Shown here: piece by piece, positions 1 to 64,000 of the stretch | Position numbering within the stretch: the stretch's first letter is position 1 | How the letters are laid out: each line of letters opens with the position of its first letter | From: Carcharhinus amblyrhynchos | Taxonomy: Eukaryota | Length of the DNA: 64,000 bases | NCBI GenBank assembly: GCA_965287045.1 | Contig: OZ336870.1 | Location: 108,128,001 to 108,192,000, forward strand | Direction: 5' to 3' | Made by a program: the position numbers and the translations under genes | The notes under the pieces: generated by a model | The model's input: the letters and a program-made list of their open reading frames with translations, nothing else | Told to the model about the DNA's origin: nothing | Database searches by the model: none

Positions 1-229
1 CCCTACAACAGATATTAGAACAACAGCTTCATCATTTTGTTTCTTTTTTACTTGTGATTTCCCAAAGTGAAAAAGGGACAATGTCTGAATTGAGCGCACT
101 TTAAAAGGAATGATTCAATAAGTCTGTAATTTTCTTATTTCCGCTTGCAGTAGCAGCCCATCTGCTTTTCAAGGCCCATGTTACCCTTGACTACAATTTT
201 CCTTCTAATTTAATTGTTAAAAATTTTGT

Positions 230-485
230 ACCAATCCTTTCATGATATTGACAGACCGCGGAGGAGCAAAAGAATTTAGCAATGACTGTACACAAATCAT
301 TAAACGCTAATGGGCAGGTAGGGAAAAAAAAATCAAATAAACCTAAGGAAAATTGGTCTCTGTCTCAAGGGAGTCTAATTCCAAAGTAAACAGCAATACT
401 TCATGGTCAAGCTCCACTTGGAGTAGTGCATTCAGTTTTGGGCACCAAACTTTAGCAAATATATTGGTCTTGGATGGGGCGTATT
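230..485 (+). mobile_element. Degenerate CR1 RT fragment
   Basis: ccacttggagtagtgcattcagttttgggcacca (HLEYCIQFWAP-like). Confidence 0.55.
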
Positions 486-487
486 TG

Positions 488-798
488 TAGAATTATAGAA
501 TTCCTATAGTTCAGAAGGAAACCATTTGACCCATCGAGGCTGCACCAATAACAATCCCACCCAGGCCCTATCCCTGTAACATCACATATTTACCCTACTA
601 CTACTGACACTAAGTGGCAATTTAGCATGACTAATGCACGTAACCAGCACATCTTTGGACTGTGGATGGAAGCCAGAGCATCTAGAGGAAACCCAAGCAG
701 ACATGTGGAAAATGTGCAGTCTCCACATAGTCACCTGAGGCCGAACTGAACCTGAGTCCCTGGTGCTGTGAGGCAGTGATGCTAACCATTGTGCCACC
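488..798 (-). repeat. tRNA-derived V-SINE (HE1-like)
   Basis: Reverse complement of the gtggcacaatggttagc (A box)...ggttcagttc (B box) head and the V-domain gggtttcctc...tccaaagatgtg. Confidence 0.85.
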
Positions 799-1529
799 CA
801 AATTCTCCAAAATAATATGGAAGCTTAAAGGGTTAAATTTGGAGACCAATTTGCATAAACTTGAATGATCCATTCCTTTTCCTAAGTGCAGTCTTAAGTA
901 CAGTACATAACTAGTTTAACACCTCAATGTAGTATTGAACAGTGCTAATTTGTCAGAAATACAATTCTTCAGATGAGAGGTCATCACGTTTGCCTAATTA
1001 ACCAGATCTCACGCACTGGAAAAGTAATTCATTGGTTGTAAAGCCCTGTAGGGATGAAATGAGGATACAATTTAAATGAAAATTATTTCTTTCTAACTCT
1101 TGTGAAAGCATTTGCTAAAAGAAAAATTGTACTGTCAGTACAAAATGTACTTCTGTGTTCTGTCAGAAGAGAGGAGAAGGCCACATATCAACATTGAACA
1201 AAAATAAAGGAGGCACAAAGAACCATTTAATTTCATGACTTGCCTACAGAGAATGCCTTAGCAAACTTATCCAATGAGCATCTGCACCAAACAGACCAAG
1301 AATGACCTAGCTTCAACCCAGTCTGTATAGAGCCAACTAGCTTCAACTGCACAGCCAACCAAGCCTCCAACACTAAAGAATGGGCAAATTAGCCAGGGTT
1401 CCTGTGCTGATCATTAATAGCTGCTTAGAGCAGATAGTTCTCCTGGGGTTTTGATCAACCCCAATCCCTTCAACCAACATCATTAAAAAAAGTCTAAATT
1501 TCTTTGTTGTTTTAAGGTCTATTGAGTGA

Positions 1530-1845
1530 GGGGCTGCATGGTGGCATAGTGGGGTTAACACTGTTGCTTCTCAGTGCCAGGGACCCAGGTTCAATTCTGG
1601 CCTCAGATCACTATCTGTGTGAAGTTAGCATGTTCTCCCATGTTTGCATGGGTTTCCTTCTGGTACTATAGTTTCCTCCCACAGTCCAAAGATGTGTGGC
1701 TTAGGTCGACTGACCATGCAAAATTGATCCTTAGTGTCCAGGAGATTGGCGGGATAAGTAGTGGAGTTTCAGGGATAGGATCTGGGTGGGATTGTTTTGG
1801 TGTAGGCTCAATGGCTGCTTTCGACTCTGTAGGGATTCTATGATT
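1530..1845 (+). repeat. V-SINE (HE1-like)
   Basis: A/B boxes, V domain, gggattctatgatt tail. Confidence 0.85.
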
Positions 1846-2039
1846 GCTGTGTTTCCCTACATTACATTTCAAAAATACTCAATTGGCTCTGAAGCATATT
1901 GGGGAGAAAACTGCCTGATAAGAAAAGAGAATTAGGCAACTAAATCCAAGTAAATTTGATAAAATTGTTATTAATTTCCAATCATTCCATCTCTTTAATA
2001 CCTAATTTCTCCTAAATGGGATTTTTAAGATGGAAAAGA

Positions 2040-3650
2040 ATTGTGGTGGCAAGGAACTAGGCACTTTCTAACAGTTATGATTCTAACAAGCAGCCATGGA
2101 TTAAGCAAAAATGTTGCTCACAGAATATTACAAAAGGCAGACCCTACTATTCTCAGATTAGAACAGGCCTCCCTCGCTTTAAAAGGAAGGAAGGACAATT
2201 TGTCTGTAACAGGGTTCTTTGCAGAAAATAAGAAATAAATCAATGTTCATCCAGGAAGAGTCAGAACTAAAAGTGTACAGAGGGAGGGAATCAGATTTGT
2301 TTTTAATAAATGCAGACAGCAGCTACAAGACAGAATGCAAAGCAGTGATCCACGTGAGCAAATGTGTACAATGTTCAGCTTGTGGTACTGTAATAATGAA
2401 TAGAAAATGCCTTGGATAAATTCCCATATTTCAAAAAGTGGCAACAGTGTGAAATGTCATAAAGGGAAACCAGGCGTTCAAACTGCAGCTTGAGATCAGA
2501 AGGATTTGCTGAAAATATCTTTGCAGGCATGTATCGCTTATAGGAATGTTATCTTGTGTTTGGATTCAGGATTGAATGCATACAGAATCTGAAGTTAACC
2601 ATAAACATCAACTATCCATTGCAAGACTCTCCCTTTCCCCCTTCCCTCCACTATCCAGCCAAAATCTTTTGCATCTGCAAAAAGCTTTAACTACTGGAGT
2701 TAGTCTTTTTCAACCACCTTCCGTTAGCAGGAGTTTAACCAACTCTTGCAAATTATGGAAGTCAAGCTAGTATTAGTTGCAGCTGGCAGCAACCACAACT
2801 TTGATAGCAATGGAGTTTGATAAATTAATTGGCATGCTGCCTCCAGCATTGGAGATCTCCCTCAGGAAGTGGTTTTTCCCAAACCACCCGAGCGAATGCC
2901 AAAACGTTAACGTCTGCAGCCAGGAGCAAAAAGTCCAGTGTCCACAATGGTCATTCAAGCCACTTCAATCCTACTCTCCAATACAAACCTTCCAATAAAG
3001 CAAGTCCAAAAGCCAAAAGATGTGATAACCAATTTGTGCTCGGAATATCTTCAGATGGAAGTGATTCTGCAAAACAACTTTCCTTGCCAACAATTCAACA
3101 GGAAGGATCTGGTAACAGATTACTGCCTGAACAAAATATGTGCATATGCATTTATTCTGAAGTCACAGACATGACTTTAAAATTACTGCAGATGTGCAAG
3201 TATTACACTATCGTTAAACAGTCACACTTGTGACTTCAGGAAACTATGTCAAAAGTGCCAAATCAAAAGGAAGGTTGAAAGCACACAGATGGTGTTCACA
3301 TAGTCTGAGAGCTCAGCTTACCAGCAAGAACAAAAATTGGAAGATGTGACCAAATTCTCATCAGTGACTGTATTTCCTGCTCTGGTATCAAATAGTGGGA
3401 GTTACCAAACTAACGCCCCATTCAAGGGAATTGTTTGTACCTCCAGTGGCATTTGTATCTTTTCCTTCACAGGATCAACCACCCTCTTCCTGTCAGAGAT
3501 AAACCTACAAAGTAACTGAAAGTGCAACACAATCAAAAGTGATCTGCACTTATTGCTCTGCATTGGCATTACGAGTCTGGATGTGGCAAAAGAATTTATA
3601 AGGATGCACAAGGAAGTAGGACCTCTTCAACTTGAAGTTGTTTCTGAATA
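2040..3650 (+). pseudogene. Highly degraded coding relic, tentatively ADNP-family zinc-finger
   Basis: Colinear fragments across frameshifts: RHFLTV, HRILQK/PYY, AVIHVSKC, TIHCK..PKSF, ILK/VTDMTLKLLQMCKYY, CQKC, VHI, LHLLLCIGI. These resemble ADNP motifs recalled from memory. Confidence 0.35.
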
Positions 3651-4074
3651 ATATAAATTTGCTATGAAAGATACAAAGGTAAAAATGACTCATACAGCGG
3701 CTTTAAACTCAAGTGTAATGTTAAGCTGAGAGGGAAATAAGTGGTACTTTGATATTTGGGTAGGTGCTGGATCTCATACGAGATCTCATAGGTTGCAGGT
3801 CACGTCCAATGTTAAGCATGCAGCCAGACCGAACCGAGGAGGACACTTCAGATCACAGCAACTCAGGAGAAGCAGAGCTATGGATTGGGAAAAATGGACA
3901 CACTTACAACCCTCAAGTTTTTTTCTTATGTCTGTTCTTACTCCTTGGTCACTCTTGATCATTCCATTCTTCTTTCTACGTTTATTAGCAAAGCACAATC
4001 TGTTGTTAACTCTCCTTTTGTGTAGTACTTCTTTCTTCTGACTTTACTACTTTAGTCTCTACTCTGTTTCTCTT

Positions 4075-5290
4075 TAGGAACATAGGACTTAGGGACAGGA
4101 GTAGGCCATTTACCCTTTCAAACCCACTCCATCGGATCACGGCTGATCTGATTGTGGTCTCAACTCCACTTTCCTGTCTGTCTCTCATAATCCTCCACTG
4201 TCATCTATCAAAAATATAACACAACCTTGATTGAACTCAATAACCCAGCATTCACTGCTTTCTGGGGAAGGGAATTCCACAGACTAACAGCCCTAAGGAA
4301 ATATTTCTCCTCATCTCCATCTGAAATGGGAGACAGCTTATTCTTAAAGTATGTCTCCTAGTTCTAGCCTTCTCCCACAAAATAAATATTCTCTCAGTAT
4401 CCACCCCATTAAGTCTCCTCAGGATCTTGTATATAAGGTTACTTCTCATTCTTCTAATTGGTAAGGCCCAATCTGTTTAAACTTTCTTCATAAGACCACA
4501 AAAACTACAAAGGGTCATGAACGAAGCCTAGTGCATCACTGAAACCAGCCTCCCATCCATTGATCCTGTCTACACTTCCTGCTACCTTGGAAAGGCAGCC
4601 AGCATAATTAAGGACCCCATGCACCCCAGGCATACTCTCTTCCAACTTCTTCCATCAGGGAAAAGATACAAAAATCTGAGGTCATGCACCAACAGTTTCT
4701 TTCCTGTTGCCATCAGACTTTTGAATGAACCTACCTTGCACTAAGTTGATCTTTCTCCACACCCTAGCAATGACTGTAACACACTCTGCACACACTCTTT
4801 TTCTTCTCTATGAACGGTATGCTTTGTCTGCATAGCATGCAAGAAACAATACTTCTCACTGTACACTAAAACATGTGACAATAATAAATCAAATCAAATA
4901 ATCCTTTCATCCCAGGAATGAGACAAGGGAACCTTCTCTGAACTGCTTCTAACGAATAACATTGCTTCAGGAGATCAAAACTGTACACAGTACTCAAGAT
5001 ACATTGTCCCCAAGACCTTGTACAGCTAAAGTATTCCCATTGAAATAAGCACCAACATTCCATTGGCCTTCCTAAACACTTGTTGCACCTGCATACTAAC
5101 TTTATTTTATTCATACATCAGGATACCCAGATTCCTCTATACCACCGAGTTCTGCAATCTTCCTCCATTTAAAAAGTACACTACTTTTCTGTTCTTCCTG
5201 CCAAAGTGGACAAGTTCACATTTTCCCACATAATAATCCATCTGCCAAAATTTTTGCCCACTGACTTCACCTAGATCCCTTTGCAACTAT
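4075..5290 (-). mobile_element. Old CR1 LINE 3' fragment, interrupted at 4496-4899
   Basis: Minus-strand RT C-terminal motifs (LEAVQRRFPCLIPGMKGL; YKILRRLNGVD) and a CR1 3'UTR. Confidence 0.75.
4496..4899 (+). mobile_element. Rex1/Babar LINE 3' fragment nested in a CR1 fragment
   Basis: KAASIIKDP, LFQLLPSGKRY and an aataaatcaaatcaaat tail; homologous to 14129-14540. Confidence 0.8.
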
Positions 5291-5354
5291 TAATCTACCC
5301 TCGTCTTTCTGACAGCAGAGCTACAGACATGAAAGAGAAGATAGCAAAGAACAA

Positions 5355-5490
5355 TATAAGTTTATTTATTAGTCACAAGTGGGCTTACATTAACATTAAA
5401 TTACTGTGAAAATCCCCTAGTCGCCACACTCAGTGTTAGGGCATACTAAGGGAGAATATAACATGGTCAGTGTACTTCACCAGCACAACA
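5355..5490 (-). repeat. V-SINE variant 3' tail
   Basis: tttatttattagtcacaag...aaaatcccctagtcgccacactc. Confidence 0.65.
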
Positions 5491-7259
5491 GCATTTTTTT
5501 TTACATTATCAAGACAAAACCATGAACAAAGCCACAAAACTCCAGGCTAGGGTGAAGTGTGGTACTGCCTACATGTAATGTTACACTAATTCTGCAATTG
5601 TTTGAGATAGACACAGAACTATGTCACTGCTACATAACACCATTCTATTTTGCAGTTACAAGTAATTTGCCAGTTATGAAAATTATCAGAAATAACACTG
5701 GAAAGCTGTTCTGGAATCTAACTACCTCCTGATGACACATTCTTGATTTTCTTAAGGGTTTGAATGTACCTTGGTTTCTCACAATTGACGGACTGAGTTT
5801 CCAGGACATGATGACATGCAGGTGTGTGCTTTGACTGGTTGAAAGGACTCCATAACAATGATATCATCCTAAAAATCTTGTGCTGATAAATCAACTACTT
5901 CCTCCTTACAGCATGTGAAAAGTCCTACCATCTGTGTACACTTCCTATCAACTTTTTAGGTCATTTCCCATGTTGACATTTATAGTACTAAATGCCTTTG
6001 CCTATAATGTGCTGTAATTACACCCCCCTAACAGAAGTGTTTCAGTCCTTTCATTGGAAAGTGACTGTAATTACAGCATGACAAATTTATATGGGCAGTT
6101 CCATAATAAATATAGAACTTACAACAGAAAATGAAAACGAGTACAAAACACATGACTTTAAAATAAGGAGTGAATTTCATGTGTGCATCCTGACCCAATT
6201 ATCCCTTTCTAACCTTACTTCAAAATATTGCATTTGCTTTTGCAAAATTGGAATCTGAAGGGGATAAACTTCTTAACCAGTTGCTGCCATGAGGAACTGG
6301 ATGATGCAAGTTGCAGGGAGCTTTATGGCTTGAACTCCATCAGAACAAGGAAAAAGGTATTGGAAGTCTGGACTGCCAGCATTTGGCTGCAAATATCTAG
6401 AAGGGTTTGACCATAGAAGAAATGCTGGGACATTCAATATTTTCTGAAATTGTTGCAGTTTGAATCTATTTCATTTTAACTCTGCTCAAAATCCTCTTCC
6501 TGCCTTGAGGCCTACTTGAACTCCACAAAAGTGTCTCAGACATTTTCTCATGAAGCTTCCTCCACACTTTTGCTAATGCAAAGCCAACTAGAGTTAAATT
6601 GGGCATGGCCAAGAAGTAAAACAGATGCTGCAGCATTAGTTATCCTAACACACACAAACACACACTCCAACATCCAGTTCCCATAACTTAGGTAGAACTA
6701 GCGATAATGCCTTTTTTGTGTCACGTATGAATTTAAGTTAATCCCAAAAAGTAACGAAGATCCAGCTGTCATGATGTGATATGTGCAATACTAATCTTTA
6801 ATTTCATCTGATGGCCAAATATACATTGAACTGCTTTAAAAGCAATTTGAAAAAAAGCAGGCAAAGATGCTGTCTTAAGATGACAACGACAGGCCACTTG
6901 ACATGTCTGATTTTCCAGGTTGAACATTCTGGAAGTTTTCAATGTGGTTTATAATCAAGACATGCCAAGGCAATCTCCTATGGAATTTCATATCTGTTGA
7001 TGTAAAGATTTACTTAAAAGATGAACTAAAACAGTACTCAATATCCTATAATTTGCTAATCTATAGATACATCTTTCAGGTACAGACAGAAAGTCTACCA
7101 GGACAATGACTATATTAGTGTTCTTGCTAGCTTATCACAAGGAAGAATGGTCCATTCAGAAGTGAATGGCTGGGACATTAGACAAACCAATCAACCAGGC
7201 CATAAAACAATAGCCAATATCAGTCTAGACTTGAACTAACCAATTATCTTCTGGAGAAC

Positions 7260-7462
7260 GATGTCCAAAGGTGTGCAGGTTAAATGGAGTGACCATGCAA
7301 AATTGTTCCTTAATGTCGCAAAATGTATAGATTCTAGGGTTAGAGAGGTAAACGTGCAGGGTTAAAAGGATTGGCCCTAGCCAAGATGCTAGGTCAGAGT
7401 GTCACTGCGGACTTGATGGGCCAAACAGCCTCCTTCTGCACTCTAGGGATTCTATTCTATGT
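7260..7462 (+). repeat. V-SINE 3' half
   Basis: tccaaaggtgtgcaggtt...ctagggattcta. Confidence 0.7.
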
Positions 7463-7632
7463 GATTATCCAACTCATTGTGAGGAAGAGGGTTCAGGTAA
7501 CCAGAATAAATATTTTGAAATGTATGAAATATATTTTATTACAACTCACGCAGCTAAAGAGTCTACAGGAACTCTGCCAATGGAGCAGTAGACCATCTCT
7601 TTCTCCCATTTTCAAATTCAGAGCTCTGGTAC

Positions 7633-7910
7633 AGTTTGAATCCAGATGTGGGTATGCTGGTGTTGGACTGGCGTAAACACAGTAAAAAGTCTGACAACAC
7701 CAGGTTTTAGTCCAACCTATTTATTTGATAATATACTCACTAGCTTTCGGGGTTACCCCCTTGTCTGTGCTTTATATGCTCTGTCTGAGGCCAGAACTCT
7801 CCATTCACCTGACGAAGGGGGTAACCCCGAAAGCTAGTGAGTATATTATCAAATAAATAGGTTGGACTAAAACCTGGTGTTGTCAGACTTTTTACTGAGT
7901 TTGAATCCAG
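7633..7910 (+). mobile_element. Short non-autonomous Penelope-like element (inverted pseudo-LTRs) with 13-bp TSD
   Basis: AGTTTGAATCCAG at both 7633-7645 and 7898-7910. Perfect 83-bp inverted repeat 7680-7762 / 7815-7897. Hammerhead core in the right arm. Confidence 0.8.
7803..7842 (+). ncRNA. Minimal type I hammerhead ribozyme motif
   Basis: ATTCAC-CTGACGA-A-GGGG-GTAA-CCCC-GAAA-GC-TA-GTGAGT: stem I ATTCAC/GTGAGT, CUGANGA and GAAA core boxes, 4-bp stem II with a GNRA loop, palindromic AGCT mini stem III. Confidence 0.7.
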
Positions 7911-8305
7911 CACAGAGGTAGAGATTTTCAATCAAATGGAGTCTCAGGTGCAATATCATCAACTTTTGGAAAACACAGATTATGTTTGAAAGAGACTGTC
8001 TCCAGAAATTGCAGTTTACATTTGCTTCATCCACACTGGAATTTCAACACCACTATGGGCAAATCTGTCTCAGCATTGAACAACCATGAAGGACTCAAAC
8101 AGTATTTACACTATTTTTAGCCTTTTATTACCAAATCTTAAATCTAACCAAAACATAATTTCCTACTGTATAACTTGTAATTTTGCATGTTCACGAGTGT
8201 GTGTGTTGCGATGGTTGGGACGTATGTTTACTTTTTTGAATATCGTTACTTGGGTGGGTTTTTTAGCACACTAGGAGCTGAGCCCTTTATATTTAAACTC
8301 AAGAA

Positions 8306-8630
8306 AGGCAACACAGTGGTTAGCACAGCTGCCTCATAGCGCCAGAGACTCGGATTCAATTCTGGCCTTGAGTCACCGATTGTGCAAACTCTGCACATTC
8401 TCCCCATGTCTGTGTGGGTTTCCTCCGGGTGCTCTGGTTTCCTCCCACACTCCAAAGATGTGTGGGTTAGGTTGACTGGCCAGGCAAACTAAATTGCCCC
8501 TTATTGTCAGGGAGATTAGCAGGGTGAATACGTAGGGTTACAGGGATAGGCTGGATTGTTGTCAGTGCAGGCTCGGTGCCAACTGGCCTCCTTCTGCACT
8601 GTAGGGATTCTGTGATCCTATGGTTCTATG
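8306..8630 (+). repeat. V-SINE (HE1-like)
   Basis: A/B boxes, V domain, tail. Confidence 0.85.
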
Positions 8631-11600
8631 AAAGCCTGATGGACAGAGTTCTTTGCAACGAGCTTAAATAATTAAGTGCAGACACGGAACTGATCCTGGT
8701 AAATTACAACAAAAAGTTATGATCAATTGAAGAGTGAGAAGAAAGGCAAGTCCTGGCACGTGTCTTCAATAGTCAAATATAGGCAAACAATTTGGCAATT
8801 GGAGTGACAATTAACAGTCAGGACATTCAGTGCTCTGCAACAAAAGGAAGCCCAGTCACATGAGCACCATGTGTTTCTAATTGTGCACAAATTCATTTAT
8901 GGAATAGCTGCTCTTTGTGCAGTCCAACATTATTTTCATGCCAATTTATCCCAGTCACATTAACCATCCCCAAGCTCCAATGTCCCACTCATTTTAAATC
9001 TTCAGGTTTGGTCATTCACTCAACTGTGCATGAATATGCTGCCTTCCCTCCCCTCCGTTACCACAAAGCTGTCTGGCACTTACTGTCTAGGCTCACCCAA
9101 AGCACAGTCTCTCAGGTCTAAGGAACAAAGTCAGAATCTTCAGGTGAGAAAATGAAATTACTCCATGTTTACTACAATACTGGCAGTAATTATAGTCAAA
9201 ATGAATAAGTTGCAAGTTAAATACATCACCATTTTGCAGTTTACACATTTCTGTGAATTACATATTAGGTGAAGTAATATATATTCAGGTTCTGATGTGA
9301 AGGTCCTCATACTTCGTAGCAACTCTGTTGCTATTATCAGAGGTTAAAATATTTTACAACTCATGGCCACAATGTGTGTTGTTTGACTAAGTATGAATAG
9401 AATTGTCATTTAGGTTTATCTATTCTGCTCCATGGATGTTACAATCAGATATTATTAGAGGCTTCCTTTACTGAGATGCTACTTCTGACAGGATAGTGTA
9501 AATGGCATATTGCAAGGTTACTGTAAGTAGTTAACATATAATCAAGCAACACCACAAATTCAACATTTAAATTGCTTTTTATGTGGGATCTTCACAAATT
9601 GACTATGAGTTTGCCTATATAATAAGTGACTATAATTCTAACTTATCCAAATGTTATGCAATGTGTTTTAAGAAGTCCTGAGGGCATGAAAAGTTGAAAG
9701 AATTTGGATTTCTCATTCAGTAAATGCAGAGTTAATGTACTACATGGAAATATCCTACAATAGCCTTGTCCTAGAGCAGGTCTTCCTACAAATCTTTCTA
9801 CAAAATTTCTAACATATGTAATGGCCCCTTAAAGAGAATTACTGTAAATATTAAAATAACATTTTTGAAAAAATTATTACAGATATAAATGTGATATCAA
9901 AACAAGTAGTCAAGGCCATGGACCATACAGAGTCTTACCTTGAAGTATTCCTTCTCACTTCCCTCAATTTCACCTACCACAATCTTCCCCATCACTATTA
10001 AGCTCACCCTCTCACGACTTCTCATAAGTATGAAAAGCCAATCAACAAAATCAGTCTCAAAAGTAGTCACTCTCTTTAAAGTAAAACACCTGTTTCTTCA
10101 TCTCTTCACCACTAGCGCAAGACCATCCAACATTCACTTCTTGGGCATATTTGACAGTCAACCAATCCCTATTCTCTGACACAGCTCTTTCAAAGGTTGC
10201 CATGTTCAAAAACCCATATTTTCTTATTCTCTTCAGGTTAACCATTCTCTCCATCCTTAATGTTGACATCATCCTGCAAAAATGCACATATCTTTTCTAT
10301 TGAGTTCCTCTACCTAGTTCCAGTCCACTGGCAGCAATGAAATTGGTCGGGACAACCTTAACATCCTCTGCAACTACACTCATCATCCGTCTTCATTTGC
10401 CTCAAATTCTACACCTCTTTTGCAGAATTAATCATGTAACCTTCTTCTATTGCACCACTCTCAAGGTTCTTCCAGTCATCTGTCCACGACCTCAACATAG
10501 TTCTTCCTAAATCATCTTTTATCACTTCTAGTAATCCCAGAGCTTCATCCTTGCCTACGCCTCTCCACTCATTAATTCCATTCACACACCTTTTATGCCA
10601 TGAACATCGTGGATTTAAGGACTATTGCCACAATTTTTGACCATCTGGCAAATATCTAATCTGGGAGAAATCAAAATTTCCTTCACTGCAATTTTCAATG
10701 CCATCCTTTTGTGCTCCTGCCAGTACTGATGTATTGCTATCCCAAGTCCTGTGACTCCTTTCACCCTAGTTAAATCCTAGCATTACATCCAACTGAGCTG
10801 AATACTTTACCTCACAGTTAGACCATCGCCACATCCTTCTATAACTGTTACTATTCTCTACTTGTTCTATAACATTCACTACTGCCATTAAAAACTCTAA
10901 TCCATGCACCTGTCATCTTCAGGATAGACTTTCCAAACAATATTTTTGCTTGCCTTCTTCCTTTACCTTTACAAACATCAACTAAAACAGCACAGTATAT
11001 CCTCTCTAGCACAAAGTCTCACAACTGAATCAGCCCAGCTGTCCCAAAGTTCTGCCCTGGCAAAGATACTTCCAAGATTCTTTGACTTGTTTTCAAATCT
11101 CTCTGCAGCTATAGTTGGTTCCAGATTCACGAGTTGCAACTCGACAATTCTGCCCACATCATCCATTTACCCAAGTTCAGGGCATTCTCCATTCATTTCA
11201 GCAACTACATTGTATCGCCCCCACCCTTTCCCCTGCTGGATTTCTGTTCTTTTAACTGCCAATCTTTGATTTTTTTTTACACTGTTGTTGAGAATGCATT
11301 TCAAGGCTGTAATTCAATCAAGATTTCCTCGACACTGAATTTGTATCTTACTGTTGCCAGGCTCCGAGGCTCTGGCTCCAATTAGTAATAACATTGCATA
11401 TTATCTAACGTTTAACGGGATCTCATGCAAGCCCCACCCCCTTGGCCTACCTCAACTCAGCCAAACTAAAGATGCTGTCATCTGCCACATGGCAAACGGG
11501 AAGAAAATTTAAAAGAGTTCAAGACAAGATGCGAAGACCCCTCTCCACTTACACCCGGAGATATGAAAAATCTATCTTGGAGGGGGTCGGTTGGCAAAAA

Positions 11601-12242
11601 TTATAGAGTGTTAATTTAGATCCAGCTCTTGGTCCGATTACTAATCCTCCTGCCCATGATGCAAATTGCATTTATGAAAATTGAAAAATAAAGGGGAAAA
11701 TATAGTGTTCAGTTGATGAGTCAGTGCAGGAGCACAGGCCCTGCTTTGCCACAGCTTCCTCTGTCTGTGGGAAGCTCATTCAGCGCTGAGCTGACTGCTG
11801 GCAGCGAGAGAGGGAGAGGTCCCATCCGTTCCAGCAGCAACCTCTGGGAAAGGCAAACTCCATTCTCCCCCACTCCGGGCTCTCCCGCCGTTCAAACAAC
11901 TTAACATTAAAATAATCCAACATTAAGAGCGACGCCATTAACACTTGTTAACGGAAAAGGTGTGGACTGGTGAACATGTCTTTAATTAACCTCGCTTGAC
12001 TACTTAGCAATAAGTGGAAATGCACAACTGAAATGCTTCAGATTTAATTTCCCAACTGAAACAACTGGTTGAACTGCCGCTTCCTTTTCTCAGCCCCCCC
12101 GCCCCCCCGCTGTTAAAGTTAACCCCTTCCAACAGGCAACTGTGCAGTTTAGCGGTTCATTGACAGAAAAGGGAACAGTCCAATCGCACCCTAAAGCCTC
12201 TACATTCACACAGAGACGTTACATTAAAGAATGGGCACTCAC

Positions 12243-12269
12243 CGGCTTCCTTCCGACTAAAGCAGTCAT
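12243..12269 (-). CDS. SEPTIN11: First coding exon of a septin-11-like gene (MTALVGRKP); the rest of the gene lies beyond the left edge of the window
   Basis: Minus strand reads caggATG ACT GCT TTA GTC GGA AGG AAG CCG|GTGAGT, i.e. 9 codons then a perfect splice donor. This resembles the human SEPT11 N-terminus MAVAVGRPS, lies in a CpG-enriched zone, and has the expected head-to-head position relative to SOWAHB. Confidence 0.75.
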
Positions 12270-12560
12270 CCTGAGTTGCTGTAGCTGGGCGGGGGACTGT
12301 GTGTGTAGCTGGTACTCTGCTAAGCTCCTTACTCTAAGCCTCTCCACTGGCTTCAATATGGCATCCTGCACACAGACAGGCTCCTCACTCACTCACGCAC
12401 ACAGGCAGAGCCCGCGGGGGTGTCGCGCAATCCTCAATCCTGAACTGAAACATTGTATCCGCCCCGTGCAACAAAGTGTCCAAGATCAACAATTGCACTC
12501 ATTATGATGTAACAAATCCCACCGAGTGCGGACGCCTGAAATACGTGGGATCCTTCTAAC
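12270..12560 (-). promoter_or_regulatory. CpG-enriched 5'UTR/promoter of the septin gene
   Basis: Locally raised CpG and GC content, GC boxes (gggcgggg at about 12287, ccgcccc at about 12459), immediately upstream of the exon-1 ATG. Confidence 0.5.
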
Positions 12561-13499
12561 ACAACATTAAAAGAATGTGCCCCCCTCTCGATTACAGTAA
12601 CTTAATGTGGTCCGGGAGAGGAGGAGATAAACAGATACTTTATGTCTTTCCTGGAAGTTTGTTGTTAAGTGGATGTTTCTCATGCGTGTTTCTTTCAGAT
12701 TAACTAAAACGTTTCAAGCAGTAGAACATTTCCTACATTCGTGCTATTTAGATTCCACATTTGGAAATTTACATTTTTGATTTGCAGTGTGTGTTAATGT
12801 AATACGACCATAATGTGTCCAGGCAACGCGTGTCATTATTTTAGCACATCCTACTGATAACAGCAAAGCTAAACCAAACTGAAAATGCCAGAAATGCACA
12901 CTGAAAACATTCAACTGGTGTCAGATAAATTAACGTTTCAGGTGTAAACTCTACATAGATGCAACGTAAGATACAATCTCGGAAAATACGCATGCTGGAA
13001 TCTATGTTTCAGTGAATGTATGCATTAAACTGACTGCAACAATCAAGCAGGTCCCCGTTTGCAGTTCCTTGCCTTTACCATATCTGTCGATCCGTTACTC
13101 GAAACGACTGGCAGACAGCACAAGATTTTTGGTTGTATTGTCGACCAGGCGAATCAAACTTTAAGGGCACTGACCTACAATTTTTATCCAAATAGACCAC
13201 TCGCGTTAATGATGCCATCCTCATGGGCATGTGGAGCGAACGTGTGTTCTAGTTTGTTAAGTGTTGGGCTGATGATTTATCACTCCACTGATGTAGTTAA
13301 AGCAGTCATGGCAACAGTTGGTTTCAGAATATGGAACTTAAATGTATCAATATAAACACTGCCATAAATTATCTTGCTCATAATTGAACTATGGTAGGAG
13401 TTTGTGCTGTGAAGAAATGTAGGTAAATAGTTGATCGATGAATAAAGTTCAAATTTGAAAGAAAAAGTCCTAGATTAGAAAAGGATTGCCACTCCTCAG

Positions 13500-14127
13500 T
13501 ATTGCTCTGTAAATCTTCTGCTGGATGTGCATCTGAAAGGCAAGTGAGAACATGACCGAGCTTCGATGTGATGCCCCCTGCTGTCAAATATCAAAAGAGA
13601 ACGTTATAAAAGGATGGAAGGCAAGAGAAATTGAAGGACAAAGGATGATGATACAAGCCAAAGAGGAATGGTGATGGATGAAGTAAAAGGAAATCAAAAA
13701 TTGGTCTGAGCAGGTGAAAATGGCAATAGCAGAATCATTACCAGCAGCTGCTGTCAAGAGAGCAGTGGTTATGATCTGGATTTTTTGAACTTTGAATTTG
13801 TTAAGTCTGGAAGGGTGTAAAATTCCTAATTAAAAGATGAAGGTACTGTTCCTTGACCTTTCACTGAGCTTCATTATGATAACAGTGGAGGCCAATGACA
13901 GAGAGATCAGAGTGGAGCAGATAGTTAAAATAACATGCAACCAAAAACTTACAATTGCACTTGTGGACTTGAGAGAGGTGTTCTACAAAGCAGTCACTCA
14001 ATCTGCATTTGGTCTACCCAAGGTAGAGGAGACTGCACCGTATACCAAACGTACAGCATGCTAGATTGAAAGAAATTCAAGTAAATCATTGCTTCACTTA
14101 GAGTTGCATTTGGGGCTCTAGATGGTA
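13500..14127 (-). mobile_element. Penelope-like element remnant: GIY-YIG endonuclease C-terminus and 3' end
   Basis: Minus translation ...CSLLYLG*TKCRLSDCFVEHL...LVACYFN...HSDLSVIGL...KVKEQYL matches the PLE motif LYIGETKRRLGDRFAEHL...PVANHFN. Confidence 0.7.
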
Positions 14128-14128
14128 A

Positions 14129-15830
14129 ATTTGATTTGATTTATTATTGTCACATGTACTAACATGTAGTGAAAAGTATTGGTTCTCGCTTACTATACAG
14201 ACAAGGCGTCCTGTTCATAGAGAAGGAAACAAGAGAATGCAGAATATAGTGTTACAGACATAGCTAGGGTATAGAGAAAGATCAACTTAATGCAAGGTAA
14301 GTTATTCAAAAGTCTGGCAGCAGCAGACAAGAAGCTGTTCTTGAGTAGGTTGGTGTGTGACCTCAGACTTCTGTATCTTTTTCCCGATGGAAGAAGTTGG
14401 AAAAGAGAATGAACGGGGTGTGCGGTGTCCTTGATTATGCTGGCTGCTTTGCTAAGAGAGTGGGAAGTGTAGATAGAGTCACTGGATGGGAGGCTGGTTT
14501 GCCTAATGGATTGGGCTATATTCACTACCTTTTGTAGTTCTTTGTGGTCTTGGGCAGAGCAGGAGCCATACCAAGCTGTGGTACAACCAGAAACAATGCT
14601 TTCTATGGTGCATTTGTAAAAGTCTTAGCTGACATGCCAAATTTCCTTAGTCTTCTGAGAATGTAGAGCTGTCGGTGGGTTTTCTTAACTGTAATGTTGG
14701 CATGGGAGGACCATGACAGGTTGTTGATGATCTGGACACCTAAAAACTTGAAATTCTTGACCTTTTCTATTTTGTCCCATTGATGCATGTTCTCCTTTAC
14801 GCTTCCTGAAGTCGATGACAATCTTCTTTGTTTTGTTGACATTGGGGGAAAGATTATTGTTGCCACGCCAGTTCACCAGATTCTCTATCTCATTCCTGTA
14901 CTCTGTCTCTCCATTGTTTGCAATCCAACCCACTACAATGGTGTCGTCAGCAAACCTGAAAATCGATTTGGAGGGGAATTTGGCCACACAGTCATACATG
15001 TACAAGGAGTATAATAAGGGGTTGAGAACACAGCCTTGTGGGGCACTGGTGTTGAGGATAATCATGGAAGAGGTGTTGTTGCCTACCCTGACTGTGGTCT
15101 GTGAGTTAGGAAGTTCAGGGTCCAGTCACAATGGGAGGTGCCAAGACCCAGGCCACAGAGTTTAGAAATGAGTTTCGTGGGAATAATGGTGTTGAAGGCT
15201 GAGTTGTAGTCAATAAATAGGTCTGACATAGGTGTCCTTGTTATCTAGGTGTTCCAGAATTGAGTGCAGGGTCAGGCAGATGGCGTCTGCTGTGGACCTG
15301 TTGTGCTGGTAGGCAAACTGTAGTCCGAGAGACTGGAATTGATTTGTGCCATGACTAGCCTTTCGAAGCACTTTATAATGATGGATGTAAGAGCCACCGG
15401 CCATCTGCTTGATTTTTCATAGGTACTGGGATAATGTGTCTTCTTGAAGCAGATAGGGACCTCAGATTGTTGTAAAGAGAGGTTGAAGATGTCTGCAAAT
15501 ACTCCCGCCAGCAAATCTGCATAGGATCTGAGTGCTCATCCGGGTACCTCATTTGGGCCAGTCGTTTTCTGTGAGTTGATCTTCGAGAAAGCTGCTCTGA
15601 TATCTGCAATGGTGACCCCCAGACACAGGTTCATCGAGGCTTCCAGGGTGGAGAGCATTCTCTTGTTGACCTCTTGCTCAAAACAGGCATAGAGTGCATT
15701 GAGCTCATCAGGTTGGGGTGCATTGGAGCCAGCAATTTTACATGCCTTCATATTGTAGTCTGTTACGTCTTGCAGACCTTGCCATTGTCAGTGGGGGTCA
15801 GTATGGCTAGCCTAGGATTTTAGCTTGGTC
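14129..15830 (-). mobile_element. Rex1/Babar LINE, 5'-truncated and frameshifted
   Basis: RT motifs [46 protein letters not shown]; tail of (AAATC)n after AATAAA. Confidence 0.85.
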
Positions 15831-15844
15831 ACGAGATAATTGGG

Positions 15845-16030
15845 CCAATGTTATATCTCCTCAACATTCACATGAAGGTGCCAGGTGGAGAGTATAGAAT
15901 ATTGGGTGTAATTGAGGAGTGTATTATGGTATCATGGAGGGAACTGTGCCTTCAGAATGCTGAAAGGAGAAGGAAAGGTGCATTTAGAAAAGGAAATGGT
16001 GGATCAAGGTCATTTGGCAGAATATTTCAT
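15845..16030 (-). mobile_element. Upstream continuation of the Penelope-like remnant, separated by the Rex1 insertion
   Basis: Minus strand encodes an FLLLSAF*RHSSLHDTII-like segment typical of the PLE RT-endonuclease linker (PLSAFRRDRSLRDSLV). Confidence 0.5.
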
Positions 16031-16795
16031 CACCAAACAAGCTTCAAGACCTAGCTTAGCTGGTGGTGAGAAAGGCCCTCCCATCAGATCTTTCCTACAT
16101 GCCAGGAGCATGTTGCCCTTGAGGTGACTGTGGTGGGGAAGGTCACAATTGTTGACCTCCTTGTGGAATGTGCCTATACAAAAAAGGTGTGGAGAGAGAT
16201 GGGATGATTTTTGTCCAGGTTCACCCCCAGCAGCTCCATGATGCAGGAATCTGTGGTCTACGGGATGCACTCTGAGACGAACATCAGCTATTGGTGGAGG
16301 ATCATCAACTCAGTGGAAGATGTTCTTTTGATCTGCCTGAAACTTGTTTGGCTCCAATACAAGGAAATGTCCCTGGCCAAGTGCTGCAGACTGGCACATT
16401 CCAATGCCCAGGCCTGCCTGTTGAGGGGCACACTAAAGCTTGGGGCAGCTGCTGCCGAGGTGCAATACAGGAAGGTCGCTGTCTGAGATCTTTCAGCCAC
16501 AGTGCACCGAGAGGAGGGGAACTGCATGGAACCCCTTCAGGCTGTATGACTTACATTGATTGTATACAGTGAATGTTACATATATCACAATTGCATTGAA
16601 ACATCTCAGAGTGCAACTTGATCTAGATAGACAACTTAAATATCTTTGCATCGTTTATAATGACCATATTGAAATAGCTGTATGTTTCTTTGACTGTATT
16701 GAAGAGTCTCAGAGTGCAACATGATGTACATAGAACATGAATATTATTGCATTTTATGTGATGGCAGTTTTGAAATGTTTGAAATGTTCTTTCAG
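16030..16795 (+). mobile_element. L1-Tx1 clade LINE 3' fragment (end of ORF2 and 3'UTR)
   Basis: SRFTPSSSMMQESVVYG...WRIINSVEDVL...CCRLAHS...LKLGAAAAEVQYRKVAV* resembles fish Tx1 ORF2 C-termini. Confidence 0.65.
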
Positions 16796-17115
16796 ATTTC
16801 TTTTTGCAAAAATATACTTTATTCATATAAAATCTGGAAGACACATTACAAAACATCTCCAAGGATGACAGATGAAATTTACATTTTCTCCAGAGGTGCT
16901 TCAGTTCAATAATAAGATCATTACATATATTTCAATATTTTTATTATAGAGAAAAATTATTTACAAACTATATACTTAGGTCATGTTGCACTCTGCAGTA
17001 CTTCAATGACGTTACACATAGTTGAAATTAAACACACGGTCTGAGGGGTTTTACCCGGTTATTAGCCCCTCGGTCTACGTTGGTTAAAAGTCCTCACACA
17101 GTGGCCTTCCCCCAT
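16796..17115 (-). mobile_element. Second Tx1-like 3' end, opposite orientation
   Basis: Minus strand has WGKATV* then a 3'UTR homologous to 16460-16790, ending gaataaagtatatttttgcaaaaag. Confidence 0.6.
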
Positions 17116-17524
17116 TACACCTTGGTGATTACAAGTATATCTTTGCAAAAAAAGTCCTTCGATGTGGTTATATCTAGCCCTCAGTAGGAGGTTTGTCTCC
17201 AACAACCGGTGTGGTTATTATAGCTTGGCGCAGGAAAAAGACCATTCACACATTCTCAAGTGGCCATTATCCAGTCCAATTTCTGTAGACAAAGTGTCTG
17301 TGGCAAACCACCACCTCAAGGATCTGTGTGTTTGTGTGTGTATTTAGTCAAATAAATAAAACTGAAAATAAAAAGCTGCTAGCAGCAAAAGTGACCTTGG
17401 ATTTGTCTGACTGGTAGAAACCCAACTGGTCCACTAATACCTTTTTTCCAAAACATAAACTTTATTCCTAAAATTTACACAAGTACTTTGTGATAATTCG
17501 AAGTTGACATTACTGTGTTGCAGT

Positions 17525-17662
17525 AACTAAATTGCTCCTTAGTGTCAGGGGGATTATTAGCAGGGTGGATGCATGGGGTTATGGGGATAGGGACTAGGTG
17601 GGATTGCAGTCGGTGCGGGCTCCATGGGTCGCATGGTCTCCTTTTGCACTGTAGGGATTCTA
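17525..17662 (+). repeat. V-SINE 3' part
   Basis: ctaaattgctccttagtgtcagg...gtagggattcta. Confidence 0.7.
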
Positions 17663-17859
17663 TAAAAACTGAGGCACGCGTGAAATATTCACTGTATACA
17701 TTCAGTTCTGCCTCTCATTCTTTCGCAACCAGACTGTAGTGTGGTGGGAGTACGACTTTTAAACCTTCCCCTTACACAATGTCCTGTCGTGTGAAGTGTT
17801 TGGGTGGAGTGCCGGACTTTGATTAGACTTTTGCGGCTTACCTGGTGTAGAGCGTTTAC

Positions 17860-18066
17860 AATCCGGAATGTAGAGTGACAGCCGGATCGTCCTATGAGAG
17901 ACAGCACCGTGACGTCACTCCGAGCCAGCAGCCAATGGGAGCCTCTGTAAGGGGGCGGGCTAAGCGCAGGTGAGCGGGCAGGTGGGGGAGCGGCAGTGCC
18001 GGCGGAGCGGCTCCCAGACCCCCAGCGGCCGGGAGGAGGAGGGCGAGCAGTGACAATCCGCCAGCC
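17860..18066 (+). promoter_or_regulatory. SOWAHB proximal promoter: CRE, CCAAT box, GC box, CpG island
   Basis: Palindrome GTGACGTCAC at 17909-17918, CCAAT at 17932-17936, GGGGGCGGGC at 17951-17960. CpG-rich sequence continues into the CDS. Confidence 0.7.
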
Positions 18067-20073
18067 ATGGCCGCCACCTTCAGTCAGGAGGCCGTTCTGG
18101 ATTTCCTGCTGCTCCACCGCGGCAAGGTGAGGAATGTGGAGCTGACTGCCCACTTCAGCCGCTTCCTCAGAGACCCCGAGCGGCAGCTGCAGAGCCGCGA
18201 ACTCTTCAAGGAGTTTGTCAACTCGCTCGCTGTGGTGAAGTTGGAGGGCGGCGAGAAGTACATCGTCCTGAAGAAAAGGTACGTGGAACTGATCCCCGAA
18301 GAGGTTGACACTTCGGGCGACGCCGTCCTGCCTGCTCGCCCGGTCAGGGGAGAGAAGGAGAGGCAAAGGGCAGCTCAGTGCACCCAGCTGCCGCCGCCTG
18401 CTGCTGCTGGACAGCTGGCAGGGAGTCCGCTCCGGGCTCGGCAAAGGCAACAGGAGGCAGCAGCAGCACCGAAAGGCAGCAATGCTCACCGTCCCACCAG
18501 AGCCCAGGAGAAAGCTGCTCCCAAAGAGGAAGTGAGTGGATGCACCTCAGTGCGCGAAGATTGTCCCTCACAACCTGAGCCGACAAGGAAAGATGCCAAA
18601 AGAACCAATGTAGACCAAGCCGTTCGACAGAGGGATTCGAGTGGAGTGACCAACTCAACAGAGCAGAAATCTATAAATCTTCAAATCAAAAACAGAAGAG
18701 GTCCTGTATCTCCAAGCCATTGCACTGGTGACAATGTGAGAGTATTTAATAGAGATAGCAAAGGCAGCAGTAATTGCACAGCCTCGCCCAACATTTCTCA
18801 TCTCGCCCCTCCTCCCTCTGTTGTTAAGTGTAAAGGGCAGGGACTCTATAGACTACCCCCGGAGAACAATTCCGTGGTCATTTCTGATGTACCTGTCACT
18901 GAAAACTTGCAGTTGAATTGCGAGCAGAGTCCGCCGGAGAATTTTGCACAGAAGTCAGAAAAACGTTTTCAGAGAGAGCAGAGGCAGAGCTGTGCGGTTA
19001 CTCAGCAGAACAAAATGATCAACCACTGGCAGAACCCTTCATCATCAAAGAAACGTAGAAGTACTGACAAAGTACAGAAAATATCACCAACCGAGAGTGA
19101 CACCAAAGTGCTTGTAAATTCAGCAATAAATACAGAAGAACGCATTCAAAAGAATCAGAGAAAGCTGTCGCAGCAGCAAAGTCGGGCATCTGCTGGAGAT
19201 GGGCAGCCATTGGGTAATAAATGGCATTCTAAAGCGCAAAGTATATTGCCCAAAATACGCAAGCCTTCTCTTAAAAATATTAAGAGTAATGTACTTTCTC
19301 AGAAAATGCCAACAGTTCCATTAGTCGGTAACAAATCAACTACTCCAAAAATAGTCGACAGAGAAACAGTTCGGCACAAAAAGGATCAGCCAGTAAGTTT
19401 AGCCCAGACAGAGAGTCACAACGAGTGCAGAAATGAGGATCCATTAAAAACTGAGGGTGCTTCAGAAAAACCTTTTCTCGATCCTACTGAGCATGAATGG
19501 ATGGTGGAGACAGCTGTTGGCAGGTTTGGACAGGCTTATGGTTTATTCTGCAAAGACCCTAACTTTGCCATGAAGAAGGATTTTATTTCTGGCTACACAG
19601 TGCTTCACTGGATAGCAAAACATGGCAACCACCGTGCGCTCTCTCGCTTTATTAATGGTGCAAGTAAAATGAAAGTTAAATTAAATGTAAACATTAAATC
19701 TACCTGTGGGTACACTCCTTTACACATAGCTGTTATACATGAACAGTTGAAAATCATTCAATACTTAGTGAAGAAATATCAAGCAAATGTTAATTTAAGG
19801 GACCACAGTGGTAAGAAACCTTGGCAGTACCTGAACAGTGACTCTCCCAAGGATGTGTGCCAGATGTTGGGTGCTCCTGCACATAAACATGCAATGCATT
19901 CTGAGAACAACAGCACATTTCGAGCAAAGAACAACACGCAAGGATCGTCTCCTGCTATAAGTAGAAAAACATCTTTCACTGCTCTTCTCAAATCTCCACG
20001 GGTTCTTCACAACCTCATGCATTGGGACTCTGATCGCTGTCATACAATAATTGAGGATAATGAACAAGACTGA
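18067..20073 (+). CDS. SOWAHB: Ankyrin repeat domain-containing protein SOWAHB (single exon, 668 aa)
   Basis: Strong Kozak context (ccagccATGg). SOWAH N-terminal domain FSQEAVLDFL...RELFKEFVNSLA...KYIVLKKRY. C-terminal ankyrin repeats DFISGYTVLHWIAKHG / CGYTPLHIA / RDHSGKKPWQYL as in SOWAHB. Syntenic position between SEPT11 and SHROOM3. Confidence 0.92.
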   Translation: MAATFSQEAVLDFLLLHRGKVRNVELTAHFSRFLRDPERQLQSRELFKEFVNSLAVVKLEGGEKYIVLKKRYVELIPEEVDTSGDAVLPARPVRGEKERQRAAQCTQLPPPAAAGQLAGSPLRARQRQQEAAAAPKGSNAHRPTRAQEKAAPKEEVSGCTSVREDCPSQPEPTRKDAKRTNVDQAVRQRDSSGVTNSTEQKSINLQIKNRRGPVSPSHCTGDNVRVFNRDSKGSSNCTASPNISHLAPPPSVVKCKGQGLYRLPPENNSVVISDVPVTENLQLNCEQSPPENFAQKSEKRFQREQRQSCAVTQQNKMINHWQNPSSSKKRRSTDKVQKISPTESDTKVLVNSAINTEERIQKNQRKLSQQQSRASAGDGQPLGNKWHSKAQSILPKIRKPSLKNIKSNVLSQKMPTVPLVGNKSTTPKIVDRETVRHKKDQPVSLAQTESHNECRNEDPLKTEGASEKPFLDPTEHEWMVETAVGRFGQAYGLFCKDPNFAMKKDFISGYTVLHWIAKHGNHRALSRFINGASKMKVKLNVNIKSTCGYTPLHIAVIHEQLKIIQYLVKKYQANVNLRDHSGKKPWQYLNSDSPKDVCQMLGAPAHKHAMHSENNSTFRAKNNTQGSSPAISRKTSFTALLKSPRVLHNLMHWDSDRCHTIIEDNEQD

Positions 20074-20344
20074 AGCATAACTTTTAATATATTTGATAAT
20101 TCATATCAGAAATAGGAATCTTGCTGCTGGATCTGTAATGTATTTAATGCATTTATTCATTGTGGTAGCATTTTTCAAAGTAATTTATATATTTTTAATT
20201 GATACATTGCAACTGGGTCTGATATTGTTAAACTGTACCTCAAGTGAAGAGTTCAGATTATGCCATCAATCGCAGCAGTGAAGATTGAGTTTTCTCTCAA
20301 TGCCTGCTGTAACTTGAAATTGTACTTAAAGCCATAAAAGTTAT

Positions 20345-20580
20345 TTACAAACATGCGAGGCCACTTGGCTCCTCAAGCCTGCGCCATCATTCAGTGAGAT
20401 CATGCCTGATCTGATTGTAACCTCAACCCCACATTTCTGCCTACCCTCTCCCAATAACCTTTCACCCGCTTGTTACGCAAGAATTTATCTAGCTCTGCTT
20501 AAAAATATTATAAGAAATTCCATGGCTGTTGAGGAAAACTCACCACCCTCTCTGAGATAAAAAAAATTCTCCTCGCCTCC
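20345..20580 (-). mobile_element. CR1 3'-tail fragment
   Basis: ggccacttggctcctcaagcctg...tcagtgagatcatgcctgatctgattg is the reverse complement of the CR1 3'UTR seen elsewhere in the window. Confidence 0.6.
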
Positions 20581-20987
20581 GTAATTTCTATTCTAATTTA
20601 TTTTTCTCTGTGTAAAGTTCCCACAACTTTCAAACAATCTCTGTTGGCAGTGTGCTTGGTTCGTACTAGGGTACATGTACTAGGGTACATTTGCTGCCCA
20701 TTTTCTAGTAATTCACCAAGTCCTCCTTCATGTGAAGCTTTGAACAGTAAATGTCTTTAATCTGATTGTGGAGGGCATTAGTGCTGTTTCTTCTGAAATC
20801 AATGCAGTTTACCTCAGCAGTCCCTGACAGTGATAAGGAGAAGGAATTTCCTTCCCTCTTCCTTAGATCAAGTGTGTCTGCCGTTTTCACTTTTAGGATC
20901 TAGAAATTCAGTCAACCCAGCTGTTATTTTGTATATAAGTGTGGCACTTTTTTTTCCTCTAGTTTTGAACACCAATAACTGCGCATA

Positions 20988-22131
20988 TAAGGCGTTTGAT
21001 AAGGTTCACCATGGTAGGCTTCTGCAGAAAATGCAGATGTATGGGATTGAGGGTAATCTAGGAAATTGGATCAGGAATTGGCTAGCAGATAGGAGACAGA
21101 GGGTGGTTGTTGATGGTAAATATTCGTCATGGAGTTCAGTTACGAGTGGTGTGCCTCAGGGATCTGTTTTGGGGCCACTGCTGTTTGTAATTTTTATTAA
21201 TGATCTGGATGAGGGTATAGTTGGGTGGATTAGTAAGTTTGCTGATGACACCAAAGTCGGAGGTGTGGTAGATTGTGAGGAAGGGTGTCGTAGTTTGCAG
21301 GGTGACTTAGACAGGTTGCAGAGCTGGGCCGAGAGGTGGCGGATGGAGTTTAATGCGGAGAAGTGTGAGGTAATTCACTTTGGTAGGAATAACAGATGTG
21401 TCGAGTATAGGGCTAACGGGAGGACTCTGAATAGTGTGGATGAACAGAGGGATCTAGGTGTATGTGTACATAGATCCCTGAAAGTAGGGAATCAAGTAGA
21501 TAAGGTTGTTAAGAAGGCATACAGTGTCTTGGCGTTTATTGGTAGGGGGATTGAATTTAGGAGTCGCAGCGTCATGTTGCAACTGTACACAACTCTGGTG
21601 CGGCCGCACTTGGAGTATTGTGTGCAGTTCTGGTCCCCACATTATAGGAAGGATGTGGAGGCTTTGGAGAGGGTGCAGAGGAGGTTTACCAGGATGTTGC
21701 CTGGTATGGAGGGGAGGTCCTATGAGGAGAGACAGAGGGATTTGGGGTTGTTTTCGCTAGAAAGAAGGCGGCTAAGAGGGGATCTTATTGAAACATATAA
21801 GATGATTAGAGGTTTAGATAGGGTGGATAGTGATAGCCTTTTTCCTCGGATGGAGAAAGCTAGCACGAGGGGGCATGGCTTTAAATTAAGGGGAGGTAGT
21901 TATAGGACGGATGTCAGGGGTAGGTTCTTTACCCAGAGGGTGGTGAGGGATTGGAATGCCCTGCCTGCTGCAGTTGTAAATGCGCCTAGTTTGGGGGCGT
22001 TTAAGAGATCCGTGGATAGGTTTATGGATGAAAAGGGATTGGTTTAGGTTAGAGGGTCATTGTTTTTTAACTGGTCGGCGCAACATCGTGGGCCGAAGGG
22101 CCTGTTCTGCGCTGTAATGTTCTATGTTCTA
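20988..22131 (+). mobile_element. Young 5'-truncated CR1 LINE (RT C-terminal part, frame open to 22047)
   Basis: [33 protein letters not shown]; (TTCTATG)n tail; TATAA at both junctions. Confidence 0.92.
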
Positions 22132-22807
22132 TAATTGGTCATGGCCTGGGCCACTACAAACTTGCTGTTTCCTGACACTTTGGTATCTGATGTTCCTATT
22201 ATTGAAGTATTCTCAAACTCTGCAGCATACTGCAGGTGGACATTCAGGATTGTGTGGCATGTTGAGAGATCACAAATTCCTGCCAACATTTTGAGCAAAA
22301 TTCAATGTGCTGGAGCCAGGAATATTAGAAAGGAAATAAGCTGAGGAAGGTAAATAAGACGGCTGGAAAAAATTAGAAGAGAAAGGTAAAGTTCCCGTAA
22401 ACTTTGAAGGAACTAAAAATCAAATTTTGTAATAAAGCTGACTAATAAACATTAGCCAGCAATTTTCTCTGCAAAACATCAGGCAATTTTTGCCACGATC
22501 CTTTGCACGTTTTCAGTGAGTCTGGTCATGATTGCGTATTGAACTTGATGCTTGTAGTTACTGTGTATGAAGATCAGTAGATTACATCAGCACTGCAACT
22601 ATATTTCTCAGTTTATCAACATCACTAATGTGACTACGCTCCTCAGGTCAGTCTATGTGCATCAGCGTTGTAAGTAAACTCTAGGATATATGTTCTTCAG
22701 CACCGTGATTACATTTCTGGGGTGTATCTGTGTACAACAGCATTATGATTATACTCCTCAAAGAAATCTGTGTGCGACAATACTGAGATTATATTTCTGG
22801 AGTGTAT

Positions 22808-24298
22808 TTTTTTAATTCATTTACGGGATGTAGCCATCACTGGCTAGGCCAGCATTTATTGCCCATCCCTAGTAGCCCTTGAGAAGGTGATGGTGAGCTG
22901 CTTTCTTGAGCTGCTGCAGTCCCTGAGATGTAGATACATCCACAGTGCTGTTAGGGAGAGAATTGCAAAATTTTGACAGTGAAGGAATAGTGATGTATAT
23001 ACAAGTCAGGATGGGGAGTGACTTGGAGGAGAACCTCCAGGTGGTGGTATTCTTAGATATCTGCTGCCCTTGTCCTTCTAGATGGTAGTGGTCGTGGGTT
23101 TAGAAGGTGCTGCCTGAGGAGCCTCGTGTTCTTGCAGTGCACATTGTAGATAGTACACAATGCCACTACTGCACGTCAGTGGTGGAGAGATTGAATGTTT
23201 GTGGAAGGGGTAGCAATCAAGCGGGCTGTTTTTTCCTGGATGGTGTTGAACATCTTGAGTGTTGTTGAAGAAACACCCTTCCAGGAAAGTGGAGAGTATT
23301 CCATCAGATTGCTGACTTGTGTCTTGTATATGATGGAGAGAATTTGGGGAATCAGGAAATGAGATACTCGCTGCAGGATTCATAGCCTTTGACCTACTCT
23401 TGTGGCCACAGTATTTATATGGCTAGTCCAGTTAGTTTCTGGTCAATAACTCCTAGCATGTTGATAGTGGGGGATTCAGTGATGATGATGCCATTGAACG
23501 TCAAGGGGTGATGGTTAAATTCTCTTTTATTGGAGATGGTCATTCCCTGGCATTTGTAGAGCACAAATGCTACTTGCCATTTGTCAGCCCACACCTGGAT
23601 AATTGTCCAGATCTTGCTGCATTTGAAGTTGGACTGCTTCAGTATCTGAGGAGTGCTAATGGTACTGAACAATGTGCAGTCATTGGTAAACACCCCCACT
23701 CCTGACTGTACAATGGAAGAAAGACCTTCGAGGAAGCAGCTAAAAGTGGTTGGGTGAGGGTACTACCTTGTGGAACTCCTGCACTGATATCCTGAAGCTG
23801 AGATGATTGACTTCTAACCATCAGGACCATCTTCCTTTGTGCCAGGGATGACTCCATGAGAGTTTTTCCTCTGATTCCCATTGATTTCAGTTTTGCTAGG
23901 GCACCTTAATGCCATTATCAATCAAATGCTGCCTTGATGTCAAGGGCTGTCATCCATTTCATCTCTAGAATTCAGCTCTTTTGTCCATGTTTGAACAAAG
24001 GCTGTAATGGGGTCAGGAACTGAGTGGCCTTGGCAGAACCCAAATTGAGCCTCCGTGAGTAGGTTATTGTTAAGTGTACTTGATAGCACTTTGACGACTT
24101 TTGCAATCACTTTACTGATGATTGGGAGTAAACTGATGGGATGATAATTGGTCAGGTTGGATTTATTCTGTTTTTGAACATAGGACATACCTGGGCAATT
24201 CGCCATGTCCTTACTATTTGCCAGTATTGTAGCTGTACAGGAACAACATGGCTGGGGGCGTGGCTAGTTCTGGAGCATAAGTCTTCAATAATATTGAC
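22808..24298 (-). mobile_element. Older CR1/L2-group LINE fragment (RT and 3' tail)
   Basis: NYHPISLLPIISKV, QFGFCQGHS, GVPQGS, WADKWQV; frameshifted; tail gggcaataaatgctggcctagccag. Confidence 0.8.
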
Positions 24299-24974
24299 GG
24301 AATATATCTGTGTAAACTTGCACTATGACCATATACCTCAAGCATTGTTATGAACACCAATCATGTAATTACATTTCTTGAGTATATTTATGTACACAGA
24401 ATTGTGACAATACTCCTTGGGTACATCTGTGTACACCAGCACTGTGACTACAATCCCGGAGTTGGAAACAAATATTACAAGGGGCCACGGGCTTAGGGTG
24501 AGGGGGCGAGGTATAATTCAGATGTTAGAGGGAGGTTTTTCACACAGAGGGTTGTGGGGGTATGGAAATGCACTGCCAAGTAAGGTGGTGGAGGCAGGCA
24601 CGCTGGAGCTGTTTAAGGGATACTTAGATAGGCACATGAGTGGAATAGAGATGGAGGGATATAGGAGACTGCTTTAAATAAGGATCAAGAGTCTTGCGAC
24701 GTCCCTGGGAATCAATTGATTCCTATGGACCTTCCAACATATTTTCTGGCTCACTTGTTTTACTTTTGAGCTTCTGGGGATTCCCTTGAAAAGTTTGCAT
24801 AAAATGTGCACGTTATTGATGTTTTTCTCTTTTAATCTACAGATGCTTCGGTCCGCCTTGTTGCCCAACAAGGGGCATTCACGCGGTGGGTTGTGTGAGG
24901 GCTGCTCTTGGATGTTTCGAGAGTAGCCTAGTGCTTCACGTCGTTCGTGTATGCTTAAACTGGACCAGTTAATG

Positions 24975-25320
24975 GGCAACACAACAACTCAGTGGCTATC
25001 ACTGTTTGCTGTGCAGATACATGGATTTGGGCCAGTGTCTGTGGGAGTTTGCGTGTTCTCCCCGTGTTTGCGTGGGTTTTCTCCGGGTGCTCCAGTTTCC
25101 TCCCACACCCGAAAGGTGTGCTCTTAGGCTGATTGGTGTAACAAATTGTCCCCAAATTAGTCTCCCCTCAATCTGGTTTCCAATGTTGAGTGCCATAAGC
25201 ACAGACAAGGGTCATGGGTGGAAGAGGGGACTCACAATGTTGAAATGGCGGCGCAGGCTCGTTGGGCCGAAGGGCCTGTTTCCCGTGCTGTGTTGTTCTA
25301 TGTTCTTTGTTCTTTGTTCT
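24975..25320 (+). repeat. V-SINE (degenerate head, CR1-type tail)
   Basis: V domain ggagtttgcgtgttctccccgtg...tttcctcccaca. Confidence 0.75.
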
Positions 25321-25819
25321 ATATCTGTGTATACCAGCACCATTACTACAATTCTGGAATATATCTTTGTGCCAGCACTGTGTAACTACACTCCTCAGGA
25401 ATGTATGATTGTGAAAGATTGTGAATGAATGAATGTGAAAGATCAATATTATAGAGTGTATTTTTTCAGTCCTTCTGTGCTTGACTCATAATTCCAAAAA
25501 CTGAATGCAAGGTAATAAAATTTATAATATAAGATTTGTATTTGTTTGCATAGTAAGTGCCATTGAACACTGAATGTACAATTTTAATTATTTCCTGTTG
25601 TGCTGCTTCTATGAGGCAGCTTAATGTAGAACCATGGCAATATCTTAGTGTCTGATTTTAAGAAAGAGACTGGCCAAGATTTAGTTTGCAAATAGAAAGA
25701 ATTTCAACAGGATGTTGCAGCAGGATAGCAATGGAAAATCACTTGAAAAGAAAACCGGCATTAATTATTTCAACCTTACATAATAATGCAAATTGTTTGG
25801 CAGCATAGCCAGAGCATTT

Positions 25820-26085
25820 ATGAGGTGGTGATGTACTGCTTTTGTCATTGGGCTAGTAATCCAGAGACGCACGGGACCTGGGTTCGAATCCTGCTAGGGA
25901 GGCAGATGTTGGAGTTAGAATTCAATAAAAATCTGGAAGTAAAAGTCTAATGATGACCATTAAAAAACCATTGTTGTAAAAAATACCCATCTGTTTCTCT
26001 AATACCCTTTAGGCAAAGAAATCTGCCAACATGTGACTCCAGATCCACAGCAATGTGGTTGATTTGTGAAAATTGGATAAGGGAT
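25820..26085 (+). repeat. Second tRNA-derived SINE family
   Basis: B box gggttcgaatcc and body gaattcaataaaaatctggaa..aaagtctaatgatgacc shared with 36715-36975 and 48820-49030. Confidence 0.7.
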
Positions 26086-26790
26086 GAAACTAGACAAGTG
26101 AAACGGGGCATCAACCTAGACACTGGAAACAGTGGCAAATTCAGCCCTGGGGTCTGTGCCTGCAATAGCCTGACATAGTCATACTCACTGAGTTATTATA
26201 TTACAGATAATATCCCAGGGACTACCATCCCTGGGTGTGCCCTGTCCCACCAGAGGGAGAAACCCAGCAGAGGAAGTGACATGTGGTCCACAGTCGGGAG
26301 AGAGTTGCCCTGTGAATCCTCAACATTGACTCTGGACCTCATAAAGTCTCATGACACCAGGTCAAATGGGCAAAGAAACCGCCTACTGATTACCATGTAC
26401 TGCCTCCCATTGGCTGATGAATCAATATTCCTTCATGTCGAACAACACTTGGAGAAAATAATGAGGGTGGCAAGGATACAGAATGTATTCACGGGTGGGG
26501 GACTTCAATGTCCATCATCAAAGGTGGCTTGGTAGCACCATTACAGACCGAGCTGACTGAAAATGAAGGACATAGCTGCTAGGCTGGGCCTGCAACAGTG
26601 GTGAGGAAACTAACAAGAGGGACAAATCTCATCCTCAACATCCTGCCTGCCAGAAATGCACCTGTCCATGACAGTATCAGTAGGAGCTGCCACCCGACAA
26701 TACTTGTGAAGACAAACCCTCAATTTGAAGGTGGGGGGGGTATGTTCTATTGTGTTGTGTGGCTCTACACTCATGCTAAGTTATATAAAT
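26085..26790 (+). mobile_element. Degenerate LINE APE-endonuclease fragment
   Basis: VILTE-like, GDFNVHHQ (ggggacttcaatgtccatcatcaa) and QVVRKLTRG motifs across frameshifts. Confidence 0.6.
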
Positions 26791-27129
26791 TTTATTGTGC
26801 GTGAACTTGATTATGTTGTGGGCAGAGGATGGAGAAGGTTTCATTCTGAGACCTCCCCGGTGCAAATCCCGTCATGGTCCTCACATAAGAGTCAGCGGCC
26901 ATAATGGGATTTGTGCACATGTCAAACGGGCCTGAAAAATCCCAGCCTGAAGCTCAACTTAGATTTAATCCACCTTGAAAATCAAGAGAACAGAATTCCA
27001 ATAGTTTACCCTGGTGTCTGCAAACAGATTTTTTGTCACCCACCAAATTAAGTAGCACTGCTTGCCATGATTGCCACTGCTGGCAGAGTGGAAAATGCCA
27101 CCCACAACGTCATTTTTTTTTAGATATAT

Positions 27130-28080
27130 GTTGACAACACCTAACTCTACCTCATCACAACCTGTCTTTGATTCCTCCACTCCAAATTGTCAGACAAGTT
27201 GTTTGGCATCTCGTACTGGATGATCTAAAATTCTTCCAAGTAAACATGGGGAAAACCAAACCATTGGCAGAATTTTCCAGTCATTCCTGCCAGTGGTACC
27301 TGCTGATTCCGCTAACGCTAACCTCTCCACTGCAGGCTCCCTGGTGGGGAGGGTGTGAACAACAGGAAGCCCTGGCAGGACCAGAAGATCCCCATTCCTC
27401 TATCAGGATCTGAGGTTCAAATAGGCTGCTACTCATTTGCTGTCATATTGACCCCAGGATGAATTTCTGACCATGTGATGGCCATCACCTCTTTACCATC
27501 ACCTGACCCCATCCCTGGCCTAGATCATCTGCTGCTGAAACTCTCACCAATTACTTTGTAACTTCTGGACTGGACAATTCCGATACACGCCTGGCCGACC
27601 TCCCATAATCTACCCTGCATCTATTCCTAGTTTCTATGTTTCTGCAAACTTAAACTCATCTGCAGAAACTTTGCTGCCTTAGTCCTGTCTTGCCCCATAT
27701 CCTCTTGACCCACTATCCCTGTCCTTGCTGACCTACATTGGTTCCAGGTTAAGCAATTCTTGATTTTAAAAATTTCATCTTTGTTTTCAAATACCTCCAT
27801 GGTCCAGCCCTCCCTAGCTCTGTAATCTCTTTCAAGCCCGTGAGCCTCAAAGACATATGCACTCTTCCAATCTAGCCTCTTGAGCATCTTCGATTTTAAC
27901 TGTTCCACAATAGCTGGACATACCTTCAGCAGCCAAGATCCAAGCTCTAAATCCCTCTCTAAACTCTCCATATCTCCTCCTCTTTTAAGATACTCCTCAA
28001 AACATAGCTCTGAAACTAACCTTTTGGTCTTCTACCTTAATATCACCTAGTGTCAAATTTTGCTATGTTAAAGTCCCTAT
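27130..28080 (+). mobile_element. L2 LINE 3' fragment, with a small MITE fragment at about 27268-27400
   Basis: LNMGKT-like, FVTSGLDNS, LADLHWFQV motifs and an L2-type tail tgctatgttaaag...tatatgaatcaaagttgt. Confidence 0.65.
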
Positions 28081-28829
28081 ATGAATCAAAGTTGTACACT
28101 GAAATAATTTTGCAGCCTACAGCTCGCTCTCACTGCCATTATTCCCTGCTGAACCTGTGATCAGCCCTGTGGTTTGACTGGTTTTGCAGCTTCAACTGCA
28201 GGATGGTTCCTGGCCAATGATTCATCTTCCTGGGATGACACACATTTCTCCACCCATGCTAGTGTTTTTTTCTGCTGCAATCAACTCTGCACAGCCCCTT
28301 GATTTTCATACCTCAATCAGTATGTCATGTTTAATTAGTTACTGGACTTCCCTCTCCTGCCACCCCCTTGTCTGAACTTTATTAACACTCCTTGATACTC
28401 TATGCCTATTCCATCCTATCTATATCAATGTTACCTCACCATGGAACTTCTGCTTTTAACTCTTGATGCCTTCTTATAGTCTGAGTCCTATTCCCTATTC
28501 AGGATATATGTATCTGAGTAATTGGTACATAAACAGAACTCAAGTAACTCGAGTTTCCCCTATGTTTTTTCACATACACATTTGGGCAGCTGCTCTGTAT
28601 TTGAGCCCATCACTTCCATTTTCAATAATTTTCTCTCCCCATTTTTATTATTTTCTTTACCTTTCCCAGACTCCTCTCTCCTGTCATCATGCCTCCTTTA
28701 TTTCTCCATACTCTACCCTCCCAAATCCGTATGCTAACCCTAAAGCACTCCTCAACCTTCTGTCCTGCCACTTTCCTGGGTTTGATTTCCCCTTGGATAA
28801 GCCTGCAGTTCCCACTGTCCCTTCTTGGC

Positions 28830-30250
28830 GTTCTCCAAAGAGCCAGTTGAAACCTTCATTGCTGCCTTCTTACCAGCAACTCCAACTTACTCTGTCACTA
28901 ACATTCCAGCCCAGTGCGCCCACTGGGGGCTAATCTTGCCAATCCCCATCCCGTCTAGTTCACCACTCTCAGTGAAGACCCTATGGATTCTGCCAGCACA
29001 TCAGTTCTCATTGCCTCTCTCTGGATCTCCTGACAGAATATCAGTTCATATGTGAACAAGGCACTTGTCAACCAGAGTTCATTGGGCACAATTGCATTGA
29101 AATCATGGCCTTGGTGGAAGCCTGTCTGAGGGATGATGACACCTTCCCCCTAAATGAAAACTTCCTGTTCGGCTATACCTTCCACCCCCACGCCTTGCCC
29201 AGATTGCCACTGTGGTGATGTGCCTCTTATCACCAGATCACAGCTTGCTGTCTCTTTATACTCTTCTGGCGCTTTCTCTTCCTCTGAAAAAAAACTTCAC
29301 GAAGGGAAGTGACGACCTCGTGGTATTGTCGCTAGACTATTAATTCAAAAACTCAGCTAATGTTTGGGCAGCACAGTAGCACAGTGGTTAGTACTGCTGC
29401 TTCACAGCTCCAGAAACCTGGGTTCGATTCCTGGCTTGGGTCACTGTCTGTGTGGAGTTTGCACATTCTCCTTGTGTCTGTGCGGGTTTCCTCCGATTTC
29501 CTCCCACAGTCCAAAAATGTGTGGGTTAGGTTGACTAGCCATGCTAAAATTGCCCCTTAGTGTCCTGAGATGTGTAGGTTAGAGGGATTAGCAGGTAAAT
29601 ATGGGGGTAGGCCCTGGGTGGGATTGTGGTCAGTGCAGACTCGATAGGCCCAATGGCCTCTTTCTGTATTGTAGGGTTTCTATCATTCTATGAACTTCTC
29701 ACCTCCTTGCAGCTTATTTAAAATTCTCATTCTTTGTCACCCATCCAAGCAACATAAAGATTTTCTCATTAAAATATCTTCAGTGCTTTCCTCCAACAGC
29801 TGCTGTACTGATTACTTCTCACACTTGATTATTTCAATTTGTATCTCAATTCATCTTGCCCTCTCTCCTCTAGGTTCTCTGCCTTTTTATCCTCCTTTCA
29901 TCTCTCCCTCCATGTGAACTATCCAATTCATAATCCTACCTACCTGCTTGTTGCTCTTATCATATCAATCAAATGAGGCTATGTCAAAGAAAATTTCTTT
30001 GCATCGCTGTCCAGTCACAATAGCCTTTACCATCCCAACCCTATCTCTGTCTGTGTCCAATCTGGGAGAAAAAATACTCCCCGTTTACTTAAAAGTGCAT
30101 TTTTGAAATCCCAACTGTTCAGCCTTTGGCTCTCCAATCATCATGACATTTCTGCAGCTACTGATCTGCTCAACCAGGTCCTTAGCTTCATTTCTGATGC
30201 TCCATTCCCAATTAAAACCATTACTTTCTCACACCCTGACTGTTCCTCCA
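28830..30250 (+). mobile_element. Degenerate L2-like endonuclease region, interrupted by SINEs at 29303-29692
   Basis: Pyrimidine-rich; cagaatatc..gtgaacaaggc (QNxRSLVNK-like), IMALVEA, GYTFH motifs. Confidence 0.5.
29303..29692 (+). repeat. V-SINE preceded by a second tRNA-like SINE head
   Basis: gtggtattgtcgctagact head at 29303-29362, then a full V-SINE at 29366-29692. Confidence 0.8.
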
Positions 30251-31249
30251 GGAAACAAAGAACAAAGAACAACACAGCATGGGAAACAGACCCTTTGACC
30301 CAAAGAGCCCACACTGCCATTTCTTCAGCTCCACTTCTGAAGTCCAAGAATTACATCCTTTGGGGGATCCAAATATTTTGCTCTGAAGAGGTGAGTCTGT
30401 GATTATCATATTTAAGTAGTTGTTGTTCCAATTTGGCAGCTATTTAAATTTAAACATGGCAGCTAAAGTGAGGTGAAGGCTGCCAGCTCCAGCAGGTAAG
30501 TGCTTGTGGGCCACACATAGATAACCTGGCTGTGGCTTTTCACTTTCTGCACTGTACAGGTTCTATGAATACATTACTGTTTAGTGTTAATACCGTTGTT
30601 ATCATATGACCTCCTACCATCACCTGCCTCGCCCCCAGACTCCTGCCAGTAGTTATCAAACATGTCAATCTTAACAGGCTCCGCCTTCCCAATGTGGCCT
30701 GGTTTTGACTTCTGAAAATCTGGTCAGCCTAACTTCCTAACTTTCCCTCTTATGACTTTACATTCAACCCTGCCTGTGCATAAATTGCCTGTCGCCAATC
30801 CTCTGGTGTTTCTACTGTGACCTAAATTTCTGTACTCAGAAACCTACTGCACCTGTTTTCTGCTGGTCCTGATGTGTCTTGGCACCTTTGCTCTTTACCG
30901 GATACTCAGTGAGAAAAAGAATTCCTTTCCCCAGCTGATCAAAGAAACACAAAGCGTCACCAAAATTATAATATTCATTTTTTGCTGCGCAACAAACTAG
31001 TGCAATGCCAAATTTGAATTTCCTTCCTACCACTGAGTACTTTATCTTACCTCCATTAAACTGGAGCTAATGGGAAGCAGAGAGTTCCTTAGAGGTGTCA
31101 GTCAGATTGGAAGGGATAACTTGTCAGGTACCACACTTATGTGCCTCCTGATAGGCAACCAAGAGTTACACTTATTGGCTGATCAATGCATGTGATCATG
31201 AGAAGAAACTTGTGTTGTTAATAATTACAGTACAACAGGGGAGCCAAAG

Positions 31250-31870
31250 GTTATCGAGAGTAGACAGAATGTGGAATTGATGCCACAATCAGATCAGCCA
31301 TGTTGTATGGCAGAGCACACTCAAGAAGCCAAATGTCCTACTCATTCTCCTAATTTGTATGTTCATATATACGTTCATTATAAAAAGGATATTATTAAAC
31401 AAGAAAGAATACAGAAAACATTTACTAGGATGCTACTGGGACTTGCTGGTTTGAGTTATAAGGAGAAATTCAGTAGACTGGGACTTTTTTCTCTGGAGTG
31501 TAGGAAACTTAGGGTGATCTTATAGAGGTCTACAAAATAATGAGGGGTATAGATCGGCTAGATAATCAATATCTTGTCACAAAGGCAGGGGAGTCTAAAA
31601 TTAGAGCGCATAGGTTTAAGGTGAGAGGGCAGGGCAACTTTTTTCACACAGAGGGTGATGAGTGTCTGGAACAAACTGCCAGAGGTAGTGGTAGAGGCGG
31701 GTACAATACATTTTTTAAAAGGCATTTAGACAGTTTCATGGGTAAGATGGATATAGAGGGATGTGGGCCAAATATGGGCAATTGGGACTAGCTTAGTGGT
31801 TTAAAAAAAGGGACAACATGGACAAATTGCTGAAGGGTCTGTTTCCATGCTGTAAATCTCTATGACTGTG
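31250..31870 (+). mobile_element. CR1 fragments (a 3' tail followed by an RT C-terminal fragment)
   Basis: ERIQKTFTRMLLGLAGLSYKEKFSRLGLFSLE motif and CR1 tail. Confidence 0.75.
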
Positions 31871-32769
31871 TATGTTCATATAAAAAGGGTTTATGGAAAG
31901 TAACATCTCTTAAAATAATTGAAAAGAACAGTCTGATAGCATTGACATCTTTCACTATATGTATAAACATTGCTGTATTAGACTCAGTACCTGTAACCAT
32001 TTTAGGAATGTATATTGAGTAAAACTTTTTAAAATGGAATGTTATCGGTCCAGTAAAGGTGAATATAATGTTCTTTTTATTGCTTGTTATTCAATATGTG
32101 CATGTTTACTGTCCCATCATTACTTACAATGGATCTTCTGTCATTTATTAAGTAATTTAATGACAGAGAATCAGATTCATACATTCGTCATCATAATCAT
32201 ATTTTTCAAAGCAGACTATCTAAAAGTAAAGAAATTTACTCTAACCACAGGCCATGTTGTTCTTACCATTAATGATTTGTAATATAAGAAAACATGGAAC
32301 AATAAAGTTAACTTGGCCCCTTCAGACCTATTCCTCCCACAAAGCATGTACAATCTGTTCTATCACAACCCAAGCCATTTAATCTCCCTGGGAGAAGTCT
32401 GCAAAATTTCCTTGCAGCCTCCCAAAAGTAAACTGAGCAAAATCTCAGAATTGATCTAACTTCACAGCCTTGGAGCAGCTGCTTTCTTTGGCATAATATT
32501 CTTCTTTTCTCGCAGTAATCGTTCTCAGGATTTTGATGCCGAGATTTCTGGAATAGTTCTGGCACTCATGGAAATCATTATCACAGCTGTTACAGAGACT
32601 GATTTTGTTGTCAGAGTTGACGTTAAAGATACTCTTGAAACGATTAATCTACACTCAGCTTTTACTCCTTCCTAGTCCATTTAATAGTCCCCAGTCTGCT
32701 TCACCTATTGCTGCTGATGCCAAGTCCACATGGGTCTTAGGCATAAAGAACAGTTATTAACACTGACCT

Positions 32770-33078
32770 GAGCAGCAACTGTAGCACAGTGGTTAGCATT
32801 GCTGCCTCACAGCACCAAGGGCCCGGGTTTGATTCTCAGCTTGGGTCACTGTCTGCATGGAGTTTGCATGTTCTCCCCGTGTCTGCATGGGTTTCCTTCG
32901 GGTGCTCTGGTTTCCTCCCACAGTCCGAAAGACGTGCTGGTTAGGTGGATTGGCTATGCTAAATTTTCCCTCAATGTGCCCAAACAGGTACCAGAGTGTG
33001 ATGACTGGGATTTTCACAGTAGCTTAATTGCAGTGTTAACGTAAGCATACTTGTGGCATGAATAAATAAAATAATAAA
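32770..33078 (+). repeat. V-SINE variant
   Basis: A/B boxes, V domain, ggattttcacagt...aataaataaa tail. Confidence 0.85.
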
Positions 33079-33864
33079 AAAACAGTGTTTAATAAAGAAG
33101 CAAACCTTTTGACTATGGGTAGGATTGGTTTGAGATGTTTGAGAGACCTCTGGAAGAGCTGTGGTGGCCACACATTGAAAGGATGGGTTTTTAAACTTCT
33201 GACAATTCCCACACATGCATCCATCTGAAAAATTCTGAAATTGTCATGCAGCGTATTGCAACTTGGTAAACTAGGCACTGTTTATTAGCCTTGGCTCACT
33301 GGGAACAATACAATAAATGAAGTGGGAATTTTCAATTCCATCCAGCTATGGATTCTCTAATCTGATGCAATAATGCCACCAGAGTCCAGATTGAATACAA
33401 TCTCAATCCTTGTTTTGATAGGATTAGTAGAAGCATCTCTCTCTGACACTCTCCCTCTTTAATGGCTTTGTTATTGGGATTATTGGCTCACCGTTGCAGG
33501 GATGGCTGGCCTTCATGAATCTGGGAGATTTATTTTGGGATTTCCGTTGGCTGCTTAACATTTGGGTATTAGGACTCAACACATTTGGACTCCACAATAT
33601 CAAAAAGCTATACTGTATGCTTGTTCTCACTCTTACTTACAACTTATAACTGTGCGAATGAGAATGAACACACTCATGAGTACATCATCACAGGAAGTGA
33701 GGCAATGTGTCGTGATCTTGCTTTCTCTTATGGTTAAACATAGACACAGTAAGAGATGTTCCAATAAAGTTTCCTTACTGCAGCAGACTCCATAAAGATT
33801 CTGTATTAACACAATGAGACCACGAATATTATAAAAAATATTTTAATTTATATTTGAAATTTGA

Positions 33865-34050
33865 TCTGAAATAAAAACGGAAAATGCTGGAAAAAGGTTG
33901 GAACATCTGAGTTGACAGAAACAAAGTTTACTTTTATTTGTCAATGGTCATGATCTCCCATCATTGGGTTCTCGTTTCCATAGATATTGTCTGACCTGCT
34001 GAGAATTTCCAGCATTTTTTTGTTTCTTTTTACTTTTCCAGCAGTTGTAA
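33865..34050. mobile_element. Degenerate Penelope-derived inverted-repeat element
   Basis: aaaatgctggaaa ... gacctgctgagaatttccagcatttt inverted pair. Confidence 0.5.
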
Positions 34051-34593
34051 TATTATGCTTTTAGATTTTTATTTGGCTGCTTTTATCTATTTGTGAAGAA
34101 CTGACATGTCTAGGCATGTATCTCAGTGACACCGAACAGAAACATGCAATTGGTACACACTTCAATCTGGCCTGTAATAAAAGAAATGATACAATGTTTC
34201 TGCTCACCCTCTCCCACCCCACTTTCCAAAACAAATCCTGATTGCCTTTTTCCACTTATTGATAATTGAGTATTTGGTCATGATGTATTTGCATTTAATT
34301 TATTAGGGAAAACTTCAGCAAAACCAGTCATGCCTGATTTTAGCAACTCTATATTTACTGCTTATCTGCTCCATTGCAGGCATGTAGGTGTTTAATAACA
34401 CTGATGACTAATTAAGAGTGACAAATCACTATGTTATGGTCCTTATTCTGTTCTTAACATGTCAATCATACTTGATGGATAATAATGGATGACATAAACT
34501 TTAAATAATACTTAGGTCCATTAATTCTCTTTTTCAGATGGGTTAATCTACTCTAAAACTATAAATTTCAGTACAACATTTAGTGTTACAAGA

Positions 34594-34802
34594 TGGGATT
34601 TTCCAGCCCCCCCGCAGCGTGTTCTCCAGCAGCAGAGGCGACTCACCATTGGCCACCAGCAGGATCTTCTGGTCCTGCCAATGTCCATGGTACTTTGCGT
34701 GGCATGCTAATCCTGCCACTGGGGAATCCACTATGGGGGTGGTGTGGTTTGCCTTCAACAGGACTGGAAGATCCTGCTAGTGGGAAAAACTGGAAAATCC
34801 CA
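34594..34802. mobile_element. MITE (PIF/Harbinger-like)
   Basis: 13-bp TIR TGGGATTTTCCAG / CTGGAAAATCCCA plus an internal inverted pair gcaggatcttctggtcctg / caggactggaagatcctgc. Confidence 0.65.
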
Positions 34803-35259
34803 CCCATTGTGTCCTAAAAAGTGGCAAACATTTATAGCCATTGGGCACTATTCCCTCCAAAACCTTATATTTTGTGCAACCAATTTTTTTTTAATGCGTC
34901 AAATCTTCAAAATTTTTGTGTGACTGCACAGGCATGGCATTTAATACAGAACCATGTACATGCGCAGCTTAGTGAAAACATTAGCACTAGTCATGTTTCA
35001 AAGAAGAAACTTGACAAAATCGTTCAAATATCTATTTTTGTCTTTTTGAAAACCATCTACAGGATGTGAGCAAGGCCAGAGTTTATGAGCCACAATTAAA
35101 TGGTGATTAGCCTTTTTGATTGCAGCTCAGTAAGTTATTAGGCCATGAAAGAAAGCTGTTAAGTGTCAGCTGCATTATTACAGATTGGCTGATCTTCTTC
35201 CTGAGAGGACATCAGTAAAGCAATTGAGTTTTGATGACAATCCAATCCAATAGCTTCAT

Positions 35260-35950
35260 AGGGTGGGATTCTCTCATATTGAGACTAAGTGCAGTGGCAG
35301 GGGTAGGAATATGGAGTGTTTCCCACTGCAGAAGCTGGTGGTGCTTGAAGACTCGAGCAGAGGCCGGTTTGCGGGCTCCCCACTGGGCGCCATGGCTTCT
35401 GCGCTTCCCTGGCAGCCGATTTCTGACACGATCAGTTCCATGCCAGAAATCGGTGCAGAGCTGCATAATTTATTTAAATTATCTTTTAAATTTAGTTTAA
35501 ATAGCATTAGCGGGCCCAGGACTAAAATCTCCGGGCCTGCTAGCCTGCCAACAACTACCCTCCCCTCTCCCACTCCCATCAGGAGTGGTTCATTCCAGCA
35601 GAGCTTAGTGTAGCTCCCCACTAGTGGGGACTTGGTGGCCAGACCCCACTGGAATGAACCACTACTGGCAGGGTGAGTGGGCGGGGGGGGGAGGTGCAGA
35701 GGCTAGAGGAGCCTTAAGGTTCCCCCCCCCCACCCCCCCCCCCCAGAAGATCAGGCAACAAGGGGTGCCCTTTGGGCATTGCCACCTTGGCAGTACCAGC
35801 CTGGGCCCCTGGCACTGCCCAAGGGGCAAAGTGCCAATGCCCAGGGACACCTTCACACTGTCCACTAGGCATAGGGGATGGTGGGACCTGATGGGGCAGG
35901 GCCCCTGGGGAGTGGGAGTGGTGGGTGGTCCCACTGCTATTCTGCATTTG
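35260..35950. mobile_element. GC-rich remnant of a larger MITE/Harbinger-like element
   Basis: Starts gggtgggattctc like the other MITEs; contains internal inverted repeats (gtggttcattccag / ctggaatgaaccac; gggcattgccacc / gtgccaatgccc). Confidence 0.4.
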
Positions 35951-35974
35951 GGCTGAGTGACAGAAGGAGGGAGG

Positions 35975-36266
35975 CCAGCGCCAGGGATCCAGGTTCAATT
36001 TCCCGCTTGGGTCGCTGTCTGTGTGGAGTTTGTACTTTCTCCCCTTATCAGCGTGCGTTTCCTCCAGGTGCTCTGGTTTCTCCCCACAGTCCAGAAGATG
36101 TACTGGTTAGTTGAATTGGCCATACTAAATTGCCCCTTAGTGTCAGGGTGGCTAGCTAGAGTAAATGCGTGGGGTTATGGGGATAGCACCTAGGTGGGAC
36201 TGTGGTCGGTGCAGACTTGATGGGCCGAATGGCCATCTTCCACACTGTAGGATTCTACAATTCTAT
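35975..36266 (+). repeat. V-SINE
   Basis: B box, V domain, tail. Confidence 0.8.
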
Positions 36267-36269
36267 GAA

Positions 36270-37160
36270 AGGAGTCAGAGAAGGAGGAATCAAGACAAGT
36301 ACAAAGCACAGTAAGATGAATAAGAAAAGGGATAGGCAGAGAAATCAAGGGCCAGAATCAAACACAGTGAAAAATAATGGGAACGGGACAAGCAATGTTA
36401 AAAAGACAAGTCTTAAATCTTTATGCCTCAATACACAGGACATTCTCGAAACATGGATGAATTGATTGCAGAAACAGACGTATGGATATGATATAGTCGG
36501 GATTACGGGGACATGGCTGCAGGGTGACCAGGACGGGAACTGAACATCCAGGAGCATTCTAGACAAGAAGGAAAAGGTGGTGGGTTTGCACTGCTGGGCA
36601 AAGAGGAAATTAATGCAATAGTGAGGAAAAATATTCACTCTATCGATATGGAATCTGTATGGATAGAGCTGAGAAACACTAAGGGACAAAAAATATTAGT
36701 GGAGTTTATATAAGGGAGGCAGTGGCATAGTGGTATTGTCACTAGACTTGTAATTCAGAGATCCAGGGACTTGGGTTCAAATCCCACCATGGTAAATGTT
36801 GAAATTTGAATTCAATACTAATCTGGAATTAAAAGTCTAACAATGACTATGAAATCATTGTTGTTTGCTGCTTAGGGAAGGAAATCTGTCACCCTAACCT
36901 GGTTTGGCCTATATGTGCTTCTAGATGGTTGCCATCAGGGAATGCCCAGCCAATGGTGCCAAAGTGGTGTCCATACCATGGCTTACAAGGAAAATTAAAG
37001 GTAGTATCAGATCCGAGCAAGAGGTGTACAAATGGACCAGAAAAGAATCCCACAAGGAAGAAAAAGGTCTGGATTTAAGAAGGGAAAAACAGAGTTTGAG
37101 AGTAAGCGTGTGGGGTATAAAAACAGGTAGTGAAAGTTTCTACAGGTATGTGAAGTGAGT
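36270..37160 (+). mobile_element. Old CR1 ORF2 5' (endonuclease) fragment interrupted by a SINE
   Basis: LKSLCLNT, YDIVGITGTWLQGDQ, ESVWIELRNTKG, PWLTRKIK motifs. Confidence 0.7.
36715..36975 (+). repeat. Second tRNA-derived SINE family
   Basis: gtggcatagtggtattgtc A box, gggttcaaatccc B box, shared body. Confidence 0.75.
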
Positions 37161-37989
37161 CAGAAAGGCAAAGGAGCAACATGGTGCAGGGCAGAGTATA
37201 AATTGGATTGAGATCGAGGAATCTATCTTGGGAGTCAGAGAAATGGTAAATCTGTAGGACAGCAGCTTAAGACAGGGGAATATAAATCAAGTCTGTCTGT
37301 GTGTTTCTTTTAGGTTAACCAAATAAATCAACAAATTGGGGGATATATCAAAAGGCAGCCCCATACAGGAATATTGCATCAAAGTAAAGAGAGTCTCAAA
37401 GGAAACTTAAAACATCAAACACACCAGTGCCCATGGTTCCTAGTGTGTGTGCATTTGTGTGTGCCTATGTGTGCGCGTGTTGTGCGAGCCTGTGTACATG
37501 CTTTGTTGTGTTTTAGAAAGTGCCCAAAAATCAGAACTGATTAATTAAATCTTCAATAAATGTAATTCAATATATTTCAAATACTGCATTATGATTCTAT
37601 TTATAGGAAAGCTTTCTTGTAGATAGAAATATACCTTTTGTTTAGCTGTGGGATGTCTTATTGTTTTCATATAATACATCAGTTATGAAATGGAAAGATA
37701 TGGTCTTACTATTCAAGATAATAATATTCAAGAATTATATTTGTAACATCTGTGCATGAATACTTACACATTCAGATTTTATCAAGGATGTTCTCTAGAG
37801 CTATCTGGCTATAGAATGGGAATTGTTTTGATAAAAGGGTGACAATAGACTAAGTATGTGCTGAGCTAATAAAACTATTTGACAGTCCGGTTTTAGCCCA
37901 CAATTTTGAGGCTCATTGAATATTATTATAATACCAAGCGGAGGAGTTACAACAGGAACCTGATGCTTGGCACACAAACACTGTTTAGA

Positions 37990-39100
37990 GGCATAGAGTA
38001 TTCGAGGTATACAACACGAAAAAAGGCCCTTTGGCCCATTGCACCTGCACCGGTCAAAGACAACCTGCTAACTATTCTAATCCCATTTTCCAGCATTTGG
38101 CCCATAGCCATGTGTGCCACGGAATCATAAGTGCACATCTAAATACTTCTTAAATATTAGGAGGTCTCTGCCTTCATCCCCTTTTCAGGCAGAGAGTTAC
38201 AGACCTCCACCACCCTTTGGGTGAAAAGTTTTTTTCTCACATCCCGTCTAAATCTCCTGCCCCGTACCTATGCTCTATAGACATTAATCCCTCCACCAAG
38301 GGGAAAAGTTTCTTCCTAATTGTTCCACTATGCCCCTCATAATTTTACACATCTCAATCATGTTCCCCCCTCAATCTCCTCTGCTCTGAGGAAAAACAAC
38401 TTCAGTCTATCCAATGGCTCTTCATAACCAAAATGCTACAGCCCACTCAACATTCTGGTAAATCTCATCTGCAACTTTTCCAATGCTATAACATCTCTCG
38501 TACGAGGTGGACTCCAGAACTGCACACAATACCCTAGCCGTGGCCGAAGCAACGTTTTAATTTAATTCCAGCATAACCTCCTTGTTCTTAAACTCCATGC
38601 CTCAGCTAATAAAGGCAAGAGTAGAATATGCCTTTTTAGCCACTTTATCCAGCTGTCCTGCTATCTTAAGGGACCTGTCCCTCTGATCCTCAGTGCTTCC
38701 CAGGGTCCTGTGTTCATCCTGTATTCCCTTGTCTTGTTTGTCCTGCCCAAATGCATCACCTCACACTTCTCCAGATTGAATTCCATTTGCTACTGATCAG
38801 CTGACCTGACTAGCATGTCCTGTAACCTAAGGCTACCCACCTCATTATTTACCACACATCAACTTTCATTTCTTCCATCAATTTTACTGATCAGCCCGCC
38901 TACATTTAAGTCTAAATCATTCATATAAACCACAGCCAGCAAAAGCCCCAATATTGATCCTTGTAGGATCCCACTGGATACAGAAAAACACCCCTCAGTT
39001 ATCACCCTCTGCTTCTTGCCACTCAGCCAATTTTCTCTGGATTCCATGGGATTTTACCTTCGCTATCAAACTCTCATGTGGGACCTTGTCAAAATGTTTA
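37990..39100 (-). mobile_element. Old CR1 RT/3' fragment
   Basis: FDKVPHE, QGSILG, NDLDLNVGGLISK motifs; frameshifted; CR1 tail at the left. Confidence 0.75.
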
Positions 39101-39310
39101 GAATTATTTTTGGTGGGGCAGTTGACACTTCCATGGAAAGTGTAGCATGCACTGCCTGACACACAGTGAATGGTTTGGAATGATTCGGGGACCAAGTGTA
39201 AGGGTGCACAGGATCTCAGACATGATATGAAGGTTCAGAAGTGGAGGGATGGCATGCAACTGCAGGGGAGGAGGAAGCAATTTTGCTGCTCTGTCCCTTT
39301 TTCCTGCAGT

Positions 39311-39382
39311 GGAGATACTGGAATTGGACTGGGGTAAATACTGTAAGAAGTCTCACATCAGCAGGTTAAAGTCTAACAAGTC
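39311..39382. mobile_element. Degenerate fragment of the same Penelope-derived element end
   Basis: ttggactggggtaaatactgtaagaagtctcacatcagcaggttaaagtctaac aligns to 7663-7716. Confidence 0.55.
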
Positions 39383-39843
39383 CTTTTTGCTGCATCAGCT
39401 GATGTTGCTCTGCCTGCCTTCATGTCCTCCCATTCCTCCTCCAGGCCAAAGGGTATCCTAGCAAAATGCCAATGATTAAGCACTGTCTTTCTCCTGGTGA
39501 CTCCGAGATCTAGTATAGTATAACGAGACTGGGATAATTATTAATATCATAGTAAAAGATACTCTGGGAAAAAATGACAATAATATAATTGAATTGCACA
39601 CTGAGATTTAGAGCGACACACTCAAATCTTAAATTTAAAACAATTTCATAGGAATGAGGGAAGAGCTGTTTAGATAGTATTCATTGTGTAAATAGACAGA
39701 GATGGAAGAACAGATTTTTCTTGTTTTAATGGAATTTTTTTTTTGGAACATTTTGAATAATTAAGAGGGCCTAAAGAATGCACTTTGAAAATCAAGGATC
39801 AGTCAAAGTCATGCTGTGGATATGCTGGCGTTGGACTGGGGTA

Positions 39844-42800
39844 GAGGACTGTAGACAGGGCTTTAAACTAATTAGGGGGGGGGAGGGTGCGAGGGTAGGT
39901 GACGCTACGAGGTCTAAAGTTAAGGATAGGGTACAGGTAAGGGAAGAGGCCGAGGATGTCCCAATTGGTGGCGTTACGGCAAATAGGGTCCAGGTGAAGG
40001 CTGGGATGAAAGCACTTTATCTGAATGCACGAAGCATTCGGAATAAAGTGGATGAGCTGGTGGCGCAGATCGACACAAATGGATACGATCTGGTGGCCAT
40101 TACAGAGACGTGGCTGCAAGGTGACAGGGACTGGGAGATGAATGTACAGGGCTATCAAGTGTTTAGGAAGGATAGGCAGGAGGAAAGAGGGGGTGGCGTA
40201 GCTCTGCTGATTAAGGATAGTATCAAGGTGGTAGCAAGGGATGATATCGGAGCCAAAGAGCAGAAAGTGGAATCGTTGTGGGTGGAGATTAGGAACAGCA
40301 AAGGGAGGAAGACGCTGGTGGGTGTCGTCTATAGGCCCCCGAATAATGATCTGGAGGTGGGGCGGGCTGTTAACACGCAAATAAGTGCGGCGTGCAGGAA
40401 TGGGACGGCAGTAGTTATGGGAGATTTCAATCTGCATATTGATTGGTCGACCCATGTTGGACGAGGTGGGCTCGAGGAGGAGTTCCTGGAATGCTGCCGG
40501 GATAATTTCCTTGAACAGTGTGTGTTGGAGCCGACGAGGGAGCGAGCTATCTTGGATCTGGTGCTATGTAATGAGGCGGGTAGAATTAGGGACCTTGCGG
40601 TGAAGGATCCTCTTGGAGAGAGTGATCATTGTATGGTGGAGTTTCTGGTGCAGATGGAGGAGGAGAAAGTGGGTTCCCGGACACGCGTCCTTTGTTTGAA
40701 TAGAGGGGAGTATGGTAGGATGAGAGAAGAATTGGCGAATGTGGACTGGGGGAGTGCGTTGGAAGGTAGGTCTGCTGAGGAGCAGTGGAGGATCTTTAAG
40801 GAGATCTTTCTTGGTGCTCAGCAGAAATTTATTCCGATGGTTAAAAAGGACAGTAGGAAGAGAGGTAATAAGCCGTGGATAACGAAGGAGGTGAAGGAAA
40901 GTGTTAAATTAAAAGCGGAGGAATTTAGAGTAGCTAAGAGTAGTGGGCGAGAAGAGGATTGGGAAAGGTTTAAATGTCAACAAAGATTGACAAAGAAGTT
41001 GATAAAGGAGGGTAGGAGAAGCTATGAGGCTGGGCTAGCACTTAATATAAAAAAGGATAGCAAGAGTTTTTATAAATATATAAAAAGGAAGAGGCTGGCT
41101 AGGGTGAACGTTGGTCCTTTAGAGGATGAGAAAGGGGAGCTAGTGGTAGGGGATGGGGATATGGCTAAGGTCTTGAATAACTTTTTTGTTTCTGTCTTCA
41201 CGGAGGAGGACGTGAATAATTTGCCGGGTGTTAGCGATGGAAAGGTGGTAGGAATGGAGGGTCTTAATGACATTACTGTTACTAGAGAGGTGGTGCTCGA
41301 CAGACTGGAGGGGCTGATTGTGGACAAGTCCCCAGGACCGGATGGAATGCATCCGAGGGTTCTGAAAGAAATGGCGGAGGTGATAGTGGATGCCTTGGTG
41401 GTTATTTTCCAGACGTCGCTGGATTCCGGGGAAGTGCCGGAAGATTGGAAAACGGCTAATGTTACGCCGTTGTTTAAGAAGGGTGCCAGGCAAAAGGCGG
41501 GGAATTATAGGCCGGTTAGTTTAACGTCTGTGGTAGGTAAAATGTTAGAATCCGTCATTAAGCAGGAAATTGCGAGGCATCTTGAAGGGAATTGCTTGAT
41601 AGGGCGGACGCAACACGGTTTCATTAAAGGGAAGTCGTGTCTGACAAATTTACTGGAGTTCTATGAGGATGTGTCTAGGGCAGTGGATAGAGGAGAGCCG
41701 GTGGATGTGGTCTTTCTGGATTTTCAGAAGGCGTTTGACAAGGTACCTCACAAGAGGTTATTGCAGAAGGTCAGGGGACATGGAGTTGGGGGTAGGGTGT
41801 TAGCGTGGATAGAGGATTGGTTGTCAAATAGGAGGCAGAGAGTGGGGGTCAATGGGTGCTATTCGGATTGGCGGTTGGTGACTAGTGGGGTGCCCCAGGG
41901 GTCGGTGCTGGGGCCTCAGCTATTTACCATTTATATAGATGATCTGGAGGAGGGAACCGAGTGCAGGGTGTCGAAATTTGCTGATGACACCAAGATTGGG
42001 GGAAAGGCAAATTGTGCGGAGGGTTTGGAGAGTCTGCAGAAGGATCTAGATAGGCTGGGCGAATGGGCCAGGAAATGGCAAATGGAATTTAATGTTGGCA
42101 AGTGTGAGGTGGTCCACTTTGGTAGGAATAATGGTAGGAAGGACTATTACTTACGTGGCGAAAAACTGCAGCAGGCGACGGTGCAGAGGGACCTCGGGGT
42201 CCTTGTGCATGAGTCGCAAAAACCCAGCTTGCAGGTGCAGCAGGTGGTCAGGAAGGCGAATGGGATGCTGGCCTTCATAGCGAGGGGGATTGAATATAAA
42301 AGTAGGGAGGTCTTGCTGCAGCTGTATAGGGCATTGGTGAGGCCGCAGCTGGAGTACTGTGTGCAGTTTTGGGCGCCGCACCTGCGCAAGGATATTTTGG
42401 CCCTGGAGGGAGTGCAGAGGAGGTTTACTAGGCTGATACCGGAGTTGAGGGGATTGAGCTATGAGGAGAGGCTGAATAAACTAGGCTTGTACTCGTTAGA
42501 GTTTAGAAGAATGAGGGGAGATCTCATTGAGACGTATAAGATGATGAATGGGATGGATAGGATAGAGGTGGAGAGACTCTTCCCGCTCAAAAAAGACAGT
42601 AGGACTAGGGGGCACAGCCTCAAGATAAAGGGGAGGCGGTTTAGAACGGAGTTGAGGAAGAACTTCTTCACTCAAAGGGTGGTGAATCTCTGGAATTCTC
42701 TGCCCGTTGAAGTGGTGGACGCTGCCTCGCTAAATATTTTTAAGAAGCGGGTTGATGGGTTCTTGATAAGAGAGGGGATTAAGGGTTATGGGGAGAGGGC

Positions 42801-42916
42801 GGGAAAGTGGAACTGAGCCACAACAGATCAGCCATGATCTTATTGAATGGTGGGGCAGGCTCGAAGGGCTAGATGGCCTACTCCTGCTCCTATTTCTTAT
42901 GTTCTTATGTTCTTAT
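39844..42916 (+). mobile_element. Young CR1 LINE, 5'-truncated (no ORF1) with complete intact ORF2
   Basis: Uninterrupted APE+RT frame; (TTCTTATG)n tail; GTA at both junctions inside a Penelope-derived element. Confidence 0.95.
40006..42816 (+). CDS. CR1 ORF2: APE endonuclease plus reverse transcriptase (936 aa from MKALYLNARS)
   Basis: YLNARSI, ITETWL, GDFN, LDL, SDH (APE); [33 protein letters not shown] (RT). The start codon is inferred. Confidence 0.88.
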   Translation: MKALYLNARSIRNKVDELVAQIDTNGYDLVAITETWLQGDRDWEMNVQGYQVFRKDRQEERGGGVALLIKDSIKVVARDDIGAKEQKVESLWVEIRNSKGRKTLVGVVYRPPNNDLEVGRAVNTQISAACRNGTAVVMGDFNLHIDWSTHVGRGGLEEEFLECCRDNFLEQCVLEPTRERAILDLVLCNEAGRIRDLAVKDPLGESDHCMVEFLVQMEEEKVGSRTRVLCLNRGEYGRMREELANVDWGSALEGRSAEEQWRIFKEIFLGAQQKFIPMVKKDSRKRGNKPWITKEVKESVKLKAEEFRVAKSSGREEDWERFKCQQRLTKKLIKEGRRSYEAGLALNIKKDSKSFYKYIKRKRLARVNVGPLEDEKGELVVGDGDMAKVLNNFFVSVFTEEDVNNLPGVSDGKVVGMEGLNDITVTREVVLDRLEGLIVDKSPGPDGMHPRVLKEMAEVIVDALVVIFQTSLDSGEVPEDWKTANVTPLFKKGARQKAGNYRPVSLTSVVGKMLESVIKQEIARHLEGNCLIGRTQHGFIKGKSCLTNLLEFYEDVSRAVDRGEPVDVVFLDFQKAFDKVPHKRLLQKVRGHGVGGRVLAWIEDWLSNRRQRVGVNGCYSDWRLVTSGVPQGSVLGPQLFTIYIDDLEEGTECRVSKFADDTKIGGKANCAEGLESLQKDLDRLGEWARKWQMEFNVGKCEVVHFGRNNGRKDYYLRGEKLQQATVQRDLGVLVHESQKPSLQVQQVVRKANGMLAFIARGIEYKSREVLLQLYRALVRPQLEYCVQFWAPHLRKDILALEGVQRRFTRLIPELRGLSYEERLNKLGLYSLEFRRMRGDLIETYKMMNGMDRIEVERLFPLKKDSRTRGHSLKIKGRRFRTELRKNFFTQRVVNLWNSLPVEVVDAASLNIFKKRVDGFLIREGIKGYGERAGKWN

Positions 42917-43061
42917 GTAAACACAGTAAAAAGTCTGACAACACCAGGTTTAAGTCCAACTGATTTATTTGATACTATCAAGTGCCATTTATAGAATGAT
43001 TTATTTGATACTATCAAATAAATCGGTTGGACTTAAACCTGGTGTCATCAGACTTTTTACT
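42917..43061. mobile_element. Second, internally deleted copy of the same Penelope-derived inverted-repeat element; its left end (about 39819-39843) is displaced by a CR1 insertion
   Basis: Arms AGTAAAAAGTCTGACAACACCAGG...TTTGATA and their reverse complement are near-identical to 7680-7730. Confidence 0.75.
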
Positions 43062-43391
43062 CAGTCAAAGTCAACATGGTTTTGCAGAAGAGGAATGGTG
43101 TTTATCAAATTTATTAGTGTTGAAGGTGCAACTTGTACAGAAGATAAAGAAGAGTTGACAGATGGAATGTGTTTGGATTTTCAAAAGGTTTTCAATAAGG
43201 TCCACACAAAAGGTTAATACACAAGTGCTCAGAGAGCTGGCGGTAATATCGAGATCCAAGTGGTCAACGACAAGAAGCAAAGAGTAATGATTAATGGGGC
43301 ATTTTTAGGTTGGCAGGCTGTAATTAGTGGAGTGCCACAAGGATCAGTGCTACAGCCTCAGCTATTTACAATCCATACTAATGATTTACAT

Positions 43392-44010
43392 CAGAGGTCT
43401 CTGATTTACATCAGAGGTCCAGGGGCTATATCTGGCCCGCAGCCAGTGGGGTGGGATTCCCGCTACTGAAAACATTCCCGTGTCTGGAAGCCTGCCACTG
43501 ACTCAGGACCCAGTCACGGGGATGGAAGCCACAGGCCGGACAGTTGCTGCCACTCTGCATGGTATCTGATGGACCCATGGGAATCCCCGCCCCATTTACC
43601 AGCCTATTGTCCAATCAGAGCTGCCATCCTGTGACTGATAGTTCATTAAACAAATCAGCAGTTGAGCCATCTGTTTTCCAATTGCTGCTCTGCGTTGACT
43701 GAGTGACAGCTGCTTTATCCAATCCGAAATGATCAAGAACAATGACGATGGCAATTCAGACCAATTGTAGAGCGATGTGCCCAGCACAATACCCACATTA
43801 TGATTGACATCCATTGCAGCCAATTGCCATGCACTGTTGTAATACAGTCACCAATCGCAATGAAGTTAAAATTATTTGGCACCCTTTTTTAGAAAAATAA
43901 CTTTATTATAAAAATAACGTCCTAACTTTAGAACCTTTTTTTTCTTTGGCTCACGAAAATGTGTAAAATATATGATGTGGCCCTTGTACTGAAAAGTTTG
44001 GAGACCCCTG
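43392..44010. mobile_element. hAT (Charlie-like) non-autonomous DNA transposon
   Basis: Termini CAGAGGTCTC / GAGACCCCTG; tggcccgc subterminal motif; imperfect 8-bp TSD ATTTACAT / ATTTAAAC. Confidence 0.6.
43448..43594. mobile_element. Small MITE (PIF/Harbinger-like termini) nested in the hAT element
   Basis: Terminal inverted repeats gggtgggattccc / gggaatccccgccc. Confidence 0.5.
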
Positions 44011-45844
44011 ATTTAAACTAAAGTGATTGTGAATAATGTATCCAAGTTTGTGAGTGGTAGAGTTAGGTGGAAATGTAAGTTGTGAGAAGGACAAAAAAAA
44101 GAAATTTAATGCCGTCTCCTGAGGGGAATTTAATCACGGCTGTTCCTTCACGCATTTATGTTTCAGGTTCTGTTTAGCTTAGCATTCTGTGACTGGGAGA
44201 AGCACAGGATCACAAGATAGTTACAGGTTAGCAAGGCCATTTGGTCCATTTTAATCCATAAAATGTAAAGGTAAAAATCAGCAACAAACCCCAGTTTTCC
44301 AGTACTATCATCAATATTTTTGATGGGGATCCATTTTTCAGCAAGTTATTCCATTTCATCCCAGCCATTTATGCTTAGGAGGGGTGGCATGTTCCACCCA
44401 CTCTTTGAAGTACTCTGCAAATGAAACTTCAATTGACTACTACCTTCCAATAATTGAGCTTTATGACCAAGTTTGATTTCTTCCTTCTTCCAGTTAAGAG
44501 CATGAAGATTTATCCTTGAGGGGAAACTGAGAGAATGATTGTTACCCTCTTAAAACATGTTTACCTCAATCCCTGATTTACATTATAATCTTTTACATAA
44601 ACTTGGTGACATCTTGGGACTATGACATCATGGTAAAATTGAGCTCAAGCCTGGGAAGATTGTACTGGAAAAGACAAATAATAACATTTCCTTCATCAGC
44701 CTTAGCTATTGGCAAATCAACATATTAGGCTGAAAGCTGCTGATAAGTTCTGTGTTGTTGCTGAAGGATTGAGAGAAACTGAAGATTAAATTGAATTGAA
44801 CTAAGTTGTCTCTGTACATCGTCTTGTTTGCGTCACAATGCAAAATGGCACAAAACTGGCTCTGTATTGGAGCAGGCAAGAAGAAGAATAATTTGAAAGC
44901 AGATCACAAGCCTCATTAAAATCTGGGCAGTCAGCACTCTTGGTGTCAGCCTGCCTTTCTCTTTCAAGGCTGCCAGCTCCTGATCCATACAGCCAGCTTT
45001 TTTTCTCATTTCCATTTCACATCAGCCTTATGCTCCACTGCCTCAGTTATTCACACATTTCGCTATCTCTTCAATGTCTTTAATCTGTTATACAACGCAT
45101 CTTTCCTATCATACCATTTTCAATTTTCTTCAGCTGTTTAACCACCTTGTTTCTCTTTTAAACACTTTGCTGATCATTCTATTCTATTGCACGTCTATGA
45201 TTTTGAATCTATCCCTTTCTCTTTGTACTGTTCCTTTTTAAGGGGCATTCATCTATAACTGATAAACATCTACACACTAAAGATTGGGTTGTCTCTCGTA
45301 TCTCATGCCAGACACCATTAGTCAGATATCTCTTTTGTACTCATTTATTCTGCAACTTGCTTGAAACATTATGCTGTGGTACAGGCAAAACATTAGTGAA
45401 TGGCTGGACCAACCCCCTTAAACCGACAAAATTTAAGGAGCGAGAAGGAGGGTGAGTTAAAGTTAAATTGGGTACAGAAAGTCAAATAAAGAGAAGGAAA
45501 GAAATATTGGATTGAGAGAGAAAAAAAGAGACAGGAAGGAGGTAAGAAATACATTTAAAAATAATTAAGCCTCAAAGACTTCTCACTACTCGAAAGAATG
45601 AAACTTTAAAGTTTCAAGTGCTCCCTTTCTGGGACACAGAGTTTGCCTGGTATTGCATCAACAATTATTATTTTGTTAAAAGGATATTCCTACTCTTAAT
45701 TACAAAGCTTGATGGTCTGAGCTCGTTGGGCAATTAATGTGCAAATCTAGCAAGCTCTCGTAAACGAGGAGCGGTTAAGGGTGAGATGCTGCGTGAGCAA
45801 AGCAAAGAGGGAGTGGCCGAAATCAATCAGCAAGTTAAATAGCA

Positions 45845-46175
45845 ACATAGAAACTAGGAGCATGAGTAGGCCATTCAGCTCTTCAAGCCTGCTCACCCAT
45901 TCATTATGGTCATAGCTGATCATCAAATTCAATTTTCTTCTACCCCCATATCTCTTGATCCTGTTAACCCCAAGAGCTATATCTAATTTCTTTTTGAAAT
46001 CACAGGCCTCAACTACATTCTGTGTAACTGAGTTCCACCCATTCACCACCCTTTGGGTGACAAAATTTCTCCTCATTTCAGTTCTAAAATGTTTACTCTT
46101 TATCCTCAAACTAGGGTTCTGGACTCCCCCCACCATCAGGAACATTATTTCTGGATCTACCTTGCCTAACCCTGT
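45845..46175 (-). mobile_element. CR1 3' fragment
   Basis: FRTEMRRNFVTQRVVNGWNS and CR1 tail. Confidence 0.75.
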
Positions 46176-46369
46176 TCTAGAGATTCTAGGAATTCAAGTT
46201 GGTGCAGTGGATTAGAACATGATATTTCCTGAGAATTTGGAAACTTGTCATGTCAGTTGGACAGAAGTCTGAGACTTTGGTCTTGAATATAATCTCATGT
46301 GGTGAAAACTTAATTTACAGTACTTCTCAGAAAGAACACTGGATGTGTTTCTGTTTGGGGCAAAGATTT

Positions 46370-46852
46370 TAAAGTTTACTTATTAGTGTCACAAGTAGGC
46401 TTACATTAACACTGCAATGAATTTATTGTGAAAATACCTAGTCACCACACTTTGGTACCTGTTTGGGTACACTGAGGCAAAATTTAGCATGGCCAATGTA
46501 CCTAACCAGTGCTGTGGGAGGAAACCGGAGCATCTAGAGGAAACCCACACAGATATGGGGAGAATGTGCAAACTGTGTGCAGATAGTGACCCAAGGCCGG
46601 AACTGAATGTGGGTCCCTGGAGCTGTGAGGCAGTAGTGTTAACCACTGTGACACCGTGCCACCCATGTATCACTTTTACAAGAGACATGTGCCTTAGAAA
46701 CATAGAATCCTACAGTGCAGAAAGAGGCCAATCAGCCCATGGAACCTGCACTGACCACAATCCCACCCAGGCCCTACCCCCACATCCCTACACATTTTAC
46801 CTGCTAATCCTGCTAATGTACACATCTCAGGACACTAAGGGGCAATTTTAGC
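46370..46852 (-). repeat. Two V-SINE copies (full 46370-46663; partial 46695-46852)
   Basis: Reverse-complement V domain and tails. Confidence 0.8.
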
Positions 46853-47304
46853 CAATTAACCAAATGTAAATCAGAAACAATATGATCTCCTGAATTGGTT
46901 CCGATCATTCACTGGGCTCGGAGAGGAACTTTTCTGATTTTCTGCCCCAGTGTGGCTTTATCTACATTTTTCGCTTCTCTCAGCCAGTTTCACGGCTCCT
47001 AATGGGTAGAAATTCTCAACTACATGGGATAGACTTATGTGGTCTTTCTTTAGCCATCATTTTCATTTGCTCTTATGTATACTCTAAGTGAAATGAGCTC
47101 GAGACAAGTTAATTAATTTTTTTGTGGATTTGAATCTGCAAAACCTGGATTTTGACTGCCTTCCTCCTAAAATAACTGTTTCTGTTATAGTGCAAATTAC
47201 CTGGTTGATTTTTGTCCGATGTGCATTGCAATTGGCAGAATTACAAACATGATTAGACTACTCAAAGCTAGATTGAATTTTCTGACAGAATTTGGGTATA
47301 GTAA

Positions 47305-47800
47305 AATCTGAATTCAGATCATTAGTTCGACCCCACCTCGACCCCTTTGCTTTTATTTCATTTAATTTTTAACTGTTCTCTTCCTTTTTGCTTACTTTAT
47401 TTTTCTTCTCCCCCATTTTTTTCTCCCATTTTATCCCCATTCCCTTACCTTATCTCCCATTTTCCTCCCCTTTGCCCCCTTTTTCTCAATTTTACCTCTT
47501 TTCCCACCCATCTCCCCTCACTCCACATCTTCATCTGTCACAGCTCACCTTCTGATTTCAGCTTCTCTGCTGTTTGGCCATTCACACCTTTTATTGTCTT
47601 TATGGACTGCCATTAGCAGCCTTTCTCCTTGTTTCTGTGGCTATGACTCATCTTTCATTCCCTCGCGCTGCCGTATAAATATCACCCATTTTCAATGCCT
47701 TTTAGCTTTGACAAAGGGGCATCTGGACTTGAAACGTCACCTCTTTTCTCTCCTTAAAGATGCTGCCTAACCTGCTGAGATTTTCCAGCATTTTCTCTTT
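47305..47800 (+). mobile_element. Penelope-like 3' end/pseudo-LTR with a decayed hammerhead-like motif
   Basis: Pyrimidine-rich tract, then tttgacaaagggg...ttgaaacgtca and gatgctgcctaacctgctgagattttccagcattttc. Confidence 0.6.
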
Positions 47801-47814
47801 TGGATCCCTATCCC

Positions 47815-48580
47815 TATACTCAAATCCTCTCGCTTAGTAGGTCAACATACCATTTGCCTTCTTTACCGACTGCTGTACCTGCATGCTTACTTTCAGGAAC
47901 TGACGTACAAGTGCACCAAGGTCTTGCTGAGTATCCACATCACTCAATTTATACCCATTCAAGTAATAATCTGAAGGTTGAAAAAGTCTTTAAAGTATAT
48001 GGGATCCTGGACTTCATAAATAGGAACATGGAGTATTAAATCAAACAAGTGTTGATAAACCTGCATAAAACACTGGTTCGACCTCAACCGGATTATTGTG
48101 CCCAGTTCTGAGTGCCAAGGTTTAGTAAGGACACAAATACATTAAAGAGGGTGCAGAAAAGATTCACATGGATGGTTTGAGCCTTGAGAAACTTCAGTTA
48201 CTTGGATAGTTTGACAAAGCTGAAGCTATTCTCCTCGAAGAGAAGGTTAAGAGGATATTTAAAAGGGGCATTCAAAATCATGAGGAGGCTGGACAGAATG
48301 GATAAGGAGAAACTATTCCTACTGGTGTAAGGGTTGAGAATCAGAGGACAAAGATTCAAGGCGATTGACAATCGCGACATGAGGAAAACTTTTTTTACGC
48401 AGTGAGTGGTTAGGATCTGGAGTGCATTGCCTGAAAGAGCAGATTGATGGATGCAGACTCAATGGAGGCATTCAAAAGAAGATTGGATTGACAAGAAATA
48501 GGGGCGAATAGATGGCGGAATGGGGCTGAGTAAATTACCCTTGCAGAGAGAGACAGCACTAACACGATGGGCTGAATAGT
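47815..48580. mobile_element. Two abutting CR1 fragments (minus 47815-47970, plus 47975-48580)
   Basis: Plus part: YGILDFINR, KTLVRPQ, RVQKRFT, FFTQ. Minus part matches the DLG/VQQ..KANGML region. Confidence 0.65.
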
Positions 48581-48809
48581 GAGAAATTAACTGGGATATT
48601 TATCAGTAAATATATTTAACGGAACTTTGTCTGTAAAATTAAACTGCAAGCCTAAATTTAGCATTCATCAACAGAAATGCTATTTCCATTTTATTTAATC
48701 TTGTATTTATTTCCCAACTCTAGTTATTTTGATGGCATGTATTTGGATTAGCTAAGGGTGGGGTAGCACACCCTTCTCTGTGGAGTATTGCAGCATTCTT
48801 GTCTTTTTA

Positions 48810-49032
48810 AAAAAATATTTGTTCGGGGATGTGGGTGTCACTGGCTGGGCCAGTATTTGTTGCTCAACAATGATTTCATGGTCATCATCAGACTTCAACG
48901 CCAGAATTTTCCTAAATTCAAGTTTCACCATCTGGCATGGTGGGATTTAAACCCGGATCCTCAAAGCATTACCCCAGGTCCCTGGACATTACCCTGAGTC
49001 CAGTGACAACAACAATACACCACTGCCTCCCC
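48810..49032 (-). repeat. Second tRNA-derived SINE family, internally deleted
   Basis: Reverse complement of the head (cactgcctcc, ggtgggatttaaacccgg) and a tail shared with the LINE at 22808. Confidence 0.65.
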
Positions 49033-49384
49033 TTCTTGTTTAAGTGTAATTAATTAATTTTAAATGTAATTGTTAATTATCTGAAGAACTTTTAAGATTC
49101 ATTCTTAAAATATCCAAAGAGCACAAACAGAAAAACTCACCTTATAGCTGAAATTGAGAAATTAAATGCACTTTTGAAAAATGACCACAAGATGGAGGTA
49201 TTTTCCAAATCATAGAATTTTTAAACCGTGGTAGGACTTGGAATCTGAAATGAAACAGAGAATATTGGATTTACACAGGAAAAGAAAAATGACAGGCTAA
49301 AATCTTGCTTCCAGAGGAAGAGTCATAACTGGAAACTGGAAAATACAAATGTTTTTAAATGTGGCTGAATAAAGCTAAAGAGTC

Positions 49385-51970
49385 ATTTTGCTCCTGACCT
49401 TATTACAGCTTTGGTCTAACCATGGACAAAAGAGCTGAACTCCAGAGGTAAGGTGAGTTGAGAATGACTGTCCTTGACATCATGGCAGCATTTGACTGGA
49501 TGCGAGTCCTAGCAAAACTGCAATCAATGGGAATTGGGGGAAAACCCTCCAATGTTGAAGATTGAAAAGCGGCTAATGTTACGCCGTTGTTTAAGAAGGG
49601 TGGCAGGCAAAAGGCAGGGAATTATAGGCCGGTTAGTTTAACGTCTGTTGTAGGTAAAATGTTAGAATCCGTCATCAAGGAGGAAATAGCAAGGCATCTT
49701 GAGGGCAATTGCTTGATAGAGCAGACGCAGCACGGTTTCGTTAAGGGGAAGTCGTGTCTGACAAATTTACTGGAGTTCTATGAGGGTGTGTCTAGGGCGG
49801 TGGATAGAGGAGAGCAGGTGGATGTGGTCTTTCTTGATTTTCAGAAGGCGTTTGACAAGGTACCTCACAAGAGGTTATTGCAGAAGGTCAGGGGACATGG
49901 AGTTGGGGGTAGGGTGTTAGCGTGGATAGAGGATTGGTTGTCAAATAGGAGGCAGAGAGTGGGGGTTAATGGGTGCTATTCGGATTGGCGGTTGGTGACT
50001 AGTGGAGTGCCCCAGGGGTCGGTGCTGGGGCCTCAGCTATTTACCATTTATATAGATGATCTGGAGGAGGGAACCGAGTGTATGGTGTCGAAATTTGCTG
50101 ATGACACCAAGATTGGTGGAAAGGCAAATTGCGCGGAGGGTGTGGAGAGTCTGCAGAAGGATCTAGATAGGCTGGGCGAATGGGCCAGGAACTGGCAAAT
50201 GGAATTTAATGTTGGTAAGTGCGAGGTGGTCCACTTTTGTAGGAATAATGGTAGGAAGGACTATTACTTACGTGGCGAAAAACTGCAGCAGGCGACGGTG
50301 CAGAGGGACCTCGGGGTCCTTGTGCCTGAGTCGCAAAAACCCAGCCTGCAGGTGCAGCAGGTGGTCAGGAAGGCGAATGGGATGCTGGCCTTCATAGCGA
50401 GGGGGATTGAATATAAAAGTATGGAGGTCTTGCTGCGGCTGTATAGGACATTGGTGAGGCCGCAGCTGGAGTACTGTGTGCAGTTTTGGTCGCCGTACTT
50501 ACGCAAGGATATTTTGGCCTTGGAGGGAGTGCAGAGGAGGTTTACTAGGTTGATACCGGAGTTGAGGGGGTTGAGCTATGAGGAGAGGCTGAATAAACTA
50601 GGCTTGTACTCGTTAGAGTTTAGAAGAATGAGGGGAGATCTCATTGAGACATACAAGATGATGAATGGGACGGATAGGATAGAGGTGGAGAGACTCTTCT
50701 CGCTCAGAAAGGACAGTAGGACTAGGGGGCACAGCCTCAAGATAAAGGGGGGACAGTTTAGAACGGAGTTGAGGAGGAACTTCTTCACTCAAAGGGTGGT
50801 GAATCTCTGGAATTCTCTGCCCGTTGAGGTGGTGGAGGCTGCCTCGCTAAATATTTTTAAGACGCAGGTTGATGGGTTTTTGATAAGCGAGGGGATTAAG
50901 GGTTATGGGGAGAGGGCGGGAATGTGGGACTGAGCCACGACAGATCAGCCATGATTTTATTGAATGGTGGGGCAGGCTCGAAGGGCTAGATGGCCTACTC
51001 CTGCTCCTATTTCTTATGTTCTTATGTTATGTTTGGATTCATACCTGACACAAAGGAAGATAGCTGTGGTTATTGGAGGTCAATCATCTCAGTCCCAGGA
51101 CATTGCTGCAGGAGTTCCTGAGGATAATGTCCTACACCCAAACATCTTCAGCTGCTTCATCAAAGACATTCCTTCCATCATAAGCTCATTCATGGTTAAA
51201 AGGAAAAAGTGAGGACGTTCAGCATTGTTTGCATCTCCGTCAGACACTGAAGCAGTTCAAATGCAGCAAAACCTGGACAATACCCAGGCTTGGGCTGACA
51301 AATGGCAAGCAACATTCACGCCAAATGTACCGTGAAATGACCATTTCTAAGAAAAAGAGGATCTAAACATATTCTCTTGATATTCAATAGCATTATTATC
51401 ACTGAATCCCCCCACTATCAACAACTAAAGTTACCATAGACCTGAAACTGGACTAGCCATATAAATATTGCAGCAGTGAGTAACTCGCCTACTGACTTCC
51501 CAAATCCTGTTCACCATCTACAAGCCACAAGTCAGGAGTATCATGGAACATCCTCCAATTGCCGAGATGAGTGCAGGTACAGCAATGCTCAAGAAGCTCA
51601 ACACCTTCCAGGGCAAAGTAGCCCACTTGATTGGCATACCCCTCACCACCAATGCACGTCGACAGCAGTGTGTACCATCTACAAAATGCACTGCAGTAAC
51701 TCACCAAGGCTCCTTCGATTATACTCATGACTTCCACCAAGCATAGCAGATGCACGACAGCACCACCCAAAGCAAGTCACACACCACCCAAACGTGCAAG
51801 TATATCCCCGTCCTTCCTGAAACTCCATTCTTACTGTGGATGTATCTACACCACATGGACTGCAGTGGCTCAATAAGATGGTTCATCCCCACCTAAAGGG
51901 AAATTCGGGATGGATAACAAATGCTGACCTTGGCAGTGATGCTCACATCCCATGAAAGAATAAAAAAAGA
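49385..51970 (+). mobile_element. Older CR1/L2-group LINE fragment (family of 22808-24298), split by a young CR1
   Basis: PDLITALV..WTKELNSRG..LQSMGIGGK before the insertion; LDSYLTQRKIAVVIGGQSSQ..AGVP after it; tail ends gaataaaaaaa. Confidence 0.75.
49557..51028 (+). mobile_element. Young 5'-truncated CR1 LINE (448-aa open RT frame)
   Basis: Near-identical to 41440-42916; TTCTTATG tail. Confidence 0.92.
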
Positions 51971-52152
51971 GGATCGGAATTGTGGGACAGGGGTTTGTAG
52001 TAAAAGGAAAGCTAGGGGTTACCAATCACTGTCAAGGAGTTAATGACTGAAGTATGTAGCCAGCAAACCAATTTTTTGGAAAACTGGGAAGTGGTGAGAC
52101 TAGTGATTGATGCACAAGATCAGCACTGAGTCAGCCCTCGAAAGGTATGAAA

Positions 52153-53495
52153 ATAAGAACATAAGAAATAGGAGCAGGAGTAGGCCATCTAGCCCTTCGA
52201 GCCTGCCCTGCCATTCAATAAGATCATGGCTGATCTGAAGGTTATCAGTTCCACTTGCCCGCTTTCTCCCCATAACCCTTAATTCCCTTATCTATCAGAA
52301 ATCTATCTACCCATGACTTAAATATGTTCTATGAGGTAGCCTCCACCACTTCAATGGGCAGATAATTCCAGAGATTCACCACCCTTTGAGTGAAGAAGAG
52401 CCTCCTCAACTCCGTTCTAACGTGTCCCCCCTTTATTTTGAGGCTGTGCCCTCTAGTTCTGATATCCTTTCTAAGCAGGAAGAATCTCTCTACCTCTACC
52501 ATATCCATTCCCTTCATTATCTTGTAAGTCTCTATAAGATCCCCCCTCAGCCTTCTAAACTCTAACGAGTACAGACCTAGTCTATTCAATCTCTCTTCAT
52601 AGGCTAACCTCCTCATCTCCGGTATCAGCCTGGTGAACCTTGTCTGTACTCCCTCCAAGGCCAATATATCCTTTTGCAAGTGCGGCGACGAAAACTGCAC
52701 ACAATACTCCAGCTGCGGCCTCACCAGTACCTTGTACAGTTGCAGCAAGACCTCCCTACTTTTATATTCTATCCCCCTCGCTATGAAGGCCAACATTCCA
52801 TTCACCTTCTTGACCACCTGCTGCACCTGCAGACTGGGTTTTTGCGATTCGTGCACAAGGACCCCCAGGTCCCTCTGCACTGTAGCATGCTGCAGCTTTT
52901 TGCCCTTTAAAGAATAATCCCTATTATTATTTCTACCAAAGTGGATAACCTCACATTTGCTAACATTATGCTCCATCTGCCAGGTCCTCGCCCACTCAGC
53001 CTATCTAGATCCCTCTGCAGACTTTCCACACCCTCCACGCAATTTGTTTTTCCACTCATCTTCAGCAGCAAATTTCGTCACCCTACACTCAGCCCCCTCC
53101 TCCAGATCACCTATATAAATCGTAAATAGCTGAGGCCCCAGCACTGATCCCTGCGGCACTCCACTAGTCCCCAACCGCCAATCAGAATAGCACCCATTGA
53201 TACCAACTCTCTGCCTCCTATTAGACAACCAATCCTCAATCCACGCTAACACCTTACCCCCAACTCCATGCACCCTCACCTTTTGCAGCAACCTTTTATG
53301 TGGCACCTTATCGAATGCCTTCTGGAAATCTAAAAACACCACATCCACCGGTTCCCCTCTGTCTACCGCACTAGTCACATCCTCATAGAAATCTAATAAA
53401 TTCAATAAACACAACTTCCCCTTAACAAATCCGTGCTGCGTCTGCTTGATCAAACCGTTCTTTTCTAGGTGTCTTGCTATTTCTTCTTTGATGAA
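52153..53495 (-). mobile_element. CR1 LINE 3' portion, related subfamily, with frameshifts
   Basis: ORFs 53001-53576 and 52329-52976 match the young CR1 RT; tail ataagaacataagaaatagg. Confidence 0.9.
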
Positions 53496-53883
53496 AATAG
53501 CCGAATAAAGATCAGAACTCGATACACAAATGTTGTTTCCAGGTTGCCAATGTATCATCATTGCTTTTAGTAACACTGAGACAGATTTTGCAGTAAATAT
53601 GGCAATGAGAAAATCACATTGGAAATCAGGCAGACACTTCTAGCAGGTGCACACCAGTCACATGCTGTGAGAATCGAGAAATTGTTCAAGAAGTTCCACT
53701 CCCTTTACCTTTTATTCCGTAACATCTTTGGTATTTAATCCAACCATCCCCCCCAACCTATAATCTATATCTGCAAAGCTTGCTCATTTACACTTTGCTT
53801 TTCTACCTTTGCCCAAGAAATGGGTATTATGTCTTAAAATGGATCTTAAAACTCATATCTATTTTCAGGTAGAATTTTGAGAG

Positions 53884-54141
53884 TTTTTTTTTGTTTTTAT
53901 TCCAATTCAATCAAATCAAGCCCAATTCAGAGTCCCAACAAGTTGGGACATTCCCAATCCAAGCTGACAAGACAGGTCTCTCACCTCCAGTCTTGGGCTT
54001 GATCTACATGATCTAAGCTGATTGCAGTAGACATAGCTCCTAAGAAATAGGAAATAGGAGCAGGAGTAGGCCATCTGGCCCTTTGAGCCTGCTCCAAGGC
54101 TTGATCTCATTTGCATCTTAGCCAAAAGACCAAGATGCCGC
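53884..54141 (-). mobile_element. Candidate U2 snRNA-headed short retroelement (SINEU-like) with AATAAA and A-tail
   Basis: Minus strand TCTTGGTCTTTTGGCTAAGAT (54135-54115) versus U2 TCTCGGCCTTTTGGCTAAGAT; ends GGAATAAAAACAAAAAAAAA; carries a CR1-tail insert at about 54041-54095. Confidence 0.55.
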
Positions 54142-54249
54142 TTTTAAAAACTGCTTCAAACGATGCTAAAATGTAACCTAATGACTTCAACCAAGCACAG
54201 CATGTCGATACTGCACTTGATGTTGAAACTTATCACATTTTAATCTCTC

Positions 54250-54380
54250 TCCAGTTCTGAAGGGCCACATTGAACTCAGGATGTTAATTATTTCTCCCTT
54301 TCCACAATTGCTGCTGACCTGCTGAGTTTTTCCAGTTCTGTTTTATTTCAGGTCTCCAGCATCCGCAGAATTTTGCTTTC
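54250..54380 (+). mobile_element. Degenerate Penelope-like 3' end
   Basis: ttctgaagggcc...tgctgctgacctgctgagtttttccag...ttcaggtctccagcatccgcag motif shared with 47700-47800 and 33865-34050. Confidence 0.5.
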
Positions 54381-55079
54381 AAAAAATAACACAGGTGCGC
54401 TTGGTGAGGGGACAGATAATTGCACTGTGAAAGAGCAGTACTGAATCGCACAGACTAACAGCATTTCATCATGTGTTGCTGTGTTAACTGAGCCCAAATG
54501 ATGGGGAAATTGATCGAAGTATAATCGCAAAAAGCTTCACTAACTCTGATCACTGCCAAGTGAACCCTTATGGAAGGGTGCGTGTGTGTGAATATCAGTC
54601 AAAGATAGGATGGGGCTGAGCTCTGTTATCCACTGACGCGATCCAACTTCACAAATAAAGAATGGCTGCTGGATGAGATCTGAAAGGTTGTCAGCATAAG
54701 GAGGGGGAAAAAGGGGAACAGATCTGACATACAATACACAATTTTGCCTTTTTATGGATTAGCTTTTTGGAAGTGCACTCAATGATGAAAGGACCAGACT
54801 GCATTTTAATCCTGTGTTAAATAAAGGCAATCCAGTCGTATAGTCAGTTATTCAACTCAAATAAAACAAATATACAGGACCAGCTAAGAATCATGGAGTT
54901 AGGCTGATTTGGCCAACTTTGCAGGCACACGGAGGGAATAATTCAGAGCACTGCACACAACTGCTGGTTGGGGCATTGGTAGAACATTCAGTTGATATGT
55001 GACATCAGTATGTTGGGAAAATCCAGCACTGTCTGTAACCAGGCACAATGCAGCACCATCTTTAAACCACCACAATCTG

Positions 55080-56005
55080 GCTCTACCTGGGCCTTCTCTG
55101 GTTTAACAAGAGCATCCCCAGACTCTCCACAAGATCAAAGTCCCTCATTCCTGCTGCCAGGCCTGTAAATTTCCTTTGCATCCTCTTGAGCACCTTTTCA
55201 ATGATGGCTAGCCCAGGGTTGAACACAATATTCTACCTGAGGCCTAAATGGCATTTTATGAAGTCTCGGAATAACTTCTTTGAATTTCTACTTTACACAT
55301 CCAACAACATAGTTAACAGCCATCTCAACTTATCCTACCACCTTCAAACATGAATGGACACACACCTCCAGACTCCTCTGCTCCTGCACTGCCATTAAAA
55401 TTGTACCATCTAGTTTATATTGCCTCTCCTCACAATGAATGAGATTCCCAATTTGGTGTCAACTAGGACCTCTTTGAACTGTGGAGTCAAAGGATAGTTA
55501 AAACACAGAAAGAAGCCATTTGGCTCATTGTATCTGTGCAGGTTCTTTGCAAGAACAATTCACCTAGTCCCACTCCAGCTATTTTTTCCACTTCCTTGCA
55601 AATGTTTTCTCCTCAGATAATTATCCAGTTCTTTTTCTGAATGCCCCAGTTGAACCTGCCTCCATCACGCACACAGGCAGTGTGTTCTAAGTCCTAACAA
55701 CTCACGGTGTAAAAAACTTATTTCCTCATGTTGCCATTGATTTTTTTTACAATCACCTTAAATCAGTGTCCTCTGGTTCCTGCTGCTTCCACCAAACAAC
55801 ATCAGTTTCTCCTTATCCACTCTGCTTGGATTCCTCATAATTTTGAATACCTCAATCAAATCTTTTCTCTTAGTCTTCACTTCTTTAAGGAGAATAATTA
55901 TAGCTTCTCCAATCCATCCTTGTAACTGAAATCGCTTATCCCTGAAACCATTGTGATCAATCTTTTCTGCTCTATGATGTCTTCATATCCTTCTTGAAGT
56001 GTGAT
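55080..56005 (-). mobile_element. Old CR1 fragments
   Basis: Degenerate reverse-strand CR1 RT C-terminal and tail motifs. Confidence 0.55.
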
Positions 56006-56399
56006 GCTGTAGTTGAGTCAACTATATTATTTTGAGTTTGTCCACATTTATTTTGTCTGGTTTTCTCATAAGCACCAGGGAGATTTCTATCTGGTTTGAA
56101 ATCAAGCTCAGGCTCCACTGTCTAATCAAGGTAATCCTCTCCCACACACCCATTACTCATGTTTATATGAATTATTAGGCCAGGGTAAGTATTAATTGTA
56201 ATTGTTCATCAAGTAGGAGGAGGGGTTCAGAGAACATTATTCATTTTCTGAACATTAAGTCTCTCTAATAAAGAATAAACATTAAAAACGATAGCCTATT
56301 TCTGGACAGCAAATGGTGCTGGTAAATGTGTTAGGAATGTTTTACATAATAATGGTGTTATATTCACATAGGAAACAAAACACACAACCAACTGCCGAC

Positions 56400-58184
56400 A
56401 CACATCATTTTTATTGTCTGCAGCAGTTAAGTGGTTTTACAAGCTTCAATGTCATGATTTCTGTCTGAAAACGCATCTCACCAAAACATGTGACTGTGAG
56501 AAGTACAGCAAACTCTTTCTTATTTATTTCACATACCATACAACTGGCTGATTTGAGAGAAGCCATGCAGTGTGTTTCACATCACTGTCTGGACAAAGAC
56601 TCAGAATGGCTATGGGGGAACGTATTGAATGAGTCCAGCTGGGACCATAGCCAAGTCGTGATTGAACCCTGAAAAGTCATCACTCTCTGAATTTTAAAAA
56701 AACATGTTGGCATTACAATCAGGAATGAGCAATTATCCATACAGCAACATATCGTCAGATGCAGCAACAAAGCTTTAAAAAAACTAATACCCAGGACTGA
56801 CACAGGCTGAGAAATGAACACTCTTAGCACATCTGCTATGTCAGTGACTATTATGTAGGAAGTTAGTATTATGTACAGTGGTTTACAAGCATCCCAATAC
56901 ACTGAGAAATCAGAATATAAAAAATGAGTATTTTAAAAGGAGAGAACAAAAGACAGCATTAGAAAATCTGTTATTACTAACTGAATCAACACATTAGCAA
57001 ACCCACGAAAATAGAGCTCTGTGGGTGGAGCTGTGCACATCTGCACTGTAAACTGCATTCCCAATACTACAATTAACATCACATTACGCACACAGGGATG
57101 GGAACACTCTTGAAACAGGTGAGCTTGGATCACGTGGTGTGCTTATTGTAATTTCCTTCATCCACGGAGAATACTTCTGCGACAAACACGTTCCACTTGC
57201 TCCACAGACCTCAGTCATCTAGATTGTGTTTTCAATCAAGTCCAACCTAGACATAAATTTTGGGACCCTGGAAGAGCTCCTGCCTTCTGGCAATGGGCAC
57301 CCATGCTGGATAGTCTTCAGTGGCCATCGAAGTCAACCAGCTGTAAGAAGGGCGAGCACTCAGTGGCTTGTTTTGGTTGTGGGGGGTGTGCCATGTCTAA
57401 CATCTAATTGCCAAATGTTACGACATAATGCATTTATATAGAAATTTAAGTTTATAAACATCATTTGAACAACTGATAGTTTGAACTGGATTTCATGATG
57501 TGAAAATTGAGCATCACCCAACATTAGTTGGAAAGTATTGGTCAGTTGTCCGTGTGTACCATTCTGAAATGCTTCTCCAAACTGCAGCTTTCTCTCTGTT
57601 CTTGGTGGTCCTAAGTCCTTCATTGTTAATTTAAAAAAAGACAAAACTTTTGAAGATTGTAATCACTTTGTGTGACTATAGGTCGCTTCCTTTCATCCAA
57701 AAGTTATTTTCTTACAAAATTAGATTTTCTTTTCCCTACGCAATAAAGTAGAACCATAAAAGGTTAGCGTATGTACAGAAACTTACACTTCAAAATTATA
57801 AATAGTAGTAATTCACTTGATGTTATTGGGAAGGCTACAAAATGCTTTCTTTTTGTTTTTAAAATAAGTTGCAAGCAGGGACTTTTTATTGTGCTGTTCT
57901 CCTTGGTCAGGGTTTTAAAAAGTATCTTTAATGTCACTCTTGAAACGATGCTTGAGATGCCCCACAGGCATTTTCAAGTTTTGTGCTGTTGCAGACTTAC
58001 CTATACTGAGTTCCCAATAGAAGCATCTTCTGTCTAAACAATGCTAGCCATTGTTCCTTTAAAACCTAGAATTTGATAGCAATTTAAATATGCCGTTTTC
58101 TTCATCCAGAATCGTCCTTGTTCTTGTTCGCTGAGTGATTTAGGGTTAAAACCTGATTAAAAATTCTTACGTTTTTCCTTTTTT
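56400..58184 (-). other. Probable SHROOM3 3'UTR
   Basis: Repeat-free AT-rich sequence downstream of the stop, with minus-strand AATAAA candidates near 57885, 56520 and 56410. The true end is unknown. Confidence 0.5.
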
Positions 58185-58523
58185 TTAAAGTGAAGAGGTA
58201 AATTTTGTTTGCGAGGCGGCAGGCTCTGGGTGGCTGGCAGGTGAGTGAGCCGTCCTTTGTGATACAAAGTCAGCAGGCAGGCTCTCCAACAAACACTTCA
58301 GCTGCTCCTCACCCAGCTTGATCTTGTCGTCCAGCTCCCGCTGCTCCAGCAGCAGAGCTGCCTTCATCCTCACAAAGTGCTGGTAGTCTTGGAATTGCTC
58401 CTCTGTCAAGTAGTTCTCCAGGATGTCCAGGACCACACGTGCCCTGCGATCCAGATTCTCCTTCAGTTCCTTGGCATCCTCGTGTTGGCTAGTCAGAAGT
58501 CTCCGCTTCTCATTCAACAGATT
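58185..58523 (-). CDS. SHROOM3: SHROOM3 last coding exon (end of ASD2 and C-terminus ...FTSSL*)
   Basis: TTTCAG acceptor; NLLNEKRR...[19 protein letters not shown]...[37 protein letters not shown]; TAA stop; in frame with the previous exon. Confidence 0.92.
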
Positions 58524-58559
58524 CTGAAACATAAAATGCACAACTTTTCAGTTAACTCT

Positions 58560-58853
58560 ATGCTACTTAAATCCCACAGTGCAGAAGGAGGGCATTCGAC
58601 CCACTGAGTCTGCACCAACCACTATCCCACCCAGGCCCAATCCCCATAACCCCATGCATTTACCCTAGCTGGTCCCCCTCACACTAAGGGGTAATTTAGC
58701 ATGGCCAATCTACCTAATCCTGCACATCTCTGGACTGTGGGAGGAAACCGGAGCATCAGAAGGGAACCCATGCCATTACAGGGAGAATGTGCAAACTCCA
58801 CACAGTGACCCAAGCCAGGAATTGAACCCGGATCCCTAGCACTGTGAGGCATC
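58560..58853 (-). repeat. V-SINE with its head interrupted by CR1
   Basis: ...actgtgaggcatcag|CR1|cacttgccac reconstructs the SINE head. Confidence 0.8.
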
Positions 58854-59759
58854 AGGCAAATTGTGCGGAGGGTGTGGAGAGTCTGCAGAAGGATCTAGAT
58901 AGGCTGGGCGAATGGGCCAGGAAATGGCAAATGGAATTTAATGTTGGCAAGTGTGAGGTGGTCCACTTTGGTAGGAAGAATGGTAGGAAGGACTATTACT
59001 TACGTGGCGAAAAACTGCAGCAGGCGACGGTGCAGAGGGACCTCGGGGTCCTTGTGCATGAGTCGCAAAAACCCAGCTTGCAGGTGCAGCAGGTGGTCAG
59101 GAAGGCGAATGGGATGCTGGCCTTCATAGCGAGGGGGATTGAATATAAAAGTAGGGAGGTCTTGCTGCAGCTGTATAGGGCATTGGTGAGGCCGCAGCTG
59201 GAGTACTGTGTGCAGTTTTGGGCGCCGCACCTGTGCAAGGATATTTTGGCCCTGGAGGGAGTGCAGAGGAGGTTTACTAGGCTGATACCGGAGTTGAGGG
59301 GGTTGAGCTATGAGGAGAGGCTGAATAAACTAGGCTTGTACTCGTTAGAGTTTAGAAGAATGAGGGGAGATCTCATTGAGACGTATAAGATGATGAATGG
59401 GATGGATAGGATAGAGGTGGAGAGACTCTTCCCGCTCAAAAAAGACAGTAGGACTAGGGGGCACAGCCTCAAGATAAAGGGGAGGCGGTTTAGAACGGAG
59501 TTGAGGAGGAACTTCTTCACTCAAAGGGTGGTGAATCTCTAGAATTCTCTGCCCGTTGAAGTGGTGGAGGCTGCCTCGCTAAATATTTTTAAGAAGCGGG
59601 TTGATGGGTTTTTGATAAGAGAGGGGATTAAGGGTTATGGGGAGAGGGCGGGAAAGTGGAACTGAGCCACAACAGATCAGCCATGATCTTATTGAATGGC
59701 GGGGCAGGCTCGAAGGGCTAGATGGCCTACTCCTGCTCCTATTTCTTATGTTCTTATGT
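58854..59759 (+). mobile_element. Young 5'-truncated CR1 LINE inserted in the head of a SINE (SHROOM3 last intron)
   Basis: Almost identical to 42005-42910; TGG>TAG nonsense change at 59540-59542. Confidence 0.92.
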
Positions 59760-60007
59760 CACTTGCCACATTTAACGTGAAAACTTTTGAGGAGAAATCA
59801 GAAAGCAACGAGGTCCAAGCAGCCCATACTTTTCATCCCCTTGTGCCCAGTTTACTGCCCTCCCCTTCATTCACTGGGATACAGAACCTTGGGGCTCACT
59901 TACTTGGTCTCGAGTAGCTGATCAACGTGGTCACTGTTTGAGTGCCAGTGACTATGAGAAGACATCACAGCCAATCCCAAGATAATGATCAACCAACAGC
60001 CACATAC

Positions 60008-60245
60008 TGCATGGTGGCACAGTGGTTAGCACTGCTGCCTCACAGCGCCAGGAACCCAGGTTCAATTCCTAGCTTTGGTCACTGTCTATATAGAGTCTGC
60101 ACATTCTCCCGTGTTCCCGATTAGATACATTCTTAGCTGAATTCTCCCTCAGTGTAACTGAACGGGAGTGTGGCAACTAGGGGATTTTCACAGTAACTTC
60201 ATTGCAATGTTAATATAAGCCTATTTGCGACTAATAATTAACATA
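60008..60245 (+). repeat. V-SINE variant, internally deleted
   Basis: gtggcacagtggttagcactgctgcctcacagcgccagg head and tail. Confidence 0.8.
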
Positions 60246-60889
60246 TAAACATATTTATAATAGAACGGTGATATGGAGCACTAAATCCGCTTATTTTTCT
60301 CGTCCCTAATCTAGGGATGTTGAAACTAACGCTAATATATTATGTGCTGTCTTAATTGAAATGAGCTGAATTGGGGATCTAACTTGTGACCTTTCTGGCC
60401 TGTGTGTCTCAGTTACTGCTTTTCCTCTCACCATTTTCTTCAATACTTTTGTTTCATAAAAACTGTCCCCAAAGTTGGCTGATATTAACACCACTTTGAC
60501 GCATTTCTTTAGCTTCGAGATGCAAAATTCCCTGAATGGTTCATTCATCCAAATGGGTTTTGAAGAAGAGAGCCACAGTGGACAGGTTCCTTATTACCCA
60601 CAGTTCTCATAGGTTGGTTCCTATTTCATTCATATTTGGGTGTGTATCTAGGGTCCATTAATTCCAAACTGACTGGTAGGTGATATTTCTCAAAAAACAG
60701 GAAAACTGACTGTCTCCCATTTTGTCTCACCCTTTTTGTCAACTGCACTGAAACATCAGTATTAGAAGTTACTGAGTATCAGTGCTCAGGAATGACCTGG
60801 GTTCATTTCCTAAGTTGTGTTAAATTATCCAGTAAAGAAAGATTCCATCAGTAATACAGGGCTATTATATTAGTATCGTATTATCGTAT

Positions 60890-61692
60890 CACAAATGTGA
60901 GGTAATGCATTTTGGAAAGTCTAATACAGATAGGAAATATACAGTAAATGGCAGAATCGTTAGGAGTATTGACAGGCAGAGGGATCTGGGTGTACACACA
61001 CACAGGTCACTGAAAGTGGCAATGCAGGTGGAGAAGGTAGTCAAGAAGGCATACGGCATGCTTGTCTTCATTGGCTGGGGCACTGAGTTTAAAAATTGGA
61101 AAGTCACGTTGCAGCTTCACAGAATGTTAGTGGGGCTGCACTTGGAATATAGTGTTCAACTCTGGTGGCTACATTACCATAAAGATGTGGGGGCTTTGGA
61201 GAGGGTAAACAGAAGATTTACCAGGATGTTGCCTGGTATGGAGGACATTAGCTATGAGGAGAGGTTGGAGAAACTTGGTTTGTTCTCACTGGAATGACTC
61301 AGGTTAAGGGGCAATCTGATAGAAGTCTACAGGATTATGAGAGGCATGGACAGAGTGGATAGTCTGGGTGGCTTTTTCCCAGGGTGGAAGAATCAATTAC
61401 TAGGGGGCACAGATTTAAGGTGCGAGGGGCAAAGTTTAAAGGAGATGTACGAGGCAAGTTTTTCTTTAAACAGAGGATGGTGGATGCCTGGAATTTGCTG
61501 CCGGGGAGGTAGTCGAAGCAAATATGATAGTGAGTTTTCAGGGGCATCTGGACAAATACATGAATAGAATGGGAATAGAGGGATATGGTCCCCAGAGCAA
61601 TAGGGATTTTTAGTTAAGTCGGGCAGCATGGTTGGTGCAGGCTTGGAGGGCTGAAGGGCCTGTTCCTGTGCTGTAATTTTCTTTGTTCTTTA
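60890..61692 (+). mobile_element. CR1 3' fragment
   Basis: KCEVMHFGKSN, RDLGV, ERVNRRFTRMLPGM motifs and tail. Confidence 0.85.
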
Positions 61693-61845
61693 GTATCTTT
61701 AAAACAGCACTTCATTATGAGTTGTGGGTTCCTTGTAATCTTTACAGTCCAGTCTTGCATTAAAACAGCATCAACTTCCAGCTCATGAGGGAAACATACC
61801 ATCAGTGGCCATATTGATTAGTTACCCGAGGCCTAGTAAGTGAAT

Positions 61846-62152
61846 GGGTGCAGCACAGTGGCACAGTGGTTAGCCCTGCTGCCTCTCAGCGCCAGGCACC
61901 CAGGTTCGATTCCGGCTTGGGTCACTGTGTAGAGTCTGCATGTTCTCCCCGTGTCTGCGTGGATTTCCTCTGGGTGCTCTCGTTTCCTCCCACAGTCTGA
62001 AAGATGTGCTGGTTAGGTGCATTGGCCATGCTAAATTCTCCCTCAGCGTACCCAAACAGGTGTCGGAGTGTGGTGACTCAGGGATTTTCACAGTAAATTC
62101 ATTGTGGTGTTAATGTGAGCTTACTTATGAGTAATAATAAAAAAAATTAAAC
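61846..62152 (+). repeat. V-SINE variant
   Basis: A/B boxes, V domain, tail. Confidence 0.85.
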
Positions 62153-62322
62153 TTTACTTCTTCCCTCCACTGAAGACCACAATCATTTCAACAACTACCC
62201 TGAGACAGAAATATTAGCCCTCCTATATGTTACAAGTTCTAAATGATAAGAACCAAAGCCTCCCTCTGTTGATTACATAATATGAAATCAAACCAAAAGC
62301 AGCATGGGTTAAGATTACGTAC

Positions 62323-62595
62323 ACGCTCCTCAGCATTTGTATTTTCATCCAGAGTCTTCAGGATATTTTCCACTCGAGCCAAACGACCGGAGAGGGAAAG
62401 CAGCAAGTTCACTACTTTATCCAAATCCCCAATGAACATCTTGTACTTTTCAAACTCGTTGGACTTGCACAGGCCTTTAATCATGTTCTCCACATCCTCA
62501 CCCACAGCACTGTTCAGTTTCATGTCAGCTGCAAGGTTCTCCTTGGCTTCACGTAGGGTCTGGAGTTTGTACGTTATACTTTCAATTAGCTCAGA
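62323..62595 (-). CDS. SHROOM3: SHROOM3 penultimate coding exon (273 nt, ASD2 domain)
   Basis: Polypyrimidine tract and TGTAG acceptor; [19 protein letters not shown]...[27 protein letters not shown]...EER; donor GTACGT; phase 0 on both sides. Confidence 0.92.
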
Positions 62596-63527
62596 CTACA
62601 AATCAAGAAAGACAGAGAACAGAATTAAATTAGGAGAAAGTGTAATATCACTTCGGAAGCTTTTTGTTAAAACCTTTAAAAGCCTAACTAATTTTGACCA
62701 TTTCACTCATTCACCACATTTTTGTTTACTGTTGTCACATTACACTGTATAGGATGAATTTACATTCCAGTGTTATCATGGGTGGCTTCAGGAAGTGTGC
62801 TGCACAGCAAATGATGGGGTGCCACTACCTGCAGAGGGGCAGGAAACTCAGTGAGGAGATGCCACTGGCAACAAGCAATTGGCCATCATTTGTTTTGGCC
62901 CAGTAAAGGCTTCTGCAGGCCGGTGATCTGATCATCCCTGGCTTCAGCACACGTGTCTCTGCTTTCAGGAAAATCAGACAGGCAGAAGCAAAGAAGTCAT
63001 TCACATCTGTCAAACGGGTGTTGGTCCGTTACTGCTGGCTGTATAGAATCCTCCTCCCTCCCCCAGCATAAATCACAGTAGCAACACGGGCATCTCCAGC
63101 ATGAATTACTTCTACTTGATTGAATTACGTAATGTAAAGAGGCATCAGTCAGCAGCAGATCACTTTCTGTGGCTGCACTGAAAACCATATCAAAGGATCT
63201 GTAATAGTGAATGTTGTTGAAAGGATGTGGCAATTCTTCATGGTCTGTGGAAGGCCCAGGACATTGCCACTGCAAACTGATATTGACATACATTCATCAT
63301 GTCACATCAATATGCAGCAAATTGATGCTAGTGGTCTAAATTCAACCAAATAAAAATAACTTTTTTTTCAACTAGCTGTTCTGCACCAGAAAGACATTTC
63401 AAAGAGAAAATATAATCATTATCTGCAAAGCAACCGACTAAGTTATTATTCTGCCTATTAAAAACAGCAGCATTTGGCTATTCCTCCTGAAGGTTCTGAC
63501 ATTCTTCATATAAGAGCCTCCGTAACT

Positions 63528-63666
63528 GGGGCCGGAATTCTCAGACCTGGCCTGCGGCTGGGGTTCTCCAGGACTGCTGCAATGAATGCGGATTTGGCCG
63601 AGCGCCAAATTCTCCATCCTTGCTGGCAGTGGTAGCGGGGTGTACGAGACTGGAAAATTCTGGCCA
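63528..63666. mobile_element. MITE related to 34594-34802, in a SHROOM3 intron
   Basis: Termini ggccggaattctc / gaaaattctggcc. Confidence 0.5.
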
Positions 63667-63889
63667 GAGCCTTGCAGGCTGTTTGACTGCGCTGGATGTG
63701 GCAATGAGGTTGGAAGTAGCAATGAGCAGGCCCAACACTGAGGCTAATAAACCGTGGCGTGCCACCTGCTACGGTACCAAAGATTAGTTAACTCAGAGTT
63801 TAGTATCATATTGGAATAGTACTTTCAGCAACTGAGAAGTGATGCAGCCAAGTTTCGCTTTTGGTGATGAAGGTTTGAAATGGCAGTAC

Positions 63890-64000
63890 CTTTTTCTCAT
63901 TGATGTCTGTCTCTTCTTCCTCCTCATCTTCACCGGAATTTCTCTGCATATCCTTTACTTTCTTCACCAGTTCAGCTTTGACAGCAGATGCGCTGTGATA
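63890..64000 (-). CDS. SHROOM3: SHROOM3 third-to-last coding exon (partial, runs off the window)
   Basis: Translates YHSASAVKAELVKKVKDMQRNSGEDEEEEETDINEKK, followed by donor GTACTG. Matches the start of the SHROOM3 ASD2 region (KAELLNKIK...DVNEKK). Confidence 0.88.

Follow-up and report, generated by a model that had tools for sequence, protein, structure and literature searches.

The segment at positions 7633..7910 of the window (the whole stretch of Carcharhinus amblyrhynchos DNA analysed here, 64,000 nucleotides of contig OZ336870.1) is, with a probability of roughly 0.9, a 252-bp insertion composed of two head-to-head, 5'-truncated 3' ends of an autonomous Penelope-like retrotransposon (PLE), one of them carrying a tail of about 35 nt. 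It likely represents the dead-end of one recent retrotransposition event, and the hammerhead motif contained in it is predicted to be inactive at this locus.

The sequence surrounding the insertion presents a target-site duplication (TSD) identical at 13 of 13 positions, as the earlier note had described, and this duplication encloses a mismatch-free 83-bp inverted repeat, with arms at 7680-7762 and 7815-7897 and 52 nt between them, which that note had likewise reported correctly. The repeat can be extended to 88 nt with a single mismatch, running into the TSD. Folding of the whole element yielded a predicted energy of -176.5 kcal/mol (z = -22) that none of 200 shuffled sequences attained. The parent element was located by stepping upstream, in other copies, from the sequence of the apparent 52-bp spacer into one long ORF. 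The right arm (7762-7897) matches L129:5838-5973, which lies 3' of an intact 893-aa ORF, at 136 of 136 positions, and the left arm corresponds, in reverse complement, to the final 83 nt of the pLTR plus the next 34-35 nt, in the arrangement that a tandem transcript would have. T7762 is common to both arms. The identity of the right arm to the pLTR of an intact PLE substantiates the Penelope-like origin put forward in the note, while its "spacer" is the longer arm's own sequence, derived from the parent 3' UTR, so that there is no true spacer. Judged from these alignments, all bases between the TSDs are accounted for by the parent element. The features of EN+ PLEs are recognizable at several levels: a single ORF with a reverse transcriptase (RT) plus a GIY-YIG endonuclease at the C-terminus in the parent, a partial tandem (pLTR) combined with an inverted 5'-truncated copy and a TSD, and a tail at one end which, at 34-35 nt, falls within the 30-40 bp range. 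The combination of an inverted truncated copy with a 30-40-bp tail is known for PLEs from the available text of two previous studies (PMC8557442, PMC3846280).

Table 1. Features of the insertion and of its genomic neighbourhood (window coordinates).
Feature	Position	Strand	Remarks
Left target-site duplication	7633..7645	.	13 bp; G7645 also compatible with the tail; one copy only in runs X3, X5, X6, X7 and X8, where the site is empty
PLE tail	7646..7679	-	34 nt downstream of the pLTR end in the parent, ending 1-2 nt 5' of the ORF's ATG (pLTR end at L129:2949, ATG at L129:2985)
Inverted pLTR copy, 5'-truncated to the final 83 nt	7680..7762	-	stem II, GAAA and cleavage triplet; without CUGA box
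Parent 3' UTR/pLTR copy, 5'-truncated to the final 136 nt	7762..7897	+	spans the apparent 52-bp spacer
Minimal type I hammerhead motif	7803..7842	+	from sequence, fold and family conservation; predicted cut after A7836
Right target-site duplication	7898..7910	.	identical to left
Likely first coding exon of septin (SEPT11-like)	12243..12269	-	9 codons from ATG, then GT donor; CpG-rich; in frame with exon 2
Single-exon ankyrin-repeat gene	17974-20073	+	
Last exons of ASD2-domain Shroom gene	58185-58547, 62239-62595	-	

The 893-aa frame is intact in three copies (L090/L091, L129 and L130). Two of these are full-length candidate sources: L129 (G000:C13:53308985-53311973), in which the two pLTRs differ in stem II variant, and L130 (G000:C23:3618339-3621327), a tandem with a rearranged second unit. 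The encoded protein matches the Pfam RVT_1 model with 38 bits (cut-off 29.6) and contains YIDD and DKG motifs, a CX4CxxC linker at residues 755-763 and a GIY-YIG motif at residue 792, for which a fragment of the ORF gave a sub-threshold Pfam match (E 7e-4). A PDB sequence search with the 893-aa ORF returned 0 matches. Neptune-type PLEs are described in the available text of PMC8557442 as having this anatomy, including a CX2-5CxxC motif in the RT-EN linker that is common to Nematis, and the linker motif and domain anatomy accordingly point to a Neptune-type parent.

The family is abundant. The exact 33-nt hammerhead variant of the insertion occurs 997 times in the genome (2.9 Gb), and the family pattern of the hammerhead has at least 16,303 matches, with 0 for the reversed control. 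Arm lengths in 30 loci of the 33-nt variant are continuous, from below 60 nt to about 1.5 kb (the locus limit), and inverted pairs among the matches to this variant lie up to 3.2 kb apart; across the family, arms range from tens of bases to 3 kb and grade into full-length coding copies. The family appears to be active. In addition, one hammerhead pair was seen four times at spacings of about 50-75 kb in G000:C1:5337800-5521953, which suggests a segmental tandem duplication. The window itself also contains a decayed, related pLTR-end fragment (39324-39377, 81% identical) and a second, older hairpin of the family (39799-43073) without hammerhead, with arms at 42925-42981 and 43005-43061 and a 13-bp TSD at 39799-39811 and 43061-43073. 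A 3-kb LINE of CR1/L2 type with a 1013-codon open frame (39775-42816) is located inside the tail of this older hairpin, and hence inserted after it. Searches of the openly available literature returned no paper on this shark PLE family, and for newer work on PLE mechanism nothing beyond PMC8557442, PMC3846280, PMC4209133, PMC11167929 and one bioRxiv preprint.

The insertion site was compared in contigs of eight out of 24 sequencing runs, one of which (X14) gave no call. Contigs from X1 and X2, two runs of one sample that is possibly the source of the assembly, span both junctions, ruling out an assembly artefact. In five of the eight runs (X3, X5, X6, X7 and X8), a single contig joins the two flanks with one TSD copy, the configuration of an empty site. 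The flanks in X3 differ from those in the window at only 3 of 723 bases, and the insertion therefore either is polymorphic or postdates the separation of two very close lineages. Furthermore, the arms of the subfamily, analysed in 25 distinct loci after removal of 5 duplicates, differ from their majority sequence at 39 of 9238 positions, and a single neighbouring element, which belongs to another subfamily, contributes 12 of these 39. The copy in the window differs from the subfamily majority at two tail positions, both CpG, and at one edge artefact. The young age assigned to the element in the note is borne out by these data. Differences between the two arms of a pair (12/2751) are about as infrequent as those from the majority; private changes shared by both arms were found at only 1 position within the subfamily, and arm-to-arm gene conversion is not needed as a source of the perfect repeat.

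Footprints of the integration process were sought in 100 short sister insertions, the first in genome order with both arms short among 874 and 752 in two size classes. Exactly one tail was present in 97 of them and two tails in none, and the TSD measured 12-14 bp in 73. The arms overlap by at least 1 nt, a microhomology, in 48 cases, and show a negative overlap, with extra templated or untemplated bases, in 42, part of which stems from rare variants missing from the comparison library. The centres of eight hairpins (L149, L154, L160, L182, L199, L200, L213 and L219) consist of repeated templated snippets of the arm ends, and we take them to resemble polymerase-theta end-joining scars. In 25 of 27 pairs, the stem II variant was shared by both arms (shuffled mean 6.8, maximum 15), and the same held for 22 of 24 pairs. 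Among the arms with differing variants, L022, L050 and L092 are true chimeras, and one further case is a mis-paired nested insertion. The chimeras indicate that one RNA cannot be the sole template, and the matching arms could alternatively reflect the activity of few source loci at a time.

These footprints, taken together with the in vitro behaviour of a Poseidon-clade protein, suggest a two-nick, two-start model of hairpin formation. The RT/GIY-YIG protein, likely as a dimer, would nick both target strands about 13 bp apart, and each nick would serve as primer for reverse transcription from either of two internal starts on an RNA spanning the pLTR-ORF junction, one at the pLTR end and the other about 35-38 nt further. 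The template would usually be one RNA or a sibling RNA. Both cDNAs would stop early, at this locus after 136 and 117 nt, and end joining would link the short products in head-to-head orientation, in many cases through small palindromic microhomologies. In vitro, both strands have been reported to be cut and extended, with two internal RT starts defining the tail (PMC11167929, available text). We hold tentatively, at slightly below even odds, that an active family left thousands of young, partly polymorphic hairpins in which the one-tail rule, the 12-14-bp TSD and the matching arms reflect a dimer that primes both strands, using two fixed positions on one RNA, and joins the cDNAs at palindromes.

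An alternative origin, which we regard as unlikely, is that one cDNA or antisense template folds back on itself and is copied back after self-priming at a short palindrome. The junctions do peak at palindromes, with 24 of 200 arms ending at an AATATT-type and 25 of 200 at an AGCT-type site, many arm pairs are nearly symmetric, and the concordance of the arms is compatible with such a process, for which Arkhipova (2013) argued from junction palindromes (PMC3846280, available text). Nevertheless, the arms at 7633..7910 are unequal and overlap by 1 nt, and the tail occurs on either the longer or the shorter arm, while a copied-back arm cannot acquire a tail absent from its template. The three chimeric pairs would furthermore require two templates, and purified PLE protein is described as extending both strands (PMC11167929, available text). 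Fold-back remains a rival of the two-nick model for symmetric cases.

The earlier note had viewed the insertion as a non-coding, hammerhead-bearing mini-element, similar to a MITE or a retrozyme, and a unit of this kind would move as such through the PLE protein. The best 40 of 1534 candidates from the genome search with the element, which are those that were scored, do look like a family, all of them about 250 bp long and with TSDs, and the pLTR end and the tail, the cis sequences for mobilisation, are in place. Sequences flanked by pLTRs can be acted on in trans by PLE proteins (PMC3846280), and non-LTR retrozymes reportedly derive from pLTRs (bioRxiv 10.64898/2026.07.22.740005), according to the available text of both sources. 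However, the uniform length is a ranking effect, and the loci concerned differ in their centre junctions. The junction of 7633..7910 is single-copy genome-wide, even allowing 1 mismatch, and the junctions recurring among the sister insertions (11/100, with a 28-nt centre) are found in different variants and with the tail on either side, indicating independent origins at a palindrome. A fixed repeated structure, as in a MITE-like family, is thus absent, and the insertion is a single inverted one with one core, in place of the tandem hammerhead units of a non-LTR retrozyme. With a unique junction, varied sister arms and an intact-ORF parent identical at its 3' end, the mini-element view is very improbable and we abandon it in favour of the insertion of two truncated parent ends.

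The hammerhead motif is itself well defined. A complete core at 7809-7836, with stem I and a GNRA-capped stem II, had been noted earlier and is seen on the plus strand: stem I pairs 7803-7808 with 7837-7842, followed by CUGACGA (7809-7815), an unpaired A7816, stem II (7817-7820 with 7825-7828, closed by a GUAA loop), GAAA (7829-7832), GC and UA (7835-7836). The segment 7803..7842 therefore presents the core of minimal PLE hammerheads (CUGANGA, GAAA and UH with helices I and II) and also their additional traits, namely A7816 before stem II, the G7817-C7828 pair (G10.1-C11.1) and the palindromic AGCU at 7832-7835, the mini-stem III of a minimal dimer-type hammerhead in the note's account. The minimum free energy fold of an isolated 56-mer contains stems I and II, weakly above shuffled sequences (z = -1.6, 12/200). 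A search of positions 6000-10000 against Rfam (E <= 10) yielded three chance matches elsewhere and no hammerhead match, which is what the lack of helix III in the motif would lead one to expect. Within the family, the GNRA loop is restricted to the subfamily of 7633..7910, most copies having CUAA or other loops.

In the context of the insertion, this fold is predicted to be lost. For stems I and II, equilibrium folding predicts pair probabilities of 0.59-0.97 when the right arm is folded by itself and of 0.00 for the whole element and for transcripts ending at 7842. In plus-strand RNA, the left arm would be transcribed first and pair with the core. The hairpin is thus predicted to block the ribozyme in plus-strand RNA, in keeping with the competition between both folds envisaged in the note, and the hammerhead at this locus is a passenger inherited from the pLTR.

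The opposite possibility is that the hammerhead cuts RNA in vivo, setting the 5' end of some inserts, or works on plus-strand RNA made from the locus. Of 85 arms retrieved with queries outside the core, 72 have it intact (the set counts two arms from overlapping loci twice, and one of its queries reaches into the 5' strand of stem I), 9 of the 13 core breaks are G-to-A changes at CpG, and stem II keeps 3-5 pairs in 70 of the 72 arms despite its variable sequence and length, including one G-C to A-U change. The conservation of core and stem II suggests that the motif is under selection in the source elements. Covariation is nonetheless thin: in an alignment of 29 rows, 11 of them distinct and from related copies, one stem II pair and no stem I pair was changed on both sides, a count reached by 203 of 500 shuffles. 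Among the sister insertions, moreover, the base immediately following the predicted cut opens only 2 of 200 arms, fewer than the 8, 5 and 8 arms that begin at -1, +1 and +2, and the arms hence provide no genomic sign of cleavage. About ten junctions that fall on an AGCT or CTAG palindrome include the cut site; cleavage could formally account for them, but microhomology explains them. Monomeric minimal hammerheads are also described as uncleaved in vitro (PMC4209133, available text). We therefore consider a role of cleavage in vivo improbable. The lack of excess ends at the cut agrees with the in vitro result that insertion of PAc does not need the ribozyme (PMC11167929, available text).

The insertion lies in an intron of a septin gene. 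Exons matching the Pfam Septin GTPase domain are located on the minus strand 37-52 kb to the left of the window and exon 2 at -25.2 kb, and a motif scan of the window for septin revealed no GTPase exon. Relative to the course of septin transcription, the candidate first exon, called by inspection, lies 4.3 kb upstream of the insertion, which is thereby placed in intron 1. We take the ankyrin-repeat gene to be SOWAHB-like, and the order of the ASD2-domain, ankyrin and septin genes presumably matches SHROOM3-SOWAHB-SEPT11. Since septin is transcribed from the minus strand, the full ribozyme is antisense to its pre-mRNA. The sense arm there is the truncated left arm, which ends short of the CUGA box, as had been remarked, and hence has no core; a full core is confined to plus-strand RNA. 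The expectation of an 83-bp double-stranded RNA in the septin pre-mRNA consequently stands insofar as the hairpin can form in intron 1, and fails for the complete ribozyme, which is absent from that transcript. The 5' splice-site consensus GTGAGT follows the predicted cut in both arms (7735-7741 on the minus strand, 7837-7842 on the plus strand), and the left arm brings it in sense into intron 1.

The locus alone carries little weight, as a recent intronic insertion usable as a presence/absence marker. The family is of somewhat greater weight: its numerous, countable insertions document the way PLE inserts are assembled. If the proposed mechanism is true, PLE integration would become directly testable on a Neptune-type protein, the parent having an intact 893-aa frame and, at its 3' end, full identity to the insertion.

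The layout of the insertion has already been published (Arkhipova 2013, Craig 2021, Cervera 2014, Frangieh 2024), and the locus represents a very young copy of a known insertion type; the following comparisons refer to the available text of each source. Like the EN+ PLE insertions of Craig et al. 2021 (PMC8557442) and Arkhipova et al. 2013 (PMC3846280), it has head-to-head truncated copies, a tail at one end that reaches the ORF start, a TSD and junction palindromes. Unlike in those cases, only 83 and 136 nt remain of the two copies, neither with coding sequence, and the TSD measures 12-14 bp in this family versus 8-10 bp in the rotifer EN+ PLE cases. The motif resembles the minimal PLE hammerheads of PMC4209133 in its type I core, the additional base separating positions 9 and 10.1, the G10.1-C11.1 pair, the palindromic 15.2-16.2 segment, the high variability of stem II, the thousands of copies per genome and the pairs on opposite strands. 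The at least 16,303 matches to one family pattern compare with about 4,000 hammerheads reported in coelacanth and about 9,000 in Xenopus, and position 17 is A in the subfamily of 7633..7910 versus U in most copies. With the Poseidon element PAc of Anolis (Frangieh et al. 2024, PMC11167929), the family shares a tail delimited by two element ends some 35 nt from each other and a hammerhead near the pLTR-ORF junction. In contrast to PAc, where the ORF starts inside stem II, the ORF here begins past the tail, about 95 nt beyond the ribozyme, and the protein has a Neptune-type linker. Finally, the insertion is, like non-LTR retrozymes (bioRxiv 10.64898/2026.07.22.740005), non-coding, pLTR-related and equipped with a type I hammerhead, whereas retrozymes are tandem units with a hammerhead each and the insertion at 7633..7910 is a single inverted one with one core, which has not been amplified as a unit.

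Follow-up and report, generated by a model that had tools for sequence, protein, structure and literature searches.

The closest described systems are the SINEU elements of crocodilians and the U2-specific LINEs Keno and Utopia. In the available text of PMC4494074, SINEU is recorded from no lineage outside crocodilians, and in the accessible parts of PMC5786205, PMC5381603 and PMC5499810 it is either placed in crocodilians or unmentioned. A literature search at the level of listings and abstracts returned no snRNA-headed SINE from sharks or other cartilaginous fishes; Repbase, Dfam, subscription journals and supplements may list such a family. For SINEU, Kojima proposed template switching onto U2 snRNA and left the way of transcription as an open question (PMC4494074, in the text available), on which the element described here bears. 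The published 3' boundary of both Keno and Utopia is U2 nucleotide 39 (PMC4640811, in its available part).

The stretch analysed here, hereafter the window, comprises 64,000 nt of the Carcharhinus amblyrhynchos genome and carries one copy of a short U2-headed element. We consider it probable that this element is a retroposon that begins with U2 nt 1-40, occupies the insertion site of Keno between U2 nt 38 and 39, is copied by the proteins of Keno and, when it lies in a U2 gene, is transcribed from the U2 promoter. The window copy occupies 53884..54221 on the minus strand (as do all its parts given below), is 5'-truncated and belongs to the older of two subfamilies, A, whose majority sequence it matches at 273 of 287 letters when a 51-bp insert is set aside. 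Alignment of 30 fetched loci revealed that homology stops sharply at the A tail and reaches about 160 nt further 5' than the query. The sequence-only reading had ended the element at 54141, 80 bp short of its 5' end, and had placed the 5' junction at TTTTAAAA, which is internal. It had also seen the head of the element in a U2-like stretch at 54113..54138; inspection by eye confirmed 19 of 21 letters as identical to nt 7-27 of the genome's own U2 on the minus strand, but this stretch is an internal U2 unit, the second of the element (U2 nt 4/7-27), and forms an extended stem I. What remains of the true head lies at 54207..54221 and comprises U2 nt 26-40 of the family's nt 1-40.

Next to the head remnant, a wobble-diverged, inverted copy of U2 nt 11-39 (54175..54203) is predicted to fold back onto the head and cover the branch-point-recognition sequence. 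It is followed at 54141..54166 by a small hairpin, decayed in this copy, and a U-run that the Rfam U2 model aligns to the Sm site, with the closing G absent. Downstream of the internal U2 unit lies hairpin X (54010..54106), whose 3' arm had been read as a second U2-like unit; that likeness comes partly from a G>A change private to this copy. Hairpin X is split by the 51-bp insert (54041..54091), which is not family sequence but the 3' tail of an abundant LINE, which we take to be CR1-type, inserted later. The previously suggested insertion of a CR1 tail therefore stands, at 51 bp; at the GCTCC microhomology named with it, GCTCC was not duplicated, and the family has a GGA-repeat at that place. 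The element lost 2 nt at the insertion point, where a short microhomology is seen on the 5' side. Four long repeats of the window have 3' tails that match the insert at 91-92%, and one of these repeats codes a 458-aa RT-like frame; these four CR1-type copies (41440-42911, 49557-51028, 52146-53494 and 58854-59759) are 83-96% identical to each other. Hairpin Y (53956..54004) is a paralogue of X with the same outer stem and internal loop and a different, still pairing inner stem. At 53932..53949, hairpin Z agrees with the inverted repeat already noticed there, though it folds with 7 bp and a 4-nt loop instead of 8 bp, and one of its pairs is changed on both sides between the subfamilies. The AATAAA and A-rich tail are found at 53884..53901, as first read. 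No target-site duplication (TSD) above chance flanks the window copy, and the Rfam scan of this truncated and interrupted copy gave no U2 match. Elsewhere in the window, old fragments resembling the Keno-type LINE described below were detected at 16009-17116 (69% over about 460 bp, with short pieces at 82-92%).

The family sequence is about 315 nt long, non-coding and A-tailed. Its nt 1-40 equal U2 nt 1-40 (compared with the genome's own U2 and Rfam RF00004), so the consensus head does converge on U2, and nt 44-72 form an ungapped inverted copy of U2 11-39. Over these 29 positions, subfamily B has 18 Watson-Crick pairs, 7 G-U, 0 A-C and 4 others (P = 3e-5 for the Watson-Crick count), and subfamily A has 16, 9, 0 and 4, respectively. 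The inverted arm is followed in order by the small hairpin, the U-run, the second U2 unit, hairpins X, Y and Z, AATAAA and As; sense and antisense U2 pieces together account for the first 135 nt. Hairpins X and Y are paralogous, their outer stems being identical and their inner stems different. Folding z-scores for nt 1-300 of the majority sequences are -4.9 (A) and -6.1 (B), and in the lowest-energy fold of A, X is partly paired with the 3' end instead. The two majority sequences differ at 15 positions, among which two pairs are compensatory: 150/176 is TA in 43 of 49 A copies and CG in 7 of 14 B copies, and 252/263 is TA in 34 of 49 and CG in 13 of 14. On these folding models the inverted arm is predicted to close over the head and its branch-point-recognition sequence. 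All seven transitions in the inverted arm keep pairing through wobble (about 0.035 by hand), which lends the fold modest support, the span having been chosen by its pairing. ADAR editing was considered as the source of the A>G changes in this arm and rejected, as it leaves the C>T changes unexplained.

The U-run occupies element nt 95-103 (window 54141-54152) between two hairpins, at a distance from +1 close to that of the Sm site of U2. One copy, L010, reaches 46.0 bits against the Rfam U2 model, equal to the gathering score, with the U-run aligned to the Sm site and hairpins on either side. A functional Sm site was rejected, because the U-run has no closing G.

To assess the abundance of the element, the 3' 157 bp were searched against the window's own genome (2.92 Gb, 1,520 contigs), which gave 1,440 first-look candidates; 40 were scored, of which 39 were non-self at 93-95%. 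Exact matches numbered 1,251 for a 24-mer spanning the head junction and 1,462 for a body 24-mer, and reversed-pattern controls gave 0, therefore the element is not a product of chance, and its previously proposed character as a dispersed, multi-copy element is borne out. On the first 172 Mb of contig C1, a hand count of the two sets of matches (76 and 100) gave 36 in common, which suggests about 3,000 copies or more genome-wide. Thirty position-sampled copies comprised 13 of subfamily A (mean identity to the majority 94.0%), 14 of subfamily B (97.0%, up to 99.6%) and 3 unassigned. At least half of the sampled words were present in runs of eight coded organism labels (19 of 24 rows; 4 rows may be the source), so the family extends beyond this assembly. 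The expectation of A tails and TSDs across copies held for the A tails; TSDs are irregular and rarer in A, a score of at least 9 being reached by 5 of 14 copies in B and by 4 of 46 in A (tandem locus L020 dropped; shuffled pairs 5/295). Four runs guessed to be RNA have contigs in all 28 bins of the element; many of these are long host contigs, and they do not show start, strand or level of transcription. That this is a real multi-copy, non-coding retroposon family is, in our judgement, practically certain.

The partner LINE was recognised by its 3' junction. An A run followed by U2 from nt 40 onward was matched 313 times, overlaps included (control 0), and at 10 distinct loci inspected the A run belonged to the 3' end of a LINE in eight and to the short element in two. 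Full-length copies of the LINE are 5.4 kb and lie in a 407-bp tandem U2 array on contig C98, and truncated copies interrupt 2 of 12 promoter-bearing U2 genes on contig C45; in both arrays the A tail is joined to U2 nt 39, as expected from insertion at nt 38/39. ORF1 encodes ZCCHC3-type RNA-binding domains and a zinc knuckle, and ORF2 encodes APE, RT and zf-RVT domains. Among solved structures the best relative is L1 ORF2p. In the database the top relatives are proteins of amphibians (45-47%), while the partial match of highest identity comes from Heterodontus francisci (67% over 8% of the query); none of the proteins returned bore the name Keno or Tx1. Judged by its sequence, with two ORFs, an ORF2 bearing APE and RT, and insertion before U2 nt 39, this LINE appears to be Keno-type. 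The earlier suggestion of an L1/Tx1-type partner thus found a candidate that uses the same insertion site.

One full-length copy (L079:2764-8178; G000:C98, about 57.8-63.2 kb) has ORF1 and ORF2 frames of 419 and 1190 aa, both open. The array holds several near-identical copies, including tandem insertions, with 5' junctions that mostly duplicate 7-19 nt of U2, and the beginning of the LINE 5' UTR is GC-rich with a possible structure. The 407-bp units represent a variant U2 gene type without the canonical upstream region (G000:C98:25001-235000 and C334:120001-160000; L041-L045, L076-L086, L169-L182); in 250 kb they comprise 264 intact U2 units and 39 3' halves beginning at nt 38/39, and may be a class of expressed paralogues or may serve Keno as a sink. 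Canonical U2 genes form a 10.5-kb tandem array at G000:C45:1.85-1.96 Mb (L031-L038). The assembly has 12 near-identical promoter-bearing U2 copies, 10 intact and two Keno-interrupted.

The short element is found at the same spot. It is joined directly to U2 nt 39 in all seven matches of the subfamily-A tail+U2 pattern and in 3 of 5 matches of the B pattern (the other two are unrelated; controls 0), and L046 and L026 are further cases. In L047/L162, a spacer and host U2 1-38 are followed by a full element with its own head, an A tail and U2 39-45, the host being a decayed unit of the 407-bp type. Possibly L026, L046 and L053 are insertions into an older U2 pseudogene. Keno is directly abutted by 3 of 72 element copies and lies 118 bp from a fourth; 182 kb of further flank contained no separate Keno match. 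None of the 30 position-sampled copies lies inside a U2 gene, which indicates weak targeting. Since the element occupies the same place in U2 genes as the larger Keno-type LINE, it likely borrows the enzymes of the LINE, and we regard Keno as its partner with considerable confidence. Stacks of short elements alternating with Keno fragments, with U2 pieces between, were observed at L164 (G000:C19:3.01 Mb), L162, L165 and L020, and tandem copies of the short element are present among these loci.

Traces of former source copies are carried by the tails. Five of the seven A-pattern matches consist of the tail, U2 39-45/47, a second A run and unrelated flank; two of these five (L097 and L102) are headless, and are therefore not plain insertions into a U2 gene. 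The same U2 39-45/47 with a second A run was recognised by eye in 2 of the 30 position-sampled copies (L121 and L131). L099 carries head, body, As, U2 39-149 and again As as a single block within a local repeat (by eye), and L026 reads on for about 40 nt into genomic sequence 3' of a promoter-bearing U2 gene. All four long U2 pieces score higher against the promoter-bearing U2 type than against the 407-bp type, and transduced U2 tails at unrelated flanks were observed in subfamily A only. Copies at the 38/39 site, together with dispersed copies carrying downstream U2, therefore argue that some sources lay inside U2 genes. We infer that transcription of these copies began at the U2 start site, likely under the U2 promoter, and that the RNA was polyadenylated; it is fairly likely that such sources were the main route. 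Efficient polyadenylation of transcripts from snRNA promoters is disputed.

The 5' starts were examined in 66 copies, of which 15 were not scorable; 49 of the other 51 begin at +1 or inside U2, one at -1 and one at -17. L148, on a U2-cluster contig, retains just 36 nt of U2 upstream flank, and the dispersed copy L009 has 17-20 nt of similar flank; these were the only two copies with at least 17 nt of it (flank query; 13 of 30 other element places inspected). By eye, L149 and L151 have 24-32 letters not from U2 between the apparent TSD and +1, a sign of sources that lay outside U2 genes. The ends of extra heads fall at U2 nt 38-51, where the Keno 5' junctions also fall. The promoter-bearing master copy that the sequence-only reading had suggested looking for was not found: the element is present in 0 of 12 present-day promoter-bearing U2 genes and in none of the 407-bp units in the 250 kb of arrays read on C98 and C334. 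Some 430 bp downstream of the degenerate promoter copies at C45:1.757 and 1.954 Mb an element is present, with other sequence between, and the one on C14 has none. At L091:2100-2370 and L104 (C45:1.955 and 1.756 Mb), a decayed U2 promoter and U2 nt 1-18 are followed by an antisense stretch, which by eye resembles processed ribosomal-protein sequence, and then by a partial element; the arrangement is duplicated as an inverted pair.

The following life cycle may be proposed. Copies stand at U2 38/39, and the adjoining U2 sequence has travelled with the element to unrelated loci. RNA polymerase II would start at U2 +1 and produce a transcript of U2 1-40 plus the element. Its polyadenylation would fall at the AATAAA of the element or shortly after it, in some cases within U2 nt 45-47 and in others far beyond. 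Keno ORF2 would then prime reverse transcription on the A tail, with no need for a common 3' tail and mostly at non-U2 sites; an occasional return into a U2 gene would renew the source and could add an extra U2 head. By the predicted fold, the antisense arm would hide the branch-point-recognition sequence in the head, so that the RNA would neither act as U2 nor compete with it. Hairpins X, Y and Z are predicted structures that may be under selection, with a likely role in RNA stability or protein binding.

A different origin for most transcripts would keep Keno as partner and place most sources outside U2 genes, where they are read through from host promoters, the U2 head having been fixed once and the extra heads added by template switching onto U2 snRNA. 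The 5' extensions within the TSDs of L149 and L151 fit this account, as do the vacant promoter-bearing U2 genes of today and the element copies within long contigs of runs guessed to be RNA, and the extra heads of L002, L009 and L158 could be template switches. However, it leaves unexplained the U2 3' pieces from nt 39 behind the tail, in dispersed as well as headless copies, and the genomic U2 flank in L026 and L009, and the extra heads end in the very range of Keno 5' junctions. We therefore hold it to be unlikely as the account of most sources, though the two routes may both operate. The preferred reading remains that the main sources lay in U2 genes.

Two further explanations deny the element its separate status. 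It might be a non-autonomous derivative of a Tx1/L1 family that is extinct or yet to be identified, made up of its 5' and 3' ends or of its 3' UTR, with the U2 head as target sequence taken along. The tail of subfamily B and the Keno 3' end do have a 9-letter poly(A)-signal motif in common, and the comparison covered one LINE family. Against this, no significant alignment was obtained with the 5.4-kb Keno-type LINE (AATAAA(G) and As are all that is in common), inspected copies never extend 5' into common LINE sequence, and the first 135 nt are accounted for by U2; the element is thus not the 3' UTR of the one LINE family compared, as the sequence-only reading had allowed it might be, and we think such a derivation improbable to a high degree. 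Still less credible is a set of processed pseudogenes of a variant snRNA gene that was functional, namely a U2 that had been rearranged and had an Sm-like site. The U2 score of L010, with its U-run flanked by hairpins, would suit such a gene, but that score comes mainly from nt 1-40, the U-run is not closed by a G, and AATAAA with A tails, successive subfamilies and the absence of a promoter-bearing gene among those searched speak for a retroposon.

Beyond the preferred reading, a broader one is offered tentatively, and we would not put it at even chance: the element would be an independently evolved parasite of snRNA genes, a non-coding RNA that cycles through U2 genes by means of the Keno endonuclease, takes promoter and head from the U2 gene in which it has landed, and locks the branch-point-recognition sequence with its antisense arm so that its transcript spares splicing. 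This would explain in general terms how snRNA-headed SINEs that lack a promoter come to be transcribed. The genome keeps traces of the transcription route, in copies at the Keno site and in dispersed copies with the downstream half of a U2 gene. The family would mean that SINEs with an snRNA head arose a second time in vertebrates, probably independently, and would represent a SINE paired to a site-specific LINE through the target and not the tail. It also offers a testable system, as the LINE ORFs look intact and element copies are up to 99.6% alike, and young dispersed copies may serve as presence/absence markers in sharks.

Among known systems, classical Pol III SINEs (with a tRNA, 7SL or 5S head) were rejected as a class for this element, as the Rfam scan of a good copy matched U2 and nothing else, and the element has internal T-runs and AATAAA. 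A deletion derivative of Keno was likewise rejected, there being no significant alignment to the full-length LINE. Keno (Tx1 clade) and Utopia are alike in having the A tail followed by U2 nt 39 (PMC4494074 and PMC4640811, in their available parts), whereas the short element, compared with Keno, codes nothing, has no sequence in common with it, bears a U2 head of its own and is for the most part dispersed. R2, as described in the accessible text of PMC4494074, likewise borrows its promoter from the target RNA gene; it is autonomous and cuts itself from a 28S rRNA co-transcript, whereas here the 5' part of the target is kept as the head. Processed snRNA pseudogenes and snRNA-L1 chimeras, in the same part of PMC4494074, also fuse a U2 5' fragment to another RNA; since at least 1,251 copies have the same fixed junction and the subfamilies have changes in common, the present copies are not independent chimeras.

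The closest likeness is to crocodilian SINEU-1, -2 and -3 (here and below from the available text of PMC4494074), which are also short (<500 nt) and A-tailed, with an snRNA-derived head and no evident Pol III boxes, show repeated addition of U2 pieces, have a TSD or none, have no tail in common with a LINE, and have a Tx1-type partner inferred from the common target. The shark family has the corresponding class features: a U2 snRNA head, many dispersed copies of common structure, a length of about 315 nt without coding capacity, poly(A), variable alteration of the target site and a target preference, though a weak one, in common with a Tx1-type LINE (U2 nt 38/39 and adjacency to Keno). It differs in its lineage, in the evidence for sources inside U2 genes, in its target partner (a U2-specific Keno-type LINE here, Mariner-N4/Tx1-Mar for SINEU), and in the antisense U2 arm and twin hairpins, which that text does not mention for SINEU. 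By these class features, and not by homology of the body, the element may be described as SINEU-like.
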